The notes under the pieces: model-generated
Database searches by the model: none
The model's input: only the letters and a program-made list of their open reading frames with translations
What the model was told of the DNA's origin: nothing
Shown: positions 1 through 64,000 of the stretch, in pieces
How positions within the stretch are numbered: the stretch's first letter is position 1
Layout of the letters: every line of letters begins with the position of its first letter
Program-made: the position numbers and the translations under genes
Source of the DNA: Abditibacterium sp.
GTDB lineage: Bacteria > Armatimonadota > Abditibacteriia > Abditibacteriales > Abditibacteriaceae
Reading direction: 5' to 3'
Assembly (NCBI GenBank): GCA_965246885.1
Contig: OZ251992.1
Location: 640,001 to 704,000 of the forward strand
Length of the DNA stretch: 64,000 nucleotides

Positions 1-361
1 TGCGGTGACTGGTGACAACAACTGTCGCTTCATCCCCGTTCTGTGCGGCGACCTGAACGCCATCTACTGCGTCGCCAAAATGGGCAAGATGAAGGAGGCC
101 ATAGTTCCACTCATTGCCGCCGTAAAATCCGACGCGAGCGCCCTCAACCACCGAGGTGAGAGAGAAATCCATCACGGTGTCTGGTGTTTGGGTTTGAAGG
201 GCGCTGACTAAAACGCGCACCGTGCCGTCCGGTGTGGAAGTATTGGGAGGAGGCGGCCCAACGGGTGCAACATCAGGAGGGGCAGGCTTCGGCTCTTCCG
301 GTTGGGCAAACGCGGCGCAGCACAGCGCGAGCGGTAGGGCGCACAGGAGCAGGCGGTTCAT
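1..361 (-). CDS. Secreted hypothetical protein, truncated by the window edge
   Basis: Read manually: ATG at 361 gives MNRLLLCALPLALCCAAFAQPEEPKPAPP..., a signal peptide plus Pro-rich linker, open to position 1. TAAAAT lies 7 nt upstream. Confidence 0.6.
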   Translation of the reverse strand, partial: MNRLLLCALPLALCCAAFAQPEEPKPAPPDVAPVGPPPPNTSTPDGTVRVLVSALQTQTPDTVMDFSLTSVVEGARVGFYGGNEWNYGLLHLAHFGDAVDGVQVAAQNGDEATVVVTSHR

Positions 362-421
362 TCACCCTATTTTAGCACCCTTGCGGGCGGCATCCAAATC
401 GCCCAACGGCGAGGGCACATT

Positions 422-838
422 ATGGAACACGCACAAATCGCCGCCAAAGCGCGCGAGTTTATTGACGCCTTGCACGAACTCGAAACCGGCGCCGCCGAGG
501 ACGCGGGTCAACTCGCCGACCTGTATGCGCCCGACGCGGGCCTCGCCAACTCCGCCCTTGATAACAAGAGCCGCGAGCTAAGTGGCAAGGACGAAATCCT
601 CCAGTTCTGGACGCAATACAAAGCCACGCTTGGCGAGGTGTACTCCAAGTTCCACCACGTCACCGCGTCCGACGACTCCGCCGGATTGTTCTGGACAACC
701 GAAGGCACCAACCCCGCCGGGGACAAGGTGCATTATCACGGCTCCACGCTCCTCGTCTTCAACGCCGAAGGGCTAATCCAGTTCTTTCGCGGCTACTACG
801 ACACCCGCGAACTGACGGTGAAAGCGGAAAGCGAGTAG
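422..838 (+). CDS. SnoaL-like/NTF2-family protein
   Basis: 138 aa; LADLYAPDA...GKDEILQFW...GLIQFFRGYYDT pattern typical of SnoaL-like domains. Confidence 0.75.
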   Translation: MEHAQIAAKAREFIDALHELETGAAEDAGQLADLYAPDAGLANSALDNKSRELSGKDEILQFWTQYKATLGEVYSKFHHVTASDDSAGLFWTTEGTNPAGDKVHYHGSTLLVFNAEGLIQFFRGYYDTRELTVKAESE

Positions 839-840
839 GG

Positions 841-2208
841 CTACTTCAACGCTTCGCGCGCCAGTTGGGGAGCGAGGCCGATGTAGCAGGCGGGGGTGAG
901 TTCCAACAGGCGCGCGGCTTCGTCGGGCGGCAGGTCGAGCGACTCGATGAAGGCGCGGATGGTGGCGGCGTCCATGCGGGCGCCGCGCGTGAGTTCTTTT
1001 AGCTTCTCGTAAGGGTTCTCGTGGCCGAGCTTGCGCATCACTGTTTGAATCGGCTCGGCCAGCACCTCCCACGCGCCGTCCAAATCGTCCGCGAGCTTTT
1101 GCTCGTTGAGTTCCATCTTGTCCAAGCCGCGCGTGAGGGAGACGAGGGCGAGGAGGGAGTGGCCGATGCCCACGCCCAAGTTCCGCAGGGCGCTCGAATC
1201 GCTTAGGTCGCGTTGCAAGCGCGAGACGGCTAACTTTTCCGCGAGGTGGCGCAAGACGGCGTTGGACAGGCCGAGGTTCGCTTCGGCGTTCTCGAAGTCA
1301 ATGGGGTTGACCTTGTGCGGCATGGTGGAACTGCCGACCTCGCCCGCGACGACGCGTTGCCGGAAGTAGCCGAGCGAAACGTAGCTCCACATGTCGCGCG
1401 CGAAATCGAGCGCGATTTGGTTGAAGCGCGCGAGGGCGTCGAAGAGTTCGGCGATATAGTCGTGCGACTCGATTTGGGTGGTGAGCGGGTTGTAATCGAG
1501 GCCGAGAGACTCTACGAAGTCGCGCGCGATGGCGGGCCAATCGGCGTCGGGGAAGGCGGCGACGTGGGCGTTGAAGTTCCCGACGGCGCCGTTGATTTTG
1601 CCCAGATACGCTTGGGCGCGGATGCCCTCCAACTGCCGGTTCCAGCGCGCGACGAAGACCATTAGCTCCTTGCCAACGGTCGTGGGCGAGGCGGTTTGCC
1701 CATGCGTGCGCGCGAGCATAGGCACGTCGGCCCACTCGTCGCCCATGCCCGCCACGCGGTTGGCGACGGACAAGGCGCGCTCTATCCAGACGTTGCCGAT
1801 GCCGCCTTGGAGCATGAGGGCGTGCGCGAGGTTGTTGATGTCCTCGGACGTGCAAGCGAAGTGAATCCATTCGGTTTCCGATGCGAGGCTCGTGTCGCGC
1901 AACCGCTCCTTCAGGAAGTATTCGACGGCTTTGACATCGTGGTTGGTGGTTTTCTCGATGGCCTTGACGCGCGCCGCGTCGTCGTCGGAGAACTCCAGCG
2001 CAATGCCACGCAACAGCCGCACCTCGTCGGGCAAAAAGGCGCGCACGCGGTCAATGGCGGGCGCCTCGGCGAGGGTAAGGAGCCACTCGATTTCGACGTG
2101 GACGCGGAACTTAATCAGCGCCGCTTCGGAGAAGTAGGCGCCAAGCGGCTCGGTTTGAACGGCGTAGCGCCCATCAAGGGGCGACAAGGCGTATAAGGGC
2201 GAAGGCAT
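841..2208 (-). CDS. purB: Adenylosuccinate lyase
   Basis: ALSPLDGRY, TNHDVKAVEY, GSSTMPHKVNPIDFEN, SRLQRDLSDS motifs. Confidence 0.97.
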   Translation of the reverse strand: MPSPLYALSPLDGRYAVQTEPLGAYFSEAALIKFRVHVEIEWLLTLAEAPAIDRVRAFLPDEVRLLRGIALEFSDDDAARVKAIEKTTNHDVKAVEYFLKERLRDTSLASETEWIHFACTSEDINNLAHALMLQGGIGNVWIERALSVANRVAGMGDEWADVPMLARTHGQTASPTTVGKELMVFVARWNRQLEGIRAQAYLGKINGAVGNFNAHVAAFPDADWPAIARDFVESLGLDYNPLTTQIESHDYIAELFDALARFNQIALDFARDMWSYVSLGYFRQRVVAGEVGSSTMPHKVNPIDFENAEANLGLSNAVLRHLAEKLAVSRLQRDLSDSSALRNLGVGIGHSLLALVSLTRGLDKMELNEQKLADDLDGAWEVLAEPIQTVMRKLGHENPYEKLKELTRGARMDAATIRAFIESLDLPPDEAARLLELTPACYIGLAPQLAREALK

Positions 2209-2395
2209 GGGAGAGATTTTAAGCGGCGCTCAAAACGCGTGGAAGTTTTTCCACTGGCCAAAACCGTTCTACATAAAGGCCAGCAAGGTTGAACGGAGTG
2301 AGAAAGCCGAAGCGGGGGCAAAACAAAGCCGAGGCTCTTTCCATCCACAAGCCGAGCGAAAATTTGCGCCCTTCGGGGCAAGGACAACCACCCAC

Positions 2396-2560
2396 ATGAT
2401 CAAACAGTTTTTGCAAGAAGAAGAGGGCCAGACCCTCGTCGAGTATGGCCTGCTCATCTCGCTCATCGCCCTCGTCGTCATCGGCGTCTTGACCCTCTTG
2501 GGCGCCAAGATCAAGAACACCTTCAACACCTCGGCCAACGCCATGAACACAACCACCTAA
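2396..2560 (+). CDS. Flp family type IVb pilin
   Basis: MIKQFLQEEEG|QTLVEYGLLISLIALVVIG: Flp cleavage site with EY motif and hydrophobic helix. Confidence 0.9.
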   Translation: MIKQFLQEEEGQTLVEYGLLISLIALVVIGVLTLLGAKIKNTFNTSANAMNTTT

Positions 2561-2578
2561 TTCCCTTGGATTTAGGAG

Positions 2579-2610
2579 AAAAGCCCTCCGCTTCCGGCGG
2601 GGGGCTTTTT
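2579..2610 (+). terminator. Intrinsic terminator after first flp
   Basis: AAAAGCCCTCCGC-ttccg-GCGGGGGGCTTTTT hairpin with U tract. Confidence 0.75.
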
Positions 2611-2760
2611 CTTTACCACTTTCTGACTCCCAACGCCATAAACGCACGTTCCTGCCGCGAAAGGAGAGAACAATGCAAAGGGGAAGGGCAACCACAAAGG
2701 CCGCGCCGCCACCGATTTTTCCGCTCTGGCACGGCGACCTTTTTCAGGAGGAATAAGCTA

Positions 2761-2928
2761 ATGATTTACAGTTTTTGGAACGACGAAGAAGGGCAGTCAA
2801 TGGTCGAATACGGTTTGCTTATCTCGCTCATCGCGCTCGTTATCATCGGCGCGCTCACGATTATGGGCGGGCGCGTGCGCAATATGTGGGGCAACAACGC
2901 GGGGCGCTACCCCGACCCGCCCGCGTAA
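2761..2928 (+). CDS. Second Flp family type IVb pilin
   Basis: AGGAGG RBS; MIYSFWNDEEG|QSMVEYGLLISLIALVIIG. Confidence 0.88.
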   Translation: MIYSFWNDEEGQSMVEYGLLISLIALVIIGALTIMGGRVRNMWGNNAGRYPDPPA

Positions 2929-2988
2929 GCCGCCAGCCGAAGCTTCACCTGAAGTTTCGGCTGTTCGCGTATGCCCTCTCGCCCCTCA

Positions 2989-3969
2989 TTATTGAAGGGC
3001 CGAGTCATATAGTCGTGCCATCACGCGGCTTTGGCGGGCGGCTTCTTCAATTGTCACCAGTTCCGCCTCCTGCCCTTCCAATTTGTTCCAAAACAAATCG
3101 AAGGCGTGCGCTTTGCCGTCCGGTAGGTCGTGCCACTGCCCGCCATCGGCGCCTTCGACTTCCTCCGAGAAATAAAAGACCTTCTCATCGTGCACGAGAA
3201 TCTGCCCGCGCGTGCCGTGCACTTCAACGGGCGCCGAGTATTTCGGGTCAACCCAGCCCGCTTCGATAATGGCCACCGCGCCTTTCTCGAACGTCACCAT
3301 GCCCGCGCCCCATTCGTCTATATCGCCATAGCGGTGCGTCGCGCTTCCCACTGTCGCGGCAGTTTTGACGGCTTCGCCGCACGTTGGCACGAGACACCAT
3401 AGCGCGATGTCGAGGGAGTGCGCGCCCAAATCGGCGTAACCGCCGCCGCCCGCTTCGGTCTTGTCGGCAATCCAGCGCCACTCCGAATCGAACCAGCCCG
3501 CGAGCGACCCCTCATGGCAGTTCGTGTGGCGCATCCGGGTGACGACGCCCAGATGCCCCGCCTCGATTTCGCGTTTGATGAACAGGTTCGATGGCATACC
3601 ACGCATGAAAAAGCCGGTTTGAAAAGTGACGCCCGCCGCTTTGACGGCGGCTTCGATGGCGTCCGCGTCTTCTTCGCTTGTAGCCAAAGGCTTTTCGATG
3701 AACAGGTGCTTGCCCGCCTTCGCCGCGCGCGTGGCCAGTTCGCGGTGGTGGCACGTTTCCGAGCAGATGACGACGGAAGTGATTTGCGGGTCGGCCAAAA
3801 TCGCGTCGAGGTCGGCGACTTGCGCGTCCAATTGCGCCGCGCACCGTTGCGCGCGCGCGGCGTCGTGGTCATAGACATACTTGACGGAAACATCGGGTCG
3901 CTTGTTGATGGTCGCCACGAAGCCGGGAGTGTGGATGTGGGCGACGCCCAGAAATGCGGTAATTTGCAT
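2989..3969 (-). CDS. Gfo/Idh/MocA family oxidoreductase
   Basis: AGKHLFIEKPLA, GGGGYADLGAHSLD motifs; start set at MQITAF. Confidence 0.9.
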   Translation of the reverse strand: MQITAFLGVAHIHTPGFVATINKRPDVSVKYVYDHDAARAQRCAAQLDAQVADLDAILADPQITSVVICSETCHHRELATRAAKAGKHLFIEKPLATSEEDADAIEAAVKAAGVTFQTGFFMRGMPSNLFIKREIEAGHLGVVTRMRHTNCHEGSLAGWFDSEWRWIADKTEAGGGGYADLGAHSLDIALWCLVPTCGEAVKTAATVGSATHRYGDIDEWGAGMVTFEKGAVAIIEAGWVDPKYSAPVEVHGTRGQILVHDEKVFYFSEEVEGADGGQWHDLPDGKAHAFDLFWNKLEGQEAELVTIEEAARQSRVMARLYDSALQ

Positions 3970-4068
3970 GGAATCCCCTTTATTTTGCGTGTCGCCCGCC
4001 CGTTCTACAAGGAGCTTTGGGCAGATGGCGCGGCGCGGGGGCGGCCAAAAAGTCACACTTGAAGCCTG

Positions 4069-4518
4069 ATGGGAAAAATTTTAGTTGCCGATGACGAAGA
4101 TGATGTGCGCTTTTCGCTGGAGCGGCGCTTGCGCCGCGACGGGCACTCCGTCACCATCGCCGCCTCGCAAGCGCAGGCCAGCCAAGCCATCGAGGATGCG
4201 CCCGTGCCTTTCGATGTCGTCCTCACCGATATGCTGATGGAATCGGCGGCGTCGGGCGTCGAAGTGCTCAAGTCCGCTTTGGCACGCGACGTGTTCACCG
4301 AAGTCGTGGTCTTGACCGCTTACGGCAACGTCGCCAACGCCGTCGAGTGCATGAAAATGGGCGCTTTCGATTACGTCGAAAAGAACATCCCCGGTGTGGA
4401 CGTCTACGAACTGGTCTCGATTAAAATCGAACAAGCCCTGGAGCGGCGCCGTTCCAGCTTGGCAACGGTGCGCCGCCTTGAATCGTTCGCTAAAGTGCGC
4501 GAAATGAACCGCGACTAA
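4069..4518 (+). CDS. Single-domain response regulator (receiver)
   Basis: ILVADDE, DVVLTDMLM, VVVLTAYG, GAFDYVEK. Confidence 0.9.
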   Translation: MGKILVADDEDDVRFSLERRLRRDGHSVTIAASQAQASQAIEDAPVPFDVVLTDMLMESAASGVEVLKSALARDVFTEVVVLTAYGNVANAVECMKMGAFDYVEKNIPGVDVYELVSIKIEQALERRRSSLATVRRLESFAKVREMNRD

Positions 4519-4527
4519 CTGCTTGTT

Positions 4528-4944
4528 ATGGAATTCCACTTCGGAGACCGCGTCGAAATCGGCGGGCGCACCATGCTCGGCCCCGGTTTTTCGCTCGTCG
4601 GCTTGGCGGGCATGGTGATTTTCCCGACCGCTCCCGGCGCGCCCGCCGGATGCCTGTCCGTCGCCGTTGATTGGAAGGGCTTCAACTACACCCCCGAAAC
4701 CGGCTACGCCGAAGGCTCGCTCCCGCCGGTTGTCAACGTGCCCGCCGAACACCTGTTCCTGCTCGAACCCAACCCCACCGAATACGGCGTCAAGTTGCCC
4801 ACCCTCCAGCCCGACCCCAACGCGCCGCCCAAACCGCAGTTGGGCATCGTGCACGGCGACAAAGACCCCGCCGAAGCCCCGCCCCTCCCCACCGATGCAG
4901 ATGAGGAGGACGAACCGCCCCGCCCGAAACTGCGGTTGGTGTAA
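4528..4944 (+). CDS. Hypothetical protein
   Basis: Follows the response regulator at 9 nt, coding-like codon usage, ends in PRPKLRLV. Confidence 0.6.
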   Translation: MEFHFGDRVEIGGRTMLGPGFSLVGLAGMVIFPTAPGAPAGCLSVAVDWKGFNYTPETGYAEGSLPPVVNVPAEHLFLLEPNPTEYGVKLPTLQPDPNAPPKPQLGIVHGDKDPAEAPPLPTDADEEDEPPRPKLRLV

Positions 4945-4953
4945 GGTCGTGAT

Positions 4954-6141
4954 TTAAACCCCCTGCGCCCGCGCTGGCCTTGTGCCCACGTTCACCGTGT
5001 AGTCCTTTGTCGCGCCGTTTGCCCACACCTTCAGCTTGAGTGGAGCGCCGGGTTTGAGGTTTGCGACGAGGTTGCGCAGTTCGCCGGGGGAGTCAATGGG
5101 CGTGTCGTTAGCGCTCAGGATGACGTCCGTTCCACCTTCGCTCCATTCAACTTTGGCGCCGGGAGCTTGCGGATACACGCCCGTCACCAGGACGCCGCCT
5201 TGGTTGCCCACGCCCAGTTGGTCGGCGAGGTCGCCGGTGAGCGGCTCGACGACCACGCCCAGCCAGCCGCGCGTGACGCGGCCCGTCGTTTGGAGTTGCG
5301 CGGCGATGGAGCGCACGAGGTTGGAAGGAATCGCCAAGCCGATGCCCTGATTGCCGCCGCTTTCGCTGAGAATGGCGGTGTTGATGCCGACCACGTCGCC
5401 GTTGATGTCCACGAGGGCGCCGCCGGAGTTGCCGGGGTTAATCGCCGCGTCGGTTTGCAGGAAGTCTTCATAGGCCGAAATGCCCAAGTCGCGCCGCCCT
5501 TTCGCCGAAATGATGCCCTGCGTGACAGTCGAGGCGAGGTTGAACGGGCTACCGACAGCCAGCACGATGTCGCCCACGTTTGCTTTGTCCGAGTCCACGA
5601 ACTTCAGCGTCGGGAGGTTGGGCGCGTCTATCTTGAGGACGGCGACATCGGATGCGGGGTCGGTGCCCAAAAGCTTGGCAGGGAAGCGGCGCCGGTCGGG
5701 AAGCGTCACGGTCAATTGCGTGGCCCCGCCTGCGACGTGGTTGTTGGTGATGATGAGACCTTTGGCGTCTATGATGACGCCGGAGCCGATGCTTTGGGAT
5801 TTCTGGTCGGGTTCGCGCAGCATGCGCCCGCCAAAGGAGCCGTCGTCGAACAGGCCGCCGCCAAAGGGGTCTTGGTACACGCGGCCCGGTTGGACTTTAA
5901 CGGCTTGGATGTTGACGACGGCGGGGGTGACTTTGGCGGCGATTTGCGCGTAGGTGGCGGAAAGTCCCGCTAAGTCGGCGGCGGTGCGAATCGGGACGCT
6001 TTGCCCTTGCGCCAAAGCGTTGGGTTGGATGGGGTTTTGGGGGGCGGCGTGTTGGAAGCATGCGCCCGCGCCAAAGGCGATGCCCGCCGCACCGACGCAA
6101 AGCGGTAACCAGTTGGAATTCTTCATGGAGTGGCGCCTCAT
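4954..6141 (-). CDS. HtrA/DegP-like serine protease with PDZ domain
   Basis: [39 protein letters not shown]; start may be 6126. Confidence 0.93.
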
Positions 6142-6195
6142 TTGCGCGCATTTGGTGCCGAAACCTTCTCCTTCGGAGAAGAAAAGGAAATTACA

Positions 6196-6801
6196 ATGGC
6201 TTTTGAATTACCCGCCTTGCCCTACGACTACGCCGCTTTGGAGCCGACTATCTCGGCGGAAACCATGACCCTGCACCACGACAAGCACCACGCCGCTTAC
6301 GTCAACAACCTCAACGCCGCCATCGAGAAGGCGCCCGAACTCGCCGGGAAGTCCGTCGAGGAACTCGTCAAAGACTTAAACGCCGTTCCCGAAGCCGTGC
6401 GCGCGGCGGTGCGCAACAACGGCGGCGGCCATCTCAACCACACCATGTTCTGGGAACTGATGACCCCCGGCGGCGCGACCGCGCCTTCCGGTGCCCTGTT
6501 GGAAGCCATCAATGCCGCGTTTGGCTCCTTGGATGAACTCAAAAAGCAGTTCAACGCGGCAGGCGTGGCGCGCTTCGGGTCGGGTTGGGCGTGGCTCGTC
6601 AAAGACGGCGGCGGCAAGTTGTCCATCGTTTCGACGCCCAACCAAGACAACCCCCTCGCCGACGGCCACACGCCCATCTTGGGCAACGATGTGTGGGAGC
6701 ACGCCTACTACGTGGACTACCGCAACCTGCGCCCGAAGTATTTGGAAGCGTGGTGGAGCGTCGTCAACTGGGATAAAGTCGCCACCAACTTCGGCAAGTG
6801 A
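6196..6801 (+). CDS. sodA: Mn/Fe superoxide dismutase
   Basis: [39 protein letters not shown] pattern favours the Mn type. Confidence 0.93.
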
Positions 6802-6877
6802 ACCATTGCCTGCAAGTAAATCAATGCCTTGGGGAAGCGGCGCACCGTCGCGCCGCTTCCCACCAATACCCCTTCTC

Positions 6878-7075
6878 ATGCCCTTCGTTAACTTCCTCCT
6901 GCGCCGCCTGCTGACGGGCATCCTCGCGCGCGCCTTTTCCAATTTTCTGGTGAAGCGATTCAAGCTGTCGCCCGGCGCGGCGAACCTCATCTTCGTGGTG
7001 CTGGCGGAACTGCTGGCGCGCGGGACGGAAAAACCGACCGCGCCGGGTCGCGGTTTCCACTTCGGACGGCGCTAA
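6878..7075 (+). CDS. Small hypothetical protein
   Basis: MPFVNFLLRRLLTG... 65 aa, fills the gap between sod and the HD-GYP gene. Confidence 0.45.
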   Translation: MPFVNFLLRRLLTGILARAFSNFLVKRFKLSPGAANLIFVVLAELLARGTEKPTAPGRGFHFGRR

Positions 7076-7131
7076 AGGGCGCCGATGCCCGGCGCGGCGC
7101 CAATGGCGAAAGACGTGTTTACCCCCCGCTC

Positions 7132-8379
7132 ATGCAACAAACCGAAGCCTCTCACCCCGCGTCCGCGACTGACTCGCTCGCCGCCTTGGATACCCTGCGC
7201 GCGGGCATTCTCGCCCAAGCAACCGAAACCGAGTCCGTGCGGCAGGAACTCGACGCCGCCCGCGCTCGTTTGGCCGAAGTGGAAGGCGCGCACGAGGAAG
7301 CGCGGAGTGAAAACGCGCGTCTGAGTGGGCAACTCGTGCAAGTGACCCGCAAGCTCGATAACGCCCGCGAGCGCAACCGCGACTTGCACGAGCAACTCCT
7401 CGACTTCTACGCCGAACTGCGCGCCGCCGACCTGCCCCACCTTGCGCTCCGCTTAGCGGCGGGCATCACCGGCGCCGAATCGGGCTTGTTCACCCAAGCT
7501 GACGGGAGCGGCACGCTCGCCACCTTCCACTTGTCCGACATGGAAGAGTTCCTCGTCAACGCGCTTTACGATTATTCGCGCCGCGCGGCGGACGCGGGAG
7601 AACCCATCGTCGAAAACGACCCCAAGAAGTTGCCCGATGGCGCGGGTCTGGTCAACCTCGCCGCTTTGCCCGTCGCTGCCAAGGGCGAACTGCGCGGCGT
7701 CTTGCTGCTGTGTAACAAGCGGTCGGGCGCCTTTGATGACGACGACACGCGCACCCTGCTCGCCATCGGCCAACACGCGGGCTTGGCGATGGAAAACGCG
7801 CGCTTGCACTCGGAACTCAACGAAGCCTACGCCGCCACCATCGCCGTCCTCGCCGACGCCATCGAAGCCAAAGACGCGTACACGCGCGGTCACTGCGAGG
7901 GCGTGTCCCGCTTGGCGGTTGAAGTCGGGCGCCGCCTCAACCTGAGCGAAGAGCAACTGCGCAACGCCCGCTACGCCGCCCTGCTTCACGACATCGGCAA
8001 GATTGGCGTGCCCGATGGTATCCTCTTCAAGCCCACTAAGCTGATGCCCGAAGAGTTCGCCATCATCCAAAAACACCCGCAGATTGGCCGCGACCTCGTG
8101 GCCCGCGTCGCGGCCTTAAATGGCCTGTCCGATGTCATCTTGCACCACCACGAGAAGTGGGACGGCTCCGGCTACCCCGACGGTTTGGCGGGCGAGGGCA
8201 TCCCGCTTCTGGCGCGCATCGTGGGCGCCGTTGACGCCTTCGACGCCATGACCACGCCGCGCCCCTACCGTGAACCCGTCGCCCACAACGAAGCCATCGC
8301 CGAAATGCGGCGCTGCGCCGGAAGCCAGTTCGATCCTCAAGTCGTCGAACTCGTCGCCCAAATCGTCAGCGCCAACTGA
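7132..8379 (+). CDS. Coiled-coil + GAF + HD-GYP cyclic dinucleotide phosphodiesterase
   Basis: KDAYTRGH, LLHDIGKIG, HHEKWDGSGYPDGL, DAFDAMT. Confidence 0.92.
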   Translation: MQQTEASHPASATDSLAALDTLRAGILAQATETESVRQELDAARARLAEVEGAHEEARSENARLSGQLVQVTRKLDNARERNRDLHEQLLDFYAELRAADLPHLALRLAAGITGAESGLFTQADGSGTLATFHLSDMEEFLVNALYDYSRRAADAGEPIVENDPKKLPDGAGLVNLAALPVAAKGELRGVLLLCNKRSGAFDDDDTRTLLAIGQHAGLAMENARLHSELNEAYAATIAVLADAIEAKDAYTRGHCEGVSRLAVEVGRRLNLSEEQLRNARYAALLHDIGKIGVPDGILFKPTKLMPEEFAIIQKHPQIGRDLVARVAALNGLSDVILHHHEKWDGSGYPDGLAGEGIPLLARIVGAVDAFDAMTTPRPYREPVAHNEAIAEMRRCAGSQFDPQVVELVAQIVSAN

Positions 8380-8394
8380 ATTAAACTGGGCGCT

Positions 8395-9051
8395 ATGAGC
8401 GCCCAACGCAAAGCCGACCACTTCGTTTCCCTCGACGAGTACTACGATTTGTTGCTTCACGGCGACATCAAATACGAACGCTTCAACGGGCACATCTGGC
8501 CCGTCGGCAACCCCGACAACTCGCCCAAACTGATGGCGGGCGCCCAGCCCGACCACAACCGCATCAAGAACAACGTCGAAACCAAGCTTTCCGCGCAACT
8601 CGACGGCACGCCGTGCGAGGTCATGTCCGGCGACCAACAAGTCCGCATCGAAGACTCCGGCCTCAACGCTTTTCCAGACCTGATCGTGGCGTGCGCCGAT
8701 GCCCGCTTCGAGAACGTGCGCGGCTTGGGCACGCTGTTCAATCCCATCGTCATTGTCGAAATCCTGTCGCCTTCCACCGAGTCCTTCGACCGCACCGACA
8801 AATGGGCACACTACCAACGACTCGCTTCCCTGCGCGACTACGTCGTTATCTTCTCCAACCAAATGCGCGTCGAACATCATGGGCGGGAGGAGGCGGGCGC
8901 CGCGTGGACGGAAACCATCTGCTTTCGTCCCGACGAGCGCCTCGAATTGCGCGGTGTTGCGGCGAGTTTGCGCGTGGGCGATTTGTATCGGCGCGTCACG
9001 CTGTCTTCCGAGAATACGACGCGCATGCCGCGCCTTGACCTGAGCGAGTAG
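8395..9051 (+). CDS. Uma2 family (DUF820) endonuclease-like protein
   Basis: FPDLIV, PIVIVEILSPST, DRTDKWAHYQRLASLRDY. Confidence 0.88.
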   Translation: MSAQRKADHFVSLDEYYDLLLHGDIKYERFNGHIWPVGNPDNSPKLMAGAQPDHNRIKNNVETKLSAQLDGTPCEVMSGDQQVRIEDSGLNAFPDLIVACADARFENVRGLGTLFNPIVIVEILSPSTESFDRTDKWAHYQRLASLRDYVVIFSNQMRVEHHGREEAGAAWTETICFRPDERLELRGVAASLRVGDLYRRVTLSSENTTRMPRLDLSE

Positions 9052-9067
9052 CGCACACTGGCCCGCC

Positions 9068-10099
9068 ATGAATCATCACCGTTGGTTTTCTCTTGCACTC
9101 GAAGTTTCGCCCGCCGATGTGGACAACGCCTCAGCCTTTTTGCACTCGCTGGGCGCGCAAGGAGTGCAAATCGAGGACACGCAGATTCTCTTCGACCAAA
9201 GCGAGGACGCGGCCATCGTCCCGCGCGAGTCGCCGCTTGTCACCGGCTACTTCGAGATCGCGTCCGCCACGCAATTGGAAGAGCTACGGGGCGCGGTGAA
9301 CGAACCACCGGCATCGGCGAACCATTCCCACACCTCTGCCGACGACGGAACTGTGCGCGCCGACGACGGAACTGTGCGCGCCGACGACAGAACTGTGCGC
9401 GCCGATGGTTCGTTTAGGCCGGTGAACGTTCGGTGGGAAGAGATCGAGACGCAAGATTGGGCGACGAAGTGGCGCGAGAACTTCCCGCCGCTCGAAATCG
9501 GCCCGTTTCTCATTGTGCCGACATGGGAAGAGGTGCCAACCGATGCGAGCGAGCGAATAGTGTTGCGGCTCGATCCGGGGTTGGCGTTCGGGACGGGGCA
9601 ACACCCGACGACGCACCTATGCTTGGAACTGCTGGCGCAAGAACTGGAAGGGCGCGGAGAAGTGGCGCTGTTGGATGTCGGGTGTGGAAGCGGAATCCTC
9701 AGCCTCGCGGCGGCGCACTTGGGCGCGCGGGTAGTGGCGTCCGACTTGGACTTGTGGTGCGTCGAAGCCACGCGCGAGAACGCGCAGTTAAATGGTGTGT
9801 CTGAGCGCGTCGAGGCGAAACTGGTCGCCGATTTGGAGTGGGTCAAAGCGCCGTTTCCCTTCGTCGTCGCCAATCTGATGAGCGCGCTTCTTATCCGTCT
9901 GGCGCCCGATTTGGCGCGGGCCACGCTCGAAGGCGGCACGCTGGTAGTCTCCGGCATTTCTTCGCCGCGCGCCGACGATGTCCGTGCGGCGCTCGAAGCC
10001 GTTGGGTTTACGACTCAAGAAAAGCGCGAGCGCGACGGCGAAACGCGCGGCGACGGCTGGATTGAGCGGTGGAGCGCGTTTGTTTTTCGCCGCGCGTAG
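9068..10099 (+). CDS. prmA: 50S ribosomal protein L11 methyltransferase
   Basis: LDPGLAFGTGQHPTT, LLDVGCGSGILS; adjacent to rsmE; carries an internal 42-aa repeat insertion. Confidence 0.93.
   Translation: MNHHRWFSLALEVSPADVDNASAFLHSLGAQGVQIEDTQILFDQSEDAAIVPRESPLVTGYFEIASATQLEELRGAVNEPPASANHSHTSADDGTVRADDGTVRADDRTVRADGSFRPVNVRWEEIETQDWATKWRENFPPLEIGPFLIVPTWEEVPTDASERIVLRLDPGLAFGTGQHPTTHLCLELLAQELEGRGEVALLDVGCGSGILSLAAAHLGARVVASDLDLWCVEATRENAQLNGVSERVEAKLVADLEWVKAPFPFVVANLMSALLIRLAPDLARATLEGGTLVVSGISSPRADDVRAALEAVGFTTQEKRERDGETRGDGWIERWSAFVFRRA
9295..9420. repeat. 21-nt-period array (6 units) inside prmA
   Basis: GCCGACGACGGAACTGTGCGC x3 plus degenerate units; CGGTGAACG at 9294 and 9420; inverted ends 9299-9312 and 9401-9414. 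Confidence 0.85.
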
Positions 10100-10170
10100 G
10101 GACGCTGCTTGCCGCGTCCTCTTTGTCTGTTACAATTTGCACGGACGGAGCAAGCGCCGTCCCTACGCCC

Positions 10171-10959
10171 ATGCCCCGCCTTTACCTGTCCCCCGACATC
10201 CTTGACCTCGCTTTGGCGGGCGAGGAGTTTGACCTCGACGCCGAGTCCAGCAAGAAAATCGCACGCGTGCTGCGCATGAGCGCTGGCGAAACCTTCGTCG
10301 GTTTTTCCGGCTTCGGGCGCGAGTGGGAGTGCGCCATCACCGCCATTGAAGCCGACGGCAAGCCGCGCGTCAAGGCGGTGTTGATGGGCGAGCGCGACGT
10401 TGAGCGACTGGAGCGGGTGCGCATCTCCATCGCCCAAGCCATTCCCAAGGGCGACAAGATGGACTTGGTTCTTCAAAAGGGAACCGAGATAGGCGTCGCC
10501 GAATTTTACCCGTTTGACGCGGAAAGAAGTGTCGCGCGCCTCGACCCCGATGCCGATTATGAACGCTCCGTCGCGCGCGCGGGGCGCTACCGCAAAATCG
10601 TCGAAGGCGCCGCCGCACAATCGGGCCGCGCCGACGTGCCGGTCGTGCACGCCATCTCCGACTTTTCCACTGCCGTTGCAACCGGCACGGGCGAAGGCGT
10701 CGCTTTCCTGTTGGATGAGGGCGACGACGCCCTCAGTCTACGCGAAGTTTTGAAGCGCGACCCCATTGAGTGGAGCGACGAGTTCCCGCCCAAAGTGATG
10801 CTCCTCATTGGGCCAGAAGGCGGCTGGTCGCCGCGCGAGCGCGAGTGGGCCGACCGCTACGGCGCCGTCGCCGTCAGCTTGGGGCGCCGCATTTTGCGAA
10901 CCGAAACCGCAGCTCTGGTCGCGGCGGCCATATTGAAATGGGAAGCGGGGGAAATCTAA
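10171..10959 (+). CDS. rsmE: 16S rRNA (uracil1498-N3)-methyltransferase
   Basis: KGDKMDLVLQKGTEIGV, LLIGPEGGWS, SLGRRILRTETA. Confidence 0.93.
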   Translation: MPRLYLSPDILDLALAGEEFDLDAESSKKIARVLRMSAGETFVGFSGFGREWECAITAIEADGKPRVKAVLMGERDVERLERVRISIAQAIPKGDKMDLVLQKGTEIGVAEFYPFDAERSVARLDPDADYERSVARAGRYRKIVEGAAAQSGRADVPVVHAISDFSTAVATGTGEGVAFLLDEGDDALSLREVLKRDPIEWSDEFPPKVMLLIGPEGGWSPREREWADRYGAVAVSLGRRILRTETAALVAAAILKWEAGEI

Positions 10960-11787
10960 GTGACCGCCGAACCCGCGCCCAACGTTCCCACCCGCGCCGC
11001 CGTGCGTCGCGTCAACGCTCTGCTGGTCGAAAAGTTCGGCACGCGCACCGTCCACACGCGCGACCCGCTCGACGGGCTAATCCTTATCATCCTCTCGCAA
11101 GCGACTAACGACGTGAACTGCGACCGCGCGTTTTCCGGCCTCAAAGCCGCCTTCCCGACGTGGGACGCCTGCCTCGGTGCCACCGTTTCCGCCGTCGCTG
11201 ATGCCATCCGCTCCGGCGGCTTGGCCAACCAAAAGGCGGCGCGGATTCGGCAACTGTTGCGCGAAATCCAAGCCGAGCGCGGCAGCCTCGACCTCGGCTT
11301 TCTCCATGCGCTTCCCGCCCGCGACTGCGAAGCGTATTTGAGCAAGTTTCACGGCGTCGGGCCGAAGACCGTCGCTTGCGTGCTGGTCTTCTTCCTCGAT
11401 AAACCCGCTTTTCCCGTCGACACGCACGTTTTCCGCATTTGCAAGCGCTTGGGCTGGATTCGCCCCAAAGCCAATCCCGACGAGGCGCACCGCGTGCTAC
11501 ATGACCTCGTTCCCGATGACTGTAAGCTCGATTTGCACGTCAACCTCATCGCGCATGGGCGCCTGACCTGCCGCGCCGATGGCAACGGCGGCCCCAAGTG
11601 CGGCGAGTGCCCGCTTAAAAAGCTGTGCGCTTTCGGACGCCCGCTCAAAATCGCGCCGGGAGAAGCGGTCGTCGCGCAGGGCAAGCGCGACCCCGATTTC
11701 TTCGTGACCATCAAAGCCAGGCGCGACGTGAAAAGCGTGGACGGCGTCGAAGAAGTCGCGGGCCAAACGCAGAGAAAGGGAGCGTGA
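10960..11787 (+). CDS. Endonuclease III-like HhH-GPD DNA glycosylase
   Basis: ILSQATND, GVGPKT, FPVDTHVFRI, C-terminal Cys cluster C..PKCGECPLKKLC. Confidence 0.88.
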   Translation: MTAEPAPNVPTRAAVRRVNALLVEKFGTRTVHTRDPLDGLILIILSQATNDVNCDRAFSGLKAAFPTWDACLGATVSAVADAIRSGGLANQKAARIRQLLREIQAERGSLDLGFLHALPARDCEAYLSKFHGVGPKTVACVLVFFLDKPAFPVDTHVFRICKRLGWIRPKANPDEAHRVLHDLVPDDCKLDLHVNLIAHGRLTCRADGNGGPKCGECPLKKLCAFGRPLKIAPGEAVVAQGKRDPDFFVTIKARRDVKSVDGVEEVAGQTQRKGA

Positions 11788-11807
11788 TATACCTCTAAAG
11801 ACTTTTT

Positions 11808-12683
11808 ATGAGACCCCCTCTGAGCCGTCGGAGATTTTTGCAAACCATCGCTGTGTTCCCCCTCGTCGCCACAACGGAAGAGGCATGGGCACACACGAGC
11901 GCAGCTTCGGCTCTATCGCGTCTGGAATCTTCTTTTGCAGGGCGATTGGGCGTTTTCGCGCTGGATATGGCGAACGGGAAAGAACTGCGCTTTCGCGCGG
12001 GCGAACCGTTCGCCCTGTGTAGCACGTTTAAGATAATGCTGGTCGGGGCCATTTTGCATCGCAGCGCGAGGGATGCTGGGCTGCTACACCGTCAAATCTC
12101 CTTTGCGGCGGGTGACATTTTGCCCAACTCGCCGCAAACGAAAAAGCACATAGGTGGGGGGATGACCGTCGCGGGGTTATGCGGCGCCGCGCTTCAATAC
12201 AGCGACAATACCGCCGCCAATCTTCTGTTGCAACTTGTGGGCGGCCCAGCGGCCGTGACCTCTTTCGCGCGTTCGATTGGCGACTGCGAGTTCCGCTTAG
12301 ACCGGCGCGAAACCGACCTGAACAGCGCGGTGCCGGGAGATGTACGGGACACTTCTACGCCGCAAGCGATGGGGCACACCCTCGCCAACCTCACTTTGCG
12401 CGGTGCACTGGGCGGGCCGGAACGCGCACATTTGACCGCATGGTTGAAAGGAAATACGACAGGCGCTACCCGCATCCGCGCCGGTATCCCCACGAACTGG
12501 CAGGTTGGTGATAAGACCGGAAGCGGCGATTATGGAACAGCCAACGATGTCGCGGTTTTATGGCCCCCACGCCGCTCCCCCTTTGTTCTGGCTATCTACA
12601 CCACGCAGACAACTAAGAACGCCGCCGCGCGCAGTGACATCGTGGCCGCCGCCACTCGCATAGTCGTGGACTGGCTCAGTTAG
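11808..12683 (+). CDS. bla: Class A serine beta-lactamase with Tat-type signal
   Basis: STFK, SDN, RLDRRETDLN (E166 region), DKTG motifs; SRRRFL leader. Confidence 0.93.
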   Translation: MRPPLSRRRFLQTIAVFPLVATTEEAWAHTSAASALSRLESSFAGRLGVFALDMANGKELRFRAGEPFALCSTFKIMLVGAILHRSARDAGLLHRQISFAAGDILPNSPQTKKHIGGGMTVAGLCGAALQYSDNTAANLLLQLVGGPAAVTSFARSIGDCEFRLDRRETDLNSAVPGDVRDTSTPQAMGHTLANLTLRGALGGPERAHLTAWLKGNTTGATRIRAGIPTNWQVGDKTGSGDYGTANDVAVLWPPRRSPFVLAIYTTQTTKNAAARSDIVAAATRIVVDWLS

Positions 12684-12740
12684 GGCAAAGCCACCCGTGC
12701 CTTTGCGAGAAATGGTTGTTTCCATAAACTGCGCGTTCTG

Positions 12741-14630
12741 ATGTCCGAATCTCTGACCTCCCACGACGAGCAACTCTTCTTCCCGTCCGCCCACGTCCTG
12801 CAAAAGTCGCTGACGCCCGACTTCGACGCCCTGCGCGAGGCGGCCAACGCCGACCCCGAAGCGTTTTGGGCCGAGCAAGCGCGCGCCCTCGAATGGTTCT
12901 CGCCTTGGCACACCGTTAAGACGTGGGACGCTTCGGTTCCCAAAGTCGAGTGGTTCGTCGGCGCGACGTGCAACATCACCTTCAACGCCCTCGACCGCCA
13001 CGTCAAATCCGGCCTCGGCGAGAAGGTCGCTTACCGCTTCGTGCCCGAACAGGGCGCGGACGAGGCGTACTCCGTCACCTACTCGCAACTGTTGGAGCGC
13101 GTGGGCCGCTTGGCGAACGCGCTCCGCTCGCTTGGCGTGCGCGAAGGCGACCGCGTCACCATCTACATGGCCCTCACGCCCGACCTGCCCGCCGCCATGC
13201 TCGCGTGCGCCCGCATCGGCGCCATTCACTGCGTCGTGTATGCCGGATTCTCCGCGCCCGCCCTCAAGCAACGCATCGAAGATAGCGGCTCCAAAGTCGT
13301 CATTTCCAGCGACCTCGGCTGGCGGCGCGGCAAGCGCGTGGACTTGGCGGGCATCGTCGGTGAAGCGACCCAAGGCGTGGCGTGCGTCGAAGCGCAAATC
13401 GTGCAACGGCGCGGAGAAGGCGCCCTCCCCGATGGTGCGCACGACATGGAAACCCTGCTCGCCGCGCAGTCGCCCACCTGCGCACCCGCCGTGCTTTCTT
13501 CCGAAGCGCCGCTCTTTTACCTTTACACTTCCGGCACGACGGGCAAGCCCAAGGGCATCTGCCACGTTCACGGCGGCTACGGCGTCGGCACCAGCTACAC
13601 CCACCGCCTCGCCTTCGACTTGCACCCCGACGACATCTTCTTCTGCTCCGCCGATCCAGGCTGGATTACTGGCCACTCGTACGTCGTGTATGGCCCCTTG
13701 ATTAATGGCGCGACCGTCGTGTTGGCCGAAGGCGCGCTCGACTTCCCCGACGCGGGGCGCTGGTGGAGCATTGTCGAGCAGGAGCGCATCACCATCTTCT
13801 ACTCGACACCCACCGCCATCCGCGCCCTGATGCGCTTTGGCGACGAGTTCCCCGCCCAATACGACCTGTCCTCCTTGCGCGTGCTCGGCAGCGTCGGCGA
13901 ACCCATCAACCCCGAAGCGTGGCTGTGGTTTTACCACAACATCGGCCACGACAACTGCGCCCTCGTGGATACGTGGTGGCAAACCGAAACCGGGCAGTTC
14001 CTCATTTCCACCGTGCCGTCCTACCCCGCCAAGCCCGGCGCCCCCGGCAAGCCGTACCCCGGCATCATCGCCCGCGTCGTCAACCAAGCGGGGGAGGAAG
14101 TGCCCCGCAACGAGCAGGGGTTTCTCGTCATTGACTCGCAGTGGCCCGCCATGATGCGCACTATCTTCGGCGACCACGACCGCTACGCGGGCTATTGGAA
14201 CACCATTCCCGGCTTTTACTCCGTCGGCGACGCCGCTAAGATGGACGACGACGGCTACATTCGCGTTATTGGCCGCACCGACGACGTGTTGAACGTCTCC
14301 GGCTACCGCATCGGCACCGCCGAAGTGGAATCCGCGCTCGTCAGCCACCCCGCCGTCGCCGAAAGCGCCGTCATCGGCATCCCCGACGCCCTCAAGGGCG
14401 AGGCCATCAAAGCCTTCGTCATCCTGCGCGTGGGCCACGAAGCGTCCGACGCGCTCGCCGCCGAACTCAAAAAGCACGTCCGCGTCGAACTTTCGCCCAT
14501 CGCCATGCCCGCCGCTATCGAGTTCGTGCCCAGCTTGCCCAAGACCCGGAGTGGCAAAATCATGCGCCGCGTGCTGAAAGCCAAAGAGTTAGGCACCGCG
14601 ACAGGCGATGTCTCGACTTTGGAGGATTAA
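12741..14630 (+). CDS. acs: Acetyl-CoA synthetase
   Basis: YTSGTTGKPKG, GWITGHSY, GEPINPEAW, DTWWQTETG, PKTRSGKIMRR. Confidence 0.95.
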   Translation: MSESLTSHDEQLFFPSAHVLQKSLTPDFDALREAANADPEAFWAEQARALEWFSPWHTVKTWDASVPKVEWFVGATCNITFNALDRHVKSGLGEKVAYRFVPEQGADEAYSVTYSQLLERVGRLANALRSLGVREGDRVTIYMALTPDLPAAMLACARIGAIHCVVYAGFSAPALKQRIEDSGSKVVISSDLGWRRGKRVDLAGIVGEATQGVACVEAQIVQRRGEGALPDGAHDMETLLAAQSPTCAPAVLSSEAPLFYLYTSGTTGKPKGICHVHGGYGVGTSYTHRLAFDLHPDDIFFCSADPGWITGHSYVVYGPLINGATVVLAEGALDFPDAGRWWSIVEQERITIFYSTPTAIRALMRFGDEFPAQYDLSSLRVLGSVGEPINPEAWLWFYHNIGHDNCALVDTWWQTETGQFLISTVPSYPAKPGAPGKPYPGIIARVVNQAGEEVPRNEQGFLVIDSQWPAMMRTIFGDHDRYAGYWNTIPGFYSVGDAAKMDDDGYIRVIGRTDDVLNVSGYRIGTAEVESALVSHPAVAESAVIGIPDALKGEAIKAFVILRVGHEASDALAAELKKHVRVELSPIAMPAAIEFVPSLPKTRSGKIMRRVLKAKELGTATGDVSTLED

Positions 14631-15547
14631 GCCGCCGCCCACTCCGCCAACAAATCCGGCGCGTGTTCGCGCAGCCACTCGCGCAGGAAAAGGTGCGCTT
14701 CGAGCCGCTCGTGTTCGGAGGGCGGGTCAACTTCGATTCTTATATCTGCTGATTGCCAACTGCTGTAGTGGAACGCAAACGGGCGCGGTGCCCATCGGCG
14801 CTGGGCAAAAGGCCCCGAAAAGACAGGGTGATTTCTCTCGAAGGCCCTATCCCATACGCGCGGCAGGCGCCCGTTCTCCAACTCTTCAGGGAAAACAGCC
14901 CAAAGGCGCCCTTGCAAGCTCTGGATGAATCCCAATTGTCGGTCGTCACCGGGATGCTCAATTTGAAGCGCTGCGCGTGCAACGGCCCGCAACTCCGTAT
15001 AGTTCCCGCGCCTCCACTCGACGCCGAACAGCCGCCGCCCTTCAGAGTTGCTCATTAAAAACTGGCGCACTGCCGCCGCTTCGGAATTCAGATTGCGCCA
15101 TTCGCGCCCCAACAACCGCGCAAAGTGGGCGCCTTCTCGAATCCACGCGCCGCGCATCCAATCACACTGGGCCTCAAACATCACCGCCTCGAGTGTGTCG
15201 GGGCGCATCAAGAACGACTTCCGCTCCCGCCACAGCACCCGCCAGAAGCGCGTAGGGTCGTTTGGGTCGGGCAGCGAGATGGCGCGGCCCCATTGCCGCT
15301 CTGTCAGCCCGCGTTCGAGTAGGAACTTCAGATGCCCGAAGTCGCCTGCACGCGCCGTTTCCGTCAACTCTTCCGAATAGTTATCGAACACGCCCAACCA
15401 ATCCGCGTGCCCTTCCAAGCGCAACCAGAAATCGTCCCCGCTTTGCAGGACGTGGAAGCGGTTGACCTCGTGCTTGGCGGAAATCTGCGCGTCGAAGGAG
15501 AAAAGCGGCGCAAAGTCGGGGCGCAGAAGGGGGTCGGGGAGCGGCAC
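14627..15547 (-). CDS. Hypothetical protein, HExLEAxLxLRxW family member 1
   Basis: 306 aa, C-terminal PPSEHERLEAHLFLREWL shared with paralogs in this window. Confidence 0.7.
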   Translation of the reverse strand: MPLPDPLLRPDFAPLFSFDAQISAKHEVNRFHVLQSGDDFWLRLEGHADWLGVFDNYSEELTETARAGDFGHLKFLLERGLTERQWGRAISLPDPNDPTRFWRVLWRERKSFLMRPDTLEAVMFEAQCDWMRGAWIREGAHFARLLGREWRNLNSEAAAVRQFLMSNSEGRRLFGVEWRRGNYTELRAVARAALQIEHPGDDRQLGFIQSLQGRLWAVFPEELENGRLPRVWDRAFERNHPVFSGPFAQRRWAPRPFAFHYSSWQSADIRIEVDPPSEHERLEAHLFLREWLREHAPDLLAEWAAA

Positions 15548-15550
15548 GGC

Positions 15551-16435
15551 TTAAAGTTTGGGCAGCAGAAGCCGCAGTTCGTCGGGCGGAATTTTGCCCT
15601 GCGCCCACTCGCGCAAAAACAGCGCGGCTTCGAGTTGTTCGTGGGCGGTGGGCGGCGTCAGTGGGAATTGAATGTGTGGGCCGGTGGGAGACTGCGCGAC
15701 ACAACGGCGGGCGGCGGATAAAACCGGGTCGCGGTGCCATTGGAAATGCGCGGACAAGTAGCGGTTCCAGCGTCGCACGCGCGCATCGGAGCGCTTGTGT
15801 TGGCCGAAGCCGGAAAACCAACTTCCGTTCCAAGAAGCCCCAACATAATCTCGATCCATGCGGCACACCACCGCAACCGCGCGCGTGAACTGCTCCAATT
15901 CGTCGAGACTGCCGCGCGTCCAAACAGCCGCCCGCCGCCCGCGTTCGTGCAACGAAAGCCGCGACCAATCGCGCGCAAAACGGATGTCGGAATCGGGGCG
16001 CGCCAACTCGCACTCCCAATGCGCGCTTTCGGACAATTGGAAAGGAGCCGCATATAAATTCGTGCCGTCGCCGTCCCAATTGCCCTCGCGCCCGTTGGAA
16101 TGTAGAAAGAGCCAGTCGCACTCCCACATTTGTGCGCGCCCGAAATGCCCGCCTTCCAGCGCGGCTTCGATTGCCTCTTGCGGCGGCTGCACACCCTCGA
16201 ACAAGCATGGTAGGCCCGATGTGTCGCATACAAGTCGCGTCGTCGCGTCGCCCTCGACCCGGAAAAAGAGCAACACATAATTTGGATTGCCCGTAACCCC
16301 GACTCTCCGCGCGCAAATCAGCGCGCGCCCACCGTTCCAGTTGGTTTCAAAGTGAGCATCGGCGAACCCTTCGCGCGGCCCGTCACCGAGCGGTGGCCAT
16401 TCGTCGGGCGCGAAATCGAAGCGGGGCAGGGGCAT
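15551..16435 (-). CDS. Hypothetical protein, HExLEAxLxLRxW family member 2
   Basis: Start set at MPLPRFDF; C-terminal PPTAHEQLEAALFLREW. Confidence 0.7.
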   Translation of the reverse strand: MPLPRFDFAPDEWPPLGDGPREGFADAHFETNWNGGRALICARRVGVTGNPNYVLLFFRVEGDATTRLVCDTSGLPCLFEGVQPPQEAIEAALEGGHFGRAQMWECDWLFLHSNGREGNWDGDGTNLYAAPFQLSESAHWECELARPDSDIRFARDWSRLSLHERGRRAAVWTRGSLDELEQFTRAVAVVCRMDRDYVGASWNGSWFSGFGQHKRSDARVRRWNRYLSAHFQWHRDPVLSAARRCVAQSPTGPHIQFPLTPPTAHEQLEAALFLREWAQGKIPPDELRLLLPKL

Positions 16436-16505
16436 AGGCCAAGTAAAACATCCCGCCCCTGCTATATTGTTGGCGCCGCCTTTGCCGTTGGGCGCGCCTG
16501 TTTTA

Positions 16506-17714
16506 ATGACTTCCTCTCCGTTTCGCTCCTTTTGGATGGGCGGGTTCGAGTGTTCCACGCATCGCCGCCACGACGGGCACCGGCTCGACTGCACCGCTTC
16601 GACGCGGCACGATGAGTTTGCGCGCGCCGATTACGAGCGGATGTTGAGTTTTGGGATGCGCACGGCGCGCGATGGGGTACGTTGGCATTTGTGCGAGAAG
16701 CGGCTGGGACATTACCAATGGGGCAGCGCGCTCCCGCAAGTGCGCGCGGCGCGCGAAACGGGGATGCAGGTGATTTGGGACATCTTCCACTATGGCTGGC
16801 CCGACGACATCAACATTTTCGGGCCGCGCTTCCCGGATGCTTTGGGGCGCTTCGCCGGAGCGTTCGCGCGCTTGCTGCGCGAGGAATCGGACGAGGTGCC
16901 GATATTCGCCGTCGTCAACGAGATGTCGTTCCTGTCGTGGATTGGCGGCGACGCCGGGTTTTTCGCGCCCTATTCGCACGCGCGCGGCGACGAACTCAAG
17001 CAGTGTTTGGCGCGCGCCTGCATCGTCGCCATCGAAGCCATCCGCGAAGTTTTCCCCGCCGCGCGCATCATTCACCCCGAACCCGTCGTGAGCGTGGTGC
17101 CCGCCGACAATTCGCCGCGCGCGAAAGAGGATGCTTATTGGCGCCACCAGTCGCAGTTCTGGGCGCTCGACATGATTTGCGGGCGCGACCATCCCGAACT
17201 GGGCGGGCGCGAAGAGTTGCTCGACATCGTGGGCGCGAACTACTACTCCTACAATCAGTGGCGCTTTCCCGGCGGGCACGGCTCGACCGTCGCGCCGTCC
17301 GACCCGCAATACCGCCCGCTCTCCGAATTACTGGGCGAACTCTGGGGCCGCTTCGGGCGCCCGATTCTGCTCAGCGAGACCGGCATCGAACACGAAGCGC
17401 GCGCGCCTTGGCTCCAGTACATCGGGCGGGAAGCGCGCGCCGCGATTAAAAACGGCGTGCCACTTTTGGGCGTCTGCTGGTATCCCATTGTCAACCACCC
17501 CGGGTGGGACGACGACCGTCATTGCCAAAACGGGCTGTGGGACTACCCGAACGAGCGCGGCGAACGCGCCGCCGACCCCGCCCTCGCCGCCGAGTTCCGC
17601 GCGCAAATGGAACTCACCGCCGCCGACGCGCAAGACCGCGCACCCGACATGGAACTGCTCGCCCGCGCCGCGACTGAGCAGGGCGACGAAGCGGGCGAAT
17701 CACGTAGCGCCTGA
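16506..17714 (+). CDS. GH1-like beta-glycosidase (TIM barrel)
   Basis: SFWMGGFECSTH, VVNE (acid/base), GANYY, ILLSETG (nucleophile). Confidence 0.82.
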   Translation: MTSSPFRSFWMGGFECSTHRRHDGHRLDCTASTRHDEFARADYERMLSFGMRTARDGVRWHLCEKRLGHYQWGSALPQVRAARETGMQVIWDIFHYGWPDDINIFGPRFPDALGRFAGAFARLLREESDEVPIFAVVNEMSFLSWIGGDAGFFAPYSHARGDELKQCLARACIVAIEAIREVFPAARIIHPEPVVSVVPADNSPRAKEDAYWRHQSQFWALDMICGRDHPELGGREELLDIVGANYYSYNQWRFPGGHGSTVAPSDPQYRPLSELLGELWGRFGRPILLSETGIEHEARAPWLQYIGREARAAIKNGVPLLGVCWYPIVNHPGWDDDRHCQNGLWDYPNERGERAADPALAAEFRAQMELTAADAQDRAPDMELLARAATEQGDEAGESRSA

Positions 17715-17793
17715 ACAGAACCCGGAGCGGAAGCGACGCGGCTCACATCGGATACCCCCGTTGAGCCGCGCCGCTTCCGCTCCGGGTTCTGTT
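17714..17793. repeat. Long REP-like palindrome between convergent genes
   Basis: 32-bp arms AACAGAACCCGGAGCGGAAGCG(A/G)CGCGGCTCA, one mismatch, 16-nt loop. Confidence 0.85.
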
Positions 17794-20700
17794 TCATTCG
17801 CTCCACTTCCACTCGCGCAGCCAATAGCGCGCGCCTTGCGCGTTGCCGCCCAAGCCTTGGCGCAGATAGTCGCGGGCGGGCGCAGCGAAAGCGAGAGCTT
17901 CGACGGGGTTGCCCGCCAAGCCGTTCTTTTGAAGCGCCCCGGCCAAATCGAAGCGCGCGGTGTGCCATTGCCCATCGGTGCGCACGTCCTCGATGGCGCC
18001 CAAAGTGGGCTGGTTGTCCTCGGGTTTCGCGCTTCCGCCCGTCCAAGCGATTTCGCGCCAACTGCCGCCCACGTGGGCGTAGAGGTTGAGTTTCACATCG
18101 GGGGTGGCGCGGTATTGAAAACTGAAGGCGCCCTTTCCGGTGCCAAGGGCGGCGGCACCTTTGGCGGCGGTGAGCGTCCAATCGCCGCCGTCGCGCGGGT
18201 TGCGAACTTCGACGGCGCCCTGTGGCGCGGGGGAAAGCAGCGCCGAAACGTCGCGGCCCGTTCCGCGCGCCGAAAAGCCTGCAAGCGCGGTGACGCCGGA
18301 GAGCACAACCCGCGCGTCGGGCGCAAGCGGAGCCAAGCCGTTGTGCCACAAGCGCACGCGAGCGAGCGACAAGGCGCCGTTTTTCGTCCAAAACGCGAGG
18401 CGGTTCGCGTTGCCAACGGCGAGGGGGTTAGTGTCCTCGTAGTCGCCCAACGGCTGGCCGTTCGCGCTCCACCGGAAACGCACGCCGCGCGCCGTGTGGC
18501 GGCGCTCCAAGCGGATGTAAAACCAGTCTTGGTGCGTTTCGCCCGCGCTCGGCGGCATCTGGAAGGGCTTGGCGAGCGCCACAGCGTTCTCGCGCCAGAT
18601 GAGGTTTTGCGAGCGATTGCGCGCGCCGAAGGCGAAGGAGTAGCCACCCGAAATGCTCCGTCCGTCGCCAACGGAGATGTTCAGGTCGGTGGGCGAGCGC
18701 TCGCCGCGCGTTAAGTCCATCGGCGTCGCCATGTACGCTTCGAGCGTCCAATCTCCCTTGAGGGCGAAGCGGCTCCACAAAAGCGGGAACTCGTCGTTTT
18801 GCCCCGCGAAGAAGCTCCACTGCGGGCTGCACGTCCAGCGTTCGGCCACTTCCCAATCGCCGCGCGCGGGGTGCCAATCAACGGGCGCGGTCGTGAACGC
18901 GTAGTCGAGTTGGTTGGGCGTGCTCGCGCGGCAAGCGGCCCAGTCGAGGCCCGACCCATCCCCCGGCGCGCGCAGAATCTGAAGCATGAGCGAACCGGGA
19001 GCATGGACGGCGCCCACCGCCGCGCGCATGGTGTCCACGTCCGTCACGCGCGCGCCGTTGGCACTGCGCACCACATCGCCGTTGCGAAAGCCCGCGACCT
19101 GAGCGGGAGAACCGGCTTCGACATTATCAATGACGGCGCCCGTCGCGTCGGGCAACCCCATATCGCGCGCAATGGCGGGCGAGACCGGCGTGATGTTGAC
19201 ACCAATCACCGTATGGCCGTCGCGCTCGAAGGTTGTGGCGCGGATGTCCAGCTTTTGGAGAGGAGGAATGGGGATGGGCGCCGCGCCGCGCGTTGGCTCG
19301 ATGCCAATCTTGGTGCCGCCTGCGCCTTGCACGGTCAAAACGCGCGCGCCGTTCCACCCAAGCGTCGTGGAAAAGGAGCCATCGGCTTGGGGCGTGCGGC
19401 GCAGTTGCACGCCGTTGGAAGCAGGGGCGGCGGGCAACGCGACAGTTTTGCCGCCCGCGAGGGCGCGGAGTTTTCCGGCATGGCGCTCCAACAACACGGA
19501 CGGCGCGCCGCTTTGCGGTGCTTCCGTTGTGGCGCCGAGATAAAAGCGGTAGCCTTGCCCTTCGGCGAGTTTGGGCAGGGGCACATCAAGGGTAGCGGCG
19601 CCCCAAAAGTCGCCGGTGTGCCACCAGATGCCGCGCGCGTCGCGCTTCCATGCGCTCGCGGCGCTGGCCCAGTTGCGCATCAGGCGGTCTTTGACCAAGC
19701 GGTCGGGCAACTGCCCTTCGCCCGCTTGCTCCGGCCCGTTTTGGACGCGCACATCGTCGAAATCCACTAAACTCAGCGCGCCCGTTTGGGCGCGCAGGGC
19801 AACCCCGCCCTGCGCGAGGTCGCACGCCGCGCGCGCCACTTCGCGGCCATCGAACAGCAAGCGCACAGCGCCGTTGCTCGGTTCCAAGCGCAAGCGGTGC
19901 CACTCGCCAATGGCGGCGTCGAAGGGCGCGCTATGCGCAACTTCGCGCTGATGTATGAAGGGCGCATTGTGCCCACGTTCACTCATAAGGATGCGCGCCA
20001 CGCCCTTGCGGAAATCCACCTCGCCGCGCACGCCCGAAGTGCCCGACTCGAACGCTTCCAAACCGGCGACGAGGGGGGAACTGTCGTCGCCTTCGGGCGC
20101 GACGGCGCGTACAGAAGCGGAAACGGCGTAGCTGTTCCAGAACCATTTTCCGGTGTGCGCCTCATGAGCGTTCCCGCCCGCCGCGCGGAACACGAAGGGG
20201 TTGGGACTTAAAGAAGCGTCGGCTTTGGGGCCGAGAGTGCCGGATGTCTTCCAACCGGCGTCCGCGCTCCACACGCTCGCCGCTTCGGGCGAACCGGGGC
20301 CGTCGGCGCGCATGAAGTCGTCGCGGAACACGACGGGTTCGGTCGGCTGCCACTGCGCATCGAGCCGCTTCCACCCACCCGACACGCGCATCCCGAAGCG
20401 GACGCCGCCCAAGTCGGTCTGCATCTGCGCCTTGACGTGCCCGTTCCATAACACCTTGAAGTCGCTGCCAACGCGGATAATACCAATCTCGCCCGCGTCG
20501 CCGTCCAACGCAAACTTTTTGCTCCGTATTGCCAGTGTTCCCGCCATCGGTATCCAGCCTTTTCCAGCATTGAACATGGCCTTGGCTTGGCGCCGCACCT
20601 CGCCCATCAACTTCCCATCCTCGCGGAAGACGGAGACAATGACGGCGTTATCCTTGTCTTGCCCGAACAGCCATGCCGCTTCGCCTTGGCCCGGCGCTTC

Positions 20701-20856
20701 GAGGCGGGCGCGGTAGCTCCAGCGCGCTTCGAGGTCGTCCTCGGAATATCGAAACGGCATGGCGCGTGCTTCGAGTGGATGGGGTTTGGGATTGGCCAAC
20801 GAGGCGCGGGCGCCGCCCAACAAGGGCAGCAAGAGGAGCAAGCGCAGGGAGTGCAT
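17794..20856 (-). CDS. Large secreted beta-rich protein with internal PDZ domain
   Basis: Signal peptide MHSLRLLLLLPLLGGARASLA; PDZ segment IGVNITPV...VEAGSPAQVAGFRNGDVV. Confidence 0.72.
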   Translation of the reverse strand: MHSLRLLLLLPLLGGARASLANPKPHPLEARAMPFRYSEDDLEARWSYRARLEAPGQGEAAWLFGQDKDNAVIVSVFREDGKLMGEVRRQAKAMFNAGKGWIPMAGTLAIRSKKFALDGDAGEIGIIRVGSDFKVLWNGHVKAQMQTDLGGVRFGMRVSGGWKRLDAQWQPTEPVVFRDDFMRADGPGSPEAASVWSADAGWKTSGTLGPKADASLSPNPFVFRAAGGNAHEAHTGKWFWNSYAVSASVRAVAPEGDDSSPLVAGLEAFESGTSGVRGEVDFRKGVARILMSERGHNAPFIHQREVAHSAPFDAAIGEWHRLRLEPSNGAVRLLFDGREVARAACDLAQGGVALRAQTGALSLVDFDDVRVQNGPEQAGEGQLPDRLVKDRLMRNWASAASAWKRDARGIWWHTGDFWGAATLDVPLPKLAEGQGYRFYLGATTEAPQSGAPSVLLERHAGKLRALAGGKTVALPAAPASNGVQLRRTPQADGSFSTTLGWNGARVLTVQGAGGTKIGIEPTRGAAPIPIPPLQKLDIRATTFERDGHTVIGVNITPVSPAIARDMGLPDATGAVIDNVEAGSPAQVAGFRNGDVVRSANGARVTDVDTMRAAVGAVHAPGSLMLQILRAPGDGSGLDWAACRASTPNQLDYAFTTAPVDWHPARGDWEVAERWTCSPQWSFFAGQNDEFPLLWSRFALKGDWTLEAYMATPMDLTRGERSPTDLNISVGDGRSISGGYSFAFGARNRSQNLIWRENAVALAKPFQMPPSAGETHQDWFYIRLERRHTARGVRFRWSANGQPLGDYEDTNPLAVGNANRLAFWTKNGALSLARVRLWHNGLAPLAPDARVVLSGVTALAGFSARGTGRDVSALLSPAPQGAVEVRNPRDGGDWTLTAAKGAAALGTGKGAFSFQYRATPDVKLNLYAHVGGSWREIAWTGGSAKPEDNQPTLGAIEDVRTDGQWHTARFDLAGALQKNGLAGNPVEALAFAAPARDYLRQGLGGNAQGARYWLREWKWSE

Positions 20857-20963
20857 GGGGTCTTGGTTGGACTTGTCATGGAAGGTGGGGGTTCCGGCCC
20901 TTGACACATCGGGGCACCGGCATTGCTTGCGTACAGTGTGTTCTACGGAACAGGAGCGAATCA

Positions 20964-21554
20964 ATGACAGCTACAACCCAAATTCAGTGGCGCCACGACA
21001 TCATGGGCGCGCGGGCCGAAGCGCAGGCTTCCGACGGAAAAAAGATGGTGCTCATCGAGTGCTTCTCGCCGACGTGCATCTCCTGCAAAAACATGGAAGA
21101 GCGGACATGGAGCGACGACATGGTGCAGCAGATACTCGAAACCGAGACCGTCCCGGTGCAACTCAACGTGTTGGAAGACCCCTCCACTGGCAAACCGCCG
21201 CTCCTCGCGTATTGGACGCCGACAATCATCGCCATGTGCAAAGACGGCAACATCCACCGGCGCTGGATGGGTTTCTTGCCACCGCACGAGTTTCTCGGCG
21301 AACTCGCGCTGTCGCGCGTAGCGTATGCCCTCGCCCGCCAAGATTATGGGGAAGCGCACCGGTTGGCCCAAGAAGCGACGCAGTGGACGGAAAACGACGA
21401 AGTGCGGCACTCCGAAGCGCTCTATTGGCAAGCCGTGTCCGCGTACAAGGCGAGCGACAACCAAGAACTGCTCATCGCCGGTTGGAAAGATTTGCTCTCC
21501 CGCTTCCCACATTCCGAGTGGGCCAAGCGCGTGGACTTCGCCGCCAGTTTGTAG
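20964..21554 (+). CDS. Thioredoxin-fold protein with C-terminal TPR-like helix pair
   Basis: CISC CxxC, WTPT cis-Pro motif, EALYWQAV...FPHSEWA. Confidence 0.75.
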   Translation: MTATTQIQWRHDIMGARAEAQASDGKKMVLIECFSPTCISCKNMEERTWSDDMVQQILETETVPVQLNVLEDPSTGKPPLLAYWTPTIIAMCKDGNIHRRWMGFLPPHEFLGELALSRVAYALARQDYGEAHRLAQEATQWTENDEVRHSEALYWQAVSAYKASDNQELLIAGWKDLLSRFPHSEWAKRVDFAASL

Positions 21555-21556
21555 AC

Positions 21557-21730
21557 GGACGGCGGCGGGCCATTCCCAGACGTCTGGGAACGATCTCCGG
21601 ACGTCTGTCACTCATTCACGGACATCCGTCAGTGATTCCCAGATGTCGGCGGCGGGATGACAGACGTCTGTCAGGCGCCCGCCGCCGTCCCGCAATGCCT
21701 GACAGACGTCTGGGAATAGTCGCCAGACGG
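21557..21730. repeat. 21-nt-phased array of the palindrome CAGACGTCTG
   Basis: Cores at 21577, 21598, 21619, 21640, 21661, 21703, 21724; inverted repeat 21557-21570/21677-21690. Confidence 0.85.
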
Positions 21731-21776
21731 CGGTGGACGGTTCACCGATACTCCGGCAACTCCTACACTGGGCAGT

Positions 21777-22619
21777 ATGAATTTCGTTCGTCTCGTTTTG
21801 CCAGTCGCCGCTGTCTGGGGCGCCTCGTCGTGCGCCCAGTCTGCACCAAAAGTCGTCCAAGTCCCACACAACGCCTCCGCTCCAGCGTCCGCCAAGGCGA
21901 CTCCGGCCAAGGTGAAGTTGTTTGACGCCCACGAGCACCAATGGCAAGGCACCGGCACCAAGCGCACCCGCCCGCGCTTCGGCGTTAAAGGCAAGAACGG
22001 CTTCTTTTTCACGTCGGGCATGACCATTGACGCCGACGGAAGCCCGCGCGCGTTCAACCGCGTCTCCTCCAAAGGCTTGGACGACCTCCAAAACGCGGGG
22101 CACCCCGGCAACTGGTGGGGCATCATGACAAACAACGGCGAAACATCGGGCCGCCCCATCATGCAACGCAAAGGCGACCCGGCGCCCGGTTTTTATATCT
22201 CCCAAACCGGCCTCGAAGACACCAGCAAGCGCGAAACCGACCCGAACCGCTACGTGGATGCCGAACGCGTGCCCTACATTGTCCTGAGCGGCACCAAGAA
22301 GCAGAACATGGACGCCCAATTTGGCGACTACGCCGTCGTGCTCAACAAAGCCAACGGCAAATACGCCTTTGCGCTGTGCGGCGACGAGTGGCCCGAAGTC
22401 AAAATCGGCGAAGGCTCCATCGCCCTCGCCAAAGCCATCGGCGTTCCCGCCGACCCGCGCGACGGCGGCGTGGACGACGGCATCGTCTATCTCATCTTCC
22501 CCCACTCGCGCCGCACTCCTTGGCACGCGGGCGAAACCCTGAAGCAAACCGATGCCGCCGCGCAAAAAGTCTTGGACGCCTGGGGCGGCATCGAGCAACT
22601 GCGGGCGCTGGCGAAGTAA
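21777..22619 (+). CDS. Glycoside hydrolase family 75 (chitosanase-like), exported
   Basis: MTIDADG, YVDAERVPYIVL, GD..P...IGEGSIALA motifs; N-terminal signal or lipoprotein-like leader. Confidence 0.75.
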   Translation: MNFVRLVLPVAAVWGASSCAQSAPKVVQVPHNASAPASAKATPAKVKLFDAHEHQWQGTGTKRTRPRFGVKGKNGFFFTSGMTIDADGSPRAFNRVSSKGLDDLQNAGHPGNWWGIMTNNGETSGRPIMQRKGDPAPGFYISQTGLEDTSKRETDPNRYVDAERVPYIVLSGTKKQNMDAQFGDYAVVLNKANGKYAFALCGDEWPEVKIGEGSIALAKAIGVPADPRDGGVDDGIVYLIFPHSRRTPWHAGETLKQTDAAAQKVLDAWGGIEQLRALAK

Positions 22620-22676
22620 GGCTCCGCTTAGTCAATTCTCTATCCAGCGCACGCGGCGCCCCTTAAACTTCTACCC

Positions 22677-22934
22677 ATGATCGAGAACTTTGGCGACCTG
22701 CCGCCCGAAGAACGGGCGCGCTTGGTGGTGGAGGAGCGGCGGGGCATCGAGCGGAGCAACGAAAGGATGCACGTTCAGGCTGAGGGAATGCGCGCGCAAA
22801 ATGAACAGCTGCGGCGGTTGCTCGAAGAGCGGCGAACGGTGCTGGCGCGCTTGCGCGAAGTGGCGGCGGGGTTGTTAGCCGAAGATGAGCGCATCGGGCG
22901 CGAAGTGGCGCGGGTGCTAACTAAGACACCATGA
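22677..22934 (+). CDS. Small coiled-coil protein coupled to HNH gene (module 1)
   Basis: 85 aa, E/R/L-rich heptads; stop overlaps HNH ATG (ATGA). Confidence 0.65.
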   Translation: MIENFGDLPPEERARLVVEERRGIERSNERMHVQAEGMRAQNEQLRRLLEERRTVLARLREVAAGLLAEDERIGREVARVLTKTP

Positions 22935-23401
22935 CCCACGAAGAGCGTGAGCAGACGCGCGCCCGGTTTAGTTTCGCGTGCGGTTACTGCGGCGTGAGCC
23001 AAACCCTAAGCGGGGCCGCCCTCACGTTTGATCATTTTCAGCCCAATTCACGCGGCGGAGCTAACGAAGAAGCTAACTGGGTCGCGTGTTGCCACGCTTG
23101 CAACGAGTTCAAAGGCGCATATTGGCCCGCAACGCCAGAACAACATCCCTTGCTTCATCCAGAGCGTGACGTTTGGGGTGAACACCTGCACGAAGGCGGT
23201 TTGGGAGAACTGGAAGGCGCCACACCTCGCGGAGTCTTTCACATCGCGCGCCTTCACCTCAATCGGCCAGAGCTAATCGCGCATCGCCTTTTTCTCCGGG
23301 AAGTCGCGCGCGAGCAAGCCGAGCGGCAAGCGATCTTCGAGGAACTACGCGCGGTAGCGGAAGAAGTAAACCGACTACGCCTCCAAATCGAGGGGACATA
23401 A
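22931..23401 (+). CDS. HNH endonuclease (McrA-like zinc-binding), module 1
   Basis: CGYCG, DHFQPNSRGG, NWVACCHACNEFKG, C-terminal coiled coil. Confidence 0.88.
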   Translation: MTHEEREQTRARFSFACGYCGVSQTLSGAALTFDHFQPNSRGGANEEANWVACCHACNEFKGAYWPATPEQHPLLHPERDVWGEHLHEGGLGELEGATPRGVFHIARLHLNRPELIAHRLFLREVAREQAERQAIFEELRAVAEEVNRLRLQIEGT

Positions 23402-23402
23402 C

Positions 23403-23578
23403 AAGCCCCGCGTGCATCGCACGCGGGGCTGTAGTGTAACCGGGGCCGGGCTTAATACATGCCGCCCATGCCACCCATATCGCCGCCACCGCCGCCCATC
23501 GGGGCGGGGTTCTTTATCAAGCTCGCAATCGAAGCGGCGTTTTGCGGCGCCGAGCGCGTCACTTTCACGGGGCCAACA
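23403..23578 (-). pseudogene. Duplicated, diverged groEL 3' end plus terminator
   Basis: Encodes [39 protein letters not shown], matching the groEL C-terminus with a 12-codon deletion; hairpin AGCCCCGCGTG...CACGCGGGGCT matches 24952-24980. Confidence 0.9.
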
Positions 23579-23604
23579 ATGTTGGCACGACTTAAACTAA
23601 AGGT

Positions 23605-23829
23605 ATGGAACAAGTTCACATAACCATCGAAGAACAGGACGCGCGCTTGGAAGAGGCGACAAAGCAACTCGACGCTCAAATCGAGGCAAAACGTGAGCGG
23701 GTGCGGCAGTTGGAAGAACTTGTGGCGGCTCAACGCGACTTCCAGCGCGAGTTGGAACAAACCCTCGCCCACTTGCGCGGAAAGAACCAGATGCTACGCC
23801 AAAAGAAGGATTCTCTCTTGGCTCGATGA
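23605..23829 (+). CDS. Small coiled-coil protein coupled to HNH gene (module 2)
   Basis: 74 aa heptad-rich; ATGA overlap with the following HNH gene. Confidence 0.65.
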   Translation: MEQVHITIEEQDARLEEATKQLDAQIEAKRERVRQLEELVAAQRDFQRELEQTLAHLRGKNQMLRQKKDSLLAR

Positions 23830-24293
23830 CCACACACGAACAAGACGAACTGCGGGCGCAATTCGATTTTCGATGCGGCTACTGCGGCGTGAGTGAAGTA
23901 TTTGCTGGCGCGGTTTTGCACTGCGATCACTTCCACCCGACTTCGCGCGGTGGGCCGGATGACGCAAGCAACTGGGTGTATGGTTGCGTGGCTTGCAATG
24001 GGTTTAAAGGTGCCTACTGGCCACGCAACGCGACCGGGTTATCGCTTTTGCACCCATTCCGCGATGACTTGTCGCTTCACATCCGCGAAGAGAACGGAAC
24101 GTTCGTCGGTCTTTCGCCGCGCGGCCACTTCCACATTGAATTGTTGCACCTCAACCGCGCACCTCTTGTGCGGCATCGCCAAAAACTGGTCGATGACCGC
24201 AAAGTGGAGGAGCGCATCCGGGAACTCAAACTTCAAGTCGAAGCGGGCAGCGAAATCATCGCGCGTTTGTTGGAGCAGATGGACGAGTTGTGA
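23826..24293 (+). CDS. HNH endonuclease, module 2 (paralog of 22931-23401)
   Basis: CGYCG, DHFHPTSRGG, NWVYGCVACNGFKG, LHLNR, C-terminal coiled coil. Confidence 0.88.
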   Translation: MTTHEQDELRAQFDFRCGYCGVSEVFAGAVLHCDHFHPTSRGGPDDASNWVYGCVACNGFKGAYWPRNATGLSLLHPFRDDLSLHIREENGTFVGLSPRGHFHIELLHLNRAPLVRHRQKLVDDRKVEERIRELKLQVEAGSEIIARLLEQMDEL

Positions 24294-24324
24294 ACCGGAC
24301 TCTCATTAAGGAAGAAACAAACTG

Positions 24325-24927
24325 ATGCCTCACCCACGATTCGGCGTTGAGTTCGCCTTGACTGATGTGACTTGGTTCGCTCCTAACGCGCCCAAACCCC
24401 GGTTCGGAATTGACTACGCCAGCCAAGATCAAGAGGTTCGCGTCGGGGACGAAATTTGGATTTATTTGGCCAGTTACTCTCCTGCGCTCGCCCAATTCTT
24501 GAGCCTGCCTTTTTGGGCGCTGTTTGAGCATTGGACGACCCACATCAACGGCTTCAGCGATGCACCGGAGAACTTGGATAGAATGCGATTGGTTTTGTGC
24601 AAGCCGATTCCCGAATCGTCCGGCGACGAGCAGAAAAACCTCTTTTCGGTTCGTTGTTTGGAAGTTTTGGCGATTGACGAGATTCCCGCTCGCTTTGCTT
24701 TCAACGAGGAGCCACTCATTTTGGATTTGACGAGTCCACACGACCGAGTCAGCCAAATCTTCAAGTGCCCACAATTCACAATCTATGCTGGTGGTCAGGA
24801 AGGAATTGTTTGGTATTGGATAGTTACGAATCAAGAGCCACATCTGTTGGTAACCTATGGCTTCTTTCTCGAGCGCCACGACAAATGGGAAATTTGCAAT
24901 CGCCCTTTCATCTTGAAAAACGGCTAA
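24325..24927 (+). CDS. Hypothetical protein, visibly more AT-rich than flanks
   Basis: 200-aa ORF with AAGGAAG RBS; no recognisable motif. Confidence 0.6.
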   Translation: MPHPRFGVEFALTDVTWFAPNAPKPRFGIDYASQDQEVRVGDEIWIYLASYSPALAQFLSLPFWALFEHWTTHINGFSDAPENLDRMRLVLCKPIPESSGDEQKNLFSVRCLEVLAIDEIPARFAFNEEPLILDLTSPHDRVSQIFKCPQFTIYAGGQEGIVWYWIVTNQEPHLLVTYGFFLERHDKWEICNRPFILKNG

Positions 24928-24949
24928 TCTTGGGTTAACCAGCCAAACG

Positions 24950-24980
24950 AAAAGCCCCGCGTGTTACGCACGCGGGGCCT
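24950..24980. terminator. groEL terminator (possibly bidirectional)
   Basis: AAAAGCCCCGCGTG-ttacg-CACGCGGGGC hairpin, U tract on minus strand. Confidence 0.8.
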
Positions 24981-25004
24981 AAGTTTAACCGGCGGGCCGG
25001 GCGC

Positions 25005-26735
<1,731 letters not shown>

Positions 26736-26736
26736 G

Positions 26737-27030
26737 TTAGGCTTCTTTGACTGCGAGGATGCTCGATTCGTCCAGAATCAGGTACTCGGTGCCGTCCACT
26801 TTGACTTCGGTGCCGCCATACTTAGAGTAAATGACGAGGTCGCCGACTTTGACGTCGAGTTCGACTTTCTGGCCGGAGTCGAGCGTGCGGCCCGTTCCGA
26901 CGGCGATGACGGTGCCCTCTTGCGGGCGCTCTTTGGCAGAGTCGGGAAGCGCGATGCCCCCGGCGGTCATTTCGCCCGATTTGCTGGGCTGGACGAGAAC
27001 TTTGTCGCCCAATGGTTTGATGTTGGCCAT
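26737..27030 (-). CDS. groES: Co-chaperonin GroES
   Basis: [32 protein letters not shown]. Confidence 0.98.
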
Positions 27031-27064
27031 TTTCGGTTGGTTTGTGCTCCTGCGAAAAGGGTTG

Positions 27065-27091
27065 TTAGCACTCCCCTTTCGAGAGTGCTAA
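27065..27091. promoter_or_regulatory. CIRCE element (HrcA operator)
   Basis: Perfect TTAGCACTC-N9-GAGTGCTAA upstream of groES. Confidence 0.97.
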
Positions 27092-27216
27092 TCCCAAAGA
27101 AGAGATTGTAAGCGTCTGGTTCCCCCGGCGCAAGGCATCCGGCGGAAAAATCCAAAATAAAGTTGGCAGCAACCGCTTTCGGTTTGGGGTAAAATGGTGG
27201 CGGGAGAAGAAACACA

Positions 27217-27987
27217 ATGCAACCACCACAAAGCCCGTTCAACCAACCCAACTACGGCCAAGGCGCGCCCTACGGCGCTCCGGCTCCCCAAACCCCACGC
27301 GGCACGGTTTCGCTTGACGTCATCGGCGAAGCGTGGAAATTAGTTTCGGCCAACATGGGCACTTGGATCGCGGCGACGGCCATTTATCTGGTCGTCGGGC
27401 TAATCTTCAACGGTCTGGAACGTGCCACGCAAACGCATGGGCCAAGCGGTCTGCCGCAAAACACACCGTTTTCCTTCCTCATTTTGGGCTTCAGCATATT
27501 CATCACCCAGTTCTTAGTGGGCGGCTTGATGCGCATGGCGCTCACGACGGTCAAGGGCGGCAAAGCCGAAATCTCAGAAATGTTCACCGCCGGAGACGTG
27601 CTGATGTCGCTGGTCATTGCGGCCATTATCACCGGCATTGCCATCGGCGTCGGCATCGTGCTGTGCATCATCCCCGGCCTCATCGTGGCGTCGGGATTGG
27701 CTTTGGTGACGCCCATCATTGTGGACAAGCGCCAAGGCGCAATTGCGGCGCTGGGCGAATCGTGGGGCGCGATGACACCCAATTTGATGATGGGGATTAT
27801 CTTGGGCATCGTGCTTCTACTCATCATTTTTGTCAGCGCCCTGCCGTGTGGTTTGGGGTTGTTAGTCACCATCCCGTTGGCGCAGGTTTCCATTGCTCTG
27901 GTTTACCGCGACCTATTCGGCATCGGCACCGGTGCGCCGCAACAAACGGGTTACACCCCGCCGCCCATCGCCAACCCGAACTTCTAA
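27217..27987 (+). CDS. Integral membrane protein with Pro-rich termini
   Basis: Multiple TM helices, LCIIPG and LPCGLGLLVTIP motifs. Confidence 0.75.
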   Translation: MQPPQSPFNQPNYGQGAPYGAPAPQTPRGTVSLDVIGEAWKLVSANMGTWIAATAIYLVVGLIFNGLERATQTHGPSGLPQNTPFSFLILGFSIFITQFLVGGLMRMALTTVKGGKAEISEMFTAGDVLMSLVIAAIITGIAIGVGIVLCIIPGLIVASGLALVTPIIVDKRQGAIAALGESWGAMTPNLMMGIILGIVLLLIIFVSALPCGLGLLVTIPLAQVSIALVYRDLFGIGTGAPQQTGYTPPPIANPNF

Positions 27988-28012
27988 TCGGGCGGCAACG
28001 CGCCCGCCGCCA

Positions 28013-28181
28013 TCCCCCACGCGACGGCGGGAGGAAATCACGGCGCGCGGGGAGGTATTATTCCCGTGCGGGGAGGAATTTACGGCGTGCGGGGAGGTAA
28101 TCATGGGACGCGGGGAGGTATTCTTCCCATGATTTCCTCCCCACACGGGATTATTTCCTCCCCGCGTCGCGTGGGGGACGT
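28013..28181. repeat. 169-bp MITE-like element, copy 1
   Basis: Identical to 32899-33067; GGGAGG cores at 21-nt spacing; inverted ends TCCCCCACGCGACG/CGTCGCGTGGGGGA. Confidence 0.9.
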
Positions 28182-28279
28182 CTGTCGCGGGAGCGGGGGA
28201 CGGTGTAGAACAGGTTCGAGGAAAATGGCTTAGTCGGCGGGTGCTTCGGGAAGTGGCGCCTTCTCATGGGTTCCCGCTG

Positions 28280-29116
28280 TTAGGGCGTCTTGTCGGAAGC
28301 GTGCACTTGGCTTTGTAGCGAGAGAAACGCTTGACGTTGCAAGGCTTGGAACCAGACCTGCGCGACTTTATCGGCGCCCGACTGCAAAAAATGGGTCTTG
28401 TCGTTGGGGTCTATGTCGCTTGGCGAAAGCGCCGCGAACACATCGGCCAGCGCCACGCGTTCGCCTTTTCGGGAGTGGGCGGCCACCATGAGGCGCACGC
28501 TTGCGTTGAAGGCTTCGACGGGCGCGGCGTCGGGGATGTTCTTGAAATAGCCCGGCGGGATGATGGGCGGAATGGTCGCCACGATGAGCGGCATCTTCGG
28601 GTAAGCCGTTGTAATCTGGCCAATCAGGGCGTCGAGTTGTTTGCTTCCTGCGGGGCCGTCGCTTTGATTCATGACGTTGGTGCCGATCATCAGCAGCATG
28701 ACATCGGGCCGGTAGGTTTTGAGGTCGGCCATCGCAACGGGAGCGATGCGGACAACGTTGTAGCCGGAGTAACCCGAATGTTGCGGGTTAGTCATGCCGT
28801 CGGAATTGTCGTTGCGCGAGCCAACGAACTCGAAGGAACAACCGGCGTCTTTGAGGAGCTTTTGCAACGGGGAGCGGTAGCCGCCAGTAACGTTGAAACC
28901 CGCCGTGAGGGAATCGCCGACGGGCAAGATTTTGAGCGGCCTGTCGGGGGTGTTCTCCGTATTCTTCGGGGGGACGTCGCGCCGTTGGCTGCCTGCGGGG
29001 GCTTCAAGAAAGGGTTTGGCCACAAGCGGAGCGGCCTCGCAGCCGCGCGCGCCCAAGGACAGGAACACGGCGCACAACACGGGCAGAGGACGAGGGCGAG
29101 CGGTAGGGGTCATCAT
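28280..29116 (-). CDS. SGNH/GDSL hydrolase, exported
   Basis: VGDSLT, MIGTN, DKTH catalytic blocks; signal peptide. Confidence 0.85.
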   Translation of the reverse strand: MMTPTARPRPLPVLCAVFLSLGARGCEAAPLVAKPFLEAPAGSQRRDVPPKNTENTPDRPLKILPVGDSLTAGFNVTGGYRSPLQKLLKDAGCSFEFVGSRNDNSDGMTNPQHSGYSGYNVVRIAPVAMADLKTYRPDVMLLMIGTNVMNQSDGPAGSKQLDALIGQITTAYPKMPLIVATIPPIIPPGYFKNIPDAAPVEAFNASVRLMVAAHSRKGERVALADVFAALSPSDIDPNDKTHFLQSGADKVAQVWFQALQRQAFLSLQSQVHASDKTP

Positions 29117-29194
29117 AAAGGGTGGGAGGTGGGTTAAACCAACGGCGGGGCGGCCCAAGTCGGATTGGAGCCGCCCCGCCGCTGCGTCACGCCG

Positions 29195-30025
29195 TTAGGG
29201 AGTCGAGATGTTGAAGGTGGCGTTGCCGCCCGATGCAGCGAACGACGACATGCCGCTATAAACCTTGGCCGGATGAGTCGCGTCGGCGCCTTTGAGCCAC
29301 TTGACATGCCCATCGGTGAAAGCGTAGTTGGAGCCTTCGAGGTGGCGATTGGCAACGCCGTGAGTGCCGTAAACGGCCAAGGCATTTTCCCCTGCCGTGC
29401 CGCAAGCACTCAACGCATTGAGACCGGCCCAAGACCCCGCGCCGTTGCTGCAACCGCCTTCCCAGTCGGAAGCCGAGTCAGCAAGGGGATTTTTGCCACC
29501 ATCCAACAGCATCACGGTCAAGGAGGTGTTGGTAAGCGAAGCCACGCTAATGCCCGCCGCGTTCACGTCGCTGCCCGGAATGGACAGATTGATGTTGTAA
29601 GCGTAGTCGGAGTATCCCATCCCCGCCGGGTCGCTGGGGGTGGCAGGGGGCGGCGTGGTGTCGCTGGGGCACTGCAGAATTTGCACGCTTTTGATGTAGG
29701 GCTGCATGCGGCTCCCCCAACCCTTCAAGTTGTCGCTGGCCGAGCCGCCCCAGATGGGATATTTCTCGTCGTAGTCCTGAATGTATTGGGCGAAACCTAA
29801 CCCCAACTGCTTGAGATTGGATTGGCAAGAAGCGCGGCGCGCATTTTCGCGGGCACGAGCAAAAGCGGGAAAGAGAATCGCCGCGAGGATTGCTATGATG
29901 GCAATCACTACGAGTAATTCTATAAGAGTGAACGCGTTCCTCTTAGTGGGGTTGTGCCCAGTGGCATGGTGTGCGGTGCGTTGGGTGCGCATGGTAAAGA
30001 TGGTGTTCATAGGATATGGTTCCAA
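29195..30025 (-). CDS. Prepilin-type N-terminal cleavage/methylation protein with DUF1559 and H-X9-DG motif
   Basis: [59 protein letters not shown]; exact start uncertain. Confidence 0.92.
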
Positions 30026-30124
30026 GGAAAATGGCGTAATGGAACGCCGAATATAAACACGAAGAGCGAGTTGAGTGTCTCCTCGGTGTTGTTTTCTAAA
30101 CTGTCCGTGTAGATTCAGCGCAAG

Positions 30125-31528
30125 TCAAGGGGCGCTTGAATGGGCGCTGGCTTGGCCAGCGAAGTAGTTGAAGCGGCTCGATGCGTCGGTCGCCGAAATC
30201 TCGTGTTCCCCGGTTTTGTCGAAGACGATGTTTTTGCCGCGTTTGAGGACAAAGCGTTGGCTTCCGGGCGCAAAGGGCATCTCAACGTCTTGGACGCCCG
30301 CCGCTAAAGCGAAGGTTTTTTGCTGGTCGCCGCTTGAAATGGTCAGTTGCGCCGGAGCTTTGAGGAACAGCGAAACGAACACGCTCTCGTGCAGGGCATC
30401 CGCGTTGGCGGGGCGGCCCAGCGTTGCGTCGCCCGAAGGCTGAACCAGCGCTTGCAACGCTTTGGGATGCAGGCGGTAGAAGTAGAACAGCTTGTCTTTG
30501 GTGATGGCCGGACGCTTGCCGGTTTTGAACCAGTCGATGTAGTAGCGGCTCGCGTCCAAATAGGCCGTATGGGACAGCATTTTTTGGCCCCAATGTCCGC
30601 CCCACAATTTTGTTTCGGCGGGCGCGCCAAAGGGCGCAAGGTAGCTGGACTCTGCCCAATCGTTCCAAGTGACGAACTCGACCCACGTGGCGTTGTTGTC
30701 GATGGCGCTTTTCCACTCCTGCTCCAGCGCACTCATGCCCATCGTTTCAAAAAGGCGGTAGTTACTCCCGCCCGCCCGATAATAGGGAGTCAGGGGCGCC
30801 ATGTAAATCTTGCCCGCGCCAACCCATTTCTGGGCTAAGAGCGAACTGGAAGCGGCGATTTGATCTCCTCCCCCTGCTGCGCCAAAGTAGAAGTAGCCGT
30901 CGAGGGTGGGGTAATTGTTGAAGACTTCGTCGACTTGGCTTTGTCCGGGAAGTTCTGTGATGTCGGGTCGCGGATAGTAGTACGGCACGAACACGATTTT
31001 GCGATTCGCTCCGGTGCCAAAGGTTTGGTCGATGAAGTTCGTCAGATCGCTGCCCTCGCCAGCAAAGGTGGACAGCACGGGTTTGCCATTCACACGGAGC
31101 TGGTTGGGATGATCGCGAAAGGTATCCACCATGTCGCGCGTTTCGTCCGACGTCAAACCGCAGCAATAGTCAGCGGAAATGAAGAGCTTGAAGCCAGTGT
31201 TCAACTGGCGGGCCGCCTCATACATTTGAAGCGAGCGCTGTTTGTAGAATGGCTCGTTGTGCGTCCATCCGCCCGCGTTCAAAGCGAAGCCGTCAATGCC
31301 TCGGATTTGGGCTTCCCGGATTTCGTTCTTGTAGTCGGCGACCGTTGCGCCACTATCGGCGGTGGGACAGCACACCATGTAGTGCGCGAACACCATCTTG
31401 GGAACAGGTCGGGAGGAGGGTGCTGGAGCACAGAAAACGGCGGAAGCGGTGAAGGCGCCCCCCACAACCAAGCTCAGAACTGCGGCGAAGAGAATTTTAG
31501 GCAAGTGAAAGATACGGGTGTTACTCAT
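30125..31528 (-). CDS. Glycoside hydrolase family 71 (alpha-1,3-glucanase-like), exported
   Basis: VFAHYMV, IDGFALN, PVLSTFAG, TWNDWAESSY, KLFYFYRLHP. Confidence 0.82.
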   Translation of the reverse strand: MSNTRIFHLPKILFAAVLSLVVGGAFTASAVFCAPAPSSRPVPKMVFAHYMVCCPTADSGATVADYKNEIREAQIRGIDGFALNAGGWTHNEPFYKQRSLQMYEAARQLNTGFKLFISADYCCGLTSDETRDMVDTFRDHPNQLRVNGKPVLSTFAGEGSDLTNFIDQTFGTGANRKIVFVPYYYPRPDITELPGQSQVDEVFNNYPTLDGYFYFGAAGGGDQIAASSSLLAQKWVGAGKIYMAPLTPYYRAGGSNYRLFETMGMSALEQEWKSAIDNNATWVEFVTWNDWAESSYLAPFGAPAETKLWGGHWGQKMLSHTAYLDASRYYIDWFKTGKRPAITKDKLFYFYRLHPKALQALVQPSGDATLGRPANADALHESVFVSLFLKAPAQLTISSGDQQKTFALAAGVQDVEMPFAPGSQRFVLKRGKNIVFDKTGEHEISATDASSRFNYFAGQASAHSSAP

Positions 31529-31568
31529 AGTGGCGGGTTGTGGTGGTTACATTGAAGCTGGTGCGCGG

Positions 31569-32624
31569 TCAGCTGGTGCGCGGGAAGCCTTGGGAAAAAG
31601 CTCTGGTGGAATGACCGACTTGGAGTTCGGTCGGTATGATGCAAAGACTCTCTTCGTCGGCAGGGGATGTTTGGCACACGAACTCGATGGCGGCGCGCCC
31701 CATCTCGAAGCGGTTGAAGCGCGCCGAGCAAAGCGACAGGCCGGGCGCGAAAAGTTCGCTTCCCCCATCGAATCCGGTCACGCTCAGGTCGTCGGGAACG
31801 CGCAGGCCGTGTTCCCCGGCACGGCGGATAACGCCCAGTGCCGATTGATCGTTGAAGCATACGACCGCCGAGCAATCGGCGCCGCGTGCCCGCAGTTCGT
31901 CCCAACCCCGCGCGCCCGCGCGCGCCGAAGGAGCGCCGATGTCCGTCACCATGAGCTTGGGGTCGAGCGGCACACCCGCTTCCCGCATGGCCCCCTCGTA
32001 GCCCGCGATGCGCTCGCTGTAGCTCATTTCGGGAACCCCCGAAGCGCGCGAGTCGCCGATATAAGCGATGCGGCGATGCCCTAAAGAGATGAGGTGGCGC
32101 GTCGTGGCGGCGATGCCCCCCCGATCATCCGGCAAAACCGCGTTCTCGTTCGGCCCGGCGTCCCCCACCCGAATTATCGGGATGGACAAAGGCTGCAAAC
32201 GCAATAACTCGTTCCCATCGATTCGATAAAGACAAATGGCGCCATCGACGCCTTCCTGCGTTAAAAGGCGCGGCAGCGTTTGGGGCGGCGATAGACAAAT
32301 CGAAAGCTCCGTGTTCATCAGGAGGGCGCCTGCTTTGAGGCCCGCCAACAGTTCACGGAAAAACGGCACGTCTTCCAGCGCCACGCCCTCAAAATAGTCG
32401 CCCATCAGAATGGCCACTGTGCCCAACTGGGCGCGTTTGCCATACCGCTTGGCGATCATCGAGCGAGCCGCACCGTTGGAGAAAGCATCGTAGCCCATCG
32501 ATTGCGCCATCTCCATGATGCGCAGCCGGGTATCATCGGCCACACGCAGATCGCCACGCAATGCGTGAGCCACCAGCGAACGGTCAATGCCAAGGGCTAA
32601 AGCGATGTCTTTCTGTCTCACCAT
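31569..32624 (-). CDS. LacI family transcriptional regulator
   Basis: N-terminal HTH QKDIALALG...VAHAL; HLISLGHRRIA; VPDDLSVTGFD. Confidence 0.9.
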   Translation of the reverse strand: MVRQKDIALALGIDRSLVAHALRGDLRVADDTRLRIMEMAQSMGYDAFSNGAARSMIAKRYGKRAQLGTVAILMGDYFEGVALEDVPFFRELLAGLKAGALLMNTELSICLSPPQTLPRLLTQEGVDGAICLYRIDGNELLRLQPLSIPIIRVGDAGPNENAVLPDDRGGIAATTRHLISLGHRRIAYIGDSRASGVPEMSYSERIAGYEGAMREAGVPLDPKLMVTDIGAPSARAGARGWDELRARGADCSAVVCFNDQSALGVIRRAGEHGLRVPDDLSVTGFDGGSELFAPGLSLCSARFNRFEMGRAAIEFVCQTSPADEESLCIIPTELQVGHSTRAFSQGFPRTS

Positions 32625-32642
32625 AGAAGTTTCGAGCGGCTT

Positions 32643-32656
32643 TTCACTCGAGTGAA
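32643..32656. promoter_or_regulatory. Putative LacI-type operator
   Basis: Perfect palindrome TTCACTCGAGTGAA with central CG, 18 nt upstream of the LacI-family start. Confidence 0.5.
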
Positions 32657-32895
32657 GTTAATATACCCATTTTCTCCCCTTTTTAAACAGGTTGGAGGAA
32701 GTTTTTTAGAAACGAATCGAACGGGCGCCGTTTTCGTTAGCGGGTATGGTCTTTCTCTCTGGGGGCAGCGCGACCTTGTGTTTCGAGCGGTAGCCCCGGC
32801 GCGGACAAACCCAGTGTGCCGTCCGTGCTTTTCTAAGCGCGCTCCCTCTCATAGCACCGTCCGCGCCGCCAGAACCTCCCCGCGCACAATGGCGG

Positions 32896-33067
32896 ACGTC
32901 CCCCACGCGACGGCGGGAGGAAATCACGGCGCGCGGGGAGGTATTATTCCCGTGCGGGGAGGAATTTACGGCGTGCGGGGAGGTAATCATGGGACGCGGG
33001 GAGGTATTCTTCCCATGATTTCCTCCCCACACGGGATTATTTCCTCCCCGCGTCGCGTGGGGGACGT
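32896..33067. repeat. MITE-like element, copy 2
   Basis: 17-bp perfect terminal inverted repeat ACGTCCCCCACGCGACG; 32899-33067 identical to 28013-28181. Confidence 0.9.
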
Positions 33068-33114
33068 TTCTTTTTTGGCCGCCGCGCGCGCTTGGCTTTA
33101 AACTGCCCTCCGTC

Positions 33115-33522
33115 GTGCCATCGCCGTCCTCTCCGCTTGCGCGGCACGCCCCCGTCTGGCCCGCCGCGTCGTACCTGATGGGCGCGGCGCTGGCGGCATC
33201 TCGCCTGCTGCCGCTCCCACAAGGCGGGCTGATTGCCCGTATTCCGCCGGTGTGCCCGTTCTTCATCCTCACGGGCCTTCCGTGTCCCGGCTGTGGGCTG
33301 ACGCGCTCGTGGGTGTGTCTGGCGCACGGACACGGGGTGGAAGCGCTGCGTTACCATCCGCTTGGGCCGCTTTTGTTTGGGGCGGCAGGGTTGTATGTGG
33401 TGGGAACCCTCCTCGGTTGGAAGATGGCGCTTCCCAAGTGGGCGGTGCCGACGCTCGGCGCACTACTCCTTGCGTGTTGGGCGCTGCGTTTGAGCGGCGT
33501 GTGGCCCCTCCCGATGGGCTGA
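33115..33522 (+). CDS. DUF2752-type membrane protein
   Basis: CPFFILTGLPCPGCGLTRS...YHPLG. Confidence 0.85.
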   Translation: MPSPSSPLARHAPVWPAASYLMGAALAASRLLPLPQGGLIARIPPVCPFFILTGLPCPGCGLTRSWVCLAHGHGVEALRYHPLGPLLFGAAGLYVVGTLLGWKMALPKWAVPTLGALLLACWALRLSGVWPLPMG

Positions 33523-33542
33523 GCGACACCCCTTCTGCTGTC

Positions 33543-34073
33543 ATGTCCAATTTTTCCTTCTTCTGGAGCCAACTCGAAAACCGCGCGCCCGAACTTACGC
33601 CCGCAAAGGCCGCCAGCCCCGATCTGTCGCGCCAAATTTCAAGCGCCGATTTGTTCGGCGGGAAGTCCGGCGCGATGGTGGATTGCTGCCGCGCCGGACT
33701 TTTGCTGCTCAACGACGACTTGGAAGCGGCGCACCCGCTCATTCAAGATTTGCCCGACCAAACCGCCGCTTTTTGGCACGCCATCTTGCACCGGCGCGAG
33801 GGCGATTACGCCAACGCCCGCTACTGGTGGCACCAAACCGGTGAACATCCCGCCTTTGAGCCGATCTACGACCTCGTGTTGCACCGCGTTCCTGACTTCC
33901 GGTTGCTCGATGAGTTGCGGGCCACAGGCGTTTGGCTGCCGTTAGAGTTCAACGCCGCGTGCGAGAAGTTCGCCCATGACGGGCGCTTTGAGTCCGAACT
34001 GCGCGCCACGCAACGTTTGGAAATGCGCGGCCTCTTGGAATGGTGCGCCGCGAGGGTTCGTGCGGGAGCGTGA
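33543..34073 (+). CDS. Conserved hypothetical protein
   Basis: LEAAHPLIQD...WHAILHRREGDYANARYW motif. Confidence 0.7.
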   Translation: MSNFSFFWSQLENRAPELTPAKAASPDLSRQISSADLFGGKSGAMVDCCRAGLLLLNDDLEAAHPLIQDLPDQTAAFWHAILHRREGDYANARYWWHQTGEHPAFEPIYDLVLHRVPDFRLLDELRATGVWLPLEFNAACEKFAHDGRFESELRATQRLEMRGLLEWCAARVRAGA

Positions 34074-34110
34074 GAAGGTGCGCCGCGTCCTGACCACACA
34101 CTAAAGCCTT

Positions 34111-35043
34111 ATGGATACCCAAAAGATAGACGTTGAGTTTCTCAAGACGATGCCGCTTCCGGCGTGGGGAGACGAGGCGAGCAAGGCCGAGCGCGGCAAG
34201 TTGCTGCTCGTGTGCGGCTCGAAACGTTTGCCGGGCACGGCGCTCTTAGTGGCGCGCGCGGCGCTACGGGCCGGATGCGGAACGGTGCGCGTGGCGATGC
34301 CGGAATCGCTCGCCCTTGCGGTGGGGGTGGCGCTCCCGGAACTGCTGGTGGTGGGGTTGCCCGAAACCAAAACCGGCACGCTCGCCAAGGACGCTGTCGA
34401 GGGCGTGGCGAACGAGTGCCGCGCGTGCGATGCGCTTGTCGTGGGGCCGGGAACGGGCGGGGGAACCGAAACCGATGGGGCACTACGCGAGATAGTCGAA
34501 GCCGCGCCGCTTCCGTGCGTGGTGGATGCCGAGGCGCTATCGGCTTTGGGCGAGGATTTCTCCTTTGCGGGCATTAAAGCGGCGCGCGTGTTGACGCCGC
34601 ACCCGAAGGAGTTCGAGACGCTCGCCAACATCTCGCTGGACGGCGCCGACGACGACAAACGGGCGAAAATCGCCGCCGATTATGCGCGCGCCCACAAAGT
34701 TACGCTGGTTCTCAAGGGGCGCGTGACGCTTATCGCTGCGCCGGACGGCGCAGTCTACTGCAACGAGGCGGGCAGTCGGGCACTGGGCACGGCGGGTTCG
34801 GGAGACGTGCTCGCGGGCATCATCGGAGCGTTGCTCGCGCAGGGTTTGGAAGCGACGCGCGCCGCGATTTGGGGGGTTCACTTGCACGCTTTGGCGGGCG
34901 AAGCGGTCGCCAAGGATTTGGGCGACGACGGCGTGCTGGCCAGCGACTTCGTGTCGCAGTTGCCCTTGGTGCAGAGGTTTCTGCGCCGCTCAACCGAAGC
35001 CCCGACCGGGGGCGCGAAGAAGGGCTTCGGCTTGCGTGGGTGA
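34111..35043 (+). CDS. nnrD: ADP-dependent NAD(P)H-hydrate dehydratase (YjeF C-terminal)
   Basis: VVDAEAL, VLTPHPKEF, VLKG, LGTAGSGDVLAG. Confidence 0.9.
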   Translation: MDTQKIDVEFLKTMPLPAWGDEASKAERGKLLLVCGSKRLPGTALLVARAALRAGCGTVRVAMPESLALAVGVALPELLVVGLPETKTGTLAKDAVEGVANECRACDALVVGPGTGGGTETDGALREIVEAAPLPCVVDAEALSALGEDFSFAGIKAARVLTPHPKEFETLANISLDGADDDKRAKIAADYARAHKVTLVLKGRVTLIAAPDGAVYCNEAGSRALGTAGSGDVLAGIIGALLAQGLEATRAAIWGVHLHALAGEAVAKDLGDDGVLASDFVSQLPLVQRFLRRSTEAPTGGAKKGFGLRG

Positions 35044-35060
35044 GTGTTGCTCACCACGAA

Positions 35061-38000
35061 TTAGTTCACCTTCACTACAAAGGTCACGGTGCCGCGCGCG
35101 CCTGCGCCGAGCGTGCCTGCGAACGTCCACGAAACGGCGCCGGTTCCCCCGATGGAGGGCGCGGCGACGGTGCATCCGGTCAGGGACGCGGGAAGCGGCG
35201 TAACGTAGCTGGCCGATTGGAACGTGGTGAAGGCGGGGGTGACGTCGTTGACGACGAGTTGCGAGACGGGCGCGTTGCCGGTGTTGGCGTAGACGATGGT
35301 GTAGGTGAGCAGGTCGCCCGATTTGGCGGTGGTCTTGTCCACCGACTTGACGAGGCTCACGCCGCTTTGCGGGCCGACAGTTGTTAAGTCGGTGCGGGTC
35401 AGGGATTGGGCCGGGAGTTGCGCGTTGGTGCCGCCCTTGGCCGGGGTGAAGCTGGCGGACAGGGTGATGTTGTCCGTCGAGCCATCGGGGGCGTTTTGGG
35501 GGACATAATTGACGACGATGAGGCTGACTTTGGCGCCCGCGACGGTGTTGACGGGAGTGGTCGGGAAGATTTCGCCTTCGCCCGCGTCAATGATGCCGTT
35601 GCCATTGGTATCGAGGTAGAGCGCGACCGACCAACCGGGCGCGGGTGTGCCCACTTGAGCGACCGAGAAGAAGGCGGTGCCGGTTGTGTTGGCGGTGAAG
35701 AGGTGCGGGTAGGTCACGCTGCCGCCGCGTATACCAACCTTGGCGCCGTCGGTGTCGAGGGTGGCAGCGCGGATGTCGCCGAAGTTGGCGCCCGTGAGCG
35801 TGGCGGGCGTGCCAGTGAAGGGGAACGCGAGCGTATCGGTGGCGATGGTGTAGGTGCCGCCGGTATTGCCCGCGTCCGCGCCACTGGAAAGGTAGGCGGT
35901 GGCGTTGGTTTCGACCACGCTGAGCGTGTGGCCTTTGCTGGACTGAGGCAAAGCGAAGGAGTAGGTGCCGTCGCCCGCCGAAACGGTAGTGGCCAAGGTG
36001 GTGGCGCCGTCTTTAAGCGTCAGGGTGACGCCGCCGATGGGCGGCTCGGTTCCGTTGCGGATGCCGTCGTTGGCGACTCCGCCACTGCCCGCCCCGTTGT
36101 CTTCAAACACCACGCCCGACAAGGTACCCGCGATGGACACGTCGTCGGCGGTGTTGGCGGGTAGGGTGCCATTGTAGTTGGAGCCGGGAACGAGGGCGCC
36201 GGATGTATAAGTGCCGCCGGGCGACACGACGGTGGTATTGGTGGTGCGTTGCGGGTCGGAAAAGAACGCCTGCGCCGAGTTATTGTAGAGGCCAACGGGC
36301 GCGGAGTTGATCTTCACCGTGAAGGACAGCTTGAGACTGGCACCGGGGCCGATGTCGTACGAGGTGGTCGGGTCAGCGCCGGGCGACCCCCACACGGGAG
36401 TGGTGGTGCTGGAACTGGACGCAAGGGTGGCGGGGCCGGAGGAGTCAATGACGAAGGTAGCCGTTGCGGTGGTGCCGATGTCGGCGGAGAAGGGGGTGGG
36501 CAGGGCGTCGCTGACAAACACGCCTGCCGCGCCGCCCGCGCCGGTGTTGGAAACGGTGATGGTGTAGGAGGCGGTGGTGCCACCCGGCGCGATGGTGGGG
36601 GTGGAGGTGGTTTTGGTGACGACGAGGTTGGTGCCGCACGAATCGGAGTAATCGAAGAGGTTGTTGCCGTCGCTGGCGGACAGGGTTTTGGAAAGGCCCG
36701 CGCTGCCGGGCGTCGTGCCGTGATTGGCTCCGGCGCCATCGGCAGTTTTGCCTGCTGGCCCGCCCGCAGTGTTGGTGGTGACCGAAACGTTGTTGCTGTA
36801 CAGCACCGTGCCGCCGCCTCCGCCGCCGCCCGGCCCGTGCCAAGTGGTGCCGCCGCCGCCGCCCGAACTTGGATCAGCGGGGTCGTTGGCGGTGTTGCCG
36901 CCCGATCCGCCCGAAGCGTTAACGGAAATGGAAGCGCTGGAGGGGTTCTTTGAAATCAAAATGACGGTGCCACCCGCGCCGCCTCCGCCCGCGCCGTCGG
37001 GGTTCGGGCCTTGAGCGCCCCGGTCGCCCGCATCGCCGCGCGCATCGAAAGCAGTCGTGCCCACGAACTTTCCGGCGCGAATGAGGATGACGCCGCCGCC
37101 CACGCCGCCGCGCACGCCGGTCAGGGCGTCGTTGGCATCGCCGCCGCCGCCGCCGCCGCCCATGAACATGCGGTCAACGAAGGGGGCAGCCCCATTGACA
37201 AGCGCCGCCCCGCCACTGCCGCACGCGCGCGCTACTTGGCGGGTGCCGCCGCCGGAATTGGCGACCGTATCGTAAACCGTTCCGGTTTGTTTAGCTTGGC
37301 CCTCCCAAGGGTAGCCGCCGCGTCCGCCCGCGCCAGAGTTGGCGCCGCCGCCCCCGCCTGCGTTGTGCGCGTTGCCGCCGCCGCCCGCATTGGCCGGGGC
37401 GCCGCGCCCGCCGTCGCCGCCGGGATAGCCTTCGACGCCGTTGTCAACGGCGGTGCCCTCGTCCCACACATAGCGCGGTCGGCCCGCGATGCCTTCGCCC
37501 TTGCCCGCGCCGTTGCGGGGGGTTGTCGAGACGGTGTAGACCTCGTTGGAGTTGGAGTTCACCGCTTGGTTGACGGGCGCGAAGCCGCCGCGAAAGCCGG
37601 TCTGATAAACGCTCGCGGCGGTGGGCGTCGAAAAGGTCAAGGTGCCCGCGACGTCCACCACAAGGATGCCGCCCGTCGTGCCGTTGAACTTGATGGGCGT
37701 GAGCGGGCTGGTGAGGGTCATCGAAGAGTATTGTGGCACGCGCACGACTTGGAAGGTGCGGCGCGGCGAGCCGGACAAGTCGAAGACGTACGAGAAGCGC
37801 ACGCCGCCGCCCGGCCCGTCGCCCGCCACGCCCACAAAACCAGTGGGGGAGATGGGCGAAGTAACGCGCACGAACTCGTAGTAACCGGCGGAGTTGAGGC
37901 TGGTGTAGCCCGACGGGTAAGTTTGCGCGGTGCCCGACCCGTAGTTGTCGGTGTTGCTGGAGTCAATCGAGGCGCCCTGCATTTGCCACAAGAGGAGCAA

Positions 38001-38285
38001 GTCGCCGGGTTGGACGAGGTTGGGCGCGCCGGTGCGGGAACTGATGTTGAGGACGAGCGAGTGATCGCCCACGCTGGCCGACTGCGCCGACGCGATGTAG
38101 GTGTTTACCACGCCCCCGGCTGGGCCAACGCCATCCTTGCCGGGGGTGCCGCACACGGCGTGCGCCGCCCGCCCGCCCAGTAGGGTGCTGGCGAAGAAGC
38201 AAAAGAAAAAGAAGAAACGCTTCACGAGAGTGGAGAGGTCGGCTTTGCGTCCGACGAAATGGCCGTAGGAGAAAGAGAGAATCAT
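35061..38285 (-). CDS. Secreted Gly-rich DUF11/SdrD-B-like surface protein
   Basis: Signal peptide, Gly-rich repeats, LVVTKT..YTITVSNTG and LVKSVDK..GDLLTYTIVYANTG DUF11 motifs, GVVFEDN..DG motif. Confidence 0.8.
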   Translation of the reverse strand: MILSFSYGHFVGRKADLSTLVKRFFFFFCFFASTLLGGRAAHAVCGTPGKDGVGPAGGVVNTYIASAQSASVGDHSLVLNISSRTGAPNLVQPGDLLLLWQMQGASIDSSNTDNYGSGTAQTYPSGYTSLNSAGYYEFVRVTSPISPTGFVGVAGDGPGGGVRFSYVFDLSGSPRRTFQVVRVPQYSSMTLTSPLTPIKFNGTTGGILVVDVAGTLTFSTPTAASVYQTGFRGGFAPVNQAVNSNSNEVYTVSTTPRNGAGKGEGIAGRPRYVWDEGTAVDNGVEGYPGGDGGRGAPANAGGGGNAHNAGGGGGANSGAGGRGGYPWEGQAKQTGTVYDTVANSGGGTRQVARACGSGGAALVNGAAPFVDRMFMGGGGGGGDANDALTGVRGGVGGGVILIRAGKFVGTTAFDARGDAGDRGAQGPNPDGAGGGGAGGTVILISKNPSSASISVNASGGSGGNTANDPADPSSGGGGGTTWHGPGGGGGGGTVLYSNNVSVTTNTAGGPAGKTADGAGANHGTTPGSAGLSKTLSASDGNNLFDYSDSCGTNLVVTKTTSTPTIAPGGTTASYTITVSNTGAGGAAGVFVSDALPTPFSADIGTTATATFVIDSSGPATLASSSSTTTPVWGSPGADPTTSYDIGPGASLKLSFTVKINSAPVGLYNNSAQAFFSDPQRTTNTTVVSPGGTYTSGALVPGSNYNGTLPANTADDVSIAGTLSGVVFEDNGAGSGGVANDGIRNGTEPPIGGVTLTLKDGATTLATTVSAGDGTYSFALPQSSKGHTLSVVETNATAYLSSGADAGNTGGTYTIATDTLAFPFTGTPATLTGANFGDIRAATLDTDGAKVGIRGGSVTYPHLFTANTTGTAFFSVAQVGTPAPGWSVALYLDTNGNGIIDAGEGEIFPTTPVNTVAGAKVSLIVVNYVPQNAPDGSTDNITLSASFTPAKGGTNAQLPAQSLTRTDLTTVGPQSGVSLVKSVDKTTAKSGDLLTYTIVYANTGNAPVSQLVVNDVTPAFTTFQSASYVTPLPASLTGCTVAAPSIGGTGAVSWTFAGTLGAGARGTVTFVVKVN

Positions 38286-41200
38286 TTAGTTGCCCAACCT
38301 CGGTGCGGAATACGTCCCGGCGGTTCCGGTTAAGCCGTCGAGGGCGGCGGTGGTGCCGCCGTCAAAGGTGACGCCGCCACCGTAGCCGCCGTTCTCGACG
38401 GGCACGAACGGTTTGGCGCGCGAGACTTCGGGCGCTTTGTTGAAGGCGCCGATGCCGTTAAACAAGTCCTCGTCGAACTTCCACCGGAAGCGTAAGTAAA
38501 AGCCTCTGGCGAGGGTTTGATCGAGCAAGTCGCGCTCGGTGAGGTTCTCGAAGTTGTAGCCAAGAGAAAGCAGTAAGTCGCTGGTAAGGGCGTAGGAGCC
38601 TTCGAGACCAAAGGCGGTTTGTCGCCCACCGGGGCTGCTCCACAGGCTCGACGCGAGAAGCGAGGCCGAGGTGCGGCGTCCGAAGTCGCGCGTCAGGCGG
38701 CCCGAAATGAGGTAGGCGCTCGTGCCCGTGTTGAACGCGTCGCGGTCGGTGGCACGCTTGGCGGCGAGGTGCAACTGCGCGAGAAGCGAGCGCGAAGTGC
38801 CGTAGTTGACGTCGCCCGACAGGATATGCACGATGCGCCGCAAGCGGGCCGCGAGCGCGTCGGGGTCGTCGCCGCCGCGATACTCGTATTTGGCGAGGGC
38901 GTTCCATCGGTCGTTACGCGAAGGCCGGTAGGCGGCGCCGAACTGGAAGCGCGTCTGCTGGCGGTTCGAGCTACCCAACAGCACACTGCCCGCGCCGGAG
39001 CCGGTCTGCGAGTAGGCGCCGCGCCCCAAGAAGGTGAGGTCGCGCGAGGGGGCGTAGGCAAAGCCCGCGTTGAGTAGAGTCGAGGTGGAGCCACTCCCAC
39101 TGCGCCGCTCGGCGCGCGCCGTCCACTTCAGGGCGTCCTCGCGCAGGTTCTCCAAGGCGATGGAAACGGCGGTGCCGTCCGTTCCCGTATTGACGGTCTG
39201 TCCAACGCCCACCGCAAGCGCGGCCAAACGCTTGGTGCTTTCGAAGGAGGTGTTGACGCCAATGCCGCCGCCCAAGTTCCACGTGTTGCGCAGGCCAAGG
39301 GCGGCTTCGGCTTGGCGCCCGTCTATGCCGCCGTTGATGCGGTATTCCGAGAACAAGCTGGCGCCGCGCGCGTATTGGGTCTCTATGCCGACGCGGGAGT
39401 TGTAGCGGCGCTCGGTGTCGCCCAGAGCATATAAGGAAAGGGGCGATTGGAAGAACTCGTGGGTCGCGTAGAGCTTGGTGCGGGCCGCGAGTTGGTAGTC
39501 GCCGCCAACGGCAAGCGACTTGGCGCCGCCGTGCAAGGTCTGCTCGGCACGCACAAAGACGCCCGCTTTGGGGGCGCCCGGCACGCGGGCGTTCAAGCGG
39601 GCGAAAACGCTCGTGAAGTTCACATTGTTCGTGCCCACCCCGCCCGCGACGGCGCCCTGATCGCCTTTGCCAGTGCGCACGCCCGCCGCCAAGCGCACGT
39701 CTTGCCCCAGCCCCTGCTCGATAGACAGTTGCGCGCCCGTCGTGCGGGTCTTGGTGGTTAAATCCTTGGTGGCGATGGCCTCGCCTGACAGAGCGGTGTC
39801 CCGCCCGACGCGCAGGCTGGCGCGCACGCCCGCTTCGCCGCGCCCGTTCGACAAGACCGATTCCGCATTGGAAAAGCCGGTCGTGGCTTGGCCGACAAAA
39901 GCGCGCACTTGCAAGTTCTTCCCGTCGTGGCGCAGTTCCGCGCGCGCTGCGCTTCCACTGCGGGGAACGGCGGCGCCCGCGCCGCCGGGGTTCAAGGTGC
40001 CGCCGCTCGTGTGCGCGACTTCGCCGATGATGACGGTGTTTTTGTCCAAGCGCAACGCGGCGTTGGCGCCGTAGAGGTCGCCGCCGTTGTCGGGGTTGTT
40101 GTCGCGCACGAACGAGGCGCCGACTTGCAAGTTGCCGCTGATTTTTCCCTGCAACAAGCCGCCGTAGACGGAGTGTTTGGGGCCGCCCGCGTCCACGTCA
40201 TAGGTAACGCGGATAAAAACGGGGTTGTCGTTTTCGTCGAACGAGGGGACGGGCGCGCGGAACAGGAGGCCAGTCACGAAGCCGTCGAGGGTGTAGTCGG
40301 AGAAACGGGCCTGTTCGCGGATGCTCAGGGTCACGCCGGGGTTGTTGCGGTCGCGGGTGATGATCTCGACGCGCTCGGACTGGGCGCGAATGGCGGGGTC
40401 ATTGAGGGAGTAAGGCCCACTGGTGCCGTTGCCGCGAAACTCGACGACGCGCCGACTGGTGCTTTCGTTGGCGAAGAAGGTTGTGGCCGAAACGGACTTG
40501 TTCTCGACGTGCCCTTGCACGCCGGTAAAAGCGCGCGAGTAGCGCGACAGCGAGTTGGCGTCGCTGGATGCGCCTGAGCGCGCGGCGAAGCTGGAAAAGT
40601 CGCCGTAAAGGGCGAAGGAGTTGTCCTTGTCCACGCGCACGTAAAGCGCACTCGTGCTTTGGGCGTCGAAGCCTTTCAAGCTGGAATCGCCGTAGACGGG
40701 GTAAAACTCGTCCGGCTGAATATCGCGGAACAGGCGCTTTTCTTCGTCGCTTTGGGAGTCGTAGCGCACGGACAACAGATACTTGCCCGCGACCGAACCC
40801 TTGAGGTAGACGGCGCCGCGCGTGCCGATGTTGTGGCTGCCGATGCGGTTGAGCGTGCGCTCGAAAGCGCTCGTAGCGATGCCGCCGCCCTTGTTGCCAA
40901 AGCCGATCTGCGTTTCGAGGATGCCCGCCGCGAGGACAGGGCGCAGGAACGGGGTGAAAGCGATTTCGCCCTCGGACTGAATCAGCCCCGCCGACACGCG
41001 CACGACGGCGCGCGCGGGCACGTCGGGCGGCAGCAGTTGGAAGGTGGCTTGGCCGCCTTCGATGGCGACTTGCACGCCCGGTTCGTTCGGGTTGAGGTCG
41101 GGCACGTTCCAGCGCCCGGCGGTGGTTTCGAGGGTAACAAAAGTGCGGGCGCTCACCTTGTTGCCGTTGGCGTCGAATATCTTCACGCCGACGATAACGG

Positions 41201-44200
41201 GCGTGAGGCCATCGGCGGGAGCGCCGTTGCCGGGAAGCACGAGGGCGACTTGGCCCGCCGTGCCGGGAGCAACCACGCTCACTTTGACTTCGCCGCGCGC
41301 GTTGCCGAAGCTGTCGGTTTGGCTCGCGCGCAGTTCGTTGTCGCCCGCCTTGAGCCGCACGGCGATCCACTCCAAGCCCAGTATGCCGCGCGCGGCGTCT
41401 TCGGAGCGGGTGCCGATGCGCTTGCTCGACTGCTCCTCGCCGTTGACGAACAAGTGCACCGTCGCGCCGAGCGTGCCTTTGACGCGCACGTTCAAGGTGT
41501 CGGAGGCGAGCAACTTGCCCGCTTGCAGGTTGAGGATTTGCAGCTTGCCATCGGTCGCGCCTTGGATTTGCTGCTCCAATGTTTCGCCGGACGCGGGCAG
41601 AGCGGGGGCGACGGGTGAGGCGAAGTTGCCGTCGAGCGGCCCGTCGCTCGCGGTGCGGCGCGGCAGCGTATCAATGGCGGAGGGCGCGGAAACGGGCGTT
41701 TTGGCCCCGTCCCGTTCGGCGGAGATGGGCGACTCGTCCGCCGTCGTCCCGGAATCCATCGCGTCGTCCGGCGCGACGGCGACGGGCGTCGGCGCGACGG
41801 CGGCGGGCGTCTTGGATGGGGTGGCGGGCGTCTGGGGCGCGTTGGCGGAAGCGCCGGAGTTAATAACTCCCGACGCAAGGCCGGACTTGTTGAGGACGTC
41901 GGTCGAGCGCAGGATCTGCGGCGCGGCGGGCAAGGGCGAGCGCAAACGGGCGTCCAATTCGGGCACGGCGGGGTCGCCCGCTTTAATGCGGCGCGCGACT
42001 TCGGCGAGGGTGTCCTCGTCGGCATCCACGAGCGCGAAGTCCACTTTGCCCATCTCGCCGTTCTTGAGGTCGGCGAAAGCGGTCTTGCCTTTGCCGCCAT
42101 GCATGACGGTCAAGGATTCGAGCTTGGCCCCGGCGGGCAAGGTGGAAGTGTCTATCTTGACGATGTGGGTGAGGGGAAGCAGCCCATAGATGGAGTATTT
42201 GCCGTCGCGGTCAGTGACGGCGTAGTTGCCGTTTTCCAAAAAGATGCGCGCGCCGGGAACGGGCAATTCATCCTTGTCTTGGCGCGCGTTGTGGTTGGCA
42301 TCCACCCAGACTTTGCCGATGAGGATGGCGCGGGTGGTGAACACGCCGCCTTGGACGTTGACAACGGCAGTGGCTTCGTTGGAAGTAAAGTTGTCAACGG
42401 GCGTCGAAGCCGTCGCCCTCGCGCGGTTGACCGCGCGGCCCACGCTGGCTCCGGCGCCGATGCGGGTGCGGTAACGGATGGTGGTCTGGCTGTTGGCGGC
42501 CAAATCGCCCAAAGAGAAGACGAAAGCGTTGCTGGACAGGATGAGCGGGTCGGGAAGTGCGACTACGCCAGTAGCGGGCGGGATGGCGTCGCGGCGGGCG
42601 GTGCCGGGAACAAAGGTGAAGCCGCGCGCGGGCGTGTCGGTCACGGTCACGCGGGAAAGCGCGGCTCCTGACACGTTGTTGACGGTGAGGGCGTATTCGA
42701 CGGTGCCGCCGATTTCGGCGTCGCGCGCCAAGGCCGCTTTTTGCAAGAAGAGGCCGGTGCCTTGGCGCGCGTCGAGGGGAACATCAAGGCGCACGAAGCC
42801 AGTCGCGGGGACATTGAAAGTGCCGCCGTAGGAACCCGAAGCGTCTATGGCGCGGCCCGCAGGCAACAAGTTGGGCGCGAAACGGGAGGGCGCGGTGTAA
42901 CCGGTCGGGGGAACGATGACCAAGCGGTAAGCGCCGGGAGCAACGGCGGGGAATTGGAAGATGCCGTCGGCGCCAGTGACGACCGTTGAGGGGCGCGGCG
43001 TGACGCCGTCGAAGTCGAACACCTTGGCGGGCAGGCCCGTCGCGGCATCAACCAAGGAGACGCGCGCGCCCGCGACCGGGGCATTGGTGCGCGAATCGAA
43101 AACGACGCCGGACGGGTCAACGAGGATGTTCGTGACCGCTTCCGCCGTGCCGCACCCGCTAAGACGTGCCGTCAGCTGGTCGTTGGCTTGGACTTGCAAG
43201 ACGGAGTCGCCGGGGTTGGGCGCATCGCCCGAAGTCTTGACGGGGCTGTCCACGCGGAACACGCCGGTGTTGGCGCCGGTTTCAGTTGCGCCAACGGTGA
43301 TGGAGTCGCCGGTCTTCTTCGAGGCGATGGTGATTTGGACGTGCTCGGCGACGAGGGGGTCGTTGTTGCACGCGGAGTCCTCGCCTTGCAGATACAAGTT
43401 GCGCCCGACGCCGGTAACTGTTTGGGGGCGCGCGTAAGTGGGGTCGGTGTAGTAGGTGAGGGTGGGCGGGGCGAGGGGAACGCCCACTTGGACGGGGTTG
43501 GAAGGGGTGGAAACGTCCACGTCCACCGTTCCGCCGGTGGTGCCATCGGTCGAGTGCGTCCAAATGACGGCGGTGTTGTTGATGGTGCCCGACGCATTGC
43601 CGTTGATGCGCACGGAAAAGCTGCCGCGCAACGTGGCTTGAGGGGCGAAGGACGACACGCCCCATGCGACGGCGTCAACGGGGAGTTGGGGCGTGGAGGT
43701 GTAGCTTTGCAAGGAGTCGCCCGCGTGGTGATACATCACGACGGAGCCGACATCGGGCGTGCCAACGATCGAGACGAAGGTGGTGTTGGCGGGGATCGTG
43801 TCGCGGAGCACCACATAGGTTTGGGGAATGTTGTCTATGGCAACGGCGATGGGGTCGGGCGAAGCGGCGCCGTTCGAGGTGGCGGTGAGGGCGTAGGTGA
43901 GGATTTGGCCGCGCGTGGCTTGGGCGGGCGTGACGGACTTGGTCACGCTGACGGAGGAGCCGGACGAGACAACGACGCGGTCACTGTTTTGTGCGCTCAC
44001 GTTGGTCGAGGTGGAGCGGGCGGCGATAACGACGTTGGCGCCGCTTTCGGGGCGGGCGCTTGTGGGCACGGTGCCCAGAACGAGGAAATCGGCGGAGTCG
44101 CCGGGGTTCAAAGTGATGGAGTCGCCAAAGTTAAAGGGCGGCTCGCCCGCGTCGGCGATGCCGTTGGAGTTGGTGTCGCGCACCAAGGAAAGGCCGGTCA

Positions 44201-44570
44201 GGTCGTAGTCGTCGCTTGTTGCGTTGGTGACGGTGAGGGTGTAAGTAGAAACGACGTTGCCGGTGTTGGTGAGGCGGTGCGGAAGAGTAACCGATGCACC
44301 GGGGCGCGCGCGGCGGGTGTTGGGCTGCACCAAAGCGAGGGCCTCGACGGGCGAGACGAGCATTTGCACCGCGTTGGAACTGATGCGCTCGGTGCCACCC
44401 TGCGCGATGTAGGAAGCGTCCGCTTGGTTGCGAATGACAGCGCCCGCAGGCGGAGCGAGGGTTTGCGCATGGCTCGCGGGAGCGCAAACCCCGATGAGGA
44501 GGGCCAAGGCCGCCAACACCGGGCGCAAGGCGCGTGTGAAAGCGGGGCTGGATGATGGAATAAAAGACAT
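38286..44570 (-). CDS. Giant DUF11 protein with predicted C-terminal outer-membrane beta-barrel region
   Basis: PAGAVIRNQA N-terminus, two DUF11 units, GKVWVDAN motif, FYPVYGDSS, amphipathic strands ending YLRFRWKF. Confidence 0.8.
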   Translation of the reverse strand: MSFIPSSSPAFTRALRPVLAALALLIGVCAPASHAQTLAPPAGAVIRNQADASYIAQGGTERISSNAVQMLVSPVEALALVQPNTRRARPGASVTLPHRLTNTGNVVSTYTLTVTNATSDDYDLTGLSLVRDTNSNGIADAGEPPFNFGDSITLNPGDSADFLVLGTVPTSARPESGANVVIAARSTSTNVSAQNSDRVVVSSGSSVSVTKSVTPAQATRGQILTYALTATSNGAASPDPIAVAIDNIPQTYVVLRDTIPANTTFVSIVGTPDVGSVVMYHHAGDSLQSYTSTPQLPVDAVAWGVSSFAPQATLRGSFSVRINGNASGTINNTAVIWTHSTDGTTGGTVDVDVSTPSNPVQVGVPLAPPTLTYYTDPTYARPQTVTGVGRNLYLQGEDSACNNDPLVAEHVQITIASKKTGDSITVGATETGANTGVFRVDSPVKTSGDAPNPGDSVLQVQANDQLTARLSGCGTAEAVTNILVDPSGVVFDSRTNAPVAGARVSLVDAATGLPAKVFDFDGVTPRPSTVVTGADGIFQFPAVAPGAYRLVIVPPTGYTAPSRFAPNLLPAGRAIDASGSYGGTFNVPATGFVRLDVPLDARQGTGLFLQKAALARDAEIGGTVEYALTVNNVSGAALSRVTVTDTPARGFTFVPGTARRDAIPPATGVVALPDPLILSSNAFVFSLGDLAANSQTTIRYRTRIGAGASVGRAVNRARATASTPVDNFTSNEATAVVNVQGGVFTTRAILIGKVWVDANHNARQDKDELPVPGARIFLENGNYAVTDRDGKYSIYGLLPLTHIVKIDTSTLPAGAKLESLTVMHGGKGKTAFADLKNGEMGKVDFALVDADEDTLAEVARRIKAGDPAVPELDARLRSPLPAAPQILRSTDVLNKSGLASGVINSGASANAPQTPATPSKTPAAVAPTPVAVAPDDAMDSGTTADESPISAERDGAKTPVSAPSAIDTLPRRTASDGPLDGNFASPVAPALPASGETLEQQIQGATDGKLQILNLQAGKLLASDTLNVRVKGTLGATVHLFVNGEEQSSKRIGTRSEDAARGILGLEWIAVRLKAGDNELRASQTDSFGNARGEVKVSVVAPGTAGQVALVLPGNGAPADGLTPVIVGVKIFDANGNKVSARTFVTLETTAGRWNVPDLNPNEPGVQVAIEGGQATFQLLPPDVPARAVVRVSAGLIQSEGEIAFTPFLRPVLAAGILETQIGFGNKGGGIATSAFERTLNRIGSHNIGTRGAVYLKGSVAGKYLLSVRYDSQSDEEKRLFRDIQPDEFYPVYGDSSLKGFDAQSTSALYVRVDKDNSFALYGDFSSFAARSGASSDANSLSRYSRAFTGVQGHVENKSVSATTFFANESTSRRVVEFRGNGTSGPYSLNDPAIRAQSERVEIITRDRNNPGVTLSIREQARFSDYTLDGFVTGLLFRAPVPSFDENDNPVFIRVTYDVDAGGPKHSVYGGLLQGKISGNLQVGASFVRDNNPDNGGDLYGANAALRLDKNTVIIGEVAHTSGGTLNPGGAGAAVPRSGSAARAELRHDGKNLQVRAFVGQATTGFSNAESVLSNGRGEAGVRASLRVGRDTALSGEAIATKDLTTKTRTTGAQLSIEQGLGQDVRLAAGVRTGKGDQGAVAGGVGTNNVNFTSVFARLNARVPGAPKAGVFVRAEQTLHGGAKSLAVGGDYQLAARTKLYATHEFFQSPLSLYALGDTERRYNSRVGIETQYARGASLFSEYRINGGIDGRQAEAALGLRNTWNLGGGIGVNTSFESTKRLAALAVGVGQTVNTGTDGTAVSIALENLREDALKWTARAERRSGSGSTSTLLNAGFAYAPSRDLTFLGRGAYSQTGSGAGSVLLGSSNRQQTRFQFGAAYRPSRNDRWNALAKYEYRGGDDPDALAARLRRIVHILSGDVNYGTSRSLLAQLHLAAKRATDRDAFNTGTSAYLISGRLTRDFGRRTSASLLASSLWSSPGGRQTAFGLEGSYALTSDLLLSLGYNFENLTERDLLDQTLARGFYLRFRWKFDEDLFNGIGAFNKAPEVSRAKPFVPVENGGYGGGVTFDGGTTAALDGLTGTAGTYSAPRLGN

Positions 44571-44712
44571 CGAACCGATGGAAAAGTCAACGCGCGCCCG
44601 GACTGGGAGGAGACACAAAGCGCGCAAGCCCATAATTCAACATGTTGGCCCTTCTCTGGCGAAAGCGCTCAGAATGGGACGCGAGGAAGCCGATGCGGTA
44701 AACCTTGGCGTT

Positions 44713-45474
44713 ATGAACACCGCCCGCGTCGCCGCGCAGCTTTATACCGTCCGCGACTTTTGCCGCACCCCCGACGACATCGCCCGCTCCCTCGCAAAGG
44801 TGCGCGCCACCGGCTACGAAGCCGTCCAAACGTCGGGCCTTGGCCCCATCGAAGACGCCGCCCTGCGCCGTCTCGCCGACGACAACGGACTTTCCATCTG
44901 CGCCACCCACGAGAGCATCGGCGACATCCTCGACGCCCCCGAACGCGTCATCGAAAAGCTACGCGCCCTCGGTTGCCGCCACACCGCCATTGGCTTTCCG
45001 ACGGGCGTAGACTTGGGGAGCGCCGAGGGCGTCGCGGGCTTCTGCCGCCGCTTCGAGGCCGCCGCCGGGCACTTCGTCGCGGCGGGGATGACTGTTTCCC
45101 ACCACAACCACCACCACGAACTGCGCCGCGTCGCGGGCAAGACTGTCTTGGCGCACATCCTCGACGAGGCGCCAAGCGTCGGCCTCGAACTCGACACCTA
45201 CTGGGTGCAATACGGCGGCGGCTCGCCCGTCGCGTGGAACCGCCGCGCGGCGGGGCGCCTGCCGCTCTTGCACCTCAAGGACTACGCCGTTGGCGACGAC
45301 AACGTTCCCTGCTTTGCCGAGGTTGGAAGCGGCAACTTGGATTGGCCCGACATCCTCGCGTCCGCGCGCGAAGCGGGTTGCGAGTGGTTCATCGTCGAGC
45401 AGGACACCACCCCCGGCGACCCCTTCGATTCGTTGCGGGCTTCGTTCGAGTTCCTCGGCGCGTTGGACGCCTGA
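44713..45474 (+). CDS. Sugar phosphate isomerase/epimerase (xylose isomerase-like TIM barrel)
   Basis: QLYTVRD, HNHHHE, ELDTYW, HLKD, EVGSGNLDW, IVEQD. Confidence 0.88.
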   Translation: MNTARVAAQLYTVRDFCRTPDDIARSLAKVRATGYEAVQTSGLGPIEDAALRRLADDNGLSICATHESIGDILDAPERVIEKLRALGCRHTAIGFPTGVDLGSAEGVAGFCRRFEAAAGHFVAAGMTVSHHNHHHELRRVAGKTVLAHILDEAPSVGLELDTYWVQYGGGSPVAWNRRAAGRLPLLHLKDYAVGDDNVPCFAEVGSGNLDWPDILASAREAGCEWFIVEQDTTPGDPFDSLRASFEFLGALDA

Positions 45475-45507
45475 GCCGCCAAGCGGAACAGCTTTAAACT
45501 GCGCCCC

Positions 45508-47106
45508 ATGAACCCTTGCGTTTTGGGCGTGGATGTCGGAACGGGAAGCGCGCGCGCCGCTTTGTTTGGCGCCGATGGAACACGGCTGGCGACCCACTCG
45601 CGCGCCATCCAAACGTGGCGCGACGGCGCCGACTTCGTCGAGCAATCGAGCGCCGACATCTGGGCCGCCATCTGCGAATGTTCCCGCGCGTGTTTGGCCG
45701 CAAGCGCAGTGGCGCCTGAAAGTGTCGTCGGCCTCTCCTTCGACGCCACTTGTTCCTTGGTGGTCTTGGACGCGGACGGCGGCCCGCTTCCCGTTGGCGC
45801 GCACGGCGACGCGGCGCGCGACATCATCGTGTGGATGGATCACCGCGCCCTCGCCGAAACCGACGAAATCAACGCGGGCGGCTATGACGTGCTCCGCTAT
45901 GTCGGCGGGAAATTGTCGCCGGAAATGCAAACGCCCAAGCTCCTCTGGCTGGAGCGCCACTTGCCCGCGACCTACAACGCCGCAGGATTCTTTTTTGACC
46001 TCGCCGACTTCCTGACCTGGCGCGCGAGCGGCAACCCGTCGCGCTCTTTGTGCACGCTTGTGTGCAAGTGGACGTTTCTGGGCCACGAGAACCGGTGGGA
46101 CGAGTCCTACTTCCGCGCCATCGGCTTGGAGGGCGCGCTCCCCAAAATCGGCTCGGACGTGCGCGTTCCCGGCGCCGATGTGGGCGCGCTCACCCCCGAC
46201 GCCGCGCGCGAACTGGGCCTCACCACCGCGTGCCGCGTCGGGCAAGGCGCCATAGATGCGCACGCGGGCGGATTGGGCTTGCTGGGGGGCGTTGGAAGTG
46301 AGCCGGAACTCTTGGAAACGGCGCTCGCGCTGATTGGCGGCACGAGCAACTGCCACATGGCCGTCTCGAAGAACGCCAAATTTATTCCCGGTGTGTGGGG
46401 GCCGTACTTTGGGGCGATGGTGCCGGGGATGTGGCTTCAAGAAGGCGGTCAGTCGGCGGCGGGCGCGGCCATAGACGCCGTTATCGCGGGTCACGCCGCC
46501 TCCCCCGCGCTCTTCGCGGACGCCGCCGCAAGCGGGCGCACCGTGTACGAACTGCTCAACGCCGAGTTAGAGGGCGCCAATTATTCCCCCTTGGATGGCC
46601 GCGATTTGCACGTTGTCCCCGACTTCTTGGGCAACCGCTCTCCCCGCGCCGACCCGCACGCGCGGGCGCAGTTCGACGGTTTGGCGCTCGACGCTTCGCG
46701 CCTCGACCTCGCCCGCCGCTACGCCGCAACCATCGAAGGCGTCGCGCTGGGCACCCGCGACATTCTGCGCGCCTTGGCCGAGGGCGGCTACCACATCGAA
46801 ACTGTCCTCGTCACCGGCGGCGGCACTAAGAACCCGCTCTGGCTTCAGATTCACGCCGACGCAACGGGCAAAACGCTCGTCCTGCCGCACGAGTCGGAGT
46901 CCGTCCTGCTCGGCGCGGGCATCCTCGCGGCAACGGCGGCGGGGCTGCACCCCGACATCTTCGCCGCCATGCGCGCCATGAGCCGCACCTCCGCCCGCGT
47001 GGAACCCCGCCCGCAACTGCGCGCCTTCTACGATGCCAAGTTCGCCGTCTTCCAAGGGATGATGGCGCAGCAACGCGCGCGGCGGGAGACGATGGCGCAG
47101 GTTTAG
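45508..47106 (+). CDS. FGGY-family pentulose kinase
   Basis: GVDVGTGSARA, FDATCSLV, WMDHRA, GNRSPRADP. Confidence 0.92.
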   Translation: MNPCVLGVDVGTGSARAALFGADGTRLATHSRAIQTWRDGADFVEQSSADIWAAICECSRACLAASAVAPESVVGLSFDATCSLVVLDADGGPLPVGAHGDAARDIIVWMDHRALAETDEINAGGYDVLRYVGGKLSPEMQTPKLLWLERHLPATYNAAGFFFDLADFLTWRASGNPSRSLCTLVCKWTFLGHENRWDESYFRAIGLEGALPKIGSDVRVPGADVGALTPDAARELGLTTACRVGQGAIDAHAGGLGLLGGVGSEPELLETALALIGGTSNCHMAVSKNAKFIPGVWGPYFGAMVPGMWLQEGGQSAAGAAIDAVIAGHAASPALFADAAASGRTVYELLNAELEGANYSPLDGRDLHVVPDFLGNRSPRADPHARAQFDGLALDASRLDLARRYAATIEGVALGTRDILRALAEGGYHIETVLVTGGGTKNPLWLQIHADATGKTLVLPHESESVLLGAGILAATAAGLHPDIFAAMRAMSRTSARVEPRPQLRAFYDAKFAVFQGMMAQQRARRETMAQV

Positions 47107-47115
47107 ACCTCCTTC

Positions 47116-47718
47116 GTGCCAACCCCCATGAAACCCTCTCTCAAACCCCTTGCCACCGCTCTTATCGCGGGCGGCGTCTTGCTGGCGGCGTGGCCCTTTG
47201 GCCAAACGCTGTATGGGCGCTGGAGTCAGCGCAGCCTCGCAGCGCAGTTTCAAAGCGAGGTAAAAGCGCCGTTCAAAGCCGCACCGAGGACGCAAGTTGT
47301 GGCGGTTCCGGCCCCAAAAGTCGCGCCTTGGCCGCTCACCAGAATCACGGCCTCGGACATTAACCTCGATGCTTACGTGGTGCAAGGCTGGGACGACGCG
47401 AGCTTGCGACGCGGGCCGGGGCACTACGAACGCTCGTCCCCACCCGGCGAAGGCAACTGCGTGGTCGCCGGACACCGCAACGTCTATGGCTCCCCGTTTG
47501 GGAACGTGGACAAACTGTATCCGGGGCAGAACATCGTGCTCTCGAACAAAAACGGCACCTACACCTACAGCGTGGACTCCATCGAAACCGCGTCGGCCAG
47601 CGATTGGCGCGTCACCCTTCCGCCCGCGCGCGGAGCGCGCCCCATTCTCACGCTTCTCACCTGCACCTTGCCGCACACCCCCAGCCGCGTCGTGGTGCGG
47701 GCGCTTTTGACGCAATAG
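47116..47718 (+). CDS. Sortase (class D/E-like)
   Basis: N-terminal TM anchor; GPGHY, VAGHR, LTLLTC...R catalytic His/Cys/Arg. Confidence 0.88.
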   Translation: MPTPMKPSLKPLATALIAGGVLLAAWPFGQTLYGRWSQRSLAAQFQSEVKAPFKAAPRTQVVAVPAPKVAPWPLTRITASDINLDAYVVQGWDDASLRRGPGHYERSSPPGEGNCVVAGHRNVYGSPFGNVDKLYPGQNIVLSNKNGTYTYSVDSIETASASDWRVTLPPARGARPILTLLTCTLPHTPSRVVVRALLTQ

Positions 47719-47815
47719 AAAAGCCGCCCTTTGAGGAGCGGCTTGTGCGGGGAGAGGTTTCCCCCCGTCGCGCTTACGAGCGCAACGGGGGAGTTTACAC
47801 GGTTTTCCGGCCCCC

Positions 47816-48934
47816 CTAAAATTCCCGGTCGGAGAACACGAGATATCCAATAAGGAGCAAAACGCCCACATACACCAAGCCGGAACTGCACGCTTTCCAG
47901 ATTTGCGCGAGGGGGATCATGGTGTCCGTCACCATGCTGGAGCGCACGTCAAAGCGATCCATGCGCGGGAGCGCAATGTAGAGAATTTTGACCACACCTT
48001 GCATGGCCCCCGATAGATTGTGAGTGGTGTCCGCGTGCCCTTTGGGAGCGTCTCCGGCACCGAGAGTGCTCCAATACGACGACATCTGGCCGCCGAAATA
48101 CGCGAGGAAGCAGAACGTAATCGCGGTGATAGGGCTAACGATAAGCGAAAGCAGCATCGAAAGCGATCCCAACACAACCAACTGCCCATAGTTGAGCACG
48201 AGCGACTTGAACAGCTGCAGCGTCTCAAAGCCAAGCGTCGCGTAGGGCGCGGTTGCGGTACCCGTCGTCCACGCTCCGCTCCCGTTTTGCTTGAGGTTGA
48301 ACAACACGAACGTCGCCAGAAAAACGCTGCCCAGCACCAGCATGCAAAACAAAAGCGTGAGACACAACCCCAAAAACTTGCCGACCAGAAACTCCAAGCG
48401 GTTGACGGGCTTGGAAAGGATCGTGAAAATTGTGCGCCGCTCGATTTCGGGCGGAACAAGCGTGACGCCCAGAAATATCGAAATCAGCACCGTCATGGCA
48501 ATGATGAAGCCGGTTCCAAAGTCTTGCAAGAAGCGCTGCTCCTCGCCCAACTGCACGAACGTTAGCGAGCCGGAGAACAGCAACACGAGAACGGAGAAGC
48601 CCAAAAAGCCGATGACCCAACGACGACGCAGCGCTTCCAGAAAGGTCGTGACAGCGATGGTTCCGGCTGTAGGGGTGGCGAGCCACGTCAACCCCGCGAG
48701 CACGATGAAGCCGAAGTAATCAATGGTTTCCCCGCCGCGCGGGTTGGACTGATCGAGCGTACGCCAGCCACTCTGGTGATAGAACAGCGCGAAAGCGACG
48801 ATGAGCAGAAGCACAAGGGCTTGCGCCGCGCGCCACGCGGCTGGCACGGGAAGCCCCTGCGTTTCCGACGAGGGCGCGCGCTTGGGTTGCGGTGCGCGCG
48901 CGACATTGGTAGGTAATGATGGATTGGCAGCCAT
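47816..48934 (-). CDS. ABC-2 type transporter permease
   Basis: EIERRTIFTILSKPVNRLEFLVGKFLG; C-terminal FSDREF. Confidence 0.85.
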   Translation of the reverse strand: MAANPSLPTNVARAPQPKRAPSSETQGLPVPAAWRAAQALVLLLIVAFALFYHQSGWRTLDQSNPRGGETIDYFGFIVLAGLTWLATPTAGTIAVTTFLEALRRRWVIGFLGFSVLVLLFSGSLTFVQLGEEQRFLQDFGTGFIIAMTVLISIFLGVTLVPPEIERRTIFTILSKPVNRLEFLVGKFLGLCLTLLFCMLVLGSVFLATFVLFNLKQNGSGAWTTGTATAPYATLGFETLQLFKSLVLNYGQLVVLGSLSMLLSLIVSPITAITFCFLAYFGGQMSSYWSTLGAGDAPKGHADTTHNLSGAMQGVVKILYIALPRMDRFDVRSSMVTDTMIPLAQIWKACSSGLVYVGVLLLIGYLVFSDREF

Positions 48935-49085
48935 AAAAATCGGTCTTCCAAAAGCGGAAGACAAAAAGGGAACACCCGCAGTTTGACGACTTTCGAGAGC
49001 CGCGTGCCGGAAAAAGTGCCAAAGAAGCGTGGCCCAAGGCGCGGGTTTAGCTCTATCGCGGGGCGTGTCACCCTTCAACACCTCT

Positions 49086-49565
49086 ATGGAGTCGCACTCC
49101 AAAGTCGCGGGCCATCCCCTGCACACCATTTTAGTCGCGTTTCCGCTTGGCCTGCTGAGCGCATCGCTGTTCTTTGATGCCAAGGCCAAAATCGGACATT
49201 CGCCCGACGACGCCAAGGTCGCGCGTGCCCTTATCGGCGGCGGCGTCTTGATGGGCCTACTCGCTGCCGCCGTTGGCCTTGTTGACTACCGCGCCATCCC
49301 GACGGGAACGCGCGCCAAAGCCATTGGCACCACGCACGCCTTGGGCAACGTGCTTGTCCTTTCGCTGTTCACGCTTTCATGGCTAAAACGGCGCCCCAAC
49401 GAAACCATGCCCGACAATTCTGCCCTCGCCCTGTCCGCCTTGGGCGGCGCGCTCGCGGGTTTGACCGGCTGGTTGGGAGGAGAACTCGTCTACCGCTTGG
49501 GCATCGGCGTTGACCCTGGCGCCAACCCCGACGCGCCTAATTCCCTTGTAAGCGGCAAAGCGTGA
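49086..49565 (+). CDS. DUF2231-type membrane protein
   Basis: GHPLHTILVAFPLG, HALGN, GWLGGELVYR. Confidence 0.85.
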   Translation: MESHSKVAGHPLHTILVAFPLGLLSASLFFDAKAKIGHSPDDAKVARALIGGGVLMGLLAAAVGLVDYRAIPTGTRAKAIGTTHALGNVLVLSLFTLSWLKRRPNETMPDNSALALSALGGALAGLTGWLGGELVYRLGIGVDPGANPDAPNSLVSGKA

Positions 49566-49620
49566 GGCTTAATTCTTCACTTCAACGGACTACAGGACTC
49601 ATTGGCGCGCGTAGTTCCGT

Positions 49621-49727
49621 CGAAGAATCGCTTCTGTTACCGGCGCAATTATACGCGCCACCGGAAGAATTGTATGCGCCACCGACGCAATGTACGCGCC
49701 GATGGTTGGCGCGTACAATTCATCGGT
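49621..49727. repeat. 21-nt-period array with an inverted last unit
   Basis: GGCGCAATTATACGCGCCACC / GGAAGAATTGTATGCGCCACC / GACGCAATGTACGCGCC, then inverted GGTTGGCGCGTACAATTC. Confidence 0.7.
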
Positions 49728-49739
49728 TCGCCGGGGCCG

Positions 49740-50249
49740 TTACTCCAAGGGTTTGCGCATCAGGACGTTGTTGGACTGGAACTCCAACCGTTCGTAAAGC
49801 TGCTGGGCGCGAGTATTATGCGTGGCAACGGCCAATCCGATGGCGCCGAAGCCGTGTTCGCGCGCGTGCTCCTCGGCGTGATGGATGAGTTTTTGCCCCA
49901 CGCCACAACCGCGATGTTCGGGAAGAACGGTGACGTTATAAATCCACGCTTCATACTCGCCCGTGATGTGGTTGCGGCGCGGCCCGAACCAAAGAAGCCC
50001 CATATTCTTCTCGGTGCGCGTGTCGAAAGCGATGAAGAAGAGGTGCCCTTCTTGCTCCAAGAGCATCTCGTGCGTTTCGAGCAGGCGCGCGCGTAGCTCC
50101 TCGCGGGCGATGTTGGCAAAGTCGGGCGGCAGGCTTTCGAGGGTCGTCTCCTCTTCGACGTGCAAGAAGAAGTCGGCGTCGTCGTCGGTGCCCAAACGAA
50201 TGGCCAACTCGTACTCGTCACACGGCGGGCGAAGCGGAGCTAAAGTCAT
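49740..50249 (-). CDS. GNAT family N-acetyltransferase
   Basis: VLPEHRGCGVG, NTRAQQLYERLEF. Confidence 0.88.
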   Translation of the reverse strand: MTLAPLRPPCDEYELAIRLGTDDDADFFLHVEEETTLESLPPDFANIAREELRARLLETHEMLLEQEGHLFFIAFDTRTEKNMGLLWFGPRRNHITGEYEAWIYNVTVLPEHRGCGVGQKLIHHAEEHAREHGFGAIGLAVATHNTRAQQLYERLEFQSNNVLMRKPLE

Positions 50250-50282
50250 GAGCAGCAGTTTGACGGGTGCGGCCCATCCGCT

Positions 50283-50717
50283 TCAAGCGGTGCAACCCCC
50301 TGAACATTTGCGGCACGAGCGGCACAGCCACTGGTTGAAGCCGTGTGCGCCCATCATCGTCAGGCCGCCCAACACCATGAACACCGGCCCCCACCACCCC
50401 AAATGATGCTCGTGAAACATGCGCCCCGCCACCAACAGCGCGAGCGCAATGCCCAAAACCGCGAACGCGCGCCGCGAGCGATGCTGTTTGAACCCGGCGC
50501 ACAGCGACAAAGTTCCAAGCGTGGCCGAACTGAGTAGGAGCGCCCACTCGACGGGTTCGCTGGCGAGAAAGCTAAGGCCCAAAAGCGGCAACATGGTCAC
50601 GACAAACGGCATGAGGGCGCAGTGAATCGCGCACAGAAACGAGGCGGTCGCTCCCGCTTTGTCCAGTTTCTCGCCGCGCGCCGAATTGTCCAGCGCCCCT
50701 ACTACTTGATTCGCCAT
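50283..50717 (-). CDS. MerC-domain membrane protein
   Basis: LDKAGATASFLCAIHCALMP, GFKQH, C-terminal H..N...C. Confidence 0.82.
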   Translation of the reverse strand: MANQVVGALDNSARGEKLDKAGATASFLCAIHCALMPFVVTMLPLLGLSFLASEPVEWALLLSSATLGTLSLCAGFKQHRSRRAFAVLGIALALLVAGRMFHEHHLGWWGPVFMVLGGLTMMGAHGFNQWLCRSCRKCSGGCTA

Positions 50718-50806
50718 GATGTTTCGCTTATTGATTCCTTTTTCTCAATCCCCGCCAAAAAGAACGCCGGGGGCCTGCGAGAGGTTCCGGCGCGTTTGAA
50801 AAGCCA

Positions 50807-50868
50807 GATTGGAAGAGGTCGTCAGACCCCCTACTCTATCAAAGCGGGGCTACCGCCCTCTTCCAATC
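50807..50868. repeat. REP-like palindrome, degenerate copy
   Basis: GATTGGAAGAGG...AGCGGGGCTACCGCCCTCTTCCAATC; right arm identical to 56744-56769. Confidence 0.8.
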
Positions 50869-50888
50869 GGTCGTTCACTCCGACGCCT

Positions 50889-51050
50889 TTAGCGCTCTTC
50901 TTTGAAGGCGACGTGTTTGCGGACGATGGGGTCGTATTTGCGAATTTCCATGCGGCCCGTTGTGTTCTTGCGGTTCTTGGTCGTGTAATAACGGTAATCG
51001 CTCTCGGACGAGCGCAGTTTGACGATGACGGTGTTGCCCTTTTTTGCCAT
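50889..51050 (-). CDS. rpmG: 50S ribosomal protein L33, Cys-free (Zn-independent) type
   Basis: Not in ORF track; reads MAKKGNTVIVKLRSSESDYRYYTTKNRKNTTGRMEIRKYDPIVRKHVAFKEER, AAGGAG RBS. Confidence 0.95.
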   Translation of the reverse strand: MAKKGNTVIVKLRSSESDYRYYTTKNRKNTTGRMEIRKYDPIVRKHVAFKEER

Positions 51051-51095
51051 GATGCTCCTTTTTTTCAGCCTTTACATGATACCAAGTCGGCGCGC

Positions 51096-51518
51096 TTAGT
51101 TCAACTTCGGCGCCGGGGCGCAGTCGGGGCACAGGCCGTAAAGCGTCAATTCGTGGTCTTGGACGACGAAACCGCCGCCCAGAACCGTGTCGCGCGGCAA
51201 TTGAAGCGGGCACTCGTGCAAGTCGAAGACGTGCTGACAGCCCCGACACTGGAAGTGTTCGTGGTGCCCGCGTTCGGACGGCTCGAAGCGCGACTCGCCC
51301 GACGGCAGGATAACGCTTTGGATTTGCCCGCCTTCCTGAAGCAGTTTCAGGGTGCGGTAGATGGTCGCCAAACCCGTGGGCGCGTGTTCGCGGCGGGCGC
51401 GCTCGTGGATTTCGGGCACGGAGAGCGGCCCGTCCGCTTGCGCGATGACGCGCAGAATCGCGTCGCGCTGGCGCGTTTGGCGCTGTCCCAAGGAAGAAGA
51501 AGGGCGAGTGGAGTCCAT
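51096..51518 (-). CDS. Fur family regulator, probably Zur-like
   Basis: RQTRQRDAIL, GLATIYRTL, HHEHFQCRGC, YGLCPDC; next to Cys-free L33. Confidence 0.88.
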   Translation of the reverse strand: MDSTRPSSSLGQRQTRQRDAILRVIAQADGPLSVPEIHERARREHAPTGLATIYRTLKLLQEGGQIQSVILPSGESRFEPSERGHHEHFQCRGCQHVFDLHECPLQLPRDTVLGGGFVVQDHELTLYGLCPDCAPAPKLN

Positions 51519-51531
51519 GTGCGTTGTCTCC

Positions 51532-51942
51532 TTAGAGAGAGTCGTGCACTCCCCGTCGCGTTCCCCATTGCCCCGCGCCCCACCCCAAGGGAAACGCCGG
51601 AAGCGCACCCGCCAGTTCGAGCGGCGTATGAAAGTGGCGCCACACAATCAGCGCGCCATACGCGACGAGAAAGGCGCCGACGACCGGCACAAAGCGCCGC
51701 CCCAACGCCCCAAACGCGCCCGCTACCACGAGCGCAAAGGCGAAATGCGTCGAAGGAAAATGCGCGCCCTCGATGCGCGTGTGCTGGATGAGCTTGCACA
51801 CCCCCATCGCCAGCACCGCCGCCAGTGCCACCCGCCCAACCCAAGGCGGCGCTTCGGCGCGCAGTTGCCGGAAGGCACACACAAGAAGCGCGACCGCCCA
51901 AAGTGGGTTAATCGCTTGCGTCCAATCGGGAAGAGCGTGCAT
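51532..51942 (-). CDS. PAP2-like membrane protein
   Basis: HFPSTH and FHTPLE motifs in hydrophobic context. Confidence 0.55.
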   Translation of the reverse strand: MHALPDWTQAINPLWAVALLVCAFRQLRAEAPPWVGRVALAAVLAMGVCKLIQHTRIEGAHFPSTHFAFALVVAGAFGALGRRFVPVVGAFLVAYGALIVWRHFHTPLELAGALPAFPLGWGAGQWGTRRGVHDSL

Positions 51943-51969
51943 CCGTAAGGTATAGCCACTTCGCGGCTT

Positions 51970-52872
51970 TTAATCGCCCAGTAGCTCCGGCGCTTCCTCC
52001 CGCAGCCAGTCGCGGATGTCGAGCCGCGCTTCCAGAAATTCGTGCGCGTTTGGCGCAGTGATGGGAAAGCGCAGCGTCGCGACTTTACCCGTTTCGCGCT
52101 GGGCGAGCGGCCCGACGCCGACTTCTCGGTTGAGCCGCACGCCGCGCGGCAAGAAGGGGCGATTACGCGCCACGATTTTCTGGAGCCGCACTCCCAATGC
52201 CGGCGGCGCCGACTTGAAGCGCGGGCGCGGGCCGCTAAAGTCTACAAACGCCGTTTCGGGTGTGAACTCCGTTCCCGGCGCGGCGCAGAGGCGGTATTCG
52301 AGGTGAGCGCGCTCCTGCCACAACTCGGCGCAATCCCAAAACGCCGCCAACACGAGGCGGCGCAGCATCGCGCCGTCGCCCGTCGTCCATTGGAGGCCGA
52401 AGAACTGCCGCGCGTCGGGCGGCAACAGGAGCCACTCGAACGCCTTGCCAAGGTCAGACCCCGCCCGCTTTCGCTCGCGGCGGAGTGCCGCTTGCAATTC
52501 CTCGGATGGAGTTTCCAACAGGAACCGCGTCGTTTTCCACCTCGCCCCGCGCACTTCACTTCGCGCCAACTCGCCCCCGCAAAGCGCGAACGTCTGCCCT
52601 CGATGCAGCAACACCCGCTCGCCCTCCGCCAATTCCACCGCGCGAAAGAACCCCTCGTTTCGCAAAGTCGCCCGCAACCGCGCCCGCCCTTCGTGCACCG
52701 CCTCGCCGCCCAGCGCCCGCTTCAAGCTCCCGTCGTGATCCAAAAAGCACGCCACGAAGTCCAGCGCCCGGCCATCGGGCCGCGCCCACAATTGCCCCTC
52801 CAAGTGCCAAAACCGCCACGTCGCCCCCTCGAAATCGAGGGACAAGAGCGGGAGAGTGTCGGGAATGGGCAT
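51970..52872 (-). CDS. Hypothetical protein, HExLEAxLxLRxW family member 3
   Basis: C-terminal APNAHEFLEARLDIRDWLREEAPELL. Confidence 0.7.
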   Translation of the reverse strand: MPIPDTLPLLSLDFEGATWRFWHLEGQLWARPDGRALDFVACFLDHDGSLKRALGGEAVHEGRARLRATLRNEGFFRAVELAEGERVLLHRGQTFALCGGELARSEVRGARWKTTRFLLETPSEELQAALRRERKRAGSDLGKAFEWLLLPPDARQFFGLQWTTGDGAMLRRLVLAAFWDCAELWQERAHLEYRLCAAPGTEFTPETAFVDFSGPRPRFKSAPPALGVRLQKIVARNRPFLPRGVRLNREVGVGPLAQRETGKVATLRFPITAPNAHEFLEARLDIRDWLREEAPELLGD

Positions 52873-52884
52873 GTCGGCCAGCGA

Positions 52885-53340
52885 TTAAGACGCTTTGGGG
52901 GCGTCCTTGAAGTTGTAGTCGAGGCCCGCGCGTAGCTCCTGCTCGAACTCGAACGGGTCGGCGCCGGGCGCGGTGAACGTGGCGTGAAAGACGATGGTGT
53001 CGGGCGCATCTGGAATCGAAGCGGCGACGCGCCAGCCGAACTGCGGGCTTCCCCTGTTATCGGACGGCACGTCGGTCAGGGGCAACAGGGGCGACACCAG
53101 AAGCGCCTGTCCCGACCCATCGCTTAGCCACGCGCGCTCCAACGAGGGCCGCGCTCCGTGCGAGGCGCCCACAATCGGGTCGCGCCGGTCAACGGACACA
53201 ATCAGTTCGCACCCCGCCGCCCCGCGCGACGACTGCGCACCCGCGAGGGAAATCGGCGTTTTGGCCAGACGGCTCCGAACCAGTAGCACGGCGCCCACGC
53301 CCACCAACGCCGCGAGAAAGAGGCTCATGTTGCGCTTCAT
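52885..53340 (-). CDS. Hypothetical protein with N-terminal membrane anchor
   Basis: LFLAALVGVGAVLLV helix; co-oriented in the cluster; start uncertain. Confidence 0.55.
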   Translation of the reverse strand: MKRNMSLFLAALVGVGAVLLVRSRLAKTPISLAGAQSSRGAAGCELIVSVDRRDPIVGASHGARPSLERAWLSDGSGQALLVSPLLPLTDVPSDNRGSPQFGWRVAASIPDAPDTIVFHATFTAPGADPFEFEQELRAGLDYNFKDAPKAS

Positions 53341-53376
53341 TGGAACCACCTCAGTTTAAAGGGCGGCTGCCAACCC

Positions 53377-54309
53377 TCAAACCACCTTCCCCAAATGCCG
53401 CACCCCGTCGGGCCAGTGCGCTTCGAGCCACGCCCGCAACTCCAGCATCGCTTCGAGCCGCTCGTGCTGCGAGGGGCGCGCGACTTCGACCGAAAAAGAC
53501 GTGGAATAGCCGTTGCGATACGCGCGCAAGGCGGCAGGTGTCGCGGGCGAATCGGGAACGCAGCGCGGCTCGAACGCGCGCACGATGTGCCCCAGAATCG
53601 CGCGTTCGCGGATGCCAAACGGGTGTTTCTCTTCGAGCAGAAAGCGCGCATCGCGGCTGTTCGGCCCGAACGTCAGTTGCATGGCCAGCGCGTTGGAGGG
53701 CCACTGCGCCTCGAACGCCCGTAGCGTTTGTTCAACCAGATGGGCGAACGCGCGCGGCGTCTCGATGCGCGTTTCGACTGAGTGCAGAGCGCGTTCCAGT
53801 TTGGAAGACGTGGCGAAATACGCCGCGAAGCGCAGGTCGGAATCGGCGTCTTCCCACTGCGACTGAAGCCGCGCGAACATGGCCGAGGAAGGTATCTCTA
53901 ACGGGTCGGGCACCTTAAATCCCAGCGCGGCGCCCTCCTCCCCGCCTACAAAGCTGTCCAGTATTTGGAAGAGCGCCCAGCCGTTGTCCTGCTTCCACCC
54001 GACGAAAAGGGCGGCGTCCAGCGCCCACACGCGCCCCAACGTCTGCGCATGCCATTCGTCGCCCACGAACCGCGCGAGGTTGCTGCGTTCGGGAAACAGC
54101 CAAACGGTTCCGAGAGAACTGGCGGCAATGGGAATCGCGCGCAACGCAAAGTTCCACTCGCCGTCCGCCTGCTGCTCCTCGCGCGCCCACCACAGCCCGC
54201 CGCAGTTGCGGAACAGCCACGCGCGCCCTTCAACTGTCAGGCGTTCATGCGCTTCCCCGTCCGCCACGTCCGGCGACAAACGCTCCCAAGGATGAAATTG
54301 AAAGTCCAT
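53377..54309 (-). CDS. Hypothetical protein, HExLEAxLxLRxW family member 4
   Basis: DSDLRFA central motif; RPSQHERLEAMLELRAWL. Confidence 0.7.
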   Translation of the reverse strand: MDFQFHPWERLSPDVADGEAHERLTVEGRAWLFRNCGGLWWAREEQQADGEWNFALRAIPIAASSLGTVWLFPERSNLARFVGDEWHAQTLGRVWALDAALFVGWKQDNGWALFQILDSFVGGEEGAALGFKVPDPLEIPSSAMFARLQSQWEDADSDLRFAAYFATSSKLERALHSVETRIETPRAFAHLVEQTLRAFEAQWPSNALAMQLTFGPNSRDARFLLEEKHPFGIRERAILGHIVRAFEPRCVPDSPATPAALRAYRNGYSTSFSVEVARPSQHERLEAMLELRAWLEAHWPDGVRHLGKVV

Positions 54310-54312
54310 CGG

Positions 54313-55288
54313 TTACTCCCGGCTCCTTGCCTCGAAGTCGGCGATGAAGTTTTCCTCCAACGCGCGGGTGTCGCCGCCGATGCGGTCGAGCCACCCCGCC
54401 AACCACGCGTGCGCGTCGTCGGGCGGGGGCAGCTTGTCGGCGAGGAATTGAAGCGAAAAGACGCGCGGTTGCGGCGCTTCGCTCAGGCGCCCGACGCCTT
54501 TGTCGGTGGTGTCGAAGTAGTGGCCGAGCGGCGTAATGACGTCAACGGCCCAGTCGCACAGGAGCCAAAAGCGCGTGGACAAACGCAGCGTCGGGCGCTT
54601 CCAAGGGAGGTGGAAACGTTGTCCGCTCGCTTCGTCGAAGTAGAGGTCAACCTCGCCGCGCTCGGCTTGCACGGCGAAGCAACCCGCGCGGTAAAAGGGC
54701 GATTCCGATTGAAACGTCGCGCGAATAATTTTGCCCGACCCGCGCACCGCCTCCTCTAAGGCGAGCGCGTTGCCCACGATTTCGAGCAACCCCGCCCGCG
54801 TCCCGCCCGCAAACTCCAGTGACACGTCGCGGCCTTTGGGCCAGCCCAGAGCTTCCAACTGCGGCGCTATCTCCCGCGCGAACAATCCCGCCGCAAAGGG
54901 GAACAGCGAATGGGCGGGCGCTTCCAGCCATTCATGCAGCGACAGGTCGTGATTGAAGGCGATGTCCTCGCGGTTCCACGACTCGCGCATCCACCCCGTC
55001 CCATCGGGCCGCAAAAAGAGCGGAAATTCGCGCCGCCAAGTCTCCGCCTCGAACGGCAGTAGCACATACCGCGCGACCCGCCCGCGCGCCAACTCCCCCG
55101 CGAAGTCCGCCGCGCCCGGCTCGAACGCGAGCATCCAATCCGCGCTCTTGCCCGCTTCCAGCAGAAACGTCAGCCCATGCCGCGCCCGCCCAAAGTAGGT
55201 TCGCCCCGCGTGTTCGAGCGAGAACTCAGCGCGCGGCGTCGCCAGTCGCGGGCGCGGCCTGTCCCAAGGCCGAATCGGAAATTCCATA
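54313..55288 (-). CDS. Hypothetical protein, divergent family member 5
   Basis: N-terminus MEFPIRPWDR resembles member 4 (MDFQFHPWER); C-terminal PPPDDAHAWLAGWL is degenerate. Confidence 0.6.
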
Positions 55289-55300
55289 TGGGAAGTTTGC

Positions 55301-56344
55301 TCATGCCAACAAAGCCGCAATCCGCTCGTCCGGCAAGCCGACGCGCTCGCGGAGCCAATCGCGCAGTTGGAGCAGGGATTCAAGGCGTTCGTGGGCGGTT
55401 TGTCCTTGGAGGTCAACAATAGAGTCGACATAGCATTCGCTCACGGCTTCGATGGCGGGGTGACGCGCGGCTTTTTCTTCATCGAAGCCGGGCGCGAAAT
55501 GCGAAAGCCACACTTGCCACAGCGCGCTCGGCTCGTGGCGGGCGAGGTCGTAGTCATCATAATCGGCGTATTGCCATCCGACTATGAGCGAGAACAACTG
55601 AAAAAGCGAGGCGTGGCCGCGCCGTAGCTTGACGCGCACCCCGGCGGCGGGCGCGCAGTCGGCGTAAAGCGGGCTGAGCCACTGGGGATCGCACTCTAAA
55701 AGCAGACGGGCGACGCGCCGCATCTCTGCCCATTCGTGCGGCTCCAAAGGACAAACGAGGCGCGCGAGATCACCGGGTCAGGCGCTCGCAACGGCGCGGG
55801 CGAAGTGGAGGTCACTCGATTCGTCGGCGACCAACGACGCGGCGTAGTCGCGCCAAAACGTGCCGGGCGTCGAACCGAAATCGCCGTCGAAGTGGAAGCG
55901 AAAAGGAATCTGCGGCGCCTTGACATCGAAGCGGGTCATGGGAGAGTTCGGCACGAAGCCTTCGCCATCGCGCCCGAAAAACACCGCTTCGCTGTCCAAA
56001 AGCGCGAGACCATCAGTGCGGTTGTGGCGCACAAACACGAGGCGCCCGATGTGGCCGCGCCGCCATTCATCCTCGAACAACTTTTGCAAGAATACGGAGT
56101 TGACGACCGCGCCATGCGGGAAGGGTTCGCGCACCGCGAAATTCCACTGCGTCGGCTCGCGCCCGACGCGCGGGGATGATGGCTCGCAAAAGCGCAGGAA
56201 GTTGCCGACTAACTGAAGCGTAAACGCGCGCCCGTCCACCTCGACGCGAAGCGGCGGGCGCATCGTTTCGCGTCCGGTGGTTTCCCACGCGGCCAGTTCG
56301 AGGGCTTGGGGTTGGAGTTTCACGGCGCCAGTTTCCCCAATCAT
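55301..56344 (-). pseudogene. Family member 6 interrupted by an in-frame TGA at 55778-55780
   Basis: ORFs 55778-56344 and 55301-55747 share a frame; SSDLHFA upstream of the stop and TAHERLESLLQLRDWL downstream. Confidence 0.72.
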
Positions 56345-56676
56345 TTCCGCCGCCGAAAGAACGGGAGCAGGCACGCGACGAACCCGGCGAGGCCGAACAG
56401 GAGGGACGGGACGGAGATGACGAGGAAGTCGCGCGCCGACAAGTCGCTGCTTTGTTTGCCGAACGCGCCCAACACCATCGTGCCGCCGCACGCGCCGATG
56501 GCGCCGAAGAACATCAGGCCGAAGATGAGCGCGATGGCGTGGGTGGTTGACAAGCGCGCGCCCTTGCCGTCCAAGCGGGCGCCGCAATGGGGGCACAGTT
56601 CCGGCTTGGTTTCGAGCGCCGCGCCGCAGTTGGGGCAGGTGAAGGGCGCGGGTTGCGGGAGCGGCGCGGGGTTCAT
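56341..56676 (-). CDS. Zinc-ribbon membrane protein
   Basis: CPNCG...CPHCG followed by two TM helices. Confidence 0.7.
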   Translation of the reverse strand: MNPAPLPQPAPFTCPNCGAALETKPELCPHCGARLDGKGARLSTTHAIALIFGLMFFGAIGACGGTMVLGAFGKQSSDLSARDFLVISVPSLLFGLAGFVACLLPFFRRRK

Positions 56677-56707
56677 GGCAAAGAGTTTGGCGCCGTGTGG
56701 GGCAGTG

Positions 56708-56769
56708 GATTGGAAGAGGGCGGTAGCCCCGCTACTTCATCCAAGCGGGGCTACCGCCCTCTTCCAATC
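56708..56769. repeat. REP-like palindrome, perfect copy
   Basis: 26-bp perfect arms GATTGGAAGAGGGCGGTAGCCCCGCT, 10-nt loop. Confidence 0.88.
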
Positions 56770-56784
56770 AACCGCCCCTACGCT

Positions 56785-58353
<1,569 letters not shown>

Positions 58354-58431
58354 GACGGAAAGAAAAGTTACCCGATTCTGTGCCAGTCGGGGCGCGGCGG
58401 GCGCGGTTTAGGGATAATAAGGAGGCAGGCC

Positions 58432-59328
58432 ATGAGTTCTTTTCTTGACCACCCGCCCGTGCCCGCCCCGGATGGGGTTCCCGATGGAGCCGCCGACGCC
58501 CCAGAACCCCACGCGATGGGCGCCGCGCGCGGCGAAGAGTTCGACCTGTCGCGCTTGGACGAGGGCGGCGCCGATGAGCAACCCAAAGGGTCACCCAAGT
58601 GGAACGCTGCGTGGCTGGCGGTGGCGGGAGCGTTGGCGCTGTATTGCGGCTACTTCTACGTTTACGGCCTTGGCGTTCACGCGCAAAAGCCCCTGCCGCT
58701 TGGGCCGGTCGTCGCGGGCAACGCGAACGCCGCCTTGGTGCGTGTTCACGTCGCAGGCGGCGTGGCGCATCCGGGCGTCGTGTCGCTACGAGCCGATGCC
58801 CGCGTTGGGGATGCCGTCCAAAAAGCGGGCGGCGCCCTGCCAAACGCTGACCCCGACGCCCTCAACTTGGCTGCGTTCGTCGAGGACGGCGCGAAAATTA
58901 CCGTCCCTCTCAAGCCCGCGCCCACGCCCAAGGTGACGCCGACCCCCGTCGTTATTGTGCGCGAGGTTCCCGTTCCCGTCCCGACTTCCGCGCCCGCTTC
59001 GCCGCCATCTGTTCCCGCTTCGCCGCCGTCTCTCGCCCCGTCGCCGCCCTCCGTCTTCGGCTCCCCTGCCAAGGCCGCCAAGACGCCGACGCACGCCAAG
59101 AAAAAATCGGACAACATCCCCTTTCTGCGGGCGCATCCCGTTGATCTCAATCGCGCGACCATCGAGCAATTGCAACAACTCCCCGGCGTCGGCCCCAAAA
59201 TGGCCGAACGGATTCTGGCCTACCGCGCCGAAAACACCCGCTTCAAGTCCGTCGCGGACTTGGACAACGTCAAAGGCATCGGCGAAAAGAAAATGGCGGT
59301 GCTCAAAGACTTGGTGACGGTGAAGTGA
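58432..59328 (+). CDS. comEA: ComEA-like DNA uptake protein (TM + SLBB + HhH)
   Basis: VHVAGGVAHPGV, LNLAAFVEDG, VDLNRATIEQLQQLPGVGP, VKGIGEK. Confidence 0.85.
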   Translation: MSSFLDHPPVPAPDGVPDGAADAPEPHAMGAARGEEFDLSRLDEGGADEQPKGSPKWNAAWLAVAGALALYCGYFYVYGLGVHAQKPLPLGPVVAGNANAALVRVHVAGGVAHPGVVSLRADARVGDAVQKAGGALPNADPDALNLAAFVEDGAKITVPLKPAPTPKVTPTPVVIVREVPVPVPTSAPASPPSVPASPPSLAPSPPSVFGSPAKAAKTPTHAKKKSDNIPFLRAHPVDLNRATIEQLQQLPGVGPKMAERILAYRAENTRFKSVADLDNVKGIGEKKMAVLKDLVTVK

Positions 59329-59707
59329 ACGGGGAGAGGCCCTTACCCGTTTGCCGCGCGCGCTCCGCCAGCACGTCCATCAAAAGCGGGTCGTGGCCGA
59401 GGTAGTCGCCCATCGAGAAGGACACGTGTGGGTATTGCGCCTGCGCTTCTTCGAGGAGCGTGGGCAGGTCATCGGCGACGTGGGTTCCTGTGTGCAAGAA
59501 GTAAGGCACGGCGATGACACTGGTGGCGCCACCCGCCACCAATTGCGCGATGGCGTCGGGGATGGTCGGCTCGTTGAGTTCCATAAAACCGACGTTCACC
59601 AACTCGTAAGCGCCCGTCGCGCGCACCTGTTCGACGACCTCGAACATGGCGCCGTTGGACGCCGGACGCGGCGAGCCGTGAACCATTACCAAAAGGGCGT
59701 TTTTCAT
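59303..59707 (-). CDS. CbiX/SirB-type sirohydrochlorin chelatase domain
   Basis: HGSPRP, GFMELNEP, VPYFLHTGTHVADDLP. Confidence 0.88.
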   Translation of the reverse strand: MKNALLVMVHGSPRPASNGAMFEVVEQVRATGAYELVNVGFMELNEPTIPDAIAQLVAGGATSVIAVPYFLHTGTHVADDLPTLLEEAQAQYPHVSFSMGDYLGHDPLLMDVLAERARQTGKGLSPFTSPSPSL

Positions 59708-59713
59708 GGGGGA

Positions 59714-60187
59714 TTAGCGAGGCGTTGGACGAAGCGGGCACTGCGGCGTGCCGTTGAGCGGACAGGCGGGGTTGTCCAAGCAGAACTGCGGCGCCGTATT
59801 CAAGATGTCCCGCCACTTCTCTGGCGCTTGCGCGCGCGCCGCGCAGTTGAGAACCGCTTGCGCCAGCAATTCGTGCGTCTTCAGCGCTTCGGCGACGACG
59901 ACTTCCACGTCGGGGAACTGCGCGCGCATCGCCTCGACCTTGGGCGGCAAGGCCACGCCCACGAAATAGCCCGCGACCAGAAAATACGGCGCGACGGTAA
60001 CTCGCGTTGCCCCGCGCTCCACGCACCGCGAGAAGGCGGCCTCAAACGTCGGGTGCGAGTAATTCAGAAACCCGACCTCGACAATGGGCGCATCGCCGCG
60101 CGCTTCCATCGTCCGCGCGAAGGCGAACAGGTTCTCCCCCGCGCCGCACAAAACCGAGCCGTGCGAGAACAAAATCAGGGCGTGCAT
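59714..60187 (-). CDS. CbiX/SirB-type domain protein with C-terminal Cys motif
   Basis: FSHGS, GFLNYSHP, APYFLVAGYF; CLDNPACPLNGTPQCP tail. Confidence 0.8.
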   Translation of the reverse strand: MHALILFSHGSVLCGAGENLFAFARTMEARGDAPIVEVGFLNYSHPTFEAAFSRCVERGATRVTVAPYFLVAGYFVGVALPPKVEAMRAQFPDVEVVVAEALKTHELLAQAVLNCAARAQAPEKWRDILNTAPQFCLDNPACPLNGTPQCPLRPTPR

Positions 60188-60277
60188 AAAGTCTCTCACC
60201 CAGACGCGAAGGCGCGAAAGACGGCACTCGTTTTTGCTTGTGTGTCTTTCGCGTCTTGGGGTTGATAAGGGTGGGGC

Positions 60278-60706
60278 TTAACGTCCCGGTTGCGCTTGGA
60301 GCGGGTTCGGCCCCAAGTTCTGCCAGTTGATGTCGTAGCTGGAAGAAGGAAAGAAGGTGACGACGCGCATCGGTTGCTCGCCGATGTTGACGAAGGCGTG
60401 CGGCGTGTGCGCGGGAATGTGGATCACTCCCGGCTCTGTAATCTCGAACACCTTGTCGCCGATTTGGAATTTTAGGTGGCCCTCAAGCACGTATTGCACT
60501 TCCTCGGAGAAGTGCAGATGGAGCGGTGGCCCGTCCCCCGGTGCGACCTCGGCAATCATCACCGAGGAGCCGACCATCCCATAGTGCGCGCCGTCGGCCA
60601 GATACGTTTTGGCGCCGGGAATGTCCTTCAATTCGGGCGGCGGTTGGAGCGCGCTCAAGGCAAAGAAGAACTCGCCCGCCTCGATATGAGCGTTGTTGGT
60701 AGTCAT
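60278..60706 (-). CDS. Cupin domain protein
   Basis: GPPLHLH..EE..YVLEG, IPAHTPHAFVN. Confidence 0.88.
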   Translation of the reverse strand: MTTNNAHIEAGEFFFALSALQPPPELKDIPGAKTYLADGAHYGMVGSSVMIAEVAPGDGPPLHLHFSEEVQYVLEGHLKFQIGDKVFEITEPGVIHIPAHTPHAFVNIGEQPMRVVTFFPSSSYDINWQNLGPNPLQAQPGR

Positions 60707-60715
60707 GGCGATGGG

Positions 60716-61195
60716 TTAGTGCCCTTCGGTGTCGCCGTAAAGGGTTTGGATGTAGTTGATTTGCGCGAAGCGGGCGACGAAGTTGCGGTAGGCGGTCATC
60801 ACCCAGAAGGCGACGGGCGCGGTGGTGCCGCCGTTCATCGGGAGCGTGACGGGCATGGCCAACTCCTCGTCCGTGAGGGCTTCGACGGTGGCTTTGAACT
60901 TGGAGTAGTTCGTTTCCATGTGCGTCAAGGCGTCTTGGCGGCTCCAAGCGGCGCGCTCCCCGGCCATGTTGCCGAACATTTCGCGGATGTTGATACTGCT
61001 CATATCTTGGCCGCGCATTTCGATCATGCGTTCGGTGACGTAGAGGAACTGCGCCGCGAAGCCGAAGGTGTCGAGCGCGGAGCGCGAGTCGGGCGCGGGT
61101 TTCCACGCGAGTTTGTCGTCGGGAACGGCAGCGAAGGTGCGCTCCAGTTCGTTCTTGCCCGCGTCGCAGAGCATCAGGATGAGTTGTTTGGTCAT
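60716..61195 (-). CDS. DinB-like family protein
   Basis: VPDDKLAWKP...RSA, QINYIQTLYGD; metal His residues not evident. Confidence 0.65.
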   Translation of the reverse strand: MTKQLILMLCDAGKNELERTFAAVPDDKLAWKPAPDSRSALDTFGFAAQFLYVTERMIEMRGQDMSSINIREMFGNMAGERAAWSRQDALTHMETNYSKFKATVEALTDEELAMPVTLPMNGGTTAPVAFWVMTAYRNFVARFAQINYIQTLYGDTEGH

Positions 61196-62244
61196 GGTGT
61201 TGGGGCTGTGCCCGGCTCCAGTTTGAGGACAACGGCGCTCCCCGGCACCATCTTCGGGCGCTTGGGCTTGGCGCCCTCGGCGGGCTTCTCAACGGGCAAA
61301 TAGTCAGCCGCCACGACGAACAGGGCGCCGGTTGCCGGGTCGAGCGCCATCGTGCGCGCGCCGATGTGCGTCGGGATGGTGGCGAGCAGGTTCAGTTTGG
61401 TGTCGTCAAAGCCGACAACGGAGATGGTGCCGTCGCGCCCATTGGACGAAAACGCGAGGTCGCGCGTGGCGTCGTAGGCCGTTGCGTCCACGCCCTCGCC
61501 GATGGGAACGGTCGTGATTTGTTTGCCGGTTTTGGCGTCTACCACAACCATCGTCTTGTTGGCGCAGCCGGAAAACAAGCGCCCATTCTTGGCATCATAA
61601 GCGAGGCCGGTCGGCTCTTCGCCGGGTGCAAGCGCGGTGCGGCCCATCACTTTGCCATCGGCGGCGTTCAGTTCGACCAGTTCCGAGGTGTTCTCGATGT
61701 TGACCCACACGTGGCCCATTCCATCGGCGGCGCCAAATTCGGGGTTGCCGCCCAGCGCGACGGTTTGCGCGACTTTGTTGGTCGCCGTGTCAATGACCGA
61801 AACTTCGTTCGAGCCAGCGTCGAAAGCGAAGACGCGCTTGGTGACAGGCTCGAAAAGGATGGCGTCGGGCTTTTGGCCAACGGCAATCGGGTCGCCGATG
61901 GGTTTAAGAGAAAGCGTGTCGAAAACGACGACCGAATCGCTCTTGCCGCTCGAAGCATAGGCGCGGTGGTTCGCGGTGTCGAGCGCCACGCCATGCGCGC
62001 CGGACAGCCCCGATACTTCGCCGACCAGTGCGCCCGTCTCGGTGTCGACGACCTGAATCGTCTTGCCGCGCGCGATATACAAACGGTGCGCGGCGGAGTC
62101 GAGGGAAAGGTAGTCCCAATTCCCGTCGCCCGCTAACTTCCATGTGTGGGAAAGGTGATACGTCGGAGCCACAACCGCCGCGTGCGCCGCGCCGGTTGAA
62201 AACAATGAGAGGGAAGCGAGCAAGCCGCCGGTGATGAAGTTCAT
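61192..62244 (-). CDS. Secreted YncE/YVTN-type beta-propeller protein
   Basis: Signal peptide; WDYL, GAHGVA, repeated VSVID/VVVD blades, GARTMALDP. Confidence 0.85.
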   Translation of the reverse strand: MNFITGGLLASLSLFSTGAAHAAVVAPTYHLSHTWKLAGDGNWDYLSLDSAAHRLYIARGKTIQVVDTETGALVGEVSGLSGAHGVALDTANHRAYASSGKSDSVVVFDTLSLKPIGDPIAVGQKPDAILFEPVTKRVFAFDAGSNEVSVIDTATNKVAQTVALGGNPEFGAADGMGHVWVNIENTSELVELNAADGKVMGRTALAPGEEPTGLAYDAKNGRLFSGCANKTMVVVDAKTGKQITTVPIGEGVDATAYDATRDLAFSSNGRDGTISVVGFDDTKLNLLATIPTHIGARTMALDPATGALFVVAADYLPVEKPAEGAKPKRPKMVPGSAVVLKLEPGTAPTP

Positions 62245-62361
62245 GCGCCCTCCAGTTCAACACACGCGCCTTAAGCGCGCGGTAAATCCAGGTTGGAATG
62301 TTCTTACTTTTGGGGAGGGGTGCGAAGAAGTCTTTGGGCAAATCTATTCAAACTCCAATCC

Positions 62362-63111
62362 GTGAAAATCCTTGTTTTGTCCGACGTTCACGCCAACTTT
62401 TTCGCCCTCGAAGCCGTTTTGGACGCGGCGCCCGCGCACCACGCCGTATTGTGTTTGGGCGACATCGTGGGCTATGGCGCCCAGCCGAACGAGTGTTGCG
62501 CCCGACTGCGCGAATTGGGCGCGCAGTGCTTGCAAGGCAATCACGACGCGGCGATTGGCGGGCACGAGTTACTTGAACGGATGAACGAGACCGCGCGCTT
62601 CTCGAACGGGTGGGCACGCGCCCAACTCTCCGAAGAAAACCGCGTTTGGCTGGCCGCGCTTGCGCCGCACCGCGTATTCGATGAATGGCGCTGTGAGGCG
62701 GTTCACGCGAGTTTGGCAAGTCCCCTTGAAGGCTACATACGGGGCGCAATTTCCGCGCGCGACTCGTGGAAACGCATGAAATACGACCTCTGCTTTTTCG
62801 GCCACACGCACGTCGCCGCGTCGTTGGAGCAGTTCGACGTTCCCGGCCAAAGATACCAAGCCATTGACCGTAAATGGCGCGACGGCGGCACATTTTCCAT
62901 CCAATCGAACGGCTGGAAGACTCTCGTTAACCCCGGCTCGGTCGGCCAACCGCGCGATGGCAACCCGCTCGCCCGCGCCGCCGTTTTCGATGTCCAATCG
63001 CGCGCAGTCACGATTTTCTGCGCCAAATACAACAACGAGTCCGCGTGTGAGGCCGTGCTGAGCGCCGGATTTTCAAGGCAACTCGCGGAGCGGTTGATGT
63101 TGGGACGGTGA
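62362..63111 (+). CDS. Metallophosphoesterase (calcineurin-like)
   Basis: SDVHAN, LGDIVGYG, GNHD, GHTH, NPGSVGQPRD. Confidence 0.92.
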   Translation: MKILVLSDVHANFFALEAVLDAAPAHHAVLCLGDIVGYGAQPNECCARLRELGAQCLQGNHDAAIGGHELLERMNETARFSNGWARAQLSEENRVWLAALAPHRVFDEWRCEAVHASLASPLEGYIRGAISARDSWKRMKYDLCFFGHTHVAASLEQFDVPGQRYQAIDRKWRDGGTFSIQSNGWKTLVNPGSVGQPRDGNPLARAAVFDVQSRAVTIFCAKYNNESACEAVLSAGFSRQLAERLMLGR

Positions 63112-63112
63112 G

Positions 63113-63370
63113 TCAATAATGATATCGGCAGGACAGCACGAGAATCCGCTCGTCGCTCACTTTATAAACCACGCGATGTTCGTCGTCCAATCGCTTCGAC
63201 CAACATCCGGCAAAGTCATGCTTGAGCGGCTCCGGTTTGCCAATGCCGCCGAAGGGATTAAAAAGGGACTCATCCAATAATCGCAGCAGTCGAAGCGCTT
63301 TGCGTCGGTCGTTTTGCACCCAGAACGTCAGGTCTTCGAGGGCGTTTTGATCAAATACCAAGACGCGCAC
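63113..63370 (-). CDS. yoeB: Txe/YoeB family toxin
   Basis: PFGGIGKPEPLKH..GCWSKRLDDEHRVVY...SCRYHY; GGAGG RBS before GTG. Confidence 0.92.
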   Translation of the reverse strand: MRVLVFDQNALEDLTFWVQNDRRKALRLLRLLDESLFNPFGGIGKPEPLKHDFAGCWSKRLDDEHRVVYKVSDERILVLSCRYHY

Positions 63371-63569
63371 GCGCTTCCTCCAACGAAACTGCGCCATCCC
63401 CGTCGCGTTCAATCGCTTCGAGCAAGCGGCGTTTCATCGTTTCGCTTTGCATCAGGTACGCAGTTTCTTTCTCAGATTCGATTTCGCGCCACATCTCGAT
63501 GGGCACGAGGACGGCGGTCACATTGCCCGCCGGGTCGCAAACGGTTTGCACTTCGGAAGTGGTTGTCAT
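63351..63569 (-). CDS. YefM/Phd-like antitoxin
   Basis: AVLVPIEMW...ETAYLMQS...RRLLEAI; overlaps the toxin start. Confidence 0.8.
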   Translation of the reverse strand: MTTTSEVQTVCDPAGNVTAVLVPIEMWREIESEKETAYLMQSETMKRRLLEAIERDGDGAVSLEEARARLGI

Positions 63570-63653
63570 AGAAAGAAAGTTTGCCGCAAAATTCGAGAGA
63601 GGTGTATGAGATAGCTCCTCTCTCGCAAAACCTTGTCCAAGGAATCTTTATGT

Positions 63654-63815
63654 CGCCTGCCCCGACGGAAGCATTTCCTGCCCAAATGACGTTTTCGCCT
63701 GCCTAAATTACTCCCTTCCCCACCCCGGCGAAGTCTTCACCTGCCCCAATCACTCCCTTGCCTACCCAAACGAAAGAGCCGTCTGACCGGGTGATTGTTT
63801 TGCCGGGGCAGGGCG
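63654..63815. repeat. 21-nt-phased CCTGCCC array with inverted end
   Basis: Cores at 63656, 63677, 63698, 63719, 63740, 63761, (63782); GGGGCAGGGCG at 63805-63815. Confidence 0.72.
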
Positions 63816-63816
63816 A

Positions 63817-64000
63817 TTAAAGCTCCGGCTTGGCGGCGACTTTGTAGGTGTTGACGCTGCGGACGCCGACGACTTTTTGTTGCGAGACGTACTGCAAAGC
63901 GGTGAGCAGGGCTTTGGCGGTGTCCAAGCTGGTGAGACACGGCACGCCGTTTTCGACGGCGGCGCGGCGGATTTTGAGGCCGTCGCGTTCGGGGGTGCGG
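63817..64000 (-). CDS. carB: Carbamoyl-phosphate synthase large subunit, C-terminal end (partial)
   Basis: Read manually: [28 protein letters not shown], the MGS-like tail of CarB. Confidence 0.88.

Follow-up and report, generated by a model that had tools for sequence, protein, structure and literature searches.

To our knowledge, nucleases of the PtuB type have so far been known only as effectors held by PtuA, in Septu (PtuAB) systems and in type I-A retrons (Ec78/Eco7, Ec83). The known targets of PtuB are tRNA or DNA. According to the available parts of two reports, the helical C-terminal domains of PtuA sandwich or grip the C-terminal domain of PtuB (PMC12673091, PMC12475279). Two gene modules identified in a 64,000-nucleotide stretch of an Abditibacterium sp. 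contig (OZ251992.1, positions 640,001 to 704,000; hereafter the window) share with these systems an HNH effector of PtuB fold or family. Unlike Septu and the retrons, the modules contain no PtuA ATPase, and no ATPase-sized gene was found upstream of the HNH gene in related loci. The upstream gene encodes instead a helical protein of 65-128 aa with no detectable similarity to PtuA (no PADLOC PtuA match at E ≤ 0.1). The HNH proteins, at 155 aa, are shorter than the PtuB chains of Septu and retrons (about 205-258 aa) and score 13.9-16.4 bits with the NCBIfam PtuB model TIGR02646, below its cut-off of 52.15. The reverse transcriptase and ncRNA of type I-A retrons are also lacking.

Colicin and pyocin HNH toxins with their Im immunity proteins likewise pair an HNH nuclease with a small protein. 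In colicin operons, the immunity gene lies downstream, an order opposite to that of the modules described here. The HNH proteins of the window also differ from these toxins in having no translocation or receptor domain, and their structural matches are PtuB, not colicin DNases. A resemblance in gene organization is seen with type II toxin-antitoxin systems such as Phd-Doc, YefM-YoeB and VapBC, where a small upstream gene overlaps the gene of an enzyme of about 150 aa. We know of no type II toxin family with a PtuB-type HNH fold, and none was found in our literature searches.

The initial annotation had not recognized the pair as a named system, and searches against PADLOC, Pfam, NCBIfam and PHROGs agree, returning nothing beyond the HNH/PtuB domain. 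Full-text literature searches found no description of a small helix protein paired with an HNH protein; in the available parts of PMC10440598, PMC12819146 and PMC13092281, only PtuAB or generic HNH proteins are described. Collectively, a small helix protein with a PtuB-like HNH protein, in the absence of an ATPase, has the look of a toxin-antitoxin or defence module that has yet to be described. The pair may have escaped description because the family is rare and confined so far to poorly studied phyla.

Module layout and encoded proteins

The genes and start motifs of the two modules are as follows.

22664..22669, + strand: TAAACT, 7 nt before the small1 ATG
22677..22934, + strand: small1, 85 aa, all-helical partner, putative antitoxin or adaptor
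22931..23401, + strand: HNH1, 156 aa, PtuB-like HNH nuclease with a long C-terminal helix; ATGA overlap between the small1 stop and its start
23593..23598, + strand: TAAACT, 6 nt before the small2 ATG
23605..23829, + strand: small2, 74-aa partner, modelled as a single 72-residue helix
23826..24293, + strand: HNH2, 155 aa, PtuB-like HNH nuclease; ATGA overlap between the small2 stop and its start

This arrangement is the one described in the initial annotation, in which two modules each consist of a helical ORF (74-85 aa), an ATGA overlap and an HNH gene (~155 aa). A third small gene plus HNH module is located 213 kb away in the same genome, between rpsA and rpsL, and the ATGA overlap of small gene and HNH gene is present in 3/3 modules of the genome. 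Read from the sequence, this overlap couples translation, with the helix protein made together with the nuclease. The modules of the window are flanked by a GH75-like gene, small helix ORFs, ORF200 and groEL, and no defence island is recognizable in the surroundings.

HNH1 and HNH2 share 46% amino acid identity (E 2e-45), and the motifs listed earlier as common to both, among them CGYCG and LHLNR, are confirmed by alignment. Both match the Pfam HNH family PF01844 above threshold. Their best PADLOC matches are PtuB HMMs (1e-9 to 5e-13), which reach past the HNH core. The HNH2 model (pLDDT 93.6) includes a C-terminal helix of 43 residues (112-154), and the active-site motif CxxC...DH...N...CxxCN..K is intact in model and alignment. 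Foldseek matched HNH2 to PtuB chains with E-values of 2.6e-3 or weaker. By structure comparison the fold is PtuB-type, and the previous label of McrA-type HNH seems imprecise. Domain search and structure comparison found no additional DNA-recognition or DNA-binding domain in the HNH proteins. By model and alignment, the HNH protein is a stand-alone PtuB-fold enzyme with predicted nuclease activity.

Searches of Pfam, PADLOC, NCBIfam and PHROGs assigned the small proteins to no family. They had been described as different in sequence and alike in character, which holds: small1 and small2 show no BLAST similarity, yet hhalign connects their profiles (probability 78%, E 1.8e-5). The small2 model is one continuous helix from residue 2 to 73 (pLDDT 95.2). 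Matches of small1 and of a 110-aa homolog in the ESM Atlas fell into unnamed clusters only (scores 0.87 and 0.91).

The initial annotation had included TAAACT, 6-7 nt before each ATG, in the shared layout; the motif is present there, but it is no hallmark of the modules. The window has 4 instances of TAAACT-N5-8-ATG where 0.27 would be expected, and across the genome the motif shows enrichment at 6-12 nt ahead of the start ATGs of long ORFs. Judged by this distribution, TAAACT is a general start signal, and its genome-wide enrichment led us to reject a module-specific signal. A scan for the sigma-70 consensus found no promoter in 22400-25100. We infer that the TAAACT before small1 works as a -10-like element, giving a transcript with a short leader or none.

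Conservation and distribution of the pair

An upstream same-strand helical ORF (80-128 aa) that ends at the HNH start is present at 9/9 family loci (L005-L013). The small-protein HMM also matches the ORF directly upstream of the HNH gene at five loci that were not used in training (L017, 1.8e-20; L018, 1.5e-17; L019, 7.5e-15; L020, 1.4e-10; L026, 5.6e-10). A coupled helical ORF lies directly upstream of every intact family HNH gene examined in other Armatimonadota and Planctomycetota. The check proposed in the initial annotation, for a conserved helical ORF beside HNH homologs, thus found it in all related loci examined. Within the 3.55-Mb genome, the same HMM matches only three ORFs, each upstream of one of the three HNH genes. 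In the databases, 32 homologs of the small protein are called as proteins.

Compared with the L008 orthologs, dN/dS is 0.109 for small2, 0.108 for HNH2 and 0.175 for small1, values by which both the small and the HNH genes are under purifying selection. The distance matrices of small and HNH proteins are correlated (Mantel r = 0.81, 13 pairs; reached by 1/5000 permutations), a signal that reflects co-inheritance of the two genes and is partly driven by one orthologous pair. Taken together, the comparative sequence data support the small ORF and the HNH gene as a real, conserved and translationally coupled pair.

Of 1.84 billion representatives searched, 109 clusters match the HNH family at E ≤ 1e-30 and about 2,000 at E ≤ 1e-10, and the range of the family so far covers Armatimonadota, Planctomycetota and Acidobacteriota (phyla as labelled in the records), all poorly studied. 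Distribution is patchy and sometimes multi-copy, with end-to-end HNH matches in 8/41 genomes and as many as 8 matches in a genome. None of the 150 best representatives showed the offset expected of a small-HNH fusion. Viral contigs gave a single partial HNH-core match and no enrichment.

At three loci, an intact small gene accompanies a lost or damaged HNH gene: the HNH is absent beside small1' of L008, truncated in L012 and broken in L026. The reverse was seen in no case, and no intact core-family HNH without an upstream partner was found. More distant HNH relatives have a coupled upstream ORF in 8/8 examined. Two of these partners have a Phd/YefM-like N-terminus, with matches of 25.4 and 21.2 bits that fall below the Pfam gathering score of 29.8, and one has an HTH_17 domain (7e-11). 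A PDB sequence search with the L024 partner, of the Phd/YefM-like type, found no Phd/YefM structure, and hhalign of this partner against the small family gave a probability of 1.9%, so homology of the partner types is not demonstrable.

The region downstream of groEL

Module 2 and ORF200 are bracketed by a direct repeat, roughly 175 bp long, of the groEL 3' end. The features of this region are listed below.

23404..23430, no strand assigned: hairpin with a 12-bp stem, immediately behind the HNH1 stop; duplicate of the groEL terminator (repeat D4)
23450..23577, - strand: groEL 3'-end remnant, last ~38 codons with a 36-bp internal deletion; direct repeat of 25003-25166
24325..24927, + strand: ORF200, 200 aa, lower G+C (0.46-0.53), within the segment bracketed by the groEL repeats
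24952..25166, - strand: terminator and functional 3' end of groEL, forming the second repeat copy
25005..26639: groEL, full gene

The groEL remnant repeats are 97% identical over 66 nt (D2) and 91% over 53 nt (D3). Import of the repeat from a distant donor was considered and rejected, the two window copies sharing a terminator version that is absent from L008 and L019. ORF200 has no family match in Pfam, PADLOC, NCBIfam or PHROGs, and an unrelated 120-aa ORF occupies its position in L008. ORF200 is variable cargo, and its membership of the module is doubtful.

Similar traces are found in congeners. A 39-nt groEL fragment likewise lies behind the module of one congener, and in another a groEL fragment brackets an insert without any HNH of the family. 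The spot downstream of groEL in a congener holds a PIN-domain gene and a DUF559-like ORF; Pfam confirmed DUF559 solely in the counterpart from L038, a different congener. The content of this groEL-downstream site is variable and includes unrelated cargo. The third module, at rpsA/rpsL, has no flanking gene-fragment repeats, and other family loci sit between unrelated housekeeping genes. The order of small1 and module 2 is common to the window and L008 at dS of about 0.8, indicating vertical inheritance. As paralogous modules, the two copies of the window lie in a recombination-prone region downstream of groEL and do not form a functional tandem; the 'stacked' arrangement emphasized in the initial annotation is a side effect of this variable region and not a designed tandem.

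Possible function of the modules

The reading that we favour, and to which we give about an even chance, is that each module is a self-contained bicistronic operon whose two products act like a type II toxin-antitoxin pair, possibly in abortive infection. The TAAACT -10-like element probably directs transcription from the start of the small ORF or from a point shortly ahead of it. The helix protein (~70-85 aa) would form a coiled coil with the C-terminal helix of the HNH protein and would keep the nuclease inactive or monomeric, a putative role equivalent to that of the three-helix C-terminal domain of PtuA for PtuB in Septu and type I-A retrons. If the small protein were lost, degraded or displaced, for example upon phage infection, the HNH protein could then self-associate and cleave nucleic acid, and growth arrest would follow. 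As in type II systems, the layout is bicistronic with the small gene coupled to the nuclease gene, insertions are solitary between housekeeping genes, distribution is patchy and multi-copy, and orphan 'antitoxin' copies occur. The asymmetric decay, with only three cases, and the Phd/YefM-like or HTH_17 N-termini of partners in distant relatives both lend indirect support. No DNA-binding domain was found in small1, small2 or any of 12 aligned small proteins, which sets the partner in this clade apart from classical type II antitoxins and counts against a toxin-antitoxin reading, as does the lack of a recognizable defence island around the modules. More tentatively, the modules may represent an ATPase-less 'mini-Septu', forming a new family of toxin-antitoxin or abortive-infection gene pairs, in which a helix protein of ~70 residues replaces the C-terminal claw of PtuA. 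By means of a heteromeric coiled coil, it would restrain a PtuB-type HNH that likely cleaves tRNA or DNA, and the trigger would be its release.

Conservation, coupling and co-inheritance also fit a two-subunit nuclease acting in a DNA or RNA transaction, such as repair or restriction-like defence. Here the helix protein, instead of inhibiting, would be indispensable for structure or activation, as a scaffold for oligomerisation or as an adaptor. PtuA itself is needed for defence and is not a pure inhibitor, and deletion of the C-terminal domain of PtuA or PtuB lowers defence, according to the available part of PMC12673091. We nevertheless consider such a subunit unlikely. The small genes stay intact after HNH loss or breakage at three loci, purifying selection still acts on small1' of L008 (dN/dS 0.175), which is hard to explain for the subunit of a lost enzyme, and the partners in distant relatives are of antitoxin type.

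It is more improbable still that the modules are selfish mobile cassettes, whose HNH protein would work as a homing-type endonuclease, cleaving close to conserved genes (groEL, the rpsL region) and propagating through repair-mediated copying, assisted by the small protein. The HNH catalytic motif, the sites beside highly conserved genes (groEL and rpsA/rpsL), the duplicated fragment of the target gene flanking module 2 and ORF200, the 39-nt fragment behind a congener's module and the patchy, sometimes multi-copy distribution would all suit free-standing HNH homing endonucleases. These features have to be set against a groEL fragment that also brackets an HNH-free insert, by which the hotspot is not HNH-specific, the lack of such repeats at the third module, the unrelated housekeeping genes around other loci and the orthologous position kept in L008. 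The HNH proteins moreover have the PtuB fold only, with no DNA-recognition module, their partner gene is obligatory, and viral contigs are not enriched. Hardly credible is the idea that only the HNH genes are real and that the small reading frames are open by chance in G+C-rich DNA, where coiled-coil, E/R/Q-rich ORFs easily arise; the lack of BLAST similarity between small1 and small2 would agree with it, but position, strand and stop/start overlap are kept across phyla, dN/dS is 0.11-0.18, the HMM picks out these ORFs alone across the genome, homologs are annotated as proteins in the databases, and the small2 helix is modelled with confidence.

A PtuB-fold nuclease with a single-helix protein as its only partner would be the simplest known control module for PtuB, and the pair, about 230 codons, would offer a compact system for studying PtuB restraint and release. 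As toxin-antitoxin-like pairs, the modules would add an HNH toxin class to the type II systems. If the 'mini-Septu' reading is true, a PtuB effector could be controlled without any ATPase or retron, which would point to an evolutionary path linking Septu with simple toxin-antitoxin pairs.

The coupled gene pairs and their conservation

ORF mapping and the sequence itself agreed with the initial annotation on the two-module layout, in which TAAACT is followed by a small ORF, an ATGA overlap and an HNH gene. TAAACT lies 7 nt ahead of the ATG of small1 and 6 nt ahead of that of small2. The genes discussed here are:

22677-22934, small1, 85 aa (ORF map and sequence)
22931-23401, HNH1, 156 aa, start overlapping small1 by ATGA
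23605-23829, small2, 74 aa (ORF map and sequence)
23826-24293, HNH2, 155 aa, start overlapping small2 by ATGA
24325-24927, ORF200, 200 aa, between HNH2 and the minus-strand groEL, G+C 0.46-0.57 against about 0.61 in the flanks
G000:C1:876214-876878 (locus L003, 1289-1953), module 3 of the window's own genome (G000), 71 aa + 150 aa, ATGA overlap, small ORF helical

HNH1 and HNH2 share 46% identity (E 2e-45), and both match the Pfam HNH family PF01844 above its threshold of 21.4 (38.8 and 34 bits, respectively). A six-frame search of the own genome retrieved a third HNH, 213 kb away and 49% identical, in a module flanked by rpsA and rpsL/rpsG. The three HNH proteins have 54 invariant columns in common. 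A 104-aa lower-complexity ORF without a family match (L003 953-1267) is located ahead of module 3. No similarity between small1 and small2 was found by BLAST. The small proteins are nevertheless taken to be one divergent family, because 12 of them, from G000 and related loci, align gap-free across a core of ~75 residues, a small1-type profile matches the small2/small3 pair (hhalign probability 78%, E 1.8e-5), and the small protein of locus L019 combines a small2-like N-terminus with a small1-like C-terminus.

A pattern scan of genome contigs retrieved 10 loci (L005-L014), whose record titles name Pirellulales, Pirellulaceae, Anammoximicrobium, Gemmataceae, Abditibacterium and Chthonomonadaceae MAGs and one Chloroflexia MAG. 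In nine of them (L005-L013), an 80-128-aa helical ORF on the same strand ends at the HNH start; L014 has a different architecture, with the HNH motif ending a 365-aa ORF at the contig end. An HMM trained on the 12 small proteins picked out the ORF directly preceding the HNH at five loci outside the training set (L017, L018, L019, L020 and L026; E 1.8e-20 to 5.6e-10). The proposed conservation of an upstream helical ORF with HNH homologues was thus borne out. Loci L021 and L022, with end-to-end HNH matches, also carry coupled upstream helical ORFs, which lie outside the reach of the HMM. Among all G000 ORFs of at least 40 aa (3.55 Mb), the HMM matched three only, each upstream of an HNH and each a training sequence.

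A predicted PtuB-type nuclease fold and single-helix partner

The best PADLOC matches of both window nucleases are models of PtuB, the HNH nuclease of Septu (HNH1, 1.4e-9; HNH2, 5.4e-13), and the match covers HNH2 residues 16-143, well past the HNH core. PHROGs matches are restricted to that core, and NCBIfam gave only sub-threshold matches to IscB, Cas9d and TIGR02646 (13.9-16.4 bits against 52.15). In HNH2 as modelled by AlphaFold2 from alignment A7 (35 sequences; pLDDT 93.6, pTM 0.80), the C-terminus is a single long helix (residues 112-154). The top PDB matches of this model in Foldseek were PtuB chains (retron Ec78/Eco7, Ec83 and E. coli Septu), with E-values of only 2.6e-3 and weaker (TMq 0.53-0.64). 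Therefore, the predicted fold is PtuB-type and not the McrA-type named originally. Across the 35 sequences of A7, the residues at the metal and catalytic sites (two CxxC pairs, DH, N, CN..K) vary little or not at all. A congener's groEL-adjacent HNH (L019/L036 1957-2421) has Ile at the CN..K lysine, which is invariant in that alignment, and is possibly an inactivated nuclease that has retained its partner. A separate 213-aa HNH protein (G000:C1:719842-720483; L004 1171-1812), matching the core only (profile positions 5-79), recurs in many genomes across the phylum, one copy in each, and is unrelated to the modules.

The small2 model, based on the 12-sequence alignment, is one helix from residue 2 to 73 (pLDDT 95.2). 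Searches of the small proteins against Pfam, PADLOC, NCBIfam and PHROGs returned no fitting family and only weak coiled-coil noise. None of 32 homologs in a 5.8-billion-protein collection carries a Pfam domain, and their names, where given, are 'hypothetical' except for two automatic ones (FtsB and ElaB/YqjD). ESM Atlas searches with small-family sequences retrieved unnamed clusters only.

When 1.84 billion representatives were searched with the profile, 109 clusters reached E ≤ 1e-30 and 2,068 reached E ≤ 1e-10; those reaching E ≤ 1e-3 (41,876) represent generic HNH. Some HNH match at 1e-10 is present in 29 of 41 genomes (G000 and 40 relatives), and end-to-end matches in only eight (G000, G003, G010, G013, G016, G027, G037 and G039). 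Within the genus, 3 of 13 genomes have an intact copy and one (G009) a broken copy. A genome may hold up to eight matches, some with internal stops, and viral contigs gave one match, partial and in the HNH core.

Readings of the gene pair

Between small2 and its ortholog in L008, the relative's locus orthologous to the window modules, dN/dS is 0.109 (83% amino-acid identity, dS 0.79); the corresponding values are 0.108 for HNH2 and 0.175 for small1. Distances between small proteins correlate with those between their HNH partners over 13 pairs (Mantel r = 0.81, reached by 1 of 5000 permutations), a signal to which one orthologous pair contributes. This shows that the two genes are co-inherited as a unit, although the correlation alone is no proof of physical co-evolution. 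That the small ORFs are chance ORFs is extremely improbable. We also regard mobile, homing-type modules as quite unlikely.

There is roughly an even chance that the two proteins form a toxin-antitoxin-like control pair, a reading that draws on the architecture, the asymmetric decay, the partners of distant HNH relatives and the precedent of PtuA-PtuB contact. The architecture couples an enzyme gene of ~155 aa translationally to a small upstream gene, and the modules of different genomes are single insertions among unrelated housekeeping genes. In three cases, to which no statistic is attached, the small gene outlasts the nuclease: in L008 the small1 ortholog is intact and under purifying selection and HNH1 is absent, in L012 the HNH is truncated past residue ~66, and in L026 it is broken across the second CxxC motif, the small gene being intact in both. 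Among the loci examined, every intact HNH of the core family had a partner; in L023 the HNH is truncated N-terminally and the small ORF is absent. A coupled upstream ORF also accompanies all eight more distant HNH relatives (L021, L022, L024, L025, L027, L029, L031 and L032), which match the profile across roughly positions 3-150. Two of these partners have a Phd/YefM-like N-terminal segment (1.2e-5 and 2.5e-4; their scores of 25.4 and 21.2 bits fall short of the gathering score, 29.8), and one carries an HTH_17 domain with a match above threshold (7.2e-11). An hhalign comparison of the L024 partner with the small family gave a probability of 1.9%.

We infer the binding, inhibition, toxicity, substrate and trigger of the putative pair. 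The helix protein would restrain the nuclease by pairing with its C-terminal helix, and loss of the helix protein would free the HNH. The module would work like a type II toxin-antitoxin system, but a classical DNA-binding antitoxin domain is absent. The effector type is common to Septu, but the modules do not belong to that system, because the ATPase PtuA is absent; no ATPase gene adjoins the modules in the window or related loci. As a precedent, helical C-terminal domains of PtuA sandwich or grip the C-terminal domain of PtuB (PMC12673091, PMC12475279). The C-terminal domain of PtuA is about the size of the helix protein. HNH dimerisation through the PtuB C-terminal extension appears as a low-confidence prediction in PMC12475279. 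It is considerably less probable that the small protein is a subunit or adaptor of the nuclease. Open-access full text in PMC and bioRxiv yielded no account of a PtuB-like HNH paired with a small helical protein; one may exist in subscription journals.

The TAAACT signal and the groEL flank

TAAACT-N5-8-ATG has four occurrences in the window, where 0.27 would be expected (TAAACT at 8382, 22664, 23593 and 45495), and a 532-aa ORF follows one of the two non-module sites. The genome has 418 TAAACT sites. For spacings of 6 to 12 nt between the motif and an ATG, the counts are 15, 20, 17, 14, 13, 10 and 9, and most of these ATGs begin ORFs of at least 100 aa; most other spacings have about 2-5 cases, with a maximum of 8 towards the end of the tested range. 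Because of this enrichment before long ORFs, TAAACT is a general start-proximal signal of the organism; it precedes both small ORFs and is not specific to the modules. Since it fits the TAnnnT pattern, it probably acts as a -10 element for transcripts that are leaderless or have short leaders, which speaks for each small ORF being the first gene of its own transcription unit. In module 3, TGAACT replaces it.

Five copies of a ~32-nt unit, with 21-nt-multiple spacing and an internal palindrome (CAGACGTCTG), are found at 21556-21734, in the intergenic region upstream of a GH75 chitosanase-like gene (21777-22619), and look like an operator array.

The segment 23403-23577 is a repeat of 24952-25166, which comprises the groEL terminator plus the final ~160 nt of the gene; identity is 97%, 91% and 83% in three blocks and the 23403-23577 remnant has a 36-nt deletion, so that small2, HNH2 and ORF200 are enclosed by direct repeats of the groEL 3' end. 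The two copies share one version of the terminator that was found in neither L008 nor L019, and this makes an event within the genome or involving a close relative more likely than acquisition from a distant donor. A minus-strand 106-aa ORF (23452-23772) continues from the groEL remnant into small2 antisense and is probably no gene. ORF200, itself low in G+C (0.46-0.53), has no match in Pfam, PADLOC, NCBIfam or PHROGs. The gene order of L008 equals that of the window (small1', small2', HNH2', groEL), with HNH1 and the groEL fragment missing, and an unrelated 120-aa ORF (3471-3833), its ATG overlapping the HNH2' stop, takes the place of ORF200. The third gene after the module is variable in this comparison.

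Congeners carry differing cargo at groEL. G010 has one module between groEL and a 39-nt groEL fragment. G004 has a 3.1-kb insert between groEL and a 46-nt fragment (L039 1960-3377, L040 381-1546), which encodes a PIN-domain gene (5.2e-12) with a small upstream ORF and lipoprotein-like, DUF559-like and prepilin-like ORFs (the latter two assigned by eye), and no family HNH. Behind groEL, the cargo of G009 is a DUF559 gene, confirmed by Pfam (7.3e-28), plus an ORF without a known family. Because of the groEL repeat and this differing cargo, the groEL 3' flank is, as judged by genome comparison, a recombination-prone variable spot in the genus, and the stacking of the modules is read as its consequence.
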